From Octopus vulgaris (lineage: Eukaryota), in NCBI GenBank assembly GCA_951406725.2, contig OX597820.1, forward strand, positions 84,940,001-85,004,000: DNA of 64,000 nt, read 5' to 3'. Position numbers and translations under genes: made by a program. Numbering within the stretch: the stretch's first letter is position 1; each line of letters starts with the position of its first letter. Below are positions 1 to 64,000 of this stretch, in pieces. Below the pieces are notes generated by a model. That model worked only from the letters and a program-made list of their open reading frames with translations, ran no database searches and was not told the origin of the DNA.

Positions 1-67
1 ATACGTGCATGTTATATATACACATACAGAAGCATATACATACATACATATATACATACATACATAA

Positions 68-112
<45 letters not shown>

Positions 113-1200
113 AAGAAAAAGAGACAAAGAAACGATGAGGGACGTGTGCTACGTACAGAGAGATATCTATATATGTATCTTGGTGTGTCTATGTTTGGAA
201 GAATGTGCGTGTTCAAGTGATTGAATGGTTGTTTCTGTCGTTATTCTTATCAACTTTTCGACCTCTCATTGCAGTTTCGCCTCTGTTGTCTATCTTACCA
301 GTATTTACGATATAGTTTAGAGAAACTTTCAATGGTATTAAAAGACATATAACAGTGAAATTAATATAAAATTTGATTGAAGAGAACATAGGGATTACTC
401 GGCTTTATACATCTCATTTAACTCATTTTCCTTTTTATGTTTCTGCCTTTCTTGCAGCTGCTTACGTTTCATGGTTTTCTGAATCCAGTGATTTTTATGT
501 TTGTTTTATTTGCTTTATTTCATTTGATTTGATTCGTTTTTACTCATTCATTCAATCTTTATTCGATGCTATCTATTTTACTTGTTCGTGTCTTTCATTA
601 AGCTACGTCTTTCTTACTGCTTTCCCTCACTTTTGTTATCTAACAAATCTTTCTCTCTCTCTCTATTTTTTTTAAATTTAAATCTCGCATTAACATGAAT
701 AATACTTATTTCAAAGCTTTTATGAATACTCACCATTTTTGTTCAATGTCAAGAAAACAAAGACAGAAACAGCAACACCAGTATGGCATTTTGTATTGAG
801 AATGATTACACACAGAGACGAAAAAAGAAAAAGAAAGCAACAACAACAAAAAGCAACAACAACAACAACAACAACAATAATAATGATGATGATAATAATA
901 ATAATATTAATAATAATAATAATAATAATATCAATTTGATATTTTTGATGCATATCCGATGGGTTTTTTTTGTGCATTATATTTTTTTAGTTACTAAATA
1001 AAATTATTTTGTATATATATATACTTTTCTTTTCATTCTGCAATAAATGAAGAATGAATACATGAATCCATTATCAAAAGGTACCATATTTAAAAACAGG
1101 AAATGATTGTAAAATTGTCTATTTGTCAAGAAGCTTTTAAAAGGAGAAGAAACCACACATACATACATACACACATGCTTGCTTACATACACACAAACCT

Positions 1201-1271
<71 letters not shown>

Positions 1272-1283
1272 TGCATATTACGT

Positions 1284-1323
<40 letters not shown>

Positions 1324-1646
1324 GTATATATATGTAAATGCGTATATTCATACATATTTATATATTCACATATGTACGTGAGTGTAGAAAATATGTCATG
1401 GTAGTTATGCATATGAAGATATACCTGTACACATTTCACTGTGCGCACTCTCGCTTGTATGTAGTATTTCTGTATGAGTTCATGTGACTGTAAGCGGATA
1501 TCTTTAAGTGCGTTTTTGAGTCACGGTCTCTTTCTTTGCGCATACAAGTTCATACACATACGCACACACACAGATGCACACAATTATACATATACGCACA
1601 CATACATACATACATACATACACATATATACATACATACATACATA

Positions 1647-1748
<102 letters not shown>

Positions 1749-2514
1749 ATGATGTTAGAATAGCAATGCAGTTCTTATTTCTATATCAGTTCATGTTTCT
1801 GTTTCGCACTTTTCTTGTGCAGTTATTTCCTCTTCTTTTTTCTATTTTCAGTTATTTCACTTTGCTTTCGATTGTCACTTTTGTTCCCTTTCTTTGTTTA
1901 TTTCTTATACTGCCCTTGAGTAATCCACTATTTGAGCTGTTAAAAGCCGAAAATATAAGAGAATTCTGCTTCAGTAAGAACAAAAATAAACATACATAAG
2001 AAAATAAATTTAAGATTTCTATGCAACAAAACAGCATTTGTATTTTTAACATTCAAGTTATGTGAGAAAATTGCTTTCAGAAACTATTAAACGAAAGCTG
2101 TAGAAATAATAGAGCCCTTATTATTAGTTCTAACATTATTACTTTCAGTTCAAATCCCGATGGCTGCTGCTATATTTTCCGTCTTCCGGATATGATAAAA
2201 TGAGAAATGGGAACACATTCAGCTTGATCATCACTGTGTCTTTTCACATTACAACAGAATACTAAACTTTCGTTGAATAAGAAATCAATACTATGTTTAT
2301 TTTTAGTATTGCGTTATGCAAATGCGAGTGAGTGGTAAAGTCATTCACATCTCAACTGTTTGATTTCGTGTTCGAGTGTAATATACGAAGCGATGACCAT
2401 TTTGTTTCTTTAGATTCATATCGACAAATTGCATTTACATTGGAAATTAGCGATATAAATGTGTGAATAAGAAATACTTGTATGTAACTGGTGATGTAAG
2501 GATTTTTGCCTTTT

Positions 2515-2985
2515 TTCTTGTACTTGTTTCAGTCATTTGACTCCGGCCATGCTGGGGCACAGCCTAGAATTGTTTTAGTCGAATAAATGACCCAAATGGT
2601 TATTTTCTTTTCAGCCAAGTACTTATTATATAGGTCTCTTTTACCGAACCGCTAGGTTACGGGGACGTAAACACACCAGCACCGGTGGTCAAGCATTGAT
2701 GGGGACAGCAAAGACACACGGACACGAACACAGACATACGTACATACACACACACAAGTACACCTACGCACACACACGCACATATACGCACATGCAAACA
2801 CAGACGTACACCAGTATATATATATATTCAGTTTCCGTCTACAAAACCCTCTTATAAGGCTTTAGTCGGCCCATCGCTATAATGGAAGACAATTGCCCAA
2901 GGTGTTACACAGTGAAGTTGAATCCAGAACCACGTGGTCGGGAAGCAATTTTCTCACTACATAGCGTAGCCACGCCTGCGCCTAT
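2515..2985 (-). mobile_element. tRNA-derived SINE, family A
   Basis: Minus strand starts GGCGCAGGCGTGGCT with degenerate A/B boxes, has ACCTTGGGCAA centrally and an internal (TG)n tract, and ends GCCCCAGCATGGCCGGAGTCAAATGACTGAAACAAGTA. Homologous to 25300-25634 and 48898-49290. Confidence 0.8.
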
Positions 2986-4669
2986 ATAGGTAGTATTTTT
3001 GCTGAAAAATTGTCCCAGTTGGATTCCTACTTCACCGGACAAGCGGATTCGTGATGGCAAGGTTTTGATTTGCTTTGTTTTTCCCCGCCTGTTTTTGAAA
3101 TCTGAGAAGAGCAGTCGAAATAGAAAAAGAGTGTGAGTTCTTCGTAAAATAAATAGATGTCCCTAAAAACGATATATCAGTATATTTGATATATTTCGGG
3201 CATGTATTTCTATTTCTTGCTTAATTAATGTGTGGAAAGGGTATTTCTAATGATTGAGATGATATGTATACAAACATTAATGAAAATGTTGAATAGAACA
3301 ACAGACGGAGAGAAGAGAGAAATTAGAATAATTCTTAAAGGGCTCTCCGTTAATGTTTGTGTAGGCCTCATATAGATGTGCATGGAAACGTATTTTATAA
3401 TTCATTGAACTATGTTTTTCGTAAAAGACTTGTATTGATGACGATCAATATCAGTCATATGATTCTAATATTTGCGATATCAGTGCACTTTATATATACA
3501 CTTTAGTTGCCGTATATTTTTACAAGTAGAGCGGATGATGTTTTATTAATATCAACAGTGGTAAATAGTAGTCGGGCATCATTAATAACTGCTTTAAGCA
3601 ATGGTTTAGTAGCTACCTAACACATTGCCTTGTGAATTACATCGTTGGATATTGGACATTGTGTGTGTCATGTGTAAGAATAATCACATAATATACGGCT
3701 TCTTACCACATTGTCTCTATCTGGGAGTAGAGCACGAACCAGATCCCTGGCGTCGTAACCTCACCTGCTGCGCGTCTTTAAAATCTGACGCTCAAGCATA
3801 ATCTTGAGCGTAGACCTCAAGCAATGTAAATGTTATGTTTTTAATACAGCATGGTATAATAATTTGCGGGTGTCATCAATTTCAATTTGTCAAGTGCTTG
3901 TAATCTGTACATTATAGTCAAATGAACGTCAAATAGAATGACTCGTTTTGTGGGAAACGGCCCACTGCTACCGGTGTAGCAGAGAGAAATACTAGAAGGA
4001 AATATATACACTGAGATATGAGAGGACGATTCTAGTGAGAGGAACATATAAAAGAACCAGGCTTATATCATCTGTAGATGATCAACCTACAGGATTTTAG
4101 ACCGGTGTGAGCGAATTTTTCAAGGTACTTCACCCAAATATTTCTGTGTACATTAGGAACACCGATAGTAGACGCTACTCCTTATCATCAGAATCTGTCT
4201 CGCTTCTTGGAAAATATGTAGATTTGCGAGAAACATGTTAGAGAAAGAGATACAGGCGGATACTTTTGTCTTTTCATCACTTGTGTGCGTATCCATCTCC
4301 CCCACCTCGCCCTCCACGTCCCTCGTCCACTTCCTCGTTCTCCTCCTCTTTCTTCTTTGCTCTCCAGGTCCCTCTGCTCCTCTTGATGTTATTCTTCTTC
4401 TTCGGCTGTCCATCGCTGCTCCGATGTTGGCTGGTCTTGTTCAATAATCATCTCTGTTAGGCGCGCATGTAGACTACAAGACATACACCTGATCTGCATC
4501 AGCGATAACATCTGCTCCAAATGAAGTTTTATGACGTAGCAGAGAACTGACACATCTCATGTATTCTTTCGTATTCTCCCTGTTGTTTCTCCTCGATGAC
4601 TAGAATTACAAGCTTCAGTGATCGGCGCTATTTATTACGGCGCAGGCGTCCTCCTTCCATGAGTTAAAG

Positions 4670-5060
4670 GAGATAACAATTTTTTTCATAAGTCTCTTCA
4701 GCACATCCCTGCATCACAATCTCTGGCCACCACTGCTCCATCTGCCTGGACGCAGATCAGCATTGAAGACTACCTTTGGAAGTCTTCCGCACTTCCTCCT
4801 GCAAACATGTCTTGCTCAGCGCAGGACCTCTACATCAGGAATGCAATGCTGCCATGTGATACGCAAGGAGCGCAGATGACGAATTTGGGCTTGCATTGAG
4901 ACCTTGGTATGCCTGCGGTAGCGGGCCGTTCATTCCGTGGCGTAGAGAAGCAAGTGAGCAGTGCGCCACTGTAACCCTTTTTATTAGTGTTGCTGGTAAT
5001 GTCATAGATGCTTCGTGATGGAGCCAACAGCTTTTGCAGCAGACTATAATACTTGCATGT
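4670..5060 (-). mobile_element. RTE-like LINE fragment (region C-terminal to RT, decayed)
   Basis: Minus-strand pieces translate ITWQHCIPDVEVLR and LPKVVFNADLRPGRWSSGGQRL..RDVLKRLMKK. Shares tctcttcagcacatc and ctctggccaccac with 31980-32300. Confidence 0.65.
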
Positions 5061-6316
5061 ACCCTATGACGTATCCAAAGGGCAGGTTCATCTGTCAGAA
5101 CCTTTAATGGTCTAAATTTGACTGCGTCACAAAAGAAAAATTTCGGTTTTTCAATAATATTATGCACTATGTTTATTTTCTTTAAAGTAAAAACAATGAT
5201 TTCTCTGTATAAACTACGTTTGGAATGAACTTTCATTTGTGGCACATTGGAAATAAAATAAAGTCGAGTGAAGTAAAAGTTTAGTTGCAGACATATTTTG
5301 GGGGTTAATTTATCAACAGTAAATTCCATTATCGTGCATTCGAACAAAGAACGGTGAGAAGTACTGTCATCATAAACAGAAGGATATGCTGCAGCAACAA
5401 CATTATAAAGTCACCACTGCTATCCCCTTCTTACTTAAGACTATAGTTTTCGCCACCATCGCCATTTTTTCATCATCACACACTTTTCATCTGCTATTTC
5501 ATTCACATTTTCTCTGCTTTATTCATATACGAGTGAGTTTATGTATGTATGCGAGTCTTTTAATAAGTGAGTGTGAATGTTTTCCCCATGAAATTCCCAC
5601 ATGTGGATATCAAGTATAAACGCCATTATTTCATTGACGCTAGTTCGATAAGATGTAATCTTCTATATATCGCTTTGCAGTATTTTATACAATACTTGCT
5701 TTATTTTCTTCAAGTTATATTGCACCTATTTTTGTTTAACGTGTTTATCCCTTGCCGTTTGCTTATCAAGAGTGAGAAATGAAAGATGTTAGCGTTCTAT
5801 TATTTTAAAAGTTCAAAGTACTACATAGAGCCGCTTTTTTTCTCATCGCTTGTTATATTATTTGCACTACATAGAGTGATATAGTATCTTATGTGTAAAT
5901 CAATTCGACAGATTATACATAGTACTAGACATAAATACAACCTTCACATGATATCGTCATGTTCTCAGGTGTATGACGTATTCTGTTGAAGTGCTGTTAT
6001 CTTACGTTTTGACCATGCGTCGTATTTACCATATTTATTTCAATGACTAATAATGTAATACCATTTTTGTTTGCACCTTTTTTTGGCCAGGAATTCCAGT
6101 TGATAAAATTACAGAGAAATATCTTTCAGATCACAACCAAATGTCTAAAAATATGTACCGTTAATGTGTGCATTTGATTCAGTTACTATGGGCCCAAAAA
6201 TGGAGCTGGATTACTATTGTTGATAAATACGCTTAATCTGGACTGACAAAGCGGAAGGGAAGCAAGGAAATATCTCTGTATTTCTCTCCCTTTCTCTCTC
6301 TCTCTCTAACTGTCTG

Positions 6317-6363
<47 letters not shown>

Positions 6364-6599
6364 ATCTTTAAAATAACGCTTGGGAGCTTAAATATACAGT
6401 TTAAGTTCGGATAAATCTTTTGGGAAAAGCTCTATTTCGGGTTTGAACGTAATGCACAGCATACTGCAGGATTCTCCTCTAATGCATCTTTGGATTGAAC
6501 AATAATTCATGTATGTATTTTGATAGCAGAAAACTGGATCGAAACACAGAATTGCCCTAGGAAATGTCATTTTATGATGTTTGATATTGCAGTCATTCT

Positions 6600-7060
6600 T
6601 TGGACACCATGCGCATTCGAGAACGACCGCCACATAAACCAAAAAAGAGGTAAGACTTCCTCGAGAGATGCTAGCATCTCTCCTGACACATGGGAGGGCA
6701 TAGCCATTCACCGTAGCAAGTGGAGGAGGAGTATGCAAGAGGGGACGGCGACTTTTGAGAAATATCGATTTACGCATGAGAAAGTGTGGAGGGATGTCAA
6801 GAAGGGCATCGCTGTTGCACTTACAGACGGTAAATGTCTTCCTATGACGCTGACATACAGTGTCTGTGCAAGACCCAGCCTCAGTAAAGCTGGACTCAAG
6901 ATTCATCGTCGTAGTCATAAAGTGTGACCGATGATTGACTACCAGGCTGCTGGTGATGATGCTACACACCATACTAATCATATCTGTCAGGCATGTGGAA
7001 GGGAGTGTGATTCGGCGGGAGAAATTAAACGACATCAAGCCCAATTACACTACAGCCGGC
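6600..7060 (+). mobile_element. RTE-like LINE 3' end with C2H2 zinc-finger remnants
   Basis: ORF 6520-6927 has ISPDTWEGIAIHRSKWRRSMQEG and CARPSLSKAGLKIHRRSH. ORF 6931-7116 has HICQACGRECDSAGEIKRHQAQLH. Confidence 0.7.
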
Positions 7061-7619
7061 TATTACCAGTAAAGGTTTTAGCTGAAAATTCTGTACAAAA
7101 CATTGTAGATCTATAGGTGGGCTAAAATGTCGCATTCAATCACAGTACCGTTAAAAGCTAAGCCTCGTGCAATGGCCAAACTCGATAACCAGGGGACAGC
7201 CATCATATATGTAAGTACGTATGTATGTATGTATGTATGTATGTATATATGTTTGTACGTATGCATATAACTACATGACAGAAGTCTGGTAGTTGTAGCT
7301 GAAGTTGTCCTTTCTGAGGAAAGTCAACTCAGAAATGGTGCTCCCCAAGGAATTGTTCTGGGGCCGTGACTGCTTATAATAGCACATGGTAACTCGGGCA
7401 GCTACAGATAATATGAAATCAAGATGATGTCGCATGCTTACACAGTGAAATAAATGTAGTATACAAGTGCGCTGAAGTAAGAAACACACAGTTTAATACT
7501 GGAACATTTCAAGTAGTGCACAAACAATTCACTGACGATCAGAAGGCATTGCAAACTCAGAATCACAGGCAGTGAAACTTTCGGAGATCAGTATGTGCAA
7601 TTATGCGTTATTTCATATG

Positions 7620-8310
7620 AACATTGCCAATATGGCAATAAACTTCAAACATCTGTTAGGGTGGATACTAAGGTCTCTCTAGAGAAGAAACTAAAAAACT
7701 ACATAGAATTTATGGAGGACTTTTATTCTCAGCCCCCTGGACTACTGCTCCTAGTTATAGTCACCACATAGTGGCAAACTAGCAGCGAAGCTTGAGGCAG
7801 GCGAACGCCACTACCTTTAAAATATCGAAACAGTGCAGCGGGTGGGCTATAGGGTGAGGCTGAAAAAACTGCAACTTTACTCTCTGGTGCTACGTTGCAA
7901 CAGATATGTAATAATCTACATATGGAAAACTCTAGAAGTGCTAGTACCTAACTTCAGCATTGAGTGCAATACAAAGGCCAAAGCTGGACGCCATTGCATT
8001 GCACCAGAGGTGCCATCCACCTGCTCTGCCAGATAAGATTTAAAATCTGCATAAGGTGGAAGTAGTTGTCTTCAAAAAGGAACTTCCTATCCTCCTGTCC
8101 ACAATACCGGATGAACCAACGGCCTGACATAAAGTATAGGCAAGGGACGCGGAATCATACTCCCTTATACACCTTTGGTCAACAACAGGGAGAAAGGCAG
8201 ATACAAGAATGGTGGTATGAAACACCTCAGTCTGAGGAAATCAGCAAAACTACGGAGGTGCTGCAGCATGACCGCAGCCGCATGGCTGAAATGATTAAAG
8301 GAGTAAAAGT
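7620..8310 (+). mobile_element. CR1/L2-group LINE 3' fragment with 3' tail
   Basis: LDYCS*L*SP near 7738, then YRVRLKKLQLYSL..NRYVIIYIWKTLEVLVPN (ORF 7833-8036). The tail at 8250-8310 resembles the SINE family A tail. Confidence 0.7.
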
Positions 8311-8317
8311 GTAATAT

Positions 8318-9060
8318 GCAGGGTGCGATGAGTAAACTATCACCAATTCATATTTTAATCTCGCACGTGCACTTGTTTGATTATTTTCTTGTAATTACAC
8401 AGTATAGTAGAGTCAGTTTGGTACCGCCTATGAGAAAAACAATACCATGACGCAATTGACTCAGCGAGACATTTGGAAACGACATGCTGTACTGTTTGAT
8501 ATTCGCGCCGAAAGTTCCAATGCGAACATTTCAGGGTGCTCGGGTGTGAATCTGAAAACTGTGCAATATGAGGATATATAGTGATGCCGATGATATGCCT
8601 CCATTCATCTTCCCGCACAGCTTCACACTCAATATGAAGGCCTATATCAAGTGCCTGGAGGAGGTGATGCTGCTCTGAGTGAAGAGGGTGGCTGCTGAAA
8701 GTCCCTATGTCCTGCAACAGGACTCTGCACCATACCACACAAGTAGGAGAACCCAGTCATGGCGGTCAGGCAATTTCTGCCATCACATCGCCCCTAACAT
8801 CCGACCAGATAACTCACCAGGCTGCAACCTCCTTGATTATTAAGTGTAGAGCGAGAGACCAACTAAACACATTGTATCACTAAAGATGAACCGAAAGCAA
8901 GGATTATCGCAGCACTCACCGACTTAAACAAGGAGAACATCCAAAAGAGATTCCGAAGTCATCTGGAGACCGTGGTTGAAGCGAATGGTGATTTTATTGA
9001 ATAAATGTACTCTTTAGTATTTCAAAATATTTATATGTAATTTTGGTAAATATACCTGTT
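8318..9060 (+). mobile_element. Tc1/mariner-superfamily transposon remnant
   Basis: Starts CAGGGTG. Translation near 8707-8850 is YVLQQDSAPYHTSRRTQSW...PNIRPDNSPGCNLLDY (cf. WPPNSPDLNPLDY), ending EANGDFIE*. Confidence 0.75.
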
Positions 9061-9063
9061 AAA

Positions 9064-9109
<46 letters not shown>

Positions 9110-9174
9110 GAGTAAGCTCATAAATGCGAAACAAGGTAGAAAAATGAGTACTCAAATGCCAGAAGTAGAGTGAT

Positions 9175-9328
9175 GTACTTTATTAAAAAGCAGTAGGAAT
9201 ATTACAAAAAAACTGTTACTCGGAGATTCACGTTCCCTTACCGTTCGTCTGTCGGTTTTTGATGAACGGGAACGTAAAACACTAAGTAACATTTATTTTA
9301 TACATCTGCTGATTTTGAATAAAATGTA
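9175..9328. repeat. Imperfect inverted repeat with two decayed hammerhead motifs, between (TA)n tracts
   Basis: Left tgttactcggagattcacgttccc is the reverse complement of right gggaacgtaaaacactaagtaaca. Right arm reads TTGATGA ACG ggaa CGT AAAA. Confidence 0.55.
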
Positions 9329-9383
9329 TACACACACACACACATATAAATATATATACATATTTATATATATGTACATGTAC

Positions 9384-9432
<49 letters not shown>

Positions 9433-9556
9433 AAGAATTCCAACTTGTCTGATTTTCACGTTTTATTTACAATCTTATAATGATATATTATAAGATAATA
9501 TATTATAATTGAATAAAATAAAATGAAATAGTAGAATGTTAAATATTCATTCTGAT

Positions 9557-9601
9557 TGAACTAGTACTTTCATGCATTGAATTCTGCAATCTTCGGGTTC
9601 A
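9557..9601 (-). ncRNA. Minimal type I hammerhead ribozyme motif (U4C variant)
   Basis: TGAAC CCGAAGA T TGCA gaattcaa TGCA T GAAA GTAC TA GTTCA. Helix I TGAAC/GTTCA, helix II TGCA/TGCA, palindromic helix III AGTACT. Confidence 0.7.
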
Positions 9602-9678
9602 TGTAGTAGTGTTGACAGTCATGCTTCACAATTTTTGACAGTCAAAAATTGTGAAGCATGACTGTCAACACTACTACA

Positions 9679-9723
9679 TGAACACGAAGATTGCAGAATT
9701 CAATGCATGAAAGTACTAGTTCA
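9679..9723 (+). ncRNA. Mirror hammerhead motif with C3A mutation
   Basis: TGAAC ACGAAGA TTGCA gaattcaa TGCAT GAAA GTAC TA GTTCA. Confidence 0.55.
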
Positions 9724-9892
9724 ATCAGAATGAATATTTAACATTCTACTATTTCATTTTATTTTATTCAATTATAATATATTATCTTATAATATATCAT
9801 TATAAGATTGTAAATAAAACGTGAAAATCAGACAAGGTTGGAATTATTTTTATTAATATATTCTTCTATACACAATCACACACACCCATATA

Positions 9893-9980
<88 letters not shown>

Positions 9981-10478
9981 GTATATATGCATACACGCAC
10001 ACATTCATATACACACATATATATATATATATATGTATGTATGTATTTATATACGTGTATGTGTGCGTGCTTGTATATATGTGCTAGTATATAAGTATAT
10101 GCAGGCAAATGTGGGTGCATATGTGTGTGGGTTGGTCGTTAAACATAGTCACTCTTAATATGTTGGCTTCTCAATCACCAGATCCAGGGATTGGCTTTAC
10201 AGCCTGAATTAGTGCGCAAATGCATTTTCACATATGCCCGTGTTTACTGAAGTACTGTGAAAGAACTAAGTTAGACGGAAACTCCTTAGAAACACGTCAG
10301 ATTAATCTCAATTCACTGGTAAAGGGTCGCCACACACTATTACGATGATTCAGCGTAATAATCGCGCTAAAAAGCACCTGTCAGTAGATGATCTAACAAA
10401 ATGGGCATTAATTAAATAAATAGGTAACAGAGTGCATTGAACAGCTGCATAAACAATAAAAAACTGACGATGGTATAT

Positions 10479-10573
<95 letters not shown>

Positions 10574-10783
10574 CACACATATATATATATAAGTGCATAT
10601 GTATATATGTGTGTATATATGCATGGGTGTATATATGGTACGAGCACGTACGTGTTGCGGCGTGCACAAATGTGTGGCCTTATTTAACGTTTGAAAATGC
10701 GAATCAGTGAAGCCTTCTAAGATATTTTGTGATAAAATATATGATACTCAAAGCAAGAAGCAACCAGTGAGGATGTTTATCAA

Positions 10784-10784
<1 letters not shown>

Positions 10785-10853
<69 letters not shown>

Positions 10854-10908
10854 AATAATAATAATTATAATAATAATAATAATAATAATATTAATATTAA
10901 TAATAATA
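10785..10908. repeat. (ATT)n followed by (AAT)n microsatellite (self-complementary)
   Basis: Seen directly. Confidence 0.9.
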
Positions 10909-13203
10909 TCAGTCTTCCAAATCATATCACCATTGTTTTGAGCAGACGCCTTTACATGGACATCTTTCAAAATGGAAGGAAATCCTAATAAATAAAGCAG
11001 CAATAGATATGATCCCTGCGCTTGGATTTCAACATGATTGTCTCATATATATGACACTCGTAATTGCATTGCAGTATGATATATCTTCTTTGTTGGAAAA
11101 CAATTTTTGTACCCTATTCACTTCTTCTATGCCGTCTATCCACGTATATTTATCATTCGTATATTTTCTTTGACATGTTCATTGTTTTCCTGTTTGCAAG
11201 GACATATTCAGTACATATCGCATTCTTCAGTGCAACCTTTATATCATTAACGTGCATATTTCTAGATTTTTTAATATTTATTTCTGGATTTGAAGGCGTC
11301 ATATCAATATAACTATTATTATCGTGCGGTCGTAATTTTTAATCTGAATTACTGTGGATAAATTTATGTATCGACATGTATGTATCTATGCATACGTGCA
11401 TACGTTCTGAGCAATATCAGTGCATGTGATCAAATACAAACACATAGATACAAAGAAAACACCTTAAAGTATTGAACAACATATGACAATTTCATTCACT
11501 CACATTCTACAAACCCAAAGCAGAAGAATGACACCATCACAATTCAGAAACCTATGTCACATATACAAAACACGTCATAACGAACGATATATTAAATACA
11601 CAATATTTAAAAAATATAAATCTTATCCACAACCCACTCTCACTCTATATACACGACTTCAAACACACCAAACGAAATTGCATTTGCAAAAGAAATAGCA
11701 AGAATCTACCTTGCTGTGAAATACCACTAACAAGTGCAATCTTCTCAATTAACTGCTTCATTTATTTTATTTTATTCTCATAAATAGATTTTATCAATGC
11801 TCCTTGAGAGTGATATTTATCAGTTGTTATTTCAACCCTTTACTCAAGTTTATTAGCTATCCTAATCATGTAGAACTGGTGCTAGCTCAGATAACGGTGT
11901 ATATTTATATCAACCGATGCCAAGCGCAAAGGAATCACAGAAATCAGACAGCTTAAATTTACGCCTACCGATTTAAATCATGTAGACCACGTTCGTAGAT
12001 TTACGTCAACCGTTTTAAAATGGTTAATATATATGCTTAATTTAATACCAAAAGACATATGAAAACTACACTCAAAAAGATCAATAATCTTTATTAATTC
12101 ATTTAAAAACTGAAATAGATTATTGGGTTAAATGATAAGGTTTGTTAGAATAGAAATGTATACTTTACAGACAAGGACATAACCATTCACACACAATAAT
12201 ACCAACATATACACCCTATTCATTCTATAATCAGAAATGTATACACATATCAGAAATTTTTACGCATATAATAAATAATAGCAAATACAACTACAGCACT
12301 GGGACACATAAAATGGTATATAATACTAGGTATTATCATATTCCACAACAGAGATGCATATCAAAATGATTAAAGAGAATTATATAGATAACGTAACGCT
12401 GGTTGTCAAAAGTTTCTTCTTTCAAATTCCAATACGAACTTTTGAGTTTAAGCTTACGCATTTCAAAGATTTGGAAATGCCTATTAATGAATTTATCACT
12501 GCACAATAGAATGCAAAATGCCTCTACTAAGCAACACTTACATAATTTTGAATATGCCTTCCATGGATATGTAATTCGCACTATTGAATATCTGTTGTTT
12601 TCGTAGACCTCTCATTGAAACTGCAGATCAGTCAGTGATGTACATTGTATTTTGCATATGCTCTTCAATGAGGCGATGTGACTTTGGCTGCGAAATATAT
12701 ATATATATGTGTGTATGTGTATGTGTGTGTGTGTGCGTGCGTGTGTGTATGTATGTATGTGCGTATGTATGTACGTATAATAAATCCGAGAAAATATGTC
12801 AATTCTTATATATATACACTCATGCAGTTTGCAAAAAATTAACAGTGACAAACGAAATATACATCGCCGGAAGTTCTTGCTGAAAAACAGCAGCAGTAAC
12901 TTTATTCAGCTGAATACACATCATTGTTCGGTTGAAATTACCGAAATACCAGAATTTTAACTTTTTAACGTAAATATAACTTTTTCTCAAAAATGTTAAA
13001 AGTAAAAGATGTTTTATATGGCACATTCTAATAGCGTCCGAAGTTTGAAAGTGTTTACCTACAAAAAATTATTTTTTAAATCTATACGTCAAAAGGTAAA
13101 GGTACTAGTACTGTATTCGTCCTGGGAGAAGCTCTCAGAGAGACACACGATGTTAAATGCAAACGTATATCAGTAGCAGACGGAAACCGTCTGGTATGCG
13201 CGC

Positions 13204-13275
<72 letters not shown>

Positions 13276-13365
13276 TAGAAAACAAACTGGGAGGATAGAG
13301 ACGGAACGAAGTGAAAATTCGAAAATCGAAAATTCAAACGAACCCGTCGCGAGCGCTGTCAGACA

Positions 13366-13667
13366 ATAGTGTAATAAATAAAAGATATGCATACATACAA
13401 ACATATATGTACGTACCGACATCTACATGTATATATACATGCATATATAAATTTTCTGTTGTACATAATGTTTTTCCCGTTTTCGTCCTGTTCCACGTCT
13501 CTGTCCTTCTGTTGTAACAAAATGGCTTTTCCGTTTTCGTTTCTGTTGAGTTATACGTCTTTTAGTGGTGTCCTGTACGTATATATATTTATATATGCAT
13601 GTATATATACATGTAGATGTCGGTATGTACATATATGTTTGTATGTATGCATATATTTTTTTTATTA

Positions 13668-13673
<6 letters not shown>
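13366..13673. repeat. Foldback element: 87 bp inverted arms around a 134 bp spacer
   Basis: 13366-13452 is the near-exact reverse complement of 13587-13673. The spacer has two imperfect ~50 bp direct repeats (ttctgttgta...cgttttcgt...acgtct). (TA)n tracts nearby. Confidence 0.85.
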
Positions 13674-13703
<30 letters not shown>

Positions 13704-16700
13704 CAAATCACAATATAAGTGAGAGTAACTTTATAATCTTGAAAAAAATATTTATAACATGGGGTACGAAATAGTTGCACTCATTATATAGTGTTATTCA
13801 TCCCTCAATTTTCAAACGTCTTGCATATTAGAGAATAAGTGTATATTGTTAAGACAGTGTTTTATGAAATTCTTGTCGAAGTCGTTATTATATTTTTGAA
13901 GTAGGTACTTGACGACAGCAATCATATTTTCCAGGTAAACCACCAAAGCTAATTTTTCTTTAGTCCGAAATTTATCATGCGTGTTTCAATTGCTCGTTCA
14001 TAAGGCTAGGTTGTATGCGCTTCTTTTCATATTTGAACGTCTTTTTAGACGCGTGGCGAATTGAGAGGATTTACTTAAACTTTCTACATTCTGAGTTCTA
14101 ATTTACGCCGCAATCGATTTCGACATTTTTTCGCTTTTGGGCTCGATAAGAATGTTGCAATTAAGGGCAGTAGAATAGTAGCACTGTTAAAATATCAAAG
14201 CGGATACTTTGCAGTATTTATCACGGCTCTTAATCCCTGATTTCAAACCGTGCAATGATGTCAGACATAGACTATCAAATGATAGAAAAACTCATCCTTC
14301 CGACTAAAATATAAAATTGCTTTTATCATTAAGCTGTATTTCATTGACACCTTGACTTATTATTTTGTGATAATTATATTATTAATTAATATTGTGTTTG
14401 AGTAAGGGGAAAGTGGGATGTCTTAGTTTCTGTTCGTCTCTATCTGGATGAATTCAGTGTTGGAAGTATTAGTAGATTCTCTCATTCGTATCTGAAAACA
14501 TGCCTGTTGTTGCTAATTTACGTATAGAATCAGATAGTAGCATTTATTAAAATTTTCCATAAAGTCCAAATTCACAGCTGATGTCTTTTATGAAGTGTGT
14601 CGTATGCAATATGCAGAACTTTATGGTTAAAGAAATTATATTCGACTTTGTACTTATGTGCTTCTTGATGAAATAAGTAGGATGCAAGTTTTATTTAGGT
14701 TCGTCAATGAAAGTTTTAGTGAGAAATAACAGTTTATTACTCCCGTGCTACTACTACGTGTCCGAAACTGATGCTTCTAAGGTTGATCGAATGAAAGGTG
14801 AGACATTAGTAGATCAGAAATTAGTTCTCAGATAATTTTCATTTAGCTTTGCTGATAATGCGACACTTTAAGCAAGTATCTTGTGCTTTAGCCCCAGTTT
14901 ATCTAAAGCCTTTGAAGTAAAATTTTTTACTGAAATTTCACTCAGGTGGCTTTTCGTTTCTTACCTGACTGATTAAATCCATCATACCTTTAAATAATTG
15001 TATTTACACTTCTGGTACTTTTGACAGTCGAAACTGTACTTCATATTACCGACGAATTCCCAGTTTCGTTACCAGCTATACACAGACACAAGATGAAATG
15101 GAATGTCAGTGGCCCTCCTCCTTCTTCTGAATAAGATACTTAAAATCTTGTTAGCTTGTTAACGTTGAAGCTACTGCCGTGGAAAGTGGAAAATGAAGAT
15201 CGATTAGTCATTAGCACTATTAATATCATTTCGCGATACTCCATGTTTACACACTAAGTGATAATGTACGGTAATTTGTTAATGCCCAATACAAAAGAAA
15301 TATATATTCGTTTTGGACCTAAAATGCAATTAGTCTTTCATTATATATTCTTTATGCAAAATCAATTCGTAGTGAAAGTTTTAGGCTAGTGTTTCAATTA
15401 TTTTCCTGGTCTCATTGCTATGAAACAAAGTGGAATTTTGGAAAGTAGTTTTGTTTTAATAAAGCAAGAAGTGCTTACTTTTATGCATAAATAAATCGTA
15501 CGTTTCACTGAAATCATCCTTAATATTTGCAATATCGTGGCCAATATAATATAATAATACAATATCGTGGCCAGTGTAATATAATAAGCTCACTGTATGC
15601 TAATTCTCCGTTGGATAGGTTCAACTGTGTTGAACCAATTAGCAAAGGCTGTGGTTACCTTGGCGAAATTTCATATGTGGATGTAAGGAATTGTAAAATA
15701 TACACAAAACTCTTATCTTCCAGCATTCTCACAATTCAAAACCACCATCCTGTAACCCGAAAATAAGAAGGGATGGAGAAAAATTCTTGAATAAAATAAA
15801 ATGAATTTTATCATCGACTAGTCATTTTCTTTTCTTGAAGTATATAAGTAATTTGATGCTAATGCAGACTTTGTTCAGATACGTGCAAAATTTCATATAC
15901 TGCGTACTATTAATTAAATATCGTTTGCTATTCAGCACTAAGTGGGCACATTCTCTTCTTTTCTGTTCTTTTTATTAGATTTGGAGTGTGATCGATGATA
16001 GTATCGTAATGAATTTTTTATAGAAAATGGTACGGTAAATGAACCTGCCCACACATATACTGCTGTTTTAAACAATTCCCAGAAAGATAAAAAAAAGAGA
16101 GTAATAGAGTGCGTAAGAGAAGGGTGATAAAGAAAGAGTAAAAAGAGATAAACTATTTAAAAAAAAAAAATTGCAGACCTCTTTGTTATATTAGTACTTT
16201 ATTTACCAGGACCTGAATTGTGAAATTCATACTTGATTTCAATGACATTTGAACATAGAACATAAGGTGCCAGATAATGTTCTGTAACTTATTCTTCGTT
16301 GATCTCAGGTTTCTAGCATTCAATAGCATTTCTATATTATAGAATATATTTTTCTCATGAATGTTTGTTTTTATTTTTTTTTTTTTAATATGTTGCACCT
16401 AACTTTTTCCTCCTGTTTATATTAGAGCAAATAAATGAGAGCTTCGAATTCACAAACTCCTCTTCGTAAATAAACATGAACTACTCTTGCTAGGGTATGC
16501 CATGTCCGACTTAATCATAATATATAGAACGAATCTATTGACAATCATTGCTCCTAGCAGAACTCATTACAAAAGTAAACACAAAAAAAAAAAAGAAATA
16601 CAAATGGGGAAAAAATAAAATTGAATAAGCGAACAAAAATCTATTTGGTAGGTAAACGTATTGTGAATAGCAATGACAGTACAGGAATTGTAAATATTTA

Positions 16701-17931
16701 TGTTTGCTTTCACTTTCAGGACTTATATTTAAGCGACAGGTTATATTTTGCAAAAGTGAAGCCCGTAATAGCCAAAAGCTATCAGTTTATACAAACAAAC
16801 ATACTACTGCATTCTTCTATGATGGTTTTAAGTGAAATCACTGCTATCAACCATTCAAATATAGGATGGTTTAAGTAGATAAACATTTGTAAAAGACAGC
16901 CTTATATTAATGGATCAGCATGCATGTATACAAGATAATGTTTGGCTTCTGTGTGTATATATATACATGTGAGTGTGTGCGTGCGTATATATATATATAT
17001 ATGCATACATGCGTACATGTGCATATGTGTATGTACGTTTGTGTATGTATTCTTGTCTGATTGAATGTGTATATGTATGTATGCGTGTGTATATGTATGA
17101 GTGCGTGTGTATTTGTATGTACATTACACCATGGGTGGCTTCAACTGAATCCACAGAATCCACGGAATCCAATCTGTTACAAGTCTGAGCACAGTTTTCC
17201 CATTTGAGGATATCTTTCTGCCTTGTTCTCGCCAAAGTGGGAGATTTTTGTAACGGTTCACAGACACTACAATCACACCAATCTCAAAAATTTTAAACTG
17301 GTGTGTTTGCGTGCGTGCGTGCGTGTATGTGTATGTGTGCGTGTGTTTGTGTGTGTGTTTGTGTGTGAATATGTTCTGTATTTGTATTTCAGCACGGTAT
17401 TTCTCTCGGTTGAACTTGCCTTATGACATTATGACATCTTACACGTTAGACTTCAAATATTTCTGTAGTAATCGACTTTGATTCAAAATGATTTTTGCAG
17501 CTGATGATGATGTTTTTCTTCTCATGACATGAGCAGAGTAGGAAGTGTAGCACACGTGATACCTTTGCAACGTATACTTGACAGCTGAGCAAAAAAAATT
17601 AATTTACTTCATAGAACAGATATATGACACACGCGTTTGCTGCACTTTGCGTTAATAATATGTAAAGCTTAGTAGCAGCAATTATTCCTTCTTATTGTTA
17701 ATGAAGTATCTCACTAAAAACAATAGGAAGAAATATATGAAAACGAACACCTTATAAAATAGATACTATATCAATTTAAAATTTAAAATATAACGGAGAT
17801 GTACTTGCATAGCAAGTGATCTGATCTGAGATCGTGTGCTGGAACGAAAACAATTGCAGCGTGGAAGGTGTTTATAAGCTTTCTAATAAACACACAAAAA
17901 CCGTTAGATTCACTTCACCATTTAAATTTAA

Positions 17932-17982
17932 TTTGTCAAAATATTTTCGTCGCTTTGAGACCGCGACCTGTTAGCTGACAAA
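17932..17982 (-). ncRNA. Decayed hammerhead motif with G3/C8 core
   Basis: TTTGTCA GCTAACA G GTCGC ggtctcaaa GCGAC GAAA ATAT TT TGACAAA. 7 bp helix I, 5 bp helix II, palindromic helix III AATATT. Core positions 4-5 are non-canonical. Confidence 0.6.
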
Positions 17983-18119
17983 ATTCCGTACAGCGTCTCA
18001 AGTATTTCTCTGCGAAGAATTAAGAAAACGCACTACCTAGGCAATGGAATAATGCAACTAAAACTGCGAATTTTCATTTCGATCAGAGGTTCATGTACGT
18101 GCACTTCAGTGTAATAATG

Positions 18120-18530
18120 GTTTCAAATTTTGGCAAAATAGCTGAAAATTCTGGAACAGGTAAAAAGGCGATTACATATTCCCCAGTGCACAACTAGTAT
18201 TTATTTTAAGCAACTGAGAAGAGGAAACGTAAGTTTGGCCTCACTGGAATTTGAACTTCGCTAAGCATTTCTCCCGGCCTGATAACGATTCTGAACAGTT
18301 TGCTATCTTATCAATGTAATGTAATAGCCCTTTCTATTATAGGTACAATACATGAAATTGGATGTAGGGATAGTCAACGGTGTCAACTTCAATATTCAAC
18401 TGGTACTTATTTTATCAAATCTGAAGTATAAAAGGCAATGTAGATTATGAAGGAATTTGAACTCAGAAGGCAAAGACGAACGAAATGTTGCTAAACCCTG
18501 TGCCCAACGTGTTAACGATCCTTCCATGTA
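18120..18530 (-). mobile_element. Two decayed SINE family B copies in tandem
   Basis: Both carry ggaatttgaact and aact(g/a)gta(c/t)ttatttta, matching the better copies at 38212 and 44829. Confidence 0.55.
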
Positions 18531-19287
18531 ATAATGAAGTTTATTAATATAAGTAGGTACCAAAATGAAACTAAAATTTACTATATTCAGCATAACATGA
18601 AAGGAGATATATAGACAACTTCAACTTAGAGCTAGTGTCCTTGATAATAATTTATGTACTTAGTCGATAATTGTTAGTTTACTCAAAATATGATATCAAA
18701 TACGCTACAAAAATTAATCATTTCAAAGCAGATGGTAGGGTACAAATAAATCAAACTGGTATTTAATATCACTGGAAATACATTATTTTAGAAGGTATCA
18801 TTTTTTAAATCTATATCTTCTATTCTTAGCGGTTGTTATTTTTCCTGTGAATTTAATTGCATCTCCATCCATTACCAATTCATTATGTCTATATTTATTC
18901 CGTGTTCTACAAATATAGCAACAGTAAAACTTTATTTGAACTGATAGTAAACTTAACTGATATACAGCAGCGGGGACAACTTCCGAGTAAAAAAAAATTA
19001 GCATTTGATACGGAAAAAATATTATTGTAAATATTATAATACAAGGAAGATTGACAATGAGAGAAATTAAATTGTTATAATTTCTGTTTGGAAAGATAGA
19101 CTATGATCTAGTGTCTTCTACTATTAGGTCAACGACGATGAAAGTGCCGGAAGTAAATTTAGGAGTCTGAAACTGTATAGATGCTTGTCTTATATACACA
19201 TGCACATACTAACACACATAAGTACATACAGACATACATACAGGAAACAGTACATTATTAGTGTCATTATTATTAGTATCATTATGT

Positions 19288-19359
19288 GAGAGAGCAGTGC
19301 ATGCCATCAAAGTGACACTAGGGTAAAATATACGAAGCCCAGTATACCCATCATGACTA

Positions 19360-19360
<1 letters not shown>
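19288..19360 (-). mobile_element. Terminal fragment of the ~570 bp (AAT)n-associated element
   Basis: gagagcagtgcatgccatcaaagtgacactagggtaaaatatacgaagcccagtataccc, also at 22251 and 43062, followed by (ATT)n. Confidence 0.8.
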
Positions 19361-19430
<70 letters not shown>

Positions 19431-19439
19431 CATATATAC

Positions 19440-19476
<37 letters not shown>

Positions 19477-19727
19477 CATCTCTATGTATGTATTTATCTA
19501 TAACTTTATATTTTACTTGTTTCACTCAACAGGCTGCAGCTATGCTAGGGTGACCGTTTGTCAAGTACCGTTTGATGACACTGAGAAGATGAGCGAAGCT
19601 ATGACAAAGGTCCTGGTTACTTTCCTTCTAGAGGGCTTCCTTGGGATCGTACAGTTCTATATTTAAGATATTAGGAAGTATGTACATTATTTGCATCGGG
19701 TATTTGTCGTTATCTTGTTTTTTGTTA

Positions 19728-19771
19728 ACACAACGTTTCGGCTGATATACGCCCCAGCCTTCATCAGGTGT
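19728..19771 (-). ncRNA. Intact minimal type I hammerhead ribozyme motif
   Basis: ACAC CTGATGA A GGCTG gggcgtatat CAGCC GAAA CG TT GTGT. Canonical core, helix I ACAC/GTGT, helix II GGCTG/CAGCC, palindromic helix III ACGT. Confidence 0.85.
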
Positions 19772-19836
19772 CCTGGGGAAATTTCGAACCTGGGTTCTCA
19801 TTCCTAAGGTAATTTTCGATGTTATTGTTGTTGTTG

Positions 19837-19935
<99 letters not shown>

Positions 19936-19993
19936 TCACTACCTGGAATCGAACTCGGATTATTGGGGTTAGTAGCCCGAGCTCTTAGCCCAC

Positions 19994-20068
19994 GGGCATA
20001 TGGTGTAGTGGTAAGAGCGCGGGCTACTAACCCCAAGATTCCGAGTTCAATTCCAGGCAGTGACCTGA
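19994..20068 (+). promoter_or_regulatory. tRNA-derived head with Pol III A and B boxes
   Basis: A box TGGTGTAGTGG, anticodon-like arm GGG-CTACTAA-CCC, B box GAGTTCAATTCC. No acceptor stem. Inverted partial copy at 19931-19987. Confidence 0.8.
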
Positions 20069-20105
20069 AAATATTACTACTACTACTACTACTACCACCA
20101 CCACC

Positions 20106-20150
<45 letters not shown>

Positions 20151-20179
20151 GCTGTTACTACTACTACTACTACTACTAC

Positions 20180-20230
<51 letters not shown>

Positions 20231-20949
20231 CAGCAACAGCAACAAAAACAACCTTAGGAATGAGAACCGAGGTTAGAAATTTCCGAAAGACACCTCTATG
20301 TGTATGTAAGCCAAAAAGTTGTGTTGACAACAAACAAGATGAGGACAAGTATCCGTCAAATGTAAATAATGCAAATAATGTTCCTCGGGATCTTCACGGA
20401 GCGACTGGGAGCTACAGCAGCTGCATTGACGCGTTGAAGTCAGAGGCTTCTACTTTCAAGGAGATTAGAGCTTTATACTTCTCTGAAATAAAATCTATAT
20501 TTGTGTTGAAAGTCTCAAAGGGTCTGGAATGCACCGTTTGTATATGTGTGCGTGCGTGTGTGTGTGTGAATGTGTTTATGTGTCTGTGCGTGCATGCGTG
20601 CGTGCGTGTGAGTATGTGCGCGTACATGTGTTTGTGGTGTTTCTCTCTTTCCCGTATTTGATTGTTCTAAGCAATTCTATTTATCAGCGTGTTCCTTTCC
20701 AAACCTTTCCGAGTGAACAGACTGTACAATCTTTATTTTCGACATCAGTCAGTATTACTTCCATGAACTTAACAAATGAATAACGTTTCCATTTCTGTCA
20801 AGAAATAACATCCTCTACTTCGATTTGAAGGTATTTATTTCATAGAATATATTTTTGAAATATAGCATTCCTAATAGATTTGAACTTATTTCCTGTCTGT
20901 TTAAATTTGGACCACGATATAGACACTTGTCCACCTAATATTTTCTGAT

Positions 20950-21900
20950 GCATGTATATATTAATAGTTTCTTTAAGTATTTCATAACACTGTTAGAAAC
21001 AATAGTGAAAATAAAGCTGCAGAATGATGTCTGAGGATGCTTTGGTTCTCGACTTAGCCTCCACGTATGTCTTACTTAATAATCATTTCAAGAATTAGCT
21101 TCGATATTTTCTTTAATGCGGTATTTGTTATGCATCGTATGCCATAAAATTTCATTCTCCAATTTGAGCATTGGAATTTCCAGCTTGTACTTCGATTTTG
21201 CTTTCATATATTTTTAGCTTCTCTCCTTTCTTCCAGCTATTGAGTATCAAAGGGCATGTTCGTCTTCGATTTAGTACGGTATTCTGTAGTTTCATTTTAA
21301 AGCTAGATTTTAGCTTTTACTATGCTAATGTTTCTTCTTTCAGCCCACTCGCGTTAGCAACATCAAAGCATGTATATTACGCTTTGTGCATCTTTGGATA
21401 TAAAACAAAATATTTGTATCGTTAAATTCTTATTTTTGTGTCTTTAAAGGAGATTTTCGTTATTCGTTATTATGCAAGGTGTAATACCTCCCTTAAATAC
21501 AGTATAATTCTTTTAGTTGCGTAAGGCCCCTACCAACCAGCAATTTAGGGAAATATATTCTGTACATATCAATTCATCCTTGGTATATACTTATTGTATT
21601 ACTTTTCTGTTCGTTTTCTTCTACCTTCTTTGCTAGCACCTTTAGCATTCAGATCAGTATATAACAGATGTAAAACTGAATAGTAAATTCATTTTTTTTG
21701 TTTTTCATATTTATCTGTTTTCATTTTTTACTCTAAGATATCGAAATTATTCCATCACTGTATTACTTGTTCACGTTGAACCCTTCTATTTATTCTCTGA
21801 TTTCTCAAGGCTTATATGTTGCAATTCTCTAATACCAATTTCCCTGTCTCACGTGATATTCCTTGATATATTTTCGCCACTTCCCTCTTTTAATTATATA
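20950..21900 (-). mobile_element. Very old LINE remnant (possible AP endonuclease region)
   Basis: Minus-strand gatctgaatgctaaa (DLNAK, cf. GDLNAKVG) near 21640-21656 in purine-rich coding-like sequence. Heavily decayed. Confidence 0.3.
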
Positions 21901-22009
21901 TATTTACTTCATCTTTTCCACTTCTCCTAGTCGTAGTCGTCCATTTTCTACCTTTCATTGTGCTTCTAATTGAGTGTGTGCATGTGTATGTGTGTGTGTG
22001 TTTATGTTG

Positions 22010-22210
22010 TAAAATCGTTAGCAGGCCGGGTGAAATGCTAGGTGGCATCTCGTCCTTCAGCTATGCTCAGAGTTCAAATTCCACCGGGGTCGATTTTGAC
22101 TTTCATCCTTTCGGGGTCGATTACATACGTATCAGCTACGCATTATGTTCGATGAAATTGACTAGCCCATTCCCCACAAGTTTCAGGCATTCTGCCTATA
22201 GTATAAGGGA
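22010..22210 (+). mobile_element. SINE family B copy
   Basis: gagttcaaattccaccggggtcgattttgactttcatcctttcggggtcgat matches 44829-45058. Confidence 0.75.
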
Positions 22211-22250
22211 TTATTATTATTATTATTGTTATTGTTATTATTATTGTGTG

Positions 22251-22460
22251 GGAGAGCAGTGCATGCCATCAAAGTGACACTAGGGTAAAATATACGAAGC
22301 CCAGTATACCCGTCTGATAAGGGTACAGTAGGCACATGCAGCCCAACCATATGTGCACGACATGGTGATCTCATATCAAGATAAACAGCACATGACCTTG
22401 CAGGTGAGGCCCAGTTAGAATTTTCTTTTCGTCGAGTAACACATCCCGCTCAGAAGGTCT
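22251..22460 (-). mobile_element. Partial ~570 bp (AAT)n-associated element
   Basis: Collinear with 43062-43270. Confidence 0.8.
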
Positions 22461-23104
22461 TGCCTGAGATGCTCGTAGAGCGACAAAACTGTTCTTTATG
22501 CTCTCATTCAGTGTTCGAGCATTGTTGACCTACGGGTTTACGTCGAACACCTGCAGTTGGGGGTAGAATGGATTCGGCTATTGGCAGGGCGAGTTTGTGA
22601 CAATTGCCCTGCCTCTTTACTTTAGCCGGCAGTGCTTTTTACTCTGGTGCGTTAACAAGATATGTTTTGTGATGGACTGTGCTGAAAGGGCTGAAGATAC
22701 ACAGTTTTCTTTTTGACCAAGCCTTTAATCTGCTTATTTTTTTAAGTTCTACTTGAAAAGAAAAATGCGAGTAGTGAGGGATGTACTGTCTTCGAGCAAT
22801 TCTGGTAATAGGTTGATCAATTTAGCGCCAATGGTACGAGTGAACGGGTCGATTCTAAGCATGCACATCTAGCTCAAGAGTAGATTAAGATAAGATTGCC
22901 ATAGGTTTTGGGGATGTTTTTAAGAGCAACCCTTGGAAGTCTCCCTCTTTTGGGTATTTGAATTGTTAGAATATTTTTTATTATTACTATTCTGTTTACG
23001 CGTTTTAATCTAACTTAATTTGTATGGTACTCTCCTCTACCGCCCACAATATTTCATGTGAACCCTCAGTGGTTAATAAAGAAAAATGTTGTTGTTGCTC
23101 TTGT

Positions 23105-23480
23105 TAAGGCGGTGGTCTTTCTATTGCACTGTGAAAATGTTTGCGGCATTTCTTCCCAATTCACATCCTCAGTTCATATTCTGCCGTGGTCGACAATGCT
23201 TTTCATCATTTTAGGATCGATAAAATAAGTACCTCGTTCAACACTGGGTCTTTCTAATCGACTTAGCCCTTACCTAGAAATTTTTGGCCGTACGCCAAAA
23301 TTAGAAACCATTGTTATTATTATTAAGGCGGTGAGCTGGTGGAAACTTTAGTACGACGGTGAAAATGCTTCGCAGCATTTTCCCGTCGTTTCGCTCGGAG
23401 TTCATATTCTACCGAAGTCGACATTTATGTCCGATGAAATACCTGTTCTGTACTAAGCTATGTAAATTATGCCTTCAGTA
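23105..23480 (+). mobile_element. Two decayed SINE family B copies in tandem
   Basis: taaggcggtg..., agttcatattct(g/a)ccg..gtcgac repeated twice. Confidence 0.6.
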
Positions 23481-23631
23481 GAAACAATTGTTAATAATAA
23501 TGATGTTTTCTTGAATTAACCATACCGGCTAATCAAAAGTGGCTTCAAAAGGAAGCCAACGCTTTGTATGCGGGTTTACATTAAAAACGAAAGGAAAGAA
23601 AGTGAAAATTCAGTGAATTCAGATGACTATA

Positions 23632-24820
23632 TAATGGGGTTATCCCATAAATAATGTGCTTCTTTTTCAATTGCATGAACTAAAATTCGTAGGTGGATGA
23701 GATAAACTACCTGCATCAACTTGCTATAAACTCAAGTAGTAATTGTACATTGTCCTTAGTGCAAATTTTGAAGAGGCAGGTCAATTTTAACAGTTATTTT
23801 TTCAAAGCTATAATGGAAATGACAAAGGGGCATATTCGGCATAGTTGGCTTTATGAGCTGAATAAAAGCAACAAGGCAACGGAAAGTACAAGGCATATTA
23901 TAGCAGTATAGTGAGATCGAATAATAAGCGTAAGCTAGTGTCAACAGTGGTTCCAGAAATTCCGAGCCCCAAACTACAATCTAGAAGACGAATCTCGTCC
24001 TGGAAGATCTCTAGAGCTCGCCGAGGACGTCCTTTTGTGAAACTACCCGGGAAGATTGGATTTTATCATTTAACCATTCATCGACACCATCGGAAAAATC
24101 GCCAAATTCGGTCACTGGGTTCTTCACGAACTTTCGAAATCGAATAGCGCGCAGAGAGTGAGTGCGTGCTCTTCTTTGCTGTCACGTGTCTCAAATTGAA
24201 CTCTTTAAGACCAAATAGTGACTGATGACGAGAAATAAGTTCTCTATAAAATGTGAAGTGTTTCAGGCAGTGGGTAGGGAAAGGAGAAACGTTGGTACAT
24301 CAGGCTAAAGAAGGTCTTCATCCACGTAAATTGTTATTATCTGTTTGGTTGTATACGAAAAGTTTAGTACACATAAAACACTTAAACCCAAATCAAACGA
24401 AAAAGAAGAAAAACGACCATCTTTCGTTTCAAGGCGAAAGGTTATCTTCTATCAGGATAATAATGCTCGACCTCATACAGCGAGGATGACGTTCAAAAAG
24501 CTGGAGCAGTTTGAATGGGAGACTTTACCCCACCCACTATATTCGCAGGTTATTGCCCTAAATGATAATCATTTATTCCGCAGTCTTCACAATCATTTGG
24601 ACAGAAAAATATGAAGTCTTTAGACAAGGTCAGAACAATACTGGAGTAGTATTTTTCGTCACAGACTAGTGAAGTGTGGAAGAGGGGCCTTCCAAGTCAA
24701 CCAGATAGATGGAAGAGCGTTATAGAAAATGAAGGAGAGTATGTTTTAGATTGAACAACTTTGTTTTTCTTAATTTTGAAAAGAAATATCAATAAACGCA
24801 CGATTATGGATGACCCAATA
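23632..24820 (+). mobile_element. Mariner (DD34D-type) transposon, near full length, defective
   Basis: Decayed TIRs (taatggggttatcccataaataatgtgc / gcacgattatggatgacccaata). Motifs IVTDDEK, GLHPRKLLLSVW, QDNNARPHTA, ETLPHPLYSQVIALNDNHLFRSLHNHL (cf. HPPYSPDLAPSDYHLF). Confidence 0.9.
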
Positions 24821-25299
24821 CATAGTACTCAAACTGATTACTTTAGTAATGCAGTTCTATTGATACGTGCGAAACCCCAGTTGAGTTCACACAAAGGAAG
24901 ACATAGAACCAGGATTAACTTGACAATCCAAGTACGAGTACCCTTCTAAAACTTATTCTCTACTCTACCAATTTTGACACAGTTACTCACCTTATAATAA
25001 ATTTACTGGGAGGTGTCTTATCCCGGTGCACCTTCACTTTCCATTCCAGGTAGAACTTAAAATCAGTTTCAATAAGAGCTTCAAGGGAGAAGAAATTGTA
25101 TTTTCTTTCATCTTTACAGCTTCTTCCAGTACACATTCCCCTTCACTATAACCACTGTTCAGTAGAACACTGCCTCTCCTGCCACGCTGATTTCGTCCGA
25201 TAGCCGCATTCATCCTACAAACGACGGAGACATAAGATAATATTCTCTTTTTAAAATTATTCATCTTGTACTACAATTAAGTAAAAGCAGCGTAATGGC

Positions 25300-25408
25300 A
25301 GAATCGCTAAGTTAAGGGTCATAAATACGCCAACATCGGTTGTAAAACGATGGTGGGAGGACAAACACAGACACACGCACATGCATACATACATACATAC
25401 GTACATAC

Positions 25409-25474
<66 letters not shown>

Positions 25475-25634
25475 ACGGGCGTCTTTCCGTCTCCGTCTGC
25501 CAAATCCACTAAAAAAAGGCTTTAGTCGACCTGAGGCTATAGTAGAAGACACCTGCCGAAGATCCCATGCAGTGGGACTGAATCCGGAATCATGTGGTTA
25601 GGAAGCTTCTTACCACTCAGCTACGCCTGCGCCT
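25300..25634 (-). mobile_element. SINE family A copy
   Basis: Head aggcgcaggcgtagctgagtggtaagaagcttcc...ggattcagtcccactgc with an internal (TA)n/(TG)n tract. Confidence 0.8.
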
Positions 25635-28600
25635 GAATGTTTACATTCTTTGTGAAAATTCCGACAAGGCCAACTTTCGTTTTCCTCTATACGGAATCGA
25701 TAACATAAAGTGCAAATCTAGCACTGGGATTAATTGTATCAAAAAAACAATATCTCTCAAATCTACACACTTCGTTCCTAAATTAGAAATCATTATTTTT
25801 TTCTTAGTCTGAGAAGTGGCAGATCTGATGGAATTTTGTCCAAAATTCCTAATGGTATTTCTCCCTGCTCTCTAAGTTTTGTATTGAAATATCACCGAGA
25901 TCAACTTTGAATTTTATTCTTGGAGCACCGACAAAATAACGATCAGTCAAATACTATAAGTGATCTCATCGACTACACATGTGATTAAATTGCTGATCTC
26001 TAGGCTAAAATTTTAAATTATTAAAAGAGGTGATGTGATAGAACCATTAGCAGATCGATCAAAATTAAGGCTGCAGTATCTTAAAAATATGTGTTTTAAC
26101 CTTTCACGAATTCCTCCTAAAATATACCTCTCTATACCATTGTTTCTAAGTATTTGATGAAATCCGGCTGCTCAGGAAAGACATTAAAAGGCGTCCTCAA
26201 TTTTTTTCTGTTTCTTGTTTTTAGATATTGAACGAAATCCAAGTTGTAAATCATAACATAAGGTGAATGAATTTAAACAAAAATTGAAATAACTTTAACG
26301 TAAAGTATTTACAGACTGCGGCGAAAATATAGTCTAAAACTGCATGAAGGTGAAGAATTAGCTACATAAATATCACAAAATTTTAGTTATTCATGATTCT
26401 AATATTGGATAAACATACAGACATGTGTGCCATTTTTTCTCTGTGCATTATGTATTACCCCATACGTATGCATGACTAAACATTCACGCCACTATGATGC
26501 TTATATTACGAATTCGCCATTAAACACTTGTCAGATTATATCTATTGGTAATTCGATTAATTTTTGGCCATAAGATTCAGGAGCATTAAATATGGTATAA
26601 TAATGGCGATATTTTTTCCTATAATTAATGCAGGAATAAATCAACTATATTCTCTCTCTAAAAGTTTTGCGGATATATTAATTCATTCTGCACCCTGTTT
26701 ATTGTCTTGCAAAAGAAAAGTAATATATCTAAGCCTAACATATATGCCAAAATTATGCTTCGTTTAATGTAAAATATATAGCCATCTAATAAAATAAGAA
26801 CAACAGAAATCTATTTAATGTTTATAACACACCTACTTGAGGACAGAATAAATTTCGTATTTAGAAAATATATTTACATTACCTTCAATCGTAGACGCCG
26901 TAATGCTTTCACGGTTTGACTAAAACAGAATAATAAATTACTCTTGCTCTTTCCATTAGATGTAAGGTCTATTGAAAACCAATTATAACCACCATATATA
27001 ATTTTGATAACATCAAAATGGTGACTATGGTATTCGTCGTTTATTTTATCGCAAAAAGTAAATGTCATTTGGATTATAATCCTTATTTCAATAAGAAACG
27101 GTGGTGTGTCTACTGTGATGTTAAATTACTGGTTCATGAGTTAACTTTAAATATATCACCCCACTCCTCATATACAATCCTATGATTTTAAATTAATTCC
27201 TTCTGATGTAAGGAATTCACCATCCGATCTTTTCGTAGATTCTGCTCTGTAATATATTTGGATACTTTCCACACATTTGTCTGAAATAGACATTATCTTT
27301 CTAATATTCTTACGTATAGACAAAAATCAATAAAACTATGCTTAGTAGATTTCTGAAAGTGAACTGAATCTCTTCTATTACATATTGACCACATTTCAAT
27401 TTTATCCATAATATCTAAATTCATGTCATGTGTGGATTTCAATAAACATTTAAATGATGCGGACGTCTATACACCGAGAAACTTCTAAACTTCTTGATTG
27501 CCTTTATAATTGCTGTCGACATTTCCCGGAAAAAAAGAAAAAGCGGTGTAATCGTAAAACTAATAACATTCGTGACTGCAATATAGCCAGTAGCACTTTG
27601 AATAGAGAATTATATCATATTTATAACATGATGCTCAAGATTACGGCTCTTAAATCCACCCTCTCCAAGATACACTTTGATATATCAAGTTCATGAAGTG
27701 CAATAAAATCAGTTATGATATCAGCGGTTTTAAATCAATCACTGGCGATATTTAAACCCGTTTATTGGAAATGAATATATAGTGAATTATCTGTCTAGTG
27801 TGACAGCCTTGTTAATGCATTTTAAGTCAACATTCTACTATATATTCACATCTCTATTTATTTGTGTGTGTGTGTCCTTAAATTTATCTCTCTTTCTAAA
27901 ACATCGGTAGATGTCTCGATTTGAGTGTCTCCAATATTTCCTACATATTTCAGTAAATATATTTTGTACCTCTCATTACATTCCGAGGCATTATACATTT
28001 TAATTATATATTTATATTTTTAAGTCTGGTGGGTTATTTCAAAGACATCACGGAATAAAAACTTTCCTGTCCAATGTGCTTTCTATAAAAATGTTTCCTA
28101 AGGGATCAAGTAAGCACATCTCCACAAACTTGTGCTGATGTGCATTCAAAGATGGACACCTCATTCTCAAACATGGAAATAATTTACATGTAATAGTATA
28201 TTCTTGATTAATATAACTTACCATTGTAAATATTATAAGAGTTGTGTTCTGTGAGAGTTTGTTTATATGTTGAGTTGAATTTCTACCCATTTTTAGAATA
28301 TTCATTTGTTATTTGCTGATGCCTCATTCTGAAGACTTTGCACACTGAACTTGAAGTATTTCAAATTACTGCACTTCAGTTTCTTTTAATTATATGCATT
28401 GAATTTAAAACAATATAACTTATATGAAGATATTGAAGAAAGACTTACCTCAAAATGCAGTTTATTAAATGCCCTTTACTTAAATATGGAGTGAGTTTCA
28501 TGAAGACGCTAAACAAATTTGTTAGATTTGCATTTGAGAGAGCACACTGATGTGGCAGCCTTGAGTGTGAAAACACAAATAGTTCAGACAGCAGCCATAT

Positions 28601-30399
28601 CTCTTTAAAAGGCCTTTTATAGAGATATGTCTCATTAGAAAACCATGTTCTACATAACACTGTAAAAGCAGAATAGCCAGGGCTGGAATGCCTTTGACTT
28701 TGTATCGTTTTCATTCAAGGTTGATATGGGGTTAAACGATATTAACAGCAACGACGATGACCGAAACATAACGTTAAAGAATCTGAGTGATTGTCACTCT
28801 TGACTCTAATGAATAAGACGTATGCTAGTCGATATTTCTCTCTTAAAATTCTTGTGCATATAAAGTATGTTGAATATTCGTTGTAAAACACTACTAACAA
28901 ATCTTATTGCAAATAATTGTCTTCCAACTGAAGTATCTTTTGTGTTACGTTTTAAGTGGCTTACGTCCTATTGTTTCTTAACATTTTCCCAATAATTGGC
29001 AAGCTTTCATACTTTCGCGAAGTCTAGGCTAATGTATTCATTAAAGATGTCAGAGATGTATGAAAGTTAGACAGAAACTTTTGAAGCCGTGCGAAAACGT
29101 GGAATCTGGGGAAGAATTAGAATCCGAAATTAGAGTTAAAAGAGCTCAGATATGAAGCTTAATGTGGACAAAAGTTATGGAAGATAGAAAGAATCAATGA
29201 ACAGTTAGAAATTTAGAAATGTACTAGATGCAGGATTTTACGAAAATGAGGTGATAGAGATTTATAACGTAAAGGAGAACTGGAAGTTCTTTCGGACAAG
29301 CTATTGAAGGCATGAAAGGTTTTGTAGCAATGGATGAATGACTGTATCAAACTAGGTGACAGGTCAATCCAGCAATGTGTTTTACGGTGCAGGACCGCAT
29401 TGTGAAGTGTATATAGAAAGAAATATTTATATTTGTGTTGGAGAGAGCTTTGTATGTTTGGATAACGATGCATTTAGTGAATATGAAAATAAAAAAGTAT
29501 TCAAGAGCTACTTCAAAATGCTGCTAAATATGGAAAGTGAAAGAGTATTTTTAATGTGGTCCCAAGAAAACAACTATTTATCCTAGCCGATGGCACTATG
29601 ATAGATAAGCATTTACATATATATCGTTATGATTAAATATCTGGCGGAATTTGATACAGCCTAATTCCATGGATAAGTAATCTGGATATACAGCAAACCA
29701 TCATACCCTACGAATAGTGTAGTAACATTATATTCAAATGCTAGAAGATTAAAGTAAATGTCTTAGACATAAGTAATTAGAGAAACATCAATCTGCCATA
29801 TTAGATCATGAAAATTGCAGAAAGGGTTACAGCTTAACTAATCCGGAAGAGAGCTTCGACTTGTTGCCATTTGATTTTATGCAAGAGAGAAGTACTATTT
29901 TTGTCCTAGTACAGTAACCGCAGGAGAAATATTTAGCCAAAGTTAAACTGTCGTACATGACATTTTTCGACGTGGAAAAAAACCCCTGTTACACGGTCGT
30001 TTCTCACTCATGTTTTATTGCTGCCGGAACTAGTGGTAGATGGATAAATGGTGATTGCAATCTAAGCCACATACTGAGATGAGTATAGCAACCAATTAAT
30101 GTGGTGGTACGAATTCATCAGAGCTCTGTTGTAGGTCTTCTCTTATGTATTTGTTGTGGCGGGAGTTACGAGAAGCGACTTGCAGAACGACCATAAATGA
30201 TAGTGGTCTGAGAGAGTGATAGAACTAGAGAGAGTAGACGTTAATCACAAGAAGTAGTTTCGGTAGTTTGTCGGAATATTGTTTCTTAGTTTGTGTGTAA
30301 TTCGCGGAGAGTTTGTTGGATTGCTACGTTGTTGTTACCTGCTTCGTTATATGTTTTCTTGTTATACTACACGGTTATAGTGTAAAACAGTATAGTCGT

Positions 30400-31865
30400 A
30401 CAGTTGTTTGATACAGCAATGCTGACGACGAGGATTCGCAGCTCATGCAGGTCAGATAATAAATATTTGTGATGCAAATATTGATAATGGAAGACCAATT
30501 AACTTCTATAATTCTATTGCAAAAGCAACACCAACAAAAATAATAATGGTTAACATGTCCGGAAACACTATAAAGTTCGGTTTCGCCTAACACCGTATCG
30601 GACTTTTTAATAGTATTCAGTTATAACCCAAAGGATATAACGTTTACACCTACTTTAGAAGTTCCGAAGAAATCTTCATGGAGAATTGCAAGTCGTGGAT
30701 GGACGACGAAAAAGTAAGACTGTTATTATGATTACGTAAATTAGCTCTCTGTCAGAACATGAAAAATATTGTAATTTTATACCACCCCAAAACACTAGTA
30801 AATTTTTATCGGAAACAGTTGAATTGCTATCTAAAGATTCAGTGATAAGTGTTCCCTATTTAACACTCGATGGTAGTGTTGAAATCTAGTTAAAACAGGA
30901 AATGGACGTTTTTCATGTATGCCGGGACCGTGAAATAATGTGCAAAAGGTTTAAACTGAAGTAACTAAGACCTGATTTGTTTAAGTAACTAAGACCTGAT
31001 TTGTTTTGTGCAAGGGCTGACGGAAAACAAAGGTGCAGAGAACGTGCAAGAATTCTCACAAAATTTGAACAAGCAGACTAGAGTTTAACCCTGCAGACAG
31101 TTGCAGAGGAGTGTCAAAAATGATAAACTTGCGACAGCACATTAAAAAATTGAAGTGATGGATTTCTCATAAGTACAGGCATGTCGACTGGGAAGGAATA
31201 AATAAGAAACTGTCAATACCAAACCCATGCTACAGATGTGAAGGCTCACATTTCAAGATGGGCTGACTTTTCAAAACGCAGAAATGTTACAATTGCCAAA
31301 AGATAGGATACAAGAGCTCACATTGCAGAGCAAAGTTAAAAAGGTCGAGGATACAAAATTCTGAAGTTTTCCCAACAGAAAGTAGAAACGACACCAACAA
31401 GAGTAAATTTATGCATGTAAAAGTAAACGAAGTGAATATTAAATTACAACTAGTTACTGGTAGAGACATTTCGATTCTTGAGAGTGACTCGTGAAAAGAA
31501 CTGGAAAACCTAAGTTAGGAAAACCATCGAAAATTGCACGAGGCGTTACTGGTAAGAAGCTATACTTCGTAGGCAAAAAGTGTAGAGATATTATATTTCG
31601 TAATAAAACCAGTAGATCAAAAGCTTTCGTGTTCAAACTGCAAGCAATCTATCGGTACTGATTGGATGGAGTTTTTAACTTATGGGACTTCGCCATAAGT
31701 CAGTGCTGTAAAAAACTAAATGGCTCTCCCATCTGTAAATGTAAATCTTCAGTTGAATTGAAGAAAAAAATTTAAAAACTTGTTCACTGAAGTGCTGTCG
31801 GATAAATTATGTCTCTGTAATAAGACTGAGGCGTGTTTCCAAATACATGTTAATGTCGTACCTTT
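30400..31865 (+). mobile_element. Ty3/Gypsy LTR retrotransposon gag-protease remnant
   Basis: Zinc knuckles PCYRCEGSH (31225) and CYNCQKIGYKSSHC (31285-31326). Protease-like KLQLVTGRDISIL (cf. LDTGSDISI) at 31441, then GTDWM and FTEVLSDKLCLCNKTEA. Many stops and frameshifts; no LTR pair found. Confidence 0.75.
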
Positions 31866-31979
31866 GACATTTGCTGGTAAGGAAGTTACTTCAAGCAAGG
31901 GAGAGGCAACGCCTCCCATGTGTTGTTTTGTGTTCTCTCTGATAATTCTCCTCAATGACTGGAATTACGAGCATTAGTA

Positions 31980-32300
31980 TTCAGAGACATTCATTGCACG
32001 CAAGGTCTTCTCATCCCAGTTGTCTTGGGAGATACCTGACTACTTCATATGTCTCTTCAGCACATCTCTCTATAACAACCTCTGGCCACCACATCGCTTT
32101 AGCATAGAAAACTGCCTTTCGGGGCCTGTCACATTGCATCCTGAAAATATGTCCCGCTCAGCGCAGCTGCAATGATGTAATGAGGACCTCCACATTAGGT
32201 GCGCTAGCGCGCCGATGCCACCATCTCATAGGCAAGATAGAGAGCAGAGGACGATGTTGGGCACGCACAAGTGCTTTGATGTGTCTTAGTAGAGGGCCTT
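31980..32300 (-). mobile_element. RTE-like LINE fragment
   Basis: Homologous to 4670-5060. Translates LQLR*AGHIFRMQCDRP and GGQRLL*RDVLKRHMK. Confidence 0.65.
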
Positions 32301-32502
32301 GAATTTCGCTACGTGGAGAAAGCAAGGATTCACTGCGGGTCTAAATGCCACTTTTTGTGTGTTGCAGGCAATGTCACGGCTCTTCCAAAGACGCTTCTTG
32401 AGAGAGCCATACGACTTTTCGATAGACTATAATACCTACTTGTATTCCATGATGTATCAAATGTATATGTTGATGCGCTATGATGCGTACAAACACACGC
32501 GC

Positions 32503-32540
<38 letters not shown>

Positions 32541-32564
32541 ACGCACAAACATGCACACACACAT

Positions 32565-32626
<62 letters not shown>

Positions 32627-32664
32627 CACATCCTTTATTTTCTCCCCTTGTTTCTCTCTGTGTT

Positions 32665-32702
32665 TCTTTCTGTGGAAGAGCGTAGGCTCGAAACTTTAAA
32701 GA
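32665..32702 (+). ncRNA. Decayed hammerhead motif in a ~170 bp insert between (TA)n tracts
   Basis: TCTTT CTGTGGA A GAGC gtag GCTC GAAA CT TT AAAGA. Helix I TCTTT/AAAGA and helix II GAGC/GCTC intact; A6 and helix III mutated. Confidence 0.6.
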
Positions 32703-32794
32703 CTTTTTCACTTCCCGAGCGTTTTACTAATACGCCTGATTGTTGTCTACACCAACTGTCTTCATCTTTTTTTGTGTGAATTCCATCCCAGCTC

Positions 32795-32841
<47 letters not shown>

Positions 32842-34214
32842 CTTTAATATATACATTTACATGTTAGTTTAACCTGCACATAAATCAGTGTAATGAAGTA
32901 ATGCGCTTTTTGACTATTTATTTCGTTTGGATTTTATCAAAGGAGTAAAAAGAACACTTTGAAAACCATAGAAAATATCCTAGCATAAAATAGCCACCTA
33001 CGTATATAAATGAATTCTCATTTATAATTTTGTTGCAAAAGCTTTATTTCCACATGTGAGATTGTGTGCAAAAGAATATGATGTTTCTTTTAATAGAAAT
33101 TTTACATTAACTAAATTCCATGTTGTATTTTATTAATATCAGTTTTGTTATATATCTTCATTTAGCTAATCTTTTAAATGGAAGCATAACTCAAATTTAT
33201 TTATTTAGGACTACATTTATTAAATCCTGTGGGATCTTTGCCTGAATTTATGTTCGCAATTTACTTCTTTCTTGAAGTATAAGTATCGCATAGAACATTG
33301 TTGAAAATTCAATAACTATTATCTGCCAAAATGCATTTTCATTCAGCATGTGACACTTCTATCGTTCTAAGCTGTAGTTTTTGAATTTCAATTTGAATAG
33401 CTGTTAATGATTTATTTATTTATTGTGGATTTATTTTAGATAAAATTATAAACTTTGCTCGTATTTCTTTTTAATGTATGCATTGAATCCGGAATTAATG
33501 AAGGATATTTTTAAAATTTTGTTAGTTTATATATTATTTTGAAAAATACAATTAATACGTCAAATATTTAAAATTGATATAGGCACTTATATGGATTATG
33601 GACATTACTAAGGTATGCCGTTTTATAATTGTTATCCATTCTCCTGCAAAATAGGTTCTACTTTGTACTAGAGTTTGTTCGTCGTAGATGTTTCGAGTTT
33701 ACATTTCATTAGATAATAATCGTGACTTTGATTCACTTGGTGAGGTTGCAAACTAAACGATTGCATTAGGTAAAAAATGTTTCCGAAATAATTTAAAAAA
33801 GCATTTTGGAGTAAAATGTGAGAGTGTCAATAATTCATAGAGTACTTTCCCCATAAACTGATGCCTCTACAATGAACTATGAATGGAAACAGAACAGATG
33901 ATTGTTTGGTATACAGGTGTATTTGATTGCATGCGTATGTATATATATATATATATACGAAAATACATACACACGCAAGCACACAAAATGTGACCGCGTG
34001 TGTACCGTTGGCGAATTTTTCCCTCCGTCTTCCCTTCTTTCGATCTTTCCTTTTCCTATGTTTCTGACGAAGAGCTCTCTTTAATACAAGACTTCTTTGA
34101 AAAAGATATTGAAAAGTGGTCTGACTGTGATGAGATCCTGGTTAGTTTACTCAAAGTGCAATCTCTTTTCTAAATACCAAATATCACTTCACAAGGGAGG
34201 GGGGCTCTGATTGG

Positions 34215-35400
34215 TTGAATATAATCAGAACTCTAGAAAATCATGAAAACAGCATGGGAAATAACAGGGAGATGTTGAGCTGGCTAACACGAAGGACAAA
34301 TAAAACCATTGTGGATCAACAATTTGTGGAAGCGTTGAGAAAAAACATGCAATACTATTTTGAAGTACTAAAAAGAGTTGTAGCAGTTATAAAGTTTTTA
34401 AGTAAAAGAGGTTTAGCATTTAGAGGTCATGAGGAAAAGTGGGGCTCCCCAGATAATAGAAATTTCATGGGGGCCATTCAGCCTATTGCGGAGTTTGACC
34501 AATGTTTACATGAACATTTAGAGAGAAAAAAAATGAAAAAGTAAATATTACTTACCTCTCCAAGTCTGTGAATTAAGAATTAATAGAAATCATGGGAAAA
34601 CACATGAAAGATGAAGTGATGAATCAGTTCTACAACCTAGACATCAAATACTACTCAATTATTGTTGCCGCTACACCTGAAATGACACATGTTGACCAGC
34701 TGGTAATTGTGGTTCGATACTGTCATAGTGGAAAATCGTGTGAGATATTTTTAGCATTTTGTCAATAGAAAAACCTTCATCCATAAACTTGTTCAGCAAA
34801 ATAACAATTTCCGTGGTCAGTCGTGCGATGATGCTTCCAACATGAAGGACTCTGAGAAAGGGCTGCAAGCACTTCTTTAAAATATTAACACGTATGCAGA
34901 CTATGTACTATGTGCAAGCCATTCACTCAACGTTGTTTGGTAAAAAGCAGTGTCTTCTGTACCTGCAGTTGTTGACTATTTTGGCATATTGCAGCAGCTG
35001 TATGTTTTCTTGAATCTCTTCGAAGATGGGAGATTTTGAACACACAGTGAACCTTTTCACTAGATGGTTTGCAGACTATGAAACAGTCCAGGCAAATAAA
35101 AATAGATATAGGGATACTTTACAAACTTACAAACTTATGTTTGAAGATTCAGAAGAGGAGTCTGAATGTAAGCGAGATGCAAAGAATTTATACCTCAAGT
35201 TGGTAATTTTGGAAAATGATGTTTTAACAGTCGTTTGGGAAGAAGTTATGGAGCGTTTTGACAAAACAAGTAAGAAGCTCCAAACCTCTGGTTCTGATAT
35301 ATTTGAAGGTTTGAAGGTTCAGATATATTTGTTAAGGAACTACGAGAAAATTCAGCCAACAGGATTGCACACTATGAATCAGTAGCAGAAGACACGTGTG
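34215..35400 (+). mobile_element. hAT transposase pseudogene (DUF4371/ZMYM1-like)
   Basis: IKFLSKRGLAFRGHEE..DNRNF..AEFD..LHEHL, YYSIIVAATPEMTHVDQLVIVVRY, GQSCDDASNM, YVLCASHSLN. Frameshifted. Confidence 0.85.
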
Positions 35401-36176
35401 CTACGCATTAATGTTGAACCTCGAACAGCTTCGTTGCAAAGAAAAGTCTCCAACTACAGAAAATCTTCGTCAAGACATCGATAGATTCACCTCTATATCT
35501 GTATCACTATAATGTTTAATTTTCATTAACTGTATGTTTCGAATTTTACAAGGAAATAACTTCTTAAATAATATCTTGGATTCTTAATAATTCTTTAATT
35601 TATTAATAATTTGGATATTTAATTCGACAAATATTCTGAGTTAACTCTGCACCTGTTCCATTTGCTTTATTTATTTCTATATTTTCATATAGCAAAAACG
35701 CCCAGAAGGTTGTTTCTGAAACGACTACGTTCCTATATATTTATTCATTCTTTCAATTCTATGACTATCAGGCACATGGAAATTAAGGAGTAATCATCAT
35801 ATACTATATCATCATATGTAGTTGTCTTCTTTGTCTCAAATGCAAGATACGATCAGCAATATCGTAATACACAGAATAGGATTGTCCCTAATTGTCACTG
35901 AACATTTCCTTTATATTCACAACTGAATGTAGATATATCTATGTTTTAGGGATATATACATTTCAGATGTCTGTTCTTACTATACAGTGAACTCCCTAGT
36001 TTTCATGTTATTCGTTGACTTAAGTCAAGCAAGGCAGTGATAATGAGTGCACATCAACCAGCAAAATGTAACATGCACACATTGACAAAAAACACACATA
36101 TGTAGACACACATGGATATAAATACATATATGTATATGTAAATATATACATATATATATATATATATACGTACATA

Positions 36177-36234
<58 letters not shown>

Positions 36235-36283
36235 TATGTGTGTCTATACATGTGTACTTCAATACATATATATATTCAGTAAT

Positions 36284-36331
<48 letters not shown>

Positions 36332-36364
36332 TCACATACTTATTGTGTATGTGCGGGTCTATGT

Positions 36365-36411
<47 letters not shown>

Positions 36412-37987
36412 CGTGTCTGTGTCTCTGTGTGTGTGCATTATATATATCCTAATTTGCAAGAATGAATTTTCTCCATTCTGGCGATCAGAGAATATAAAAA
36501 AGTATAATATTGATAATATAATGATTTCGATCCATCATCGAATATATTATATATATATCCATCCTGAATTTGAAGTCTAGTGCCTAGGTCAGATATCAAT
36601 ACATGTATTTTTCGATATTTCCTTTAACGCTGTTATAAAAGTTAATGATAAATTAAATGAAATATAAAAATAAAACCCGTTTTTATTGACATGCTTTGCA
36701 TTACGATTTTTACTTTTAACTGTTTAATATTCTAAGAAACAATTGCTTGCATTGATTCGTCTCAATGCATTATTGTTATAATTTCATTTCTTTAGATTGC
36801 CTTTCCGTTCTTTGTGTTTCACTTAAATTTACTTAATTTGCCTGAAGCCATACCATGCCGTTCTGACATTATTCCAATGACAAGGGATTGATTCTGACGT
36901 CTATTCATCTTTGTAATGATTCTCTTGAATTAATGATTCTGAACTTGCTTCTCTTTTGTAGTCCAAGAATTATGGGTTTAAAAGCAAATCTACTTGGAAA
37001 AGTGTCAAGTATTTCTCTATAATTCGGTTCTCTCTCTTCAATCCTTCTGTATCTGCATCTCTTTTCTTTTACATGTCAGTTTCTCTCTGTTCCACCCCAT
37101 CTCTTTTTCTCTTTTGTTCTCTCTTTCATTCTTTCAAACTCTCCCTTTCTCCCCCTCATTTTCTTCTGTTTTCTCTTTCGCTTTCTGAAACACTCACAAA
37201 CTCTGTCTCTTACTCTTTCTATTTCTATATCTCTCATTTTCAGATATCTATAATTCTGATTAATATTCTTCTGTGCAAGTATTGAACATTTTCCTGACGT
37301 TTAATTTGAAGAAAATTCCTATATATAATGATTACTGACGCAGCGCCACAAATTTATCCCTATTTTATCGAGGCTGTAGAGATGAAGAACTGATATTATC
37401 TCAGCGAAATTCGAGTGAAGAATCAATTACAACGTTTCGGTTGGCTCATTAATGGTTTCACTTCCCACCAGTCCCTGTTCTATTCAACGAAAAATATTGA
37501 TTCTATTGCATAGCACAAAGCCACAGAGATCGGTGTCATTAGATGGCCAATTATTATATATTTTAACACTGGCACAAAGGGTCACATTATTGGTGAAGTT
37601 ATAGTAGTTTAACTCATCCTTTGAATTTAAATAGTGTACGATATCGCTATATGAAACTCGTGGATATGCATAGTAACGTTGGATTAGCTACTCTGAATTT
37701 AGAATGTAATGGTGATTAGCTTCACTAGCTGAATTCTACCACTGATTTCGTCCAAGAGATACATGGATTGTGGTGTTCACTATGATATAGTTATCACTCA
37801 TGTATGAGGAGAATGCAAAACGGAATAAAATGATATAACTCTATCGTCATAAATATTATATATGCTATATAACTGTATGCAACATCCTTTTATGTATATA
37901 ATTATGAGTGTCTTCTCTCTCACTCACGCTCTTTCTGACTCTCTCTTCCACCCTCTCTATCGATATGTGTGTATGTATGTGTGTGTT

Positions 37988-38045
<58 letters not shown>

Positions 38046-38211
38046 TGCGTGTGTGGGTATGTGTGTGGGTGTACACATATACATGCATATATTTTGTCGT
38101 TGATATTTTTTAGCTTCTCTTGTAAATTGTTAGAGCGTACTTTTTAACAAAATCACTTTACCAAATGTCACTCAGGTCTTTTTGTACACACGCACAGTAT
38201 CTTGGAATATT

Positions 38212-38613
38212 CTGTTCTCTTCTACTCTAGGCACAAAGCCCGAAATTTCTGGGGAGGAGACCAGTCGATCAGATCGCCCCTACTACGCAACTGGTACTTA
38301 ATTTATCGACCCCAAAAGGATGAAAGGCAAAGTCGACCTCGGCAGAATTTGAAATCAGATCGTAAAGACAGATAAAATACCTATTTCTTTGCTACCCATA
38401 AGGGGCTAAAAACATAGAGGACAAAAAAGGACAGACAAACAGATTAAGTCTATTACATCGACCCCAGTGCGTAACTGCTACTTAATTTATCGACCCCGAA
38501 AGGATGAAAGCAAAGTCGACCTCGGCGGAATTTGAACTCAGAACGCAGCGGCGGACGAAATACCGCAAAGCATTTCGACTGGCATGCTAACGTTTCTGCT
38601 AGCTCGCCGACTT
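38212..38613 (-). mobile_element. SINE family B, internally duplicated, with 16 bp TSD
   Basis: Flanked by agtatcttggaatatt (38196-38211, 38614-38629). Central block cttaatttatcgacccc.aaaggatgaaag.caaagtcgacctcggc.gaatttgaa occurs twice. Confidence 0.9.
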
Positions 38614-38959
38614 AGTATCTTGGAATATTGTTAAGCCAATGTGTCCTTTGATCTCTGATTGTGATATGATAGTAATTTAAGTTGCTACTTGCAGTTGATT
38701 GAAGGACCCTTACATACAGAGCCGTTTCCCTCGCATGTACACATTTCTGTTCTAGGATTAAGATTTAGTGTAGAATCCCACGATGTTTGGAAATACCACA
38801 CATGTAAAAGCGTTGATGATTCGATTCCAATAATTTAAAGGCTTTATCCTCCAAACTAGAACTTAGAATGTGGGGATATAATGTGAAACTAAATTGTAAA
38901 ACTGAAAACATAACAATAATATCGGTATTACTGCTTCACTATAATAATCGTAATGGTAA

Positions 38960-39335
38960 TATTAGTTTGAAATTTTGATTTGATGCTAGCGACTTCGGAA
39001 GGAGCGGGATATGTGGACTACATCGACTCCGGTGCCCAACTCTTAATACATTATCGGCCCAGAAGCATGAAATACGTGAAGTCGGAAGAAATGGTGTTAT
39101 GCATTTATTCCAGCATGGTAACGATACTTTTAGCTCACTGACCTATAGTAATATTACGGAGCAGAGATAAATCCATTACATCAAAAACAGTGCTCTACTG
39201 GTACTCATGTTATCGACTCTCGGGTGGTGAAATTGGAGTCGACGTCGGCGGAATTTTAACTCGGAACGTAAAGACGGATAACATTCCTCTTAATGTTTTC
39301 CCTACGTGGTAACAATCCTCCTAGCTCTCTGCCCT
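38960..39335 (-). mobile_element. Two decayed SINE family B copies
   Basis: gtcgacgtcggcggaattttaactcggaacg and actacatcgactccggtg match family B. Confidence 0.55.
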
Positions 39336-41049
39336 GTTGTAATATTACTAATATTTATTGTGCATATGATCAGATTTTTAATGTTCAGTTTAAGTAGTTC
39401 TACTAGTATGTGACATTTTCGAAAGTCAAACAGATTAATCAAGAAGAATTATATCATTTAATATTCTACTGAATATGAGAAACGATTACAATAATCACGT
39501 TAATTGACAATAAAGGGATTTACAAGCGTATCAATATGTTGATTACTTTAAAATATTTGAATGAGAAACGCATTATGCTTTGAAATGGGTGAGATTGATA
39601 AATCGGATATTTTAGCTAGATGTAATCCTCAAGTAATCCCTCGTGTTACTATGTGCCAATTCTCAAACTAATTCAAATAGTAACAGCAGAGTTCTACGCT
39701 TTGATTTTGCGTACCAGATTCATGTATAATTTGTTAGTCTATCCAGCAGCAACAAATCGGTGCATGTGAGTCGATGACTAGTACTGAGTATTCAAACTGC
39801 AAAATTCCACCTACGTGTATCTAGTTAAAAGAAATTGAAAACTGTAGAATGACACTAAGATATTACGATTTCAAAATTCAGCAACAAATCCTAAAACTTT
39901 AATAAAAGAACCTCCCACGCATCATTACCAAGTATGCAAACACGATATTACAAAAATAATGAAAATAAACAAGACCTCATTCAATTTGCCCGAAGAAAGC
40001 TTATGACCAATTCCTTTCACACCGTCGTGTCTTATATCTTAACATTCCAAGCAGAAGGCGACTGCAAAATATGTACTGGTGCAACACTTAGCACCGCCCA
40101 CTGATGGATTCACTACAATAACTCACTTGGTCACACCTACGTTTTCAGAGCATCTTAAAGTTCAGTTCTTATTTATCTTTAAGTTCTTTGTTATCATCAT
40201 CTGTAGAACAAACGCGTATGTTGATGATAATTCACTTCACTCTACTGTAACCCTCCTGGTTCTGGCTTCATCAATGTGTAGCATTGCATTAAACTTATTT
40301 TACCACTATGAACAGGAACTTTGTCACACTTCTCCATTTGGTTAAATACAAAAATGTATCATTCAAGAGTACAGAGGTACACTCAATACGTTAATCTAAA
40401 ATATCAAGTATCAAATGCACTAATTATGAATCACATATCAACAGGAATCATTAAAGATTAAAAATTTACAGCTGATTTTTGCGCGTCAGTTCACACCGTT
40501 GCTACTGCACCGACTAAATACTATCTCACTTTTATCTTTACTACCAAGAATTATTCAATTTTGAATATTTTACTACATGGCGATACAGCAATAATTTGAA
40601 AACCACAAATGCTAAAAGGTTCCGCACACAAAACGCACTGCAACAAAACTTATAAGGAGAGTAGAAGATATCGAAATCAAGGCTACCTCAATGGTTAGAA
40701 AGATGTAATTCATTATATTATTCCAACATTATATAATTTTTAGTTTCTGACGAAATACCAAACTACAGATATTGAGGTTAAGTATGCATCTTTTGCAATG
40801 TTCTTAATATTGGATGATTTGGATTGCAATGGATTGTATTATCGCATTCATTTAGAAGGAGAAACGGATAGGTCTTCTCTGAGGAATATTCAACGAGCTG
40901 TGAATTGGTTCAAGAGATTATATTTTCTATTTTCAGCACATGAAAGTCGTATCATGGAAAATATGATTTTAGATTTAATTCTTATTGTCATAGATATATT
41001 CAAATAATTTAATTTATTCCATTTGATCTGATTAACGTTATGTCATGCA

Positions 41050-42260
41050 TATATCCATTCTTGGAGCAATATTATTATTACTAATTGTTTTCGATTGAAA
41101 CAGTCATATCAATGAGGAAGCATTATTTTTGTCAGAGATCTTTCAATATAATGCCTGGCCTATTCGATCCATCTTTCTGTCAATTTGAACGATGAAATTC
41201 CAGAGAAGTGAAATTTTGTGGCACCGGAGGTAGTTTCTGTTCCCACCAGGTTCAGGTTTTTGCAAATTACCCAGTGAATAATTTGTGCTGTTCTATCATG
41301 CCTGTTGAGATACTCTGCCGGCGAAAGAAGACTGCACATGGAGAAAACAGGATAAATGGTTTCATTTTGTTGTTCAGATTCACGACATCTTCGGCTACTG
41401 CCGTTCCTTAATATGATACCCTGGAAGTTCCTTGTAGGTAGGCATTGGTCTTGGGCTGCTATGATAAATCCTTCTGCGTTTGATTTTAAGCCAGAAGACA
41501 CTAACCATTGATGGGTAAAGGCTTTGTCAACATCAGCACTATTAGCTCTCTTTCGGTATTTGCCATTGAGAGACTTTCCTTGCCATTTCTCATTAAGAAT
41601 ATCTAAGGCGGCTGTTTTGGCACGAGTTGTCTGTGTTTGTTTCTAGTACGTCTAATTCTGGAATTTTTGTATTTGGAATTCACTTAGATATTCCTCTGCC
41701 TGTTTTGTTACTGAGTATGATGTGTTCTTGTTTTCATACTTTGGGACAAGTTTCAACATCCAGTCATCAGAGATTTTCAGGTAGATATCTAGGCCAATTG
41801 TGTCAATCTTCATTGTTAATTCTAGCTGTATAAGTCCAGAGCCACCCTCTTTTCCTAACAGGAAAATCTCTTCTATATCAGCCTTGGCAGATTTGCCTTA
41901 GCGTGGTGCATTCTATGTATTGTCAACATTTTCCGTATTTTATGTCAAGATTACGTATTTCAGTAATTGACCAGTTAATGATATAGAAACTGTAAGTCAC
42001 ACTGGTATGGCTAAATAATTGATCGCTTCGATCCTGTTTCTTGCATTCAGCTCTGTCTTAAGTATTGCGCTCACCCTGCGATAACATTCTATTCTGATCC
42101 TTTCCCTCATCACTAAATCTTTGATTCTGTCCCTTCCAATTACCCCTAGGTATTTGTAGTCCTCCGCTGGTTCTAATTCTTTTATGAAATTCTACTTAGA
42201 TGTTTCTGTCGTTTTTCCTTTGATAAAGGTAGCTTTTGCACATTGTTATCGATTTAAGTA
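41050..42260 (-). mobile_element. R4/Dong-like non-LTR retrotransposon fragment (RT end, CCHC, RLE)
   Basis: GLKSNAEGFIIAAQDQCLPTRNF..RCR..ETI..CSLLSPAEYLNRHDRTAQIIHWVIC, with YKYLGV upstream near 42145-42160. Confidence 0.85.
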
Positions 42261-42274
42261 TTTTGAACGAAATA

Positions 42275-42552
42275 TCCATTATTCCAATGGAAAATTATCC
42301 AAACTCCTAAGAACTGATCTTAACACATGGCTATGATGCTCCCTCATTACTCTCCTCGTGATCAGAGATGCACATATCGTCAGCCACAAAGGGAGATGCT
42401 CAAATGTTTAAGATCAAACAACTGACGAACAAATCTATGGTATTAAGCTTAATAGTTGCTGTAGCCCATCTTTTATGCTAAGACTAAACAATGTATACGA
42501 TATCACTTCCAGTGAGTTAAGGTCAGAAAACATGAGAGCCACTGCCTGGTAT
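42275..42552 (-). mobile_element. Partial ~570 bp (AAT)n-associated element
   Basis: gatcagagatgcacatatcgtcagccac...gagagccactgcctggta matches 43390-43590. Confidence 0.8.
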
Positions 42553-42589
42553 TACTATTATTATTATTACTGTTATTGTTATTATTAAG

Positions 42590-43000
42590 CGTATATTGGC
42601 TAGTAATATGCCATACGCTTTCACCGTTTTGACCACAAATTCTGCACTTGTCACTTTCTGATGTGTTGTCTATTCTTTAATTTATGTAATTTGTTTTTAG
42701 TGCTTGTTCTTGGGCAGCACAGATTAGAGCCACCGTTTCCGGTTTTAATTCAATTTTAGTCATCCACAGCCATCTTTCTCTGACTGTCTTATCCTCAACA
42801 ACACTATGAAATTCTCCATACATTATTATCTTTACCCACCTATTTTCAGTTTCATTCGTTTTCAATTGCTTGTACAGCGCTTTAACTTTGCAATCTTTCA
42901 TCCTTCAAATGCCTGCCCTTCTTACTTCTATTAATAGCGGTTCTGTTGCATTTTCTTACATACCATGCTATGTTATTTTCTTCTGTCCTAATAATGTGTT
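42590..43000 (-). mobile_element. Second R4/Dong-like LINE fragment
   Basis: ORF 42677-42901: MYGEF..WLWMTKIELKPETVALICAAQEQALKTNYI. Confidence 0.8.
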
Positions 43001-43061
43001 CGCATCTAATATATCCTGTATTATCATCATCATTATCATTACTATTATTTATTATAATTGA

Positions 43062-43630
43062 GTGAGAGAGCAGTGCATGCCATCAAAGGGACACTGGCGT
43101 AAAATATACAAAGCCTAGTATACCCATCATGACTACCCGTCTGATAAGGGTACACTAGGCACATGCATCCCAACCATATGTGTACGACATGGTGATCGTA
43201 TATCAAGATAAACAGCACATGACCTTGCGGGTGAGGCTCAGTTATAATTTTTTCTTCTGGTCGAAAGGTCCCTGACTAAGGGTTGTTTAAGGATATTGAA
43301 TGAAACACCCATGTTTCCAGAGGTGAATTATTCAAAACCCAAATAATAACTGTCAACACATGGCTGTGATTCTCCCCCGCTACGTCTAATTGGGATCAGA
43401 GATGCACATATCGTCAGCCACCAAGGGTCAAGCTCAACTGGTTAAGGTCAAATAACTGACAAGCATATCTGTTTTATTGAGCAGAATATTTGCTGTTGCT
43501 CATCATTTATACCAAGACAAATCAATGTACATGATAACACTTCCAATCAGTTAAGATCAGAAGCCCTGAGAGCCACTGCCTGGTACTGCATCGGGGCAAA
43601 GCCACTGCCTGGTACTGCATCAGGGCAAAC
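43062..43630 (-). mobile_element. Full-length ~570 bp non-coding element flanked by (ATT)n
   Basis: Longest of 6 copies in the window. The ~29 bp end agccactgcctggtactgcatc.gggcaa is tandemly duplicated. Orientation is inferred. Confidence 0.8.
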
Positions 43631-43735
<105 letters not shown>

Positions 43736-43744
43736 TAATCATCA

Positions 43745-44230
43745 TCATTTGATATTTGACTGTTACTTTACATTTGTACAATTTGGCTCCAAGTCTCACC
43801 CACAGACATCAAGACGAAACATGTTAGAAGTTCATGTCGGTGCTATGCCTAGGGTACCATATATATGGTTCTGTGCACAGAGTTGTTCTAGAGAATTTTT
43901 CAGAAGTCATTACAAAATTGTGTTTGTTTGAATGTTTGAGATAACAAAGTAAGTATTTTGCGTAGGATGTGGGCAGTTCCCATGAGCACCATCTTTTGAA
44001 TTTCTGCCATTTTGGAGTTTCCTGGTATCTGCAAGGATTGTATTTGCACATCTTCTAACGCTGGATATGTACTACGAAGTCAGCTGTCCACTACCAGTGA
44101 ACTTAGGTACCACTCCTTATTTTTCGAGCACCACCTGGATTGTTCGAGCGGTTCCAAGCTGTGCTGATTTCTGCAAGTGCTCCACCATTATTGCAGCCCC
44201 TATTGTTCCATATACTTCTCAAGATTTTTA
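43745..44230 (-). mobile_element. Two R4/Dong-like LINE 3' ends in tandem
   Basis: VEHLQKSAQLGTARTIQVVLEK* and EIQKMVLMGTAHILRKIL, the latter followed by a UTR and (TAC)n(TAA)n. Confidence 0.75.
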
Positions 44231-44828
44231 CCTGTCCTATCTATCGACTTTTCTTCCTTCCTTATTGCAAACCCTGTTGTCAGTTGGACATACTACATCT
44301 TTGATCCAGCATCGTTGGTCTCTGAGCCTGCTCTCTAGCCGATTTGTCATTTTGTTGATAAATAGTATGTATTCTGGAATCGGGAGTGTGTTGCTTTCTC
44401 GCCGTTTGTATTTTCACGACTTGTCCAGCGGTTTGGATAACCATTTCTAACGATGGAGAGCTTTGAAGAGAGAGAGGGAGAGAGATGGAATGTCCTTCCT
44501 TACTGGAACCCTTACTGGTAAGAATAGCAAAAAGTACCCATGATGTATTTACCGTGTACGCATCTGTATGTAGTTTTGTGTATTGCGCTTCCATACCTTG
44601 AATTTCCAGAGATTTTCACATCGTGTTTTATTCGATGCTATCGAAGGCCTTTTCGTATCCGAGATAAACAAACTACAAAGGCAGCTTGTGCTTTCTGCTC
44701 ATTCTTTAAGCTGTATTTGAGTGAATATGTGTTCATCGCACTCTAGTTCTTACGGATACATGCTTGTTCCTTCGTCTGATGATCATCGGGTGTTTTGATA
44801 GTCTGGTAGCTATTATCTTTGTAAATCG

Positions 44829-45058
44829 GCGGCGAGCTGGCAGAAACGTTAGCTCGCCGGGCGAAATGCTTAGCGGTATTTCGTCTGTCGTTACGTTCTG
44901 AGTTCAAATACCGCCGAGGTCGACTTTGCCTTTCATCCTTTCGGGGTCGATAAATAAAGTACCAGTTTCGCACTGGGGACGATACAATCGACTCAATCCC
45001 TTCGTCTGTCCTTCTTTGTCCCCTCTATGTTTAGCTCCTTCTGGGCAGTAAAGAAATA
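44829..45058 (+). mobile_element. SINE family B with 18 bp TSD
   Basis: gcggcgagctggcagaaacgttagc (A box) and gagttcaaatacc (B box). Flanked by tattatctttgtaaatcg (44811-44828, 45059-45076). Confidence 0.92.
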
Positions 45059-46244
45059 TATTATCTTTGTAAATCGTTTATAGAGGTAAAACAACGATAG
45101 TTTCCGTAATCAGCGTTGTCACCTTTTGTATGAGTGTATAATATCGTATTCGAGTCTTTTCAAATTACAATGTAGCCTATAGGAATAATATGGGAGGTGA
45201 AGAAGATACTGGAGAAGTGGAAAAATATCAAAGACCAGGTCGAGCATCCTCTCTCTCGAAGGCGATCAGACATGTCGAAAACTATGTTGAGAATCATAAA
45301 ATGTATAAGTTCATGCAGGTTTCAAGGAAAGGGAAGATGATTGATGCCGGTGCTTGAGAGCATGGACGGCCTTATGGTGACAGACAAAGGCGAGATGGAA
45401 AAGGCATCACTTTTAAAACAGTCGTTGAAAACCATCAGTGAAGCTCGATCCTCCACCGTCGGAAATGCTGGAAGAAGCTCCATTACTTCTGATCATTGAA
45501 ACAGAAATTCTTTCACGCATGAAATGAGAAAGAGCGCCAGGAAAAATGAGATAACACAAAAATGGTGCAGGGGCGAAGAACTGTAGAAAATGCTCAGTCT
45601 TCACTTGAATAACTATCTGAGGAATATTCATATATATATATATATTCATGTATATATTGTGTATGTATGTATTGTGTAAGTGCATTTAAGTCTGTGTGTG
45701 TCTCCGTAGGCTTAATTCTATAGAAGTACTTATACATGACTTCGTATGCATATATCTTTGGTTCACCAACCGCATATTCCTAAGTAGGCTTCTATTCAAT
45801 TGAGTGGTGTGTTAGTATATACGAGCAGTAGTAGGTGTACTTCGGTATGCATATGTATGTGCACGGTTGAACGCCAGTCGTTCATTTGATAGCTATTTCT
45901 TTGTTGCTTTAAGCATGTGAATATATTCAATGTGTTTCTCAAGCCCGCGTGAGTTTTTGTGTTGCCGTGTATTTGTGATAGTTTTGTGAAATCGTTATTG
46001 ATAAACATCGTATTCTCTAATATTAGTAATAAAAATGTGTACGTGTGACCTCCACCCATCTGCAAGGTTATCATATTAAACACATTTACCTAAAGATCGT
46101 TAACAATATATCAGTAGAATAAATAAGGAAATCACCGACAACAACAATCACCGTTCTCTTACATCAAACGGAAAACCTGAAGTAATATGAAAAAATTTAT
46201 AAAGAACAGCAACAACAGCAAAGAAATAAAGCCCTATAATAAAA

Positions 46245-46297
46245 ATGATGATGATGATGATGATGATGACGATGATGACGATGATGACGATGATGAC

Positions 46298-46335
<38 letters not shown>

Positions 46336-46368
46336 CGACGACGATGATGTTGATGATGATGATGACGA
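46245..46368. repeat. (GAT/GAC)n microsatellite
   Basis: Seen directly; source of the poly-Asp ORF. Confidence 0.9.
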
Positions 46369-47078
46369 GGGTATCAAAATGAGAAAGGGAGAAAATCAAC
46401 ACAATATATGTGTATTTATTAGAGTCAAGAGTATTGATTAGTTCTAGAAACAATATTTTCGACTTACCACTTTCCGATATAAATGCCCTAATCTTGTCAA
46501 TCTTTTCGAAATAGATGTGTAAGTTAATGTAACTCTACTGCTTTGATCAAGTGTTCAGTCAAAGACATTGTAAGAATTGGACATTCACTGAAAAATCCAT
46601 AAATAATTTTCTTTTTGTGTGTTGGTCAATTTGTTTTGATTTTCTTAGCCTTTTGTGTTTTACATTTTTAAGATTGTATACATTGTGAGACTTACAAAAC
46701 TAGCGTTAACCTGCGATAAGGCGAGTAGCTTTGCTAATATAATTTTGTGAAGTGAAGAGGAAAGTGAAGAATATATATTGTTATTCACTGAACTGGCACT
46801 TGGGGTGGTGTCATAATTTTCTTTTTCAGTCAGAATATATAATATTTCTTTTTTTAATATCGTCGCACGCTAAAAGATTCGAGACCTTCTTTCAACTTTC
46901 ATATCACTCTCAACACTTTTTGGCCATATATATATGACTCTTTCCTTGTTTCTTTTCTTTCTTTCTTTCTCTCTATATATGCGTGTATGCACACATGCAT
47001 AACACAAAACTGTATCAAACGCAAACACTAAACTTTATAATATATATAAATACACACACACACACACACATACATGTG

Positions 47079-47129
<51 letters not shown>

Positions 47130-48897
47130 ATATGTATATCAATACGCACGAACAAACACACACGTAAAAACTCACACAGATATATACACACACACATATA
47201 ATCATACACATTTCAACATACACATTTGTATACATTCACCAGAGGCTCTGAATACGTTGATCGTATCTTCAAAGTACACAACATTTTTGCTGTAGGGGAT
47301 ACTCTAACAAAAGATCATATTCAAAAATATGTGAGGTGAATAATAACAAGTTCAATACAAGTGAACGTGTGATCATTGGAAATATCACAATATTAGTGTT
47401 TATACTAACTGATAATTTCATGATTTCTTTCGTAGCTATTTATATTTAGGTCAGACCTTTGGTCAAAATATATTCAGCTGTGCTTGTATAATCTTCTTCT
47501 TCTCATCCTTAATCTATGTTTCCATTGCCAAATATGAAGTTATAGTTTTAGAGAAGAGTGTGAAATTTCAGGAAAATATTTCTGCTATTTCTAGCAGATA
47601 ATATAATTCTAATATGGAGAATTAATTTATCACATGTACCATGCTTTCGCTAAATGTTTAAATTTTCAGTATAAGCGCTATCATAGCTGCATAAATGGTT
47701 CATGACACTAAGGATTCCGAGAGATTCCAGCATCATTGTGGTATTCGCTATCAGTTTAGTAAACAGGAGCAGTGTGACACGGATTGATACATTATGCAAA
47801 ACACTTACCTGCCCATGAATTCCACCCCAAGGCTTATGATCTTCAGTGGAACACCCCAACTCCTGCAACCCAATATTCACTTTGCACGTAGAAAGTGTCT
47901 ATGTGCAGCAAATGGTGTTTAACCATAACAATGTACAAAATTATTTTATATATAGGCGCAGGTGTGGCTGTTTTGTAAGTAGCTTGCTTAATTTACACGC
48001 TTGTTTTCTTGTTATTGTTGTTCTTGGAACTAAGAAAGTCGCACGCTATTTTGTAGGGGCGAATTATTGACAAAAAGAGCTCAACTGTAAGGTAAGGCTC
48101 TTTATTTTTTGGGTCTAGTGGGGTTTTGTTGTTTGGTGTGTAGTATTTTGTTCGCAGGCAGGAAGTCCTCACTGTCGGCTTGCAGTGGAGCATTACTGTT
48201 CACTTAAGGTGAATTCTTTTGGCGGCGTGTATCACTTCCAAAAAAGCTGTGAAATTCGTGGAAATTTACCAAAAATTGTGGATTTTACCAAAATGTTGTG
48301 AAATTCCTGGAATTGTACCAATTTGTGGAGTTCTGTCCCTGCTGGTGGATTACCCTAGGCCAGGAGTACTATCGGCCGGAATTGCACTTTCTTGAATTCT
48401 GCTGTTTTGAACTGTCTTCCTTCTTTCTTCGGTCTTCTCTTTGTTTTTTTTCTTCGACCTTTTTGAACTTGTGTTGACATTTTTTGACTCAAAAACATGT
48501 CAAAGAAAGCTGATAAGGTGTTGGAGTGGTTCTCAGATTGTTTACAGTGGGTTATTCGTATTGGAGTATTTATAACATATCCCAAACACAAATACACTCA
48601 CAGACGCAAACCCAAACACGCGCTCGCATACATACACGCACACTTCCCATATGCACACAGGTATACACACACTATTGGCAAATACACTTAATGAAAGCAA
48701 ATGAGGTTTCTAGAAAATATTTAATCATCAGTATATTAGAATCAGCAGATAACAGGTGTTCTAATATTTCTTTTGGCATTCGGTGTAAGATAATGTGAAA
48801 TAATATGTTGCCGATCAAAGCTAAAGGTAACACACCCTTTTCTCTCTTTATAGCTAGCGGGGTATCTGAATTCTAATTTAAAACAAATTTCGAGACT

Positions 48898-49290
48898 TTG
48901 TGGTAAGAAGCTTGCTTCCTATTCACATGATTCTGGATTCACCCCCAGTGAGGCACCTTGGGCAAGTTCCTTCTACCATAGCCACGGGCCGACCTAAGCG
49001 TTGTGATTGGATTTGGTAGGTCAAAACTGAGAGAGGTCCGTCGTATATATGAATATATCTATGTGCGTTAGTCTTTGTATCTGTGCTTGTCCTCTCCACA
49101 GCTTGACAACCAGTGTCGGTGCGTTTACGTCGCCGTAAATTAGCGGTTCAGCAAAAGTGACAGACAGAATAAGTACTAAGCTTTAAGAAATAAGACCCGG
49201 GGTCGATTGGTTCAATTAAAAGCTCCTACGGCGGTACCCCAGCATAGCCGCAGTCATAGTTCGGCAAGTTAAGTCATAGTGAAGCAAGTT
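48898..49290 (+). mobile_element. SINE family A copy
   Basis: gtggtaagaagcttgcttcc, ggcaccttgggcaag, tail ggcggtaccccagcatagccgcagtca. Confidence 0.8.
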
Positions 49291-50016
49291 AAGGATGAGA
49301 CAAAATATATCGGTATGTATCATTCTGTGTATGTATGTGCTTACATATATTATTTCATGAGTATTGTGTAATATTAACGCATATCATTTAACGTCTTCTT
49401 CTACATTACACTGTATGCGCACATTGTCATAAAATAAATAGAAACATTTTGCATTGTAGATATAGAATTCAGGTTATATTTTAAATTTGTTATGTAGAGA
49501 ATCGTATATGAATATACATTTCAATAAATGCATCACTGCAATATGTAATCTGTGTTACTACTCTTTGCCATTCAGCTATTGCATGCTGAATAACAGCTTT
49601 CATATCTATCAATTCCAGTATATACTACGCTACACTGTGTTGTATATTATATATATATATATATATATACATACACTCACATACACTCACACATATACAT
49701 ATATGTATATACATATAAAAAATATGAGGGTAAACTTGTGATCTAAACGAATATGTACGCTGGGTAAGTGCTATACTTGGTTGACCGTGAGGCTCCAGGA
49801 TTACAGCTAATGCCAGATCTAGGGAGCAATGTTAGTGTTCCGTTATAGCATACATATATATCATATTAGAGGAGAAATCAAACCAAGGCCGAACGAGTAT
49901 CTCAAGTGATTTAGATTAATTCAATTAGAATAAGGACTTTCTCAGATAGCCCAAGTGGTAGGTTAGCATATCCTTGCATTGGGTATTCCTTCATCGGAGT
50001 GAAGGTATGAATATGA

Positions 50017-50051
<35 letters not shown>

Positions 50052-50094
50052 CGCGCGTTTGTGTGTAGAAGGTTGAAAATGAACACACAATGCA

Positions 50095-50462
50095 AAAAAA
50101 TCAAGATAGAAAATACTAAAACAATTTTATAAAATAAACATATCAGTACCGGTTCCAGTCATGGAGACTTTTTCAACTGTATGGAAAACAATTATATTTA
50201 GAAAAATGAAAACAAAAGTGTTTTTTTTTAAATGAATATTTGCATAGAGTTCAAATACAAGTGGAATTTTCCTGGTTTCTGCCTGTCTCTCTCTTTCCTG
50301 TTTACTCTTGTGGAGTATTCTTTTAAAGAAACCTTTTCTTTTAATGTTTCCAAATTTAGTTGTTTTCCATACTTACAGTTGAAAAAGTCTCGATGACTGA
50401 AACCGGTACTGAAATGTTTGGTATAAAATTATTTTAGCATTTTGTATCTTGACATTTTTTCC
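50095..50462. repeat. Imperfect inverted repeat with mirror hammerhead motifs, between microsatellites
   Basis: Arms ~50095-50240 and ~50320-50462, e.g. tcagtaccggttccagtcatggagactttttcaactgta vs tacagttgaaaaagtctcgatgactgaaaccggtactga. Confidence 0.88.
50376..50411 (+). ncRNA. Minimal type I hammerhead motif, U3-A8 variant
   Basis: CAG TTGAAAA AGTC tcgat GACT GAAA CCGG TA CTG. Palindromic helix III ACCGGT. Mirror copy at 50144-50179 (-) has GGAA for GAAA. Confidence 0.7.
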
Positions 50463-50494
50463 ATATATATATATACATACGCACACACACACAC

Positions 50495-50556
<62 letters not shown>

Positions 50557-50999
50557 ATGCATGTATACACGCATATATCCTATCATAATAGCTATAAAAT
50601 ATTGCATCCAAATGGTTTCTAATCTAAAAATGATACAATATTTTGTACATCATAATTTTATATTTATTAGCACATTAATTCTCGTATTTGGCATTTCCGT
50701 GTTTTCTAATTATAATCTAACTTTATGAGATATATTTAAATATGCCTTGAAACATTAGCATTGATTGTGAATATATTAAGACGGTATTGATGTAGATAAT
50801 ATGTAGATTGATATCTTCAGGTTATTTCGAACTAAATGATAATCAGAAACAAGAAAAATTACATTACCAACGATAGAAATTTGTAAAGAAAGAAAAAAGA
50901 TAGGAATCAGTAAATGTTCAGTTGAAGTTGCTGTTCAATTTGTTCAAACATATAAACGTTCCCGTGTGTGTATATGCGTTTGTGTCTGTCGCATTCGTT

Positions 51000-51031
<32 letters not shown>

Positions 51032-51233
51032 TACCTATGTATGCATATATTTATATACATATATATATATATATGTATATATGTTTGTATATAGATTACA
51101 GAAAGAGAGATAGATATACACATATAAACATAAGTACGTATAGAGAGGAGAGAGACAGAAAAATATATTCATACATATAAAAATATGACTGCATTACTAT
51201 ACGTATATACTTAAGCATATATACATGAAAAAT

Positions 51234-51272
<39 letters not shown>

Positions 51273-52355
51273 ATGTATATATGTATGTATATATGTAAGT
51301 TTGTGTCTATGTATATATGCATATAGCGAAAGAAACGGTGGAAGAGAGAACCTTGCTTATTTTCCGTTACTTATATACTAGTTCGTTTCATTGCTTGCCT
51401 ATTGCAACTCTTTTCAATAGATTTCCTTTTTCATAAACATATATGCAAATTAGCAAATAAATTTACAATAACTCTGAAAGTAGTGGCTTTACTATGTAAC
51501 ACGACAGACCATCAAGATATAAGTATAAATATATTCATAAATATACAAACATTTTTTATGCGTAATAGAGGAATAATATGATGGGTTTATTTGGAGAAAA
51601 TTGAGGAACTATAAAGAAAGAAAGAAATTGGTGAGGCTTTACAACTAGCCAATTTGCTTGTTCTAAATCAGTGACCGATGGTCGCTTTTTTCACAATATA
51701 TTTCAGCTCGAGCGGAATCTGACCATCACTCTTGCCATCAGGTGATCGTAACTTAAGGTGAGCAAGCTGTCTCGAAACTGAGTCAGTCCCGCAATCCTCT
51801 CTTTCGCTGGAGAATTGTACGGTTTTGCTCCCCTACTGGAATATATAAGTACATGGTGCAGTGATGCACCGATAACTAGCCGGCAGAAGATCTGCTTCGG
51901 GTTCACCTAATTGTAACATGGAAAAGCCACTTACCTTACTTTATATATATATATATATGCATATATAAACATGTGTGTGCATGTGTGTGTAAGCCGTCTA
52001 AGAGTCCATAAATCAGAAAAAAATGCATCCGTATTCCTGTCAGTGGAGTGGGATTATGTGCACTACATTTTTGGCACATTCATTTGCGTCTCATCTCCAC
52101 GACTCAACTGAGACAAGGCCGAAACTGAATGACTAATATCTAGAATATAGTTAGATGTGCACCGCATTCAAACTCACTGGGAAAAATTTTTGAAAATGGC
52201 AGAAATGTTAAGACGATACTTATTCAATATACTTATTCTAAACTATGCTTTATGAAATCTGAATATTAGTAACAACTTGTTTACCGGAACAGTATTCTTC
52301 GACTAATACCCTCAAAGACACATGCCCACACATGCACACATACAAACAATATTAA

Positions 52356-52588
<233 letters not shown>

Positions 52589-53723
52589 GCACTGTGGATG
52601 TTTAACGAGAAGCAGCGGGACGTCTAATATGTGAGAGCTATAAAACACTGATCCGAAATCTATCCAAAATCATTGAAAATAAAAACAACAAATGGAACCT
52701 GAAATAAATAACAAAATATTGGACTATATCTAAGTAATACTCATTAAAAGTGTTGGACTATATCCGAGTATGTACATATTGGACTATATCCGATTAAGTA
52801 CAGATCACAAAAACGTAAGTACGTTAACTAATTAATTATGAATACACACCAGTTTTACATGAACGCATTTCCATATTTCAAAATGGCATTAATGTATAAA
52901 CAAGCACATACATATATAAGCGAATCGAATAGAAACAAACGACAACAACTAGACATTATTGATGACTAGAGCACTAAACAGATATACATATATAAAACCC
53001 TGACGGCATTAAACAAATATATACCCCAACACGGAAGTAATAGGCGTGGATATTAAGATTTTGTTTGTTTTTTTGTCTACATTTCTTTGTTTATAATTAT
53101 AGACGATGCGCACTGTCAAATTGTCTACGCTAACAGATAACACCCGGAGCCTAGTACTAATATGAAAGAAAGTGTTAATGATAAGTAGCGAACACTCATG
53201 TCGGATGAGAGGAAATATCACCAATGACAAAAAGTAAAAGAAATGAAAATTATATTAGTGATGGTAACAATAATAATGAAAGGAAGTGGTTGGACTCTCT
53301 CCATGTCCTGAATGATGATATATCTTGTGATGGTGTCACAATAAAAACAGTGGTAAATGCGCAACCTGATAATCGCTACCTCATATGAATGACAATGAAA
53401 ATACAAAATATTGAGAATAACGGTGGTAATGAAACTGAAGCCCTTGATGGTGACAATGTTGCACCCGTAGGGTTAGGTATAATGGTCCGAATCCAGCCTG
53501 CCGTTATCTAACAATGGACCAGCACATACGTCGTAAATGGAAAAAACAAGTTGATCTTGTGGTTAGGGAGAGTTACTACCTGAGCAAACCTGTAGACAAA
53601 AAATGTGTTCATATTAGGGGATACCGACAAGACAATAAAATTATTAGTATTATGTCCTGATACAGTACCAGATACTGACTTGCATGGCTTCTGATCTTCA
53701 CTGTTTGGAAGTGTTATGTACAT

Positions 53724-53903
53724 ACAGTTCTATATTTAAGAGATGAGGAATTATGTACACTATTTACATTATTTACATTCGACGGATATTTGTCCTCATC
53801 TTGTTTGTTGTTAACACAACGCTTCGGCTGATATACCCTTCGGGTATTTTGGGGAAATTTCGAGTCTAGGTTCTCATCCCTGATGTATTTTTCGATGTTA
53901 TCA

Positions 53904-53989
<86 letters not shown>

Positions 53990-54135
53990 TTCACTGCTTG
54001 GAATGAACACGGAATCTTGGGTTTAGTAGCCCGCGCCCTTAACTACTACGCCATATGTCCACGGGCATATGGCGTAGTTGTTAAGAGAGCGGGCTACTAA
54101 CCCGAAGATTCCGAGTTCGATTCTAAGCAGTGACA

Positions 54136-54190
<55 letters not shown>

Positions 54191-54400
54191 GAAGAAGAAG
54201 AAGAAGAAGAAGAAGAATGAATTATTTTTACTTTTTACTTTTTATTTTTTTTATTAATAATAATAATAATAATAATAATAACATCGTAAACAACTTAGGG
54301 ATAAGAATCCAGGTTCGAAATTTCCCCAAGACACCTGAAGAGGGATGGAGGGCATATTAGCCGAAAAGTTGTGTAAACAACAATCAAGATGAGGATAAAA
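53724..54400. mobile_element. Palindromic tRNA-head/(AAT)n/hammerhead element, copy 2
   Basis: Centre ccatatgtccACgggcatatgg (54061-54062). Both heads complete (53986-54060 -, 54063-54138 +). Same left end acagttctatatttaaga as copy 1. Confidence 0.9.
54331..54374 (+). ncRNA. Hammerhead motif, slightly decayed
   Basis: ACAC CTGAAGA G GGATG gagggcatat TAGCC GAAA AG TT GTGT. Confidence 0.65.
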
Positions 54401-54763
54401 ATGTGCTCCTGTAGATATTCTGCCACTACCACATACTTACTCGTCTGTTATTTGAACATAACCAATTGACTATGTCACTGTAGGGATTTCTTCATCGTTT
54501 GAATAATTCACCTCTGCAAATATGGGACTTTTGAGCGGTATGTTTTACTCGACTTGAAGAAAACTCTAACTTGGCCTCACCTGGAATGTCATTCGCCGTT
54601 TATCTTGATATGAGATCACCATGTCACGGTCATATGGTTGCAATGCATGTGCCTGATGTCCCCTTATTAGATGGGTAGTCATCATGCATATAAGAGGCTT
54701 CGTATAAATCTCCCCATTGTCACTTTGATGGCATGTACTGCTCTCTCAATCAGTAATAATTAT

Positions 54764-55043
54764 ACCCGATGCACTACAGGGCGTGGCTTTCATGGTTTCT
54801 GAAAATTGGGCGTTTCGTTCATCCTCCTTAAAGACACCTTAATCAGGGATGGGCAACTTGTCCTGAAGAAAATTCTAAATGGACCTCACCTACAAGTTCA
54901 TGCACTGTTAATTTTCATATGAAATCACCATGTCACGCACATATGGTTAAGATGCATGTGCCTGGTGTACACTTATCAGACACGTAGTCATGTTAGGTAT
55001 ATTGGGTTTCGTATATAAGTACACTACTGTCTCTTTGATGGCC

Positions 55044-55052
<9 letters not shown>
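54764..55052 (+). mobile_element. Internally deleted copy of the ~570 bp element
   Basis: Both ends present (cccgatgcactacagggcgtggctttcatgg...ctttgatggcctgcatctctct), ending in (CT)n. Confidence 0.7.
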
Positions 55053-55098
<46 letters not shown>

Positions 55099-55119
55099 CT
55101 CGATAATAATAATAATCAA

Positions 55120-56235
55120 AGGAATATTAACAGAGACTGAAATTGGTGTTAAAGAAAAAGTTAAGAGGTAGGAATAATATGCTGAATGCCAATACATGGA
55201 CCATTGCAACCCTAAATTATAGCGCTAGTGTGATAGGTTGGAAAAGTAATTAAAGAATATGACAGACATGGTAGGAAAATGATGACACTACAAGGGGCTC
55301 TACACTTTAATACTGATTAAGACGAGTTGTATCTATCGCGACAGAGAGGAAGAAGACTTCTCATCGGCTTTGAAATGTGTGTGACATCTGAGGAAAATAA
55401 TCTGGCTTTTTGTGTAAAGAATTGAAAAGAGAGATTGATGGCAGAATTAAGAAATATAAAAGTCCTAAGCAATGCTGAATCAAAGGAAAGAGGAGAATTT
55501 AAATAAGACAGATAGAATGACACCATGAAAGGCTGGTAAAGGTTAAAAAAATGCAGGAAAATGCCTGAAAATTTGACAAAGGTAAGATCTGCGACTAGAC
55601 TAGAAAAAGTGATTTGTTAGTTGAAAGGGAAACTCATAACTTCACAGCCTAAGAACAGAAACTAAGAATGAACAGTATCAAGTACAAAATGTACAAGTCA
55701 GTGACCTCCCTACTTTGTAAATTGTGTAGTGAGAAAGGCAAAATATTAAACCAGATTGGCACTGAATGTAAGACGCATGCAAAAAAAAAAAGAGAGTACA
55801 AGAGAAGGCACGACAATATTGCCAGAGTGTTTTAATGGAAACTCCATCATAAGTATGACATAAGCAAAATGAGGAATGGTATGAGAAACAACGGAAAAGT
55901 TTGCTGAAAACGAATAATGTAAGATGTTGTTAGACATGACCATCCAGCGTGACCATTTTATTGTGGCTTGAAAACGTGACACTGTCGTAGGAAAGAAGAT
56001 GAATAAAGCAATTATTGTGATTATTGTTTCACCGCTGGACCACAATGTGAATGAGAAGGGAAATGAGAAATTTGAGAAGTACCAGGAGTGAAGAAATCAG
56101 AAAACTATGGAAAATTTTCAAAGTGGTTGCCCTGAGAGCTGTTAGGAAAAAGTTGAATGCATCGCTTAAGAAAACAGGAGCTGCCATCAGGACGAGACTG
56201 TTGCCGAAGTGCAGTCAGTTGGGGCTGTCTGTCAT
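55120..56235 (+). mobile_element. R4/Dong-like LINE remnant
   Basis: NTWTIATLNYSASVIGW, SPLCKLCSEK, YKRRHDNIARVF*WKL, IIVSPLDHNVNEKGNEKFEKY. Confidence 0.75.
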
Positions 56236-57727
56236 ACGATAAGAGCGACGAAACAAATCTAGGAGCACACGTTCTGTGCTTTGGCATTGCTGAAATGTGG
56301 AAATATATCGAACTGCTGTTATTATATGTGTGATCTCGATTAGAAAAGGCTTTTTCTGTAACTTGGCTGTAGTGGACGAGATTGTATGCTTGACAAAGCT
56401 GCAAGGATGCGAAAGACTTTCATTTTGTGTACGTACTTCAGCAACGTTTTCAAGTTTTACTTGAATATAAGGGGAAAGTAGCTAGGGATGTACTGTATTT
56501 CAATGACTTTCTTGAAAGTTGGGTGAGAGACGTGGAGATATAAGCCAGTATGTTGAAAATCAGAAATTGGAGAGAACGATCCCCGTTCGTGCTCAGGAAG
56601 GGGATCTACGGTGGGTTTTTACGATTGGCCTCATTGACTTGTCTTTCGTAATGCAGGCAATTTTTACTTAAAATATAAATTGTTATCTTATTCGATTCTA
56701 TGTTAAGATCCCAACATGAGATGTATATAACGTAGTAGTCATCCGCCACCATAATAGCGAAGGCAAATGGGTTTAGGACCGAGAGCTAAAAGAATAGTTA
56801 ATGCATCAGAGAAAACAGAGCGGCATTCCTTAGGAGCTTTAAGATCTGATTTCAATTTTGGCTTTGCCTTTCAAAGATACAGATGGATGAAATGAGAAAT
56901 AGATGGACATTGTTGATGGCATTTAATAACCTCCTCTCCTGAAACATGCCCTGTGGTTAAAACTACGAAAGATTATTGTTATTGTTGTTGTTGTTGTCAT
57001 TGTTGTTGCTGCTGCTGCTGTTGTTGTAGTTGTTGTTTTTGCTGCTGGTGCTACTGCTGCTGATATTGTTCTTGATAAGGCGGCGACCTGTCAGAAATTT
57101 TGGCACGCTGTGAAAACTGCTCTGCGTCACTTAGGCAGTTTTTATGTCCTGAATTTAAATGCTGGTGTGGTCGGCTTCGACTTCCGTACATCGGGATATA
57201 TCAAATAAATACCAATACAGCTCTATCCCTGTCCTAGCATCAAAACTTTAAATTATTGTTGTTGATTTTGCTGCTGTTGATGTTTATATTGTTCTTCTTG
57301 TTATCTGTGTGTGTCTGGGCGTATGTGTGTCTGTGCGTAGGTGCGTGTGTATGTGTGTGTCTGTGCGTGTGTGTGTGTGTGGTGTACGTGTGTGTGTGTG
57401 TGTGTGTGTACAAGTGTATAGAAATCGAACACTGGAATAAATCCTTTCGGATTGAATATTGAAACAGGATAGTATAGAAAAAATATAAGATAAGTATCAT
57501 GTATCATCGCTGGCATTTTGAATAATGTACGTCACATTCTCCATTTCAAGGGACTCGTTCAATAACTCTAGCAAAAATATCCAATCACTCTAAATCCAGT
57601 ATGCAACAAACACATTCATTTCCTTGCAGTACACATGAGCATGCATATATGAGCGTACATACAGACACAGACACACGCACGTGCAGAAACATACACACAT
57701 ATACACGCAATATATGTAGAGAGATAC

Positions 57728-57774
<47 letters not shown>

Positions 57775-59138
57775 ATAATGCATACATATGCATATATACA
57801 TATATAGACATACATAATGCAAAATGATATGGATATATGATATGATGTGGGATGTGTGTCTTTCTGTCTGTGTATGTATATACGTATGTATACACACCTT
57901 TAAATACGTATATATATATATATATATATATACATCGATAGCTATACGCACACATACTCTCACACACACATATATATGCAAATGTATATACAGATATGAC
58001 AGATATATGTATTTATGAATATATGTATGTATGTATGTATGTACGTATGGATGCATGCATAATGTATATTACGTATAATTCTATGCGTTCGTCGCGTGTG
58101 TGTGTACTGAAGCGCCTTTATTAAGTATACGTGTCAGTTTGTGAATCAGTTTATTTCAGTCTTTTATATTATATGTATAACAAACCTTTAAATCTCAACA
58201 TTGTATAAATGAATGAATTTTCTGTCTTTGATGTCTTCTCAAATTCTATAGATTACCGAACAAGAATTGTACGCTTTGTAGAATGTAAATCGATTATTTT
58301 CGTAGATTTTTATTCTGTATTTATTTTATTTAACGTATAGAATGATATCATGCAATTCGCATATATTTGAAAAATATCAAAATAAACGCATATATTCCTT
58401 TGTTAGATGCCTTACATTTTTAATGTAGCTATTTTTATAGTTTTCGTGTTGTTGTTTTCATATTATTGTTGTTGATTTTGCTATTGCAACCCTTGTTTTC
58501 TGCGTTCACTTTTTGTTTTCTTTTTTTAATTTGTCTTATTTATACATTCATTCACTGCAGGACAAAAGTGGAAAGAAATTCGGAATAAATGCGCGTAGAA
58601 GTAAGTGGGTAAGTTTGTAGTCCTTATATATGTATCTATATAAGTATATGTCAATATGTATATATAAACATATATATATATAAATACATAAACGTAGAGA
58701 GAGATGGGTAGATAGATACATATAAATATATAATTCATATATATATATATATATATATGCATGCATAGATGTATATATAGATTATATGAAATACACACAC
58801 GCACACACACACACACACATATATACATATACATATATATACTTATATACTAACGCGTATATGTAAGTGTGTTTCTGCGTGTGGTTACAAACTTTTCAAT
58901 TATAAAGATATATATTTTGCAATCAATCATATTGTTTCTCTCATTCAGGATATATTTCTTGACGGTCTGTATGTAAGTTTATTTGCGCATATATAAACTT
59001 TTGTACATTCATATATAGGTACAAATATAGCTAGGTCGATAGAGAGATATATGGGGAGCTTTCAGTGTCAAACGCTGTCCCGCCCTTTATATCTACATAC
59101 TAGTGTGTAAGTAAATGCATATTTCTGCTCATATTTAT

Positions 59139-59178
<40 letters not shown>

Positions 59179-59200
59179 TATATATGTATATATATGTGTG

Positions 59201-59231
<31 letters not shown>

Positions 59232-59274
59232 GTGTGTATATATAAAAAATATATATATATATAGCTAGGTAGAT

Positions 59275-59324
<50 letters not shown>

Positions 59325-59361
59325 CTAGGTAGATAGCTAGGTAGATATATAGATATATTTG

Positions 59362-59398
<37 letters not shown>

Positions 59399-60914
59399 AT
59401 ATATATATATCTTACTGACCTTATATTTTCAGATTTACAATCTTCATTGAATAAAGGCGACACTTCTTTCTGTATCCGTGTCCTTGTCTCACTTTGCCTT
59501 TCCGATTGCCACTCTTGATCTATGTTGATATAAACACGTCTGTGTGTGTGTGTGTTTGTGTGCATGTATGCTTGGTGTCTGTGTGTGTATGTATATGTAT
59601 AAAAACCCTACTTGAATATTGGGAAGGGAATCAGAATGGCGTGCTGGACCATTTCATTGATAATTTTATGAAACTGAAAAGCGAACTTTCGACGCTATTT
59701 CTCGTCGTCACACATTTATACATACACACACACACACATACACACACACACATACACACACACACACATGCATTTACACATTTGCACATACAGAAACAGT
59801 ATTCGTCTCAAGAAAGCAACTCTTATTAACATAAATGTGTTAAAACACATAAAAATATACCAGTATCAGGCGGTCACCTTCCAGCAACGGCGGTGATACA
59901 GCTGTTGTAATGGAAGCCGCACGCAAACACGAAATCGGCCACCACTGATATATTTCAATAGATTTTTCGCTCTTTCTTACTTTTTGTAAAAGAGTAGCTG
60001 TTTCCTTTTTTGCCTGGATGATTGCCCCATAGTACTCTGCATGCTATAAAAGATTTGATGATTACTGAACTGTCCTAGTATGAAACTTTCAGTGACGCAG
60101 ATATAAATCCGATGTTTAATATATTATACTTTTCGTTCACTGTGTGGAGACCTTTCCCTTTTTCATTTATTTTTGTAATCATATCCTCAGCCGTTCAGTA
60201 ATCTGCCTTTCTCTCCTTGTCTCTCTCCCTATCTCTCTCTCCTGCATGTCAGTGCCCTTCAAATTGCAATAATTGCATTTCGAGCGATCTTCAAAGATCA
60301 TTTTGATTAATGTTGGGGATTGATGCACTGGGAATCATAAGAACCACTTAAACTTAAAGAAGAAAAAATCATTACTGATTAAATATTAAGTTAAGCAAAA
60401 GATATTTTTGATTTTGTTTCTTTGGGAAATATGACGTAGACGCGCGCGCACACTCACACTAAAACATACTCGGACAATCATAAGCATACAAATACATACA
60501 CATACATATATATATCCACACATACATACGTACACACACATATATATATATGTATATACATACGTACATACAGACACACATACGCATATGTATGTATATA
60601 TATATATATATATATATATAAATATAATTTCAACAATTGAGGGTAAAATTAATTAATTATTAATCAATTTCACCAAGTGTTCAGTATGCAAAGGGACCAT
60701 TTAAGGCGAATTCAAATTATTACATTATATAAAAGGGCTTAGTAAAGTAAATTACTTTGCCGCATACTGAACTCATTAGAAATAGCAGCTAAAAAACTTT
60801 TTTAAAGCTATTTCTAATACTTAAAGAAAATCTCTCTCATATATAGTGTTTGCTTAATTCAACTCACAAAAGTTTGGGGGTAAGGACATCAATAAATCAA
60901 ATGCTAAGGTTATT

Positions 60915-60966
60915 TGAGAACGTACGTTTCAAGATTAGTCAAAACAACACTTCTATCTTCAGCTCA
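60915..60966 (-). ncRNA. Type I hammerhead ribozyme motif, unit 1
   Basis: TGAG CTGAAGA T AGAAGT gttgttttg ACT aa TCT T GAAA CGTACG TT CTCA. Canonical core, helix I TGAG/CTCA, palindromic helix III ACGTACGT. Confidence 0.75.
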
Positions 60967-61459
60967 GAAACTCCTTGGTTTGGATTTGGAAACACTGAAA
61001 GTAAGAACATACCCTTTCGAAGATCCGCTCGTAACTAACAGTGCCAACAAACCCAAATAAGCAAGCGAAGAATTTCTGTTCTCCCCTTTCCACCAGCGTG
61101 GGTTAAAATCATCAAACACTATGCTTATTTCGGTAAATCCGAAGAAATTAATTAGAGGGAGATTAATTATAATTTCAACAATTGAGGGTAAAATTAATTA
61201 ATTATTAATCAATTTCACCAAGTGTTCAGTATGCAAAGGGACCATTTAAGGCGAATTCAAATTATTACATTATATAAAAGGGCTTAGTAAAGTAAATTAC
61301 TTTGCCGCATACTGAACTCATTAGAAATAGCAGCTAAAAAACTTTTTTAAAGCTATTTCTAATACTTAAAGAAAATCTCTCTCATAAATAGTGTTTGCTT
61401 AATTCAACTCACAAAAGTTTGGGGGTAAGGACATCAATAAATCAAATGCTAAGGTTACT

Positions 61460-61511
61460 TGAGAACGTACGTTTCAAGATTAGTCAAAACAACACTTCTA
61501 TCTTCAGCTCA
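61460..61511 (-). ncRNA. Type I hammerhead ribozyme motif, unit 2
   Basis: Identical to 60915-60966, 545 bp away. Confidence 0.75.
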
Positions 61512-61965
61512 GAAACTCCTTGGTTTGGATTTGGAAACACTGAAAGTAAGAACATACCCTTTCGAAGATCCGCTCGTAACTAACAGTGCCAACAAACCCA
61601 AATAAGCAAGCGAAGAATTTCTGTTCTCCCCTTTCCACCAGCGTGGGTTAAAATCATCAAACACTATGCTTATTTCGGTAAATCCGAAGAAATTAATTAG
61701 AGGGAGATTAATTATAATTTCAACAATTGAGGGTAAAATTAATTAATTATTAATCAATTTCACCAAGTGTTCAGTATGCAAAGGGACCATTTAAGGCGAA
61801 TTCAAATTATTACATTATATAAGAGGGCTTAGTAAAGTAAATTACTTTGCCGCATACTGAACTCATTAGAAATAGCAGCCAAAAAACTTTTTTAAAGCTA
61901 TTTCAATACTTAAAGTACACACATTTCATATATATATAGTGTTTGCTTAATTCAACTCACAAAAG

Positions 61966-62019
<54 letters not shown>

Positions 62020-62818
62020 CTTGTATTGTTATACTTCTTTCAGTTATTTGACTGCGACTATGCTGAAGCACCGCCTAAGACAGTAAAGACAATACTTAAT
62101 GGAGTATATGTTATGTTCAGAACATTATTATTGAAGAGCTTAGATATTCTGAAGAACCGAATGCTCTCCTATATTGGTTATAATTTCGGTATCTCAGAAG
62201 CACTGAAAGTATACGGTTGATGTCAGGTTGATTAGTGCATAGGTATCAAAACTCAATGATACAAGCTGACGTATAACTAAAATAGAATACATCTGCCTAA
62301 ACGTATAGTTATGCATGAAGTTATCTACAGATAAGTATATGTAATACTGCATACAAACGCGCACATGCTAGAATCATTAAATGACTAATGCAATATACTA
62401 ATATAACATTGGTGGCTGTATTGACACTTGCACGAATACACATACATATAATACGGTGCAAGTAAACTTTAGTTCATACATTCATGCATATTTACGTCTG
62501 AATGCATTAATGCCGCCATATTTTAGAATTTTTAACCAGAACATATAAGAGAGAGAGAGAGAGAGAGAGCTGAGGGTATAGGTGATAGAGAGGGCAAACA
62601 ATAAATAGAGAAGCAGAAAGACGGAGGAAGGGAGGGTTGGGGTTCATATGGATGGATGTTAAATATATATATATATGCATGAGTATGCGTGAGTGTATGT
62701 GTGTATGTATGCATGCATGCATGTATTTATATATGTAGATGCGCGCATATAATGTGTGTGCATATATATATATGTATACACACACATATATATATAAAGA
62801 TTAACACACGCACACACG

Positions 62819-62862
<44 letters not shown>

Positions 62863-64000
62863 ATATGTAAAAATATTTGTGTGTGAAATCATGCTTACAT
62901 GAATATATTCTGTAGCATATGTGTGGCGTGGTTCCTTATATGCATGATATATATATATATAGATATGGATGAATGGATTGTTAATGTGTCGTAGTTTGAG
63001 TTAGAATGTACATCATAGTGTTTGTATGCGCTGACATCTATTAATATTTTAAGTGTAGGCGTTTTCCATTATATAATTATTCGAGTATAAACATACGCGT
63101 GTTTGTGCATCTCTGATATTGCATCGTCTTTAAACAAGAAATTTTGAAAATTCATGTTGAAAATTTCCCATAATCATTGCCCATTTTTGGTTGCATTACA
63201 TCGCCTTGAAATTCACGATCACAATTTTAACAAATACACCAACCCACTCAGGAAAAGCCATTTTCTCAATTTCTTTTTTTCTTTTTTTTTTTTTACTGAT
63301 TTCCCTACTATAGATTTTCTCATATCTACATATATGTTTGTTTTTTTCTTTAGAGCTTTCGTAATACAACAGCGTTTTCCATTACACATACTTGCCCTTC
63401 CACGCGTTAGTATATGCGCATTTACGCGCTATACATTTATATGTGCACATATCGTTTAAGCATACATCTGCGTATAAACAAGCTAGCAGATATATACAAA
63501 TATATAAGTGTTTTTGCGTATATGTGTGTGCTTGCGCATGTGGAAGAAAATAGTGTTATATATGGCCTATTCGTGCTCTTCTTCTTGTATATATGCGCTT
63601 GGGATAAGTAAGTATATGCCTCAATACTCACGCCTGTCTACATGTATCCGTCTCTATAGTTATGTACATACATACATTCCCTTGCGTATATGTACGTATA
63701 ATATCTTGTGTGTGTCTCTAAATTTGCATGTACTGAAATATATATGCCCCCACCCTCTTTTTTTTGAGCATGTATGTTCGTGCGCTATGCAATGATGATG
63801 TATGCATGTTTTTCAAATAATAACATATATATGCATAATTTTGATGTAGATAAATTTCGTATAAATAATGCATTACATTACATAAGTGAATTTTCATATC
63901 TATGCACTTAATTCAACATTTTCACGATACACCACATGCATGGATATTTGGTGGGGAAGTTTTCTTTGAAAACACGTTCCACTGCGCAGGAGAATGGGCA

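Follow-up and report, generated by a model that had tools for sequence, protein, structure and literature searches.

The window analysed here is the whole stretch of 64,000 nucleotides of Octopus vulgaris DNA (contig OX597820.1, positions 84,940,001 to 85,004,000). It contains a short tandem array, read on the minus strand, between a left (TA)n tract at 60586..60622 and a right (TA)n tract at 61968..62016. The left tract represents the insertion target, as nearly all insertions of the family lie in (TA)n. Two units of 545 bp each (unit 1, 60623..61167; unit 2, 61168..61712) differ only at 60842/61387 and 60913/61458 and are followed by a partial third unit at 61713..61967. In unit coordinates, where q1 corresponds to window position 60623, the third unit covers q1-252 and forms the 5'-truncated end of the insertion. 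Besides two substitutions and a 1-nt deletion, it carries a rearranged patch near 61916-61932 which was unique to the window locus among the loci compared. The longest stop-to-stop frame within a unit comprises 77 aa, and the two unit frames scanned had no match in Pfam. Regarding the gene context, nine other open reading frames of the window were also without a Pfam match. These results agree with the preliminary description, which had reported about 2.5 head-to-tail units inside (TA)n without a meaningful open reading frame.

Each full unit carries a putative type I hammerhead on the minus strand, located at 60898..60977 (hammerhead 1) and 61443..61522 (hammerhead 2). The layout is GAG-CUGAAGA-stem II-GAAA-CGUACG-UU-CUC. 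At the DNA level CTGAAGA starts at 60962 and 61507, followed by GAAACGTACGTT, and the predicted cuts lie at 60919/60918 and 61464/61463. Both the motif in every full unit and the cut positions had been proposed before and could be located as proposed. Two features are added in our study, namely the GUU cleavage triplet and a U.U mismatch at position 10.1-11.1, at the base of stem II. Stem III consists of 2 bp with a palindromic loop. Among 182 hammerhead copies from 87 loci, which were found by BLAST and are biased to intact motifs, C3, U4, G5, A6, A9, G12-A14, A15.1 and U16.1 were invariant, and G8 was present in 178. Variation was seen at N7 (58 A, 117 T, 7 C), at H17 (169 T, 13 A) and at the 10.1-11.1 mismatch. 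Moreover, in 14 sequences of three families 87.8% of the stem cells paired, compared with a maximum of 41.8% in slid controls, and 8 of the 14 pairs changed on both sides; as the families are related, these sequences count as about three independent states rather than fourteen. A core that varies only at tolerated positions and stems that covary across sister families support a type I hammerhead fold, and the core appears to remain under selection across families. A search of Rfam gave no hammerhead match, either at the gathering score or with E<=10.

The motif resembles the axolotl hammerhead HHR_Amex2, which also has a U.U at the base of stem II and a 2-bp stem III and whose self-cleavage is weak in the monomer and improves in the dimer (PMC7229834). 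For Xenopus retrozymes it was reported that eight of nine dimers stayed uncleaved in vitro (10.64898/2026.07.22.740005). Self-cleavage of the octopus transcript at GUU is a prediction. The caveat raised earlier, that AAGAUAG/CUAAUCUU can form a competing fold, proved to be justified: in the window copy this is the local minimum-energy fold and lies 7.8 kcal/mol below the hammerhead-compatible one. In sister families the corresponding gap amounts to 1.0-4.9 kcal/mol. The ACGUACGU palindrome would form an 8-bp duplex of -9.8 kcal/mol. The predicted 545-nt monomer between both cut sites (60919..61463, minus strand) folds at -147.6 kcal/mol with a z-score of -6.3 against 100 shuffles, and folded as a circle it reaches -143 for the minus strand versus -115 for the plus strand.

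The genome searched (G000; 2.8 Gb, 227 contigs) contained 1327 first-look candidates of the family, and the 40 loci scored were mostly 98-99% identical over full units. Exact (TA)n-q1 junctions occurred 752 times, exact (TA)n-q99 junctions 490 times and exact head-to-tail unit junctions 635 times, with 0 in the control in each case. Subfamilies share about 81 to 99% identity and have units of 545-571 bp. The copies are dispersed on many contigs with fixed junctions, and we regard them as a young, dispersed, non-coding tandem family. Of the sampled words, 35-56% were also present in sequencing runs that carry the labels of other organisms. Contigs of the runs X1, X4, X5, X8 and X17 cover the unit. 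One contig of X8 spans the head-to-tail junction, its shorter side measuring 197 nt, and together with the 635 exact junctions it shows that the tandem arrangement does not arise from an error at the window locus. X1, X4, X5 and X8 are presumed RNA runs; none of the runs containing the unit was recorded as RNA. The flank control is uninformative for the unit coverage in these four, as most of the unique flank stayed uncovered in the large runs X15 and X17 too.

The insertions have fixed outer ends at either of two sites, q1 and q88-104, which are separated by about 98 nt. The left edge of unit 1 is the q1 end, and the segment up to about q99 (60623..60720, minus strand) is referred to as the tail. 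For an unbiased view, 49 loci were picked solely by their q1 junction, a set that excludes 20 further loci; 45 were fully resolved and four ran past the fetched DNA. Of the 45, 35 were inverted insertions of two arms, the second of which ended at q88-104, and ten were single-armed. Among the 37 best-match arrays, 23 paired q1 with q92-104, four were two-armed with another end, eight were single-armed from q1 and two from q99-104. Before these counts L040 and L052 (duplicates of L041), the N-flanked L066 and L099 (the same as L058) were dropped. A pairing of q1 with q1 or of q99 with q99 was not found among the insertions examined. We interpret both outer ends as RNA 3' ends and the inner ends as 5' truncations; the window copy is then a single-armed q1 insertion truncated at q252. 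The preliminary description had expected variable, circularly permuted array ends and had read the non-integer copy number as a sign of rolling reverse transcription. Permuted ends were not found, the RNA 3' ends having fixed positions (q1 or q88-104), and a non-integer copy number is explained by ordinary 5' truncation and by itself does not prove rolling on a circle.

Among 150 5' ends only five fell in the hammerhead cut region q290-302, where a single locus was found genome-wide, and there was no pile-up at the cut site. A modestly preferred 5' stop was observed at q347-357 with nine of the 150 ends. Genome-wide it was present at six loci (two of them from the discovery set), compared with one and one at two other sites. 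This stop corresponds to window positions 60969-60979, just upstream of hammerhead stem I and at the base of a long hairpin, and is a candidate transcription start or stall of reverse transcription.

Two fixed 3' ends, an inverted 5'-truncated arm, partial tandem units and a microsatellite target were all found in the octopus insertions. Insertions of Penelope-type retrotransposons (PLEs) are described as partial tandems with an inverted 5'-truncated copy, an optional tail and a microsatellite bias (PMC8557442). For PAc the tail was traced in vitro to two internal start sites of reverse transcription, both target strands being cut and extended (PMC11167929). Since the anatomy of the insertions matches this Penelope tail signature, we favour mobilisation by a PLE, and the fixed ends and back-to-back arms suggest copying by a Penelope-type retrotransposon enzyme.

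Two sister families with periods of 601 bp (L204, L216, L217) and 578 bp (L182, L196) keep the same two fixed ends and are 71-75% identical to the unit in the q1-200 region. About 2000 and 1800 first-look candidates were obtained for the two. Their hammerheads have a long stem II, occupy the same place and differ in the sequence of stem I. A 496-nt piece of the 601-bp period aligned with the unit at 60% over 403 columns, including a part outside the tail, which suggests a long independent non-coding lineage. L108 and L159 also retain the q1-200 region at 71-75% identity, as separate inserts in TA tracts. Within this conserved region lies an internal hairpin at q153-196 (60775..60818, minus strand), recognised as a self-inverted match, which we infer to be a candidate enzyme-binding element.

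Unlike an autonomous EN+ PLE, the unit has no open reading frame for reverse transcriptase plus GIY-YIG between pLTRs. In tblastn searches with PLE proteins of the same genome, a PLE frame joined to the unit was found at 0 of 90 loci; matches in L053, L056, L095 and L134 belong to separate elements. Likewise, no carrier with an open reading frame was present in 60 loci found with the two sister families. A suitable enzyme exists, since intact 781-aa PLE frames with reverse transcriptase and GIY-YIG domains are abundant in the genome and their copies end in (TA)n. These frames carry a CxxxxCxxC linker and would be Neptune-like by that motif (PMC8557442). As a partner this family was rejected because its terminal repeat is not homologous to the unit, and no autonomous partner with 3'-end homology was found among 50 GIY-YIG loci examined (6136 first-look candidates). 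The sequence joined to the unit at q123 in L040, L041 and L052 was considered as a PLE body and was also rejected, as it represents one duplicated locus whose frames resemble, by their motifs, a mariner-type transposase fragment and a LINE reverse transcriptase. In a contig of run X5 the junction to the mariner-like fragment appears as a loose end.

The 781-aa PLE carries in its terminal repeat a hammerhead-like motif of its own, TTGATAA...GAAACATGTT, with U3-A8 replacing C3-G8 and a palindromic stem III. It was seen at L151:1270-1330 and 6055-6110 and also in L153, L154, L156, L166 and L167. The same element has an upstream open frame of 479 codons (L154:1268-2704) without a clear Pfam family, and L153 shows, at about 860-1480, some 600 extra bases in the 5' region that are absent from L151 and are possibly an intron.

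The variants within arrays bear on the template. In the 37 arrays there were 66 cases of a variant common to several arrays being fixed throughout a multi-unit array and none of partial mixing, and nine array-private variants in seven arrays were fixed across successive units. Divergence was 0.23% within versus 1.15% between arrays, and 15 haplotypes at eight sites were distinguished among the 37 arrays, none of them mixed inside an array. This pattern of one haplotype per array favours a monomer bottleneck, and a 545-nt circular RNA is a plausible prediction. Nevertheless, the simple reading of one monomer circle misses some insertions. Unit-specific variants common to both arms and in register were found in L031 (q377 and q23), L057 (q274) and L060 (q218). 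Fold-back of one cDNA was considered for all inverted arms and fits the symmetric cases; it fails for L057 and L060, where the register excludes it and therefore requires either two reverse transcriptions on one multimer or arm-to-arm conversion. Moreover, in 15 of 38 unbiased two-armed inserts both arms ended within 15 nt of the same position in the unit (permutation mean 3.1, 0/20000), compared with 4 of 27 in the long-array set. Several of these co-terminal inserts are near-perfect palindromes. Co-terminal arms would be expected if two cDNAs ran off the 5' end of one linear RNA. Together with the in-register variants they point to a linear or multimeric template for some insertions. From a linear monomer cut at q296/297 no more than 296 nt could be copied starting at q1; arms exceeding this length would require a circle, a multimer left uncut or jumps between templates.

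A change of copy number at the DNA level after insertion is evident as well, judging from one duplicated locus with 4.2, 6.2 and 2.2 units (L040, L041 and L052; contig C24) and from higher-order periods of 4 units in L063 and 933 nt in L035. DNA-level turnover of the kind seen at these loci could also produce homogeneous arrays.

The preliminary description had called the array retrozyme-like. This part can be retained, given a covarying type I hammerhead and a dispersed non-coding tandem that was joined to a PLE frame at none of 90 loci, and the part concerning variable ends has to be given up in favour of fixed ends. The octopus element consists of head-to-tail repeats, each full unit of which contains a type I hammerhead, is non-coding and unattached to an autonomous frame according to the translated frames, Pfam and the 90 loci, and forms a dispersed multi-copy family with signs of retrotransposition. 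As far as the definition can be tested in a sequence, it would qualify as an animal non-LTR retrozyme (PMC7229834; 10.64898/2026.07.22.740005), and it appears to work like a non-autonomous PLE. The class is already known and the octopus family is an added member. Cervera and de la Pena described such retrozymes in coral, mussel and axolotl in 2020 and proposed PLEs as the mobiliser (PMC7229834). The octopus element shares with them the low GC content and the non-coding head-to-tail repeats with one type I hammerhead per unit, whereas its unit of 545 bp exceeds theirs of about 150-450 bp. For those retrozymes circles and cleavage were demonstrated; for the octopus element both are predictions. 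The main text of that study lacks the terms 'inverted' and 'target site' and so gives no account of fixed ends or insertions with two arms.

Li, Clavereau and Pollet reported in 2026 that the non-LTR retrozymes of vertebrates represent non-autonomous PLE derivatives, defined by a minimum of two units in a row that contain a complete hammerhead and having units of 51-972 bp (10.64898/2026.07.22.740005). The same definition by unit number and complete hammerhead fits the octopus array. In vertebrates the link to PLEs is based on co-occurrence and pLTR homology; in octopus no pLTR homologue was found and the link comes from the anatomy of the insertions. The accessible part of their text does not contain the words 'tail', 'octopus' or 'cephalopod'. 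EN+ PLEs include Neptune, Naiad and the non-autonomous Chlamys/MRC1 (Craig 2021, PMC8557442), and Chlamys is known to have multicopy head-to-tail forms that are non-autonomous (PMC8557442). Like these elements, the octopus family has two internal start sites with a tail, an inverted 5'-truncated arm, partial tandems, microsatellite targeting and a hammerhead upstream of the ends (PMC11167929, PMC8557442). Unlike them, its unit is without an open reading frame, its tail measures about 98 nt instead of 30-40 nt and one long arm is strictly paired with one short arm. Besides, the TA-rich sites at which its ends are located correspond to the target, whereas the start site of PAc is not homologous to its target (PMC11167929). 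Two-armed fixed-end insertions as such are already known for PLEs and for non-autonomous Chlamys. In the literature we found no account of this family or of two-armed fixed-end retrozyme insertions, although Repbase, Dfam or supplements may list the family; the terms 'hammerhead' and 'retrozyme' are absent from the main text of a paper on octopus repeats (PMC13282606).

In our view the window array is a young copy of a hammerhead-bearing non-coding tandem element that was likely copied in trans by an EN+ PLE into (TA)n, a reading to which we assign a probability of roughly 0.78. The minus strand would be transcribed, and a PLE reverse transcriptase-endonuclease, probably a dimer, would nick both strands of the (TA)n target. 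Reverse transcription would be primed inside the RNA at two UA-rich sites, and two cDNAs would then be joined head to head or, as in the window copy, one would be joined to the target. The template would be longer than one unit and for some insertions most likely an uncut linear multimer. That at some stage the RNA is cleaved by its hammerhead and ligated into a 545-nt circle, resetting the arrays to one haplotype, has, we think, an even chance of being correct. Several points count against the reading as a whole: no autonomous PLE with matching ends was found, the hammerhead is not the predicted minimum-energy fold in this subfamily, Rfam is silent, most of the Xenopus dimers stayed uncleaved and PAc transposes uncut RNA in vitro. 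A more specific and tentative version is that a dimeric Penelope enzyme copies a ribozyme-made RNA ring, monomeric or oligomeric, from the two fixed starts into both nicked TA strands.

The role of the circle divides the alternatives. A pure rolling-circle model, in which every array derives from one 545-nt hammerhead-derived circle and the arms stop randomly, would accommodate the single haplotype per array, the private variants fixed across units, the long arrays (8 to 12 units or more) and the strong minus-strand folding. It would also explain the lack of a pile-up at the cut site, which is expected if the site is re-ligated. However, neither a monomer circle nor fold-back explains the register of L057 and L060, short of arm-to-arm gene conversion, and the co-terminal arms and the q347-357 stop suggest RNA 5' ends; we therefore consider this model unlikely. 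The opposite model dispenses with the circle. Here read-through multimers would be copied, the hammerhead being weak or late (protein-assisted as in PAc), and arrays would be lengthened and homogenised by unequal exchange. The in-register unit variants and co-terminal arms agree with it, as do the duplicated locus with its differing unit numbers, the higher-order periods and the Poseidon element PAc, which transposes uncut RNA in vitro (Frangieh 2024, PMC11167929). This model is similarly doubtful, as 15 haplotypes in arrays about 1% apart without any mixing would require very fast homogenisation, and a core under selection across families is at odds with it.

The two further explanations concern the nature of the repeat. 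If the unit were an ordinary terminal repeat (pLTR) of an autonomous PLE and the arrays its truncated 3' ends, the PLE-like end structure would follow directly. Many full units in a row without an open reading frame, the absence of joined PLE coding sequence at all 90 loci and the homology of the 601-bp sister beyond the tail make this explanation improbable. An assembly artefact or plain satellite DNA might be suspected from the long perfect arrays, one of which (L066) lies between N runs. It is barely credible in view of the many contigs with fixed junctions, the unit-specific variants and the junction in contigs of other runs.

The copying of animal retrozymes into DNA and an origin of PLE tandems from circular RNA have been proposed and not shown (PMC7229834, PMC4209133, PMC8557442). 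The octopus family provides predictions at the nucleotide level: one arm would start at q1 and the other at about q99, the target would be (TA)n and the cut would fall at q296/297. The variant patterns of the family distinguish circular from multimeric templates. If true, copying of a ring from two starts would be the circle-templated step long proposed for the mobility of retrozymes and PLEs and would offer a small non-coding substrate to reconstitute it.

Elsewhere in the window, decayed frames at 34146-35385 (+) and 41160-41642 (-), both without a Pfam match, resemble by their motifs a hAT-type transposase and a LINE remnant. Two further hammerhead-like motifs (CTGAAGA or CTGATGA ... GCCGAAA) are located at 54326-54385 (+) and 19780-19715 (-). 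They adjoin (AAT)n tracts and belong to a different repeat, and similar motifs occur in L045, L168 and L200.
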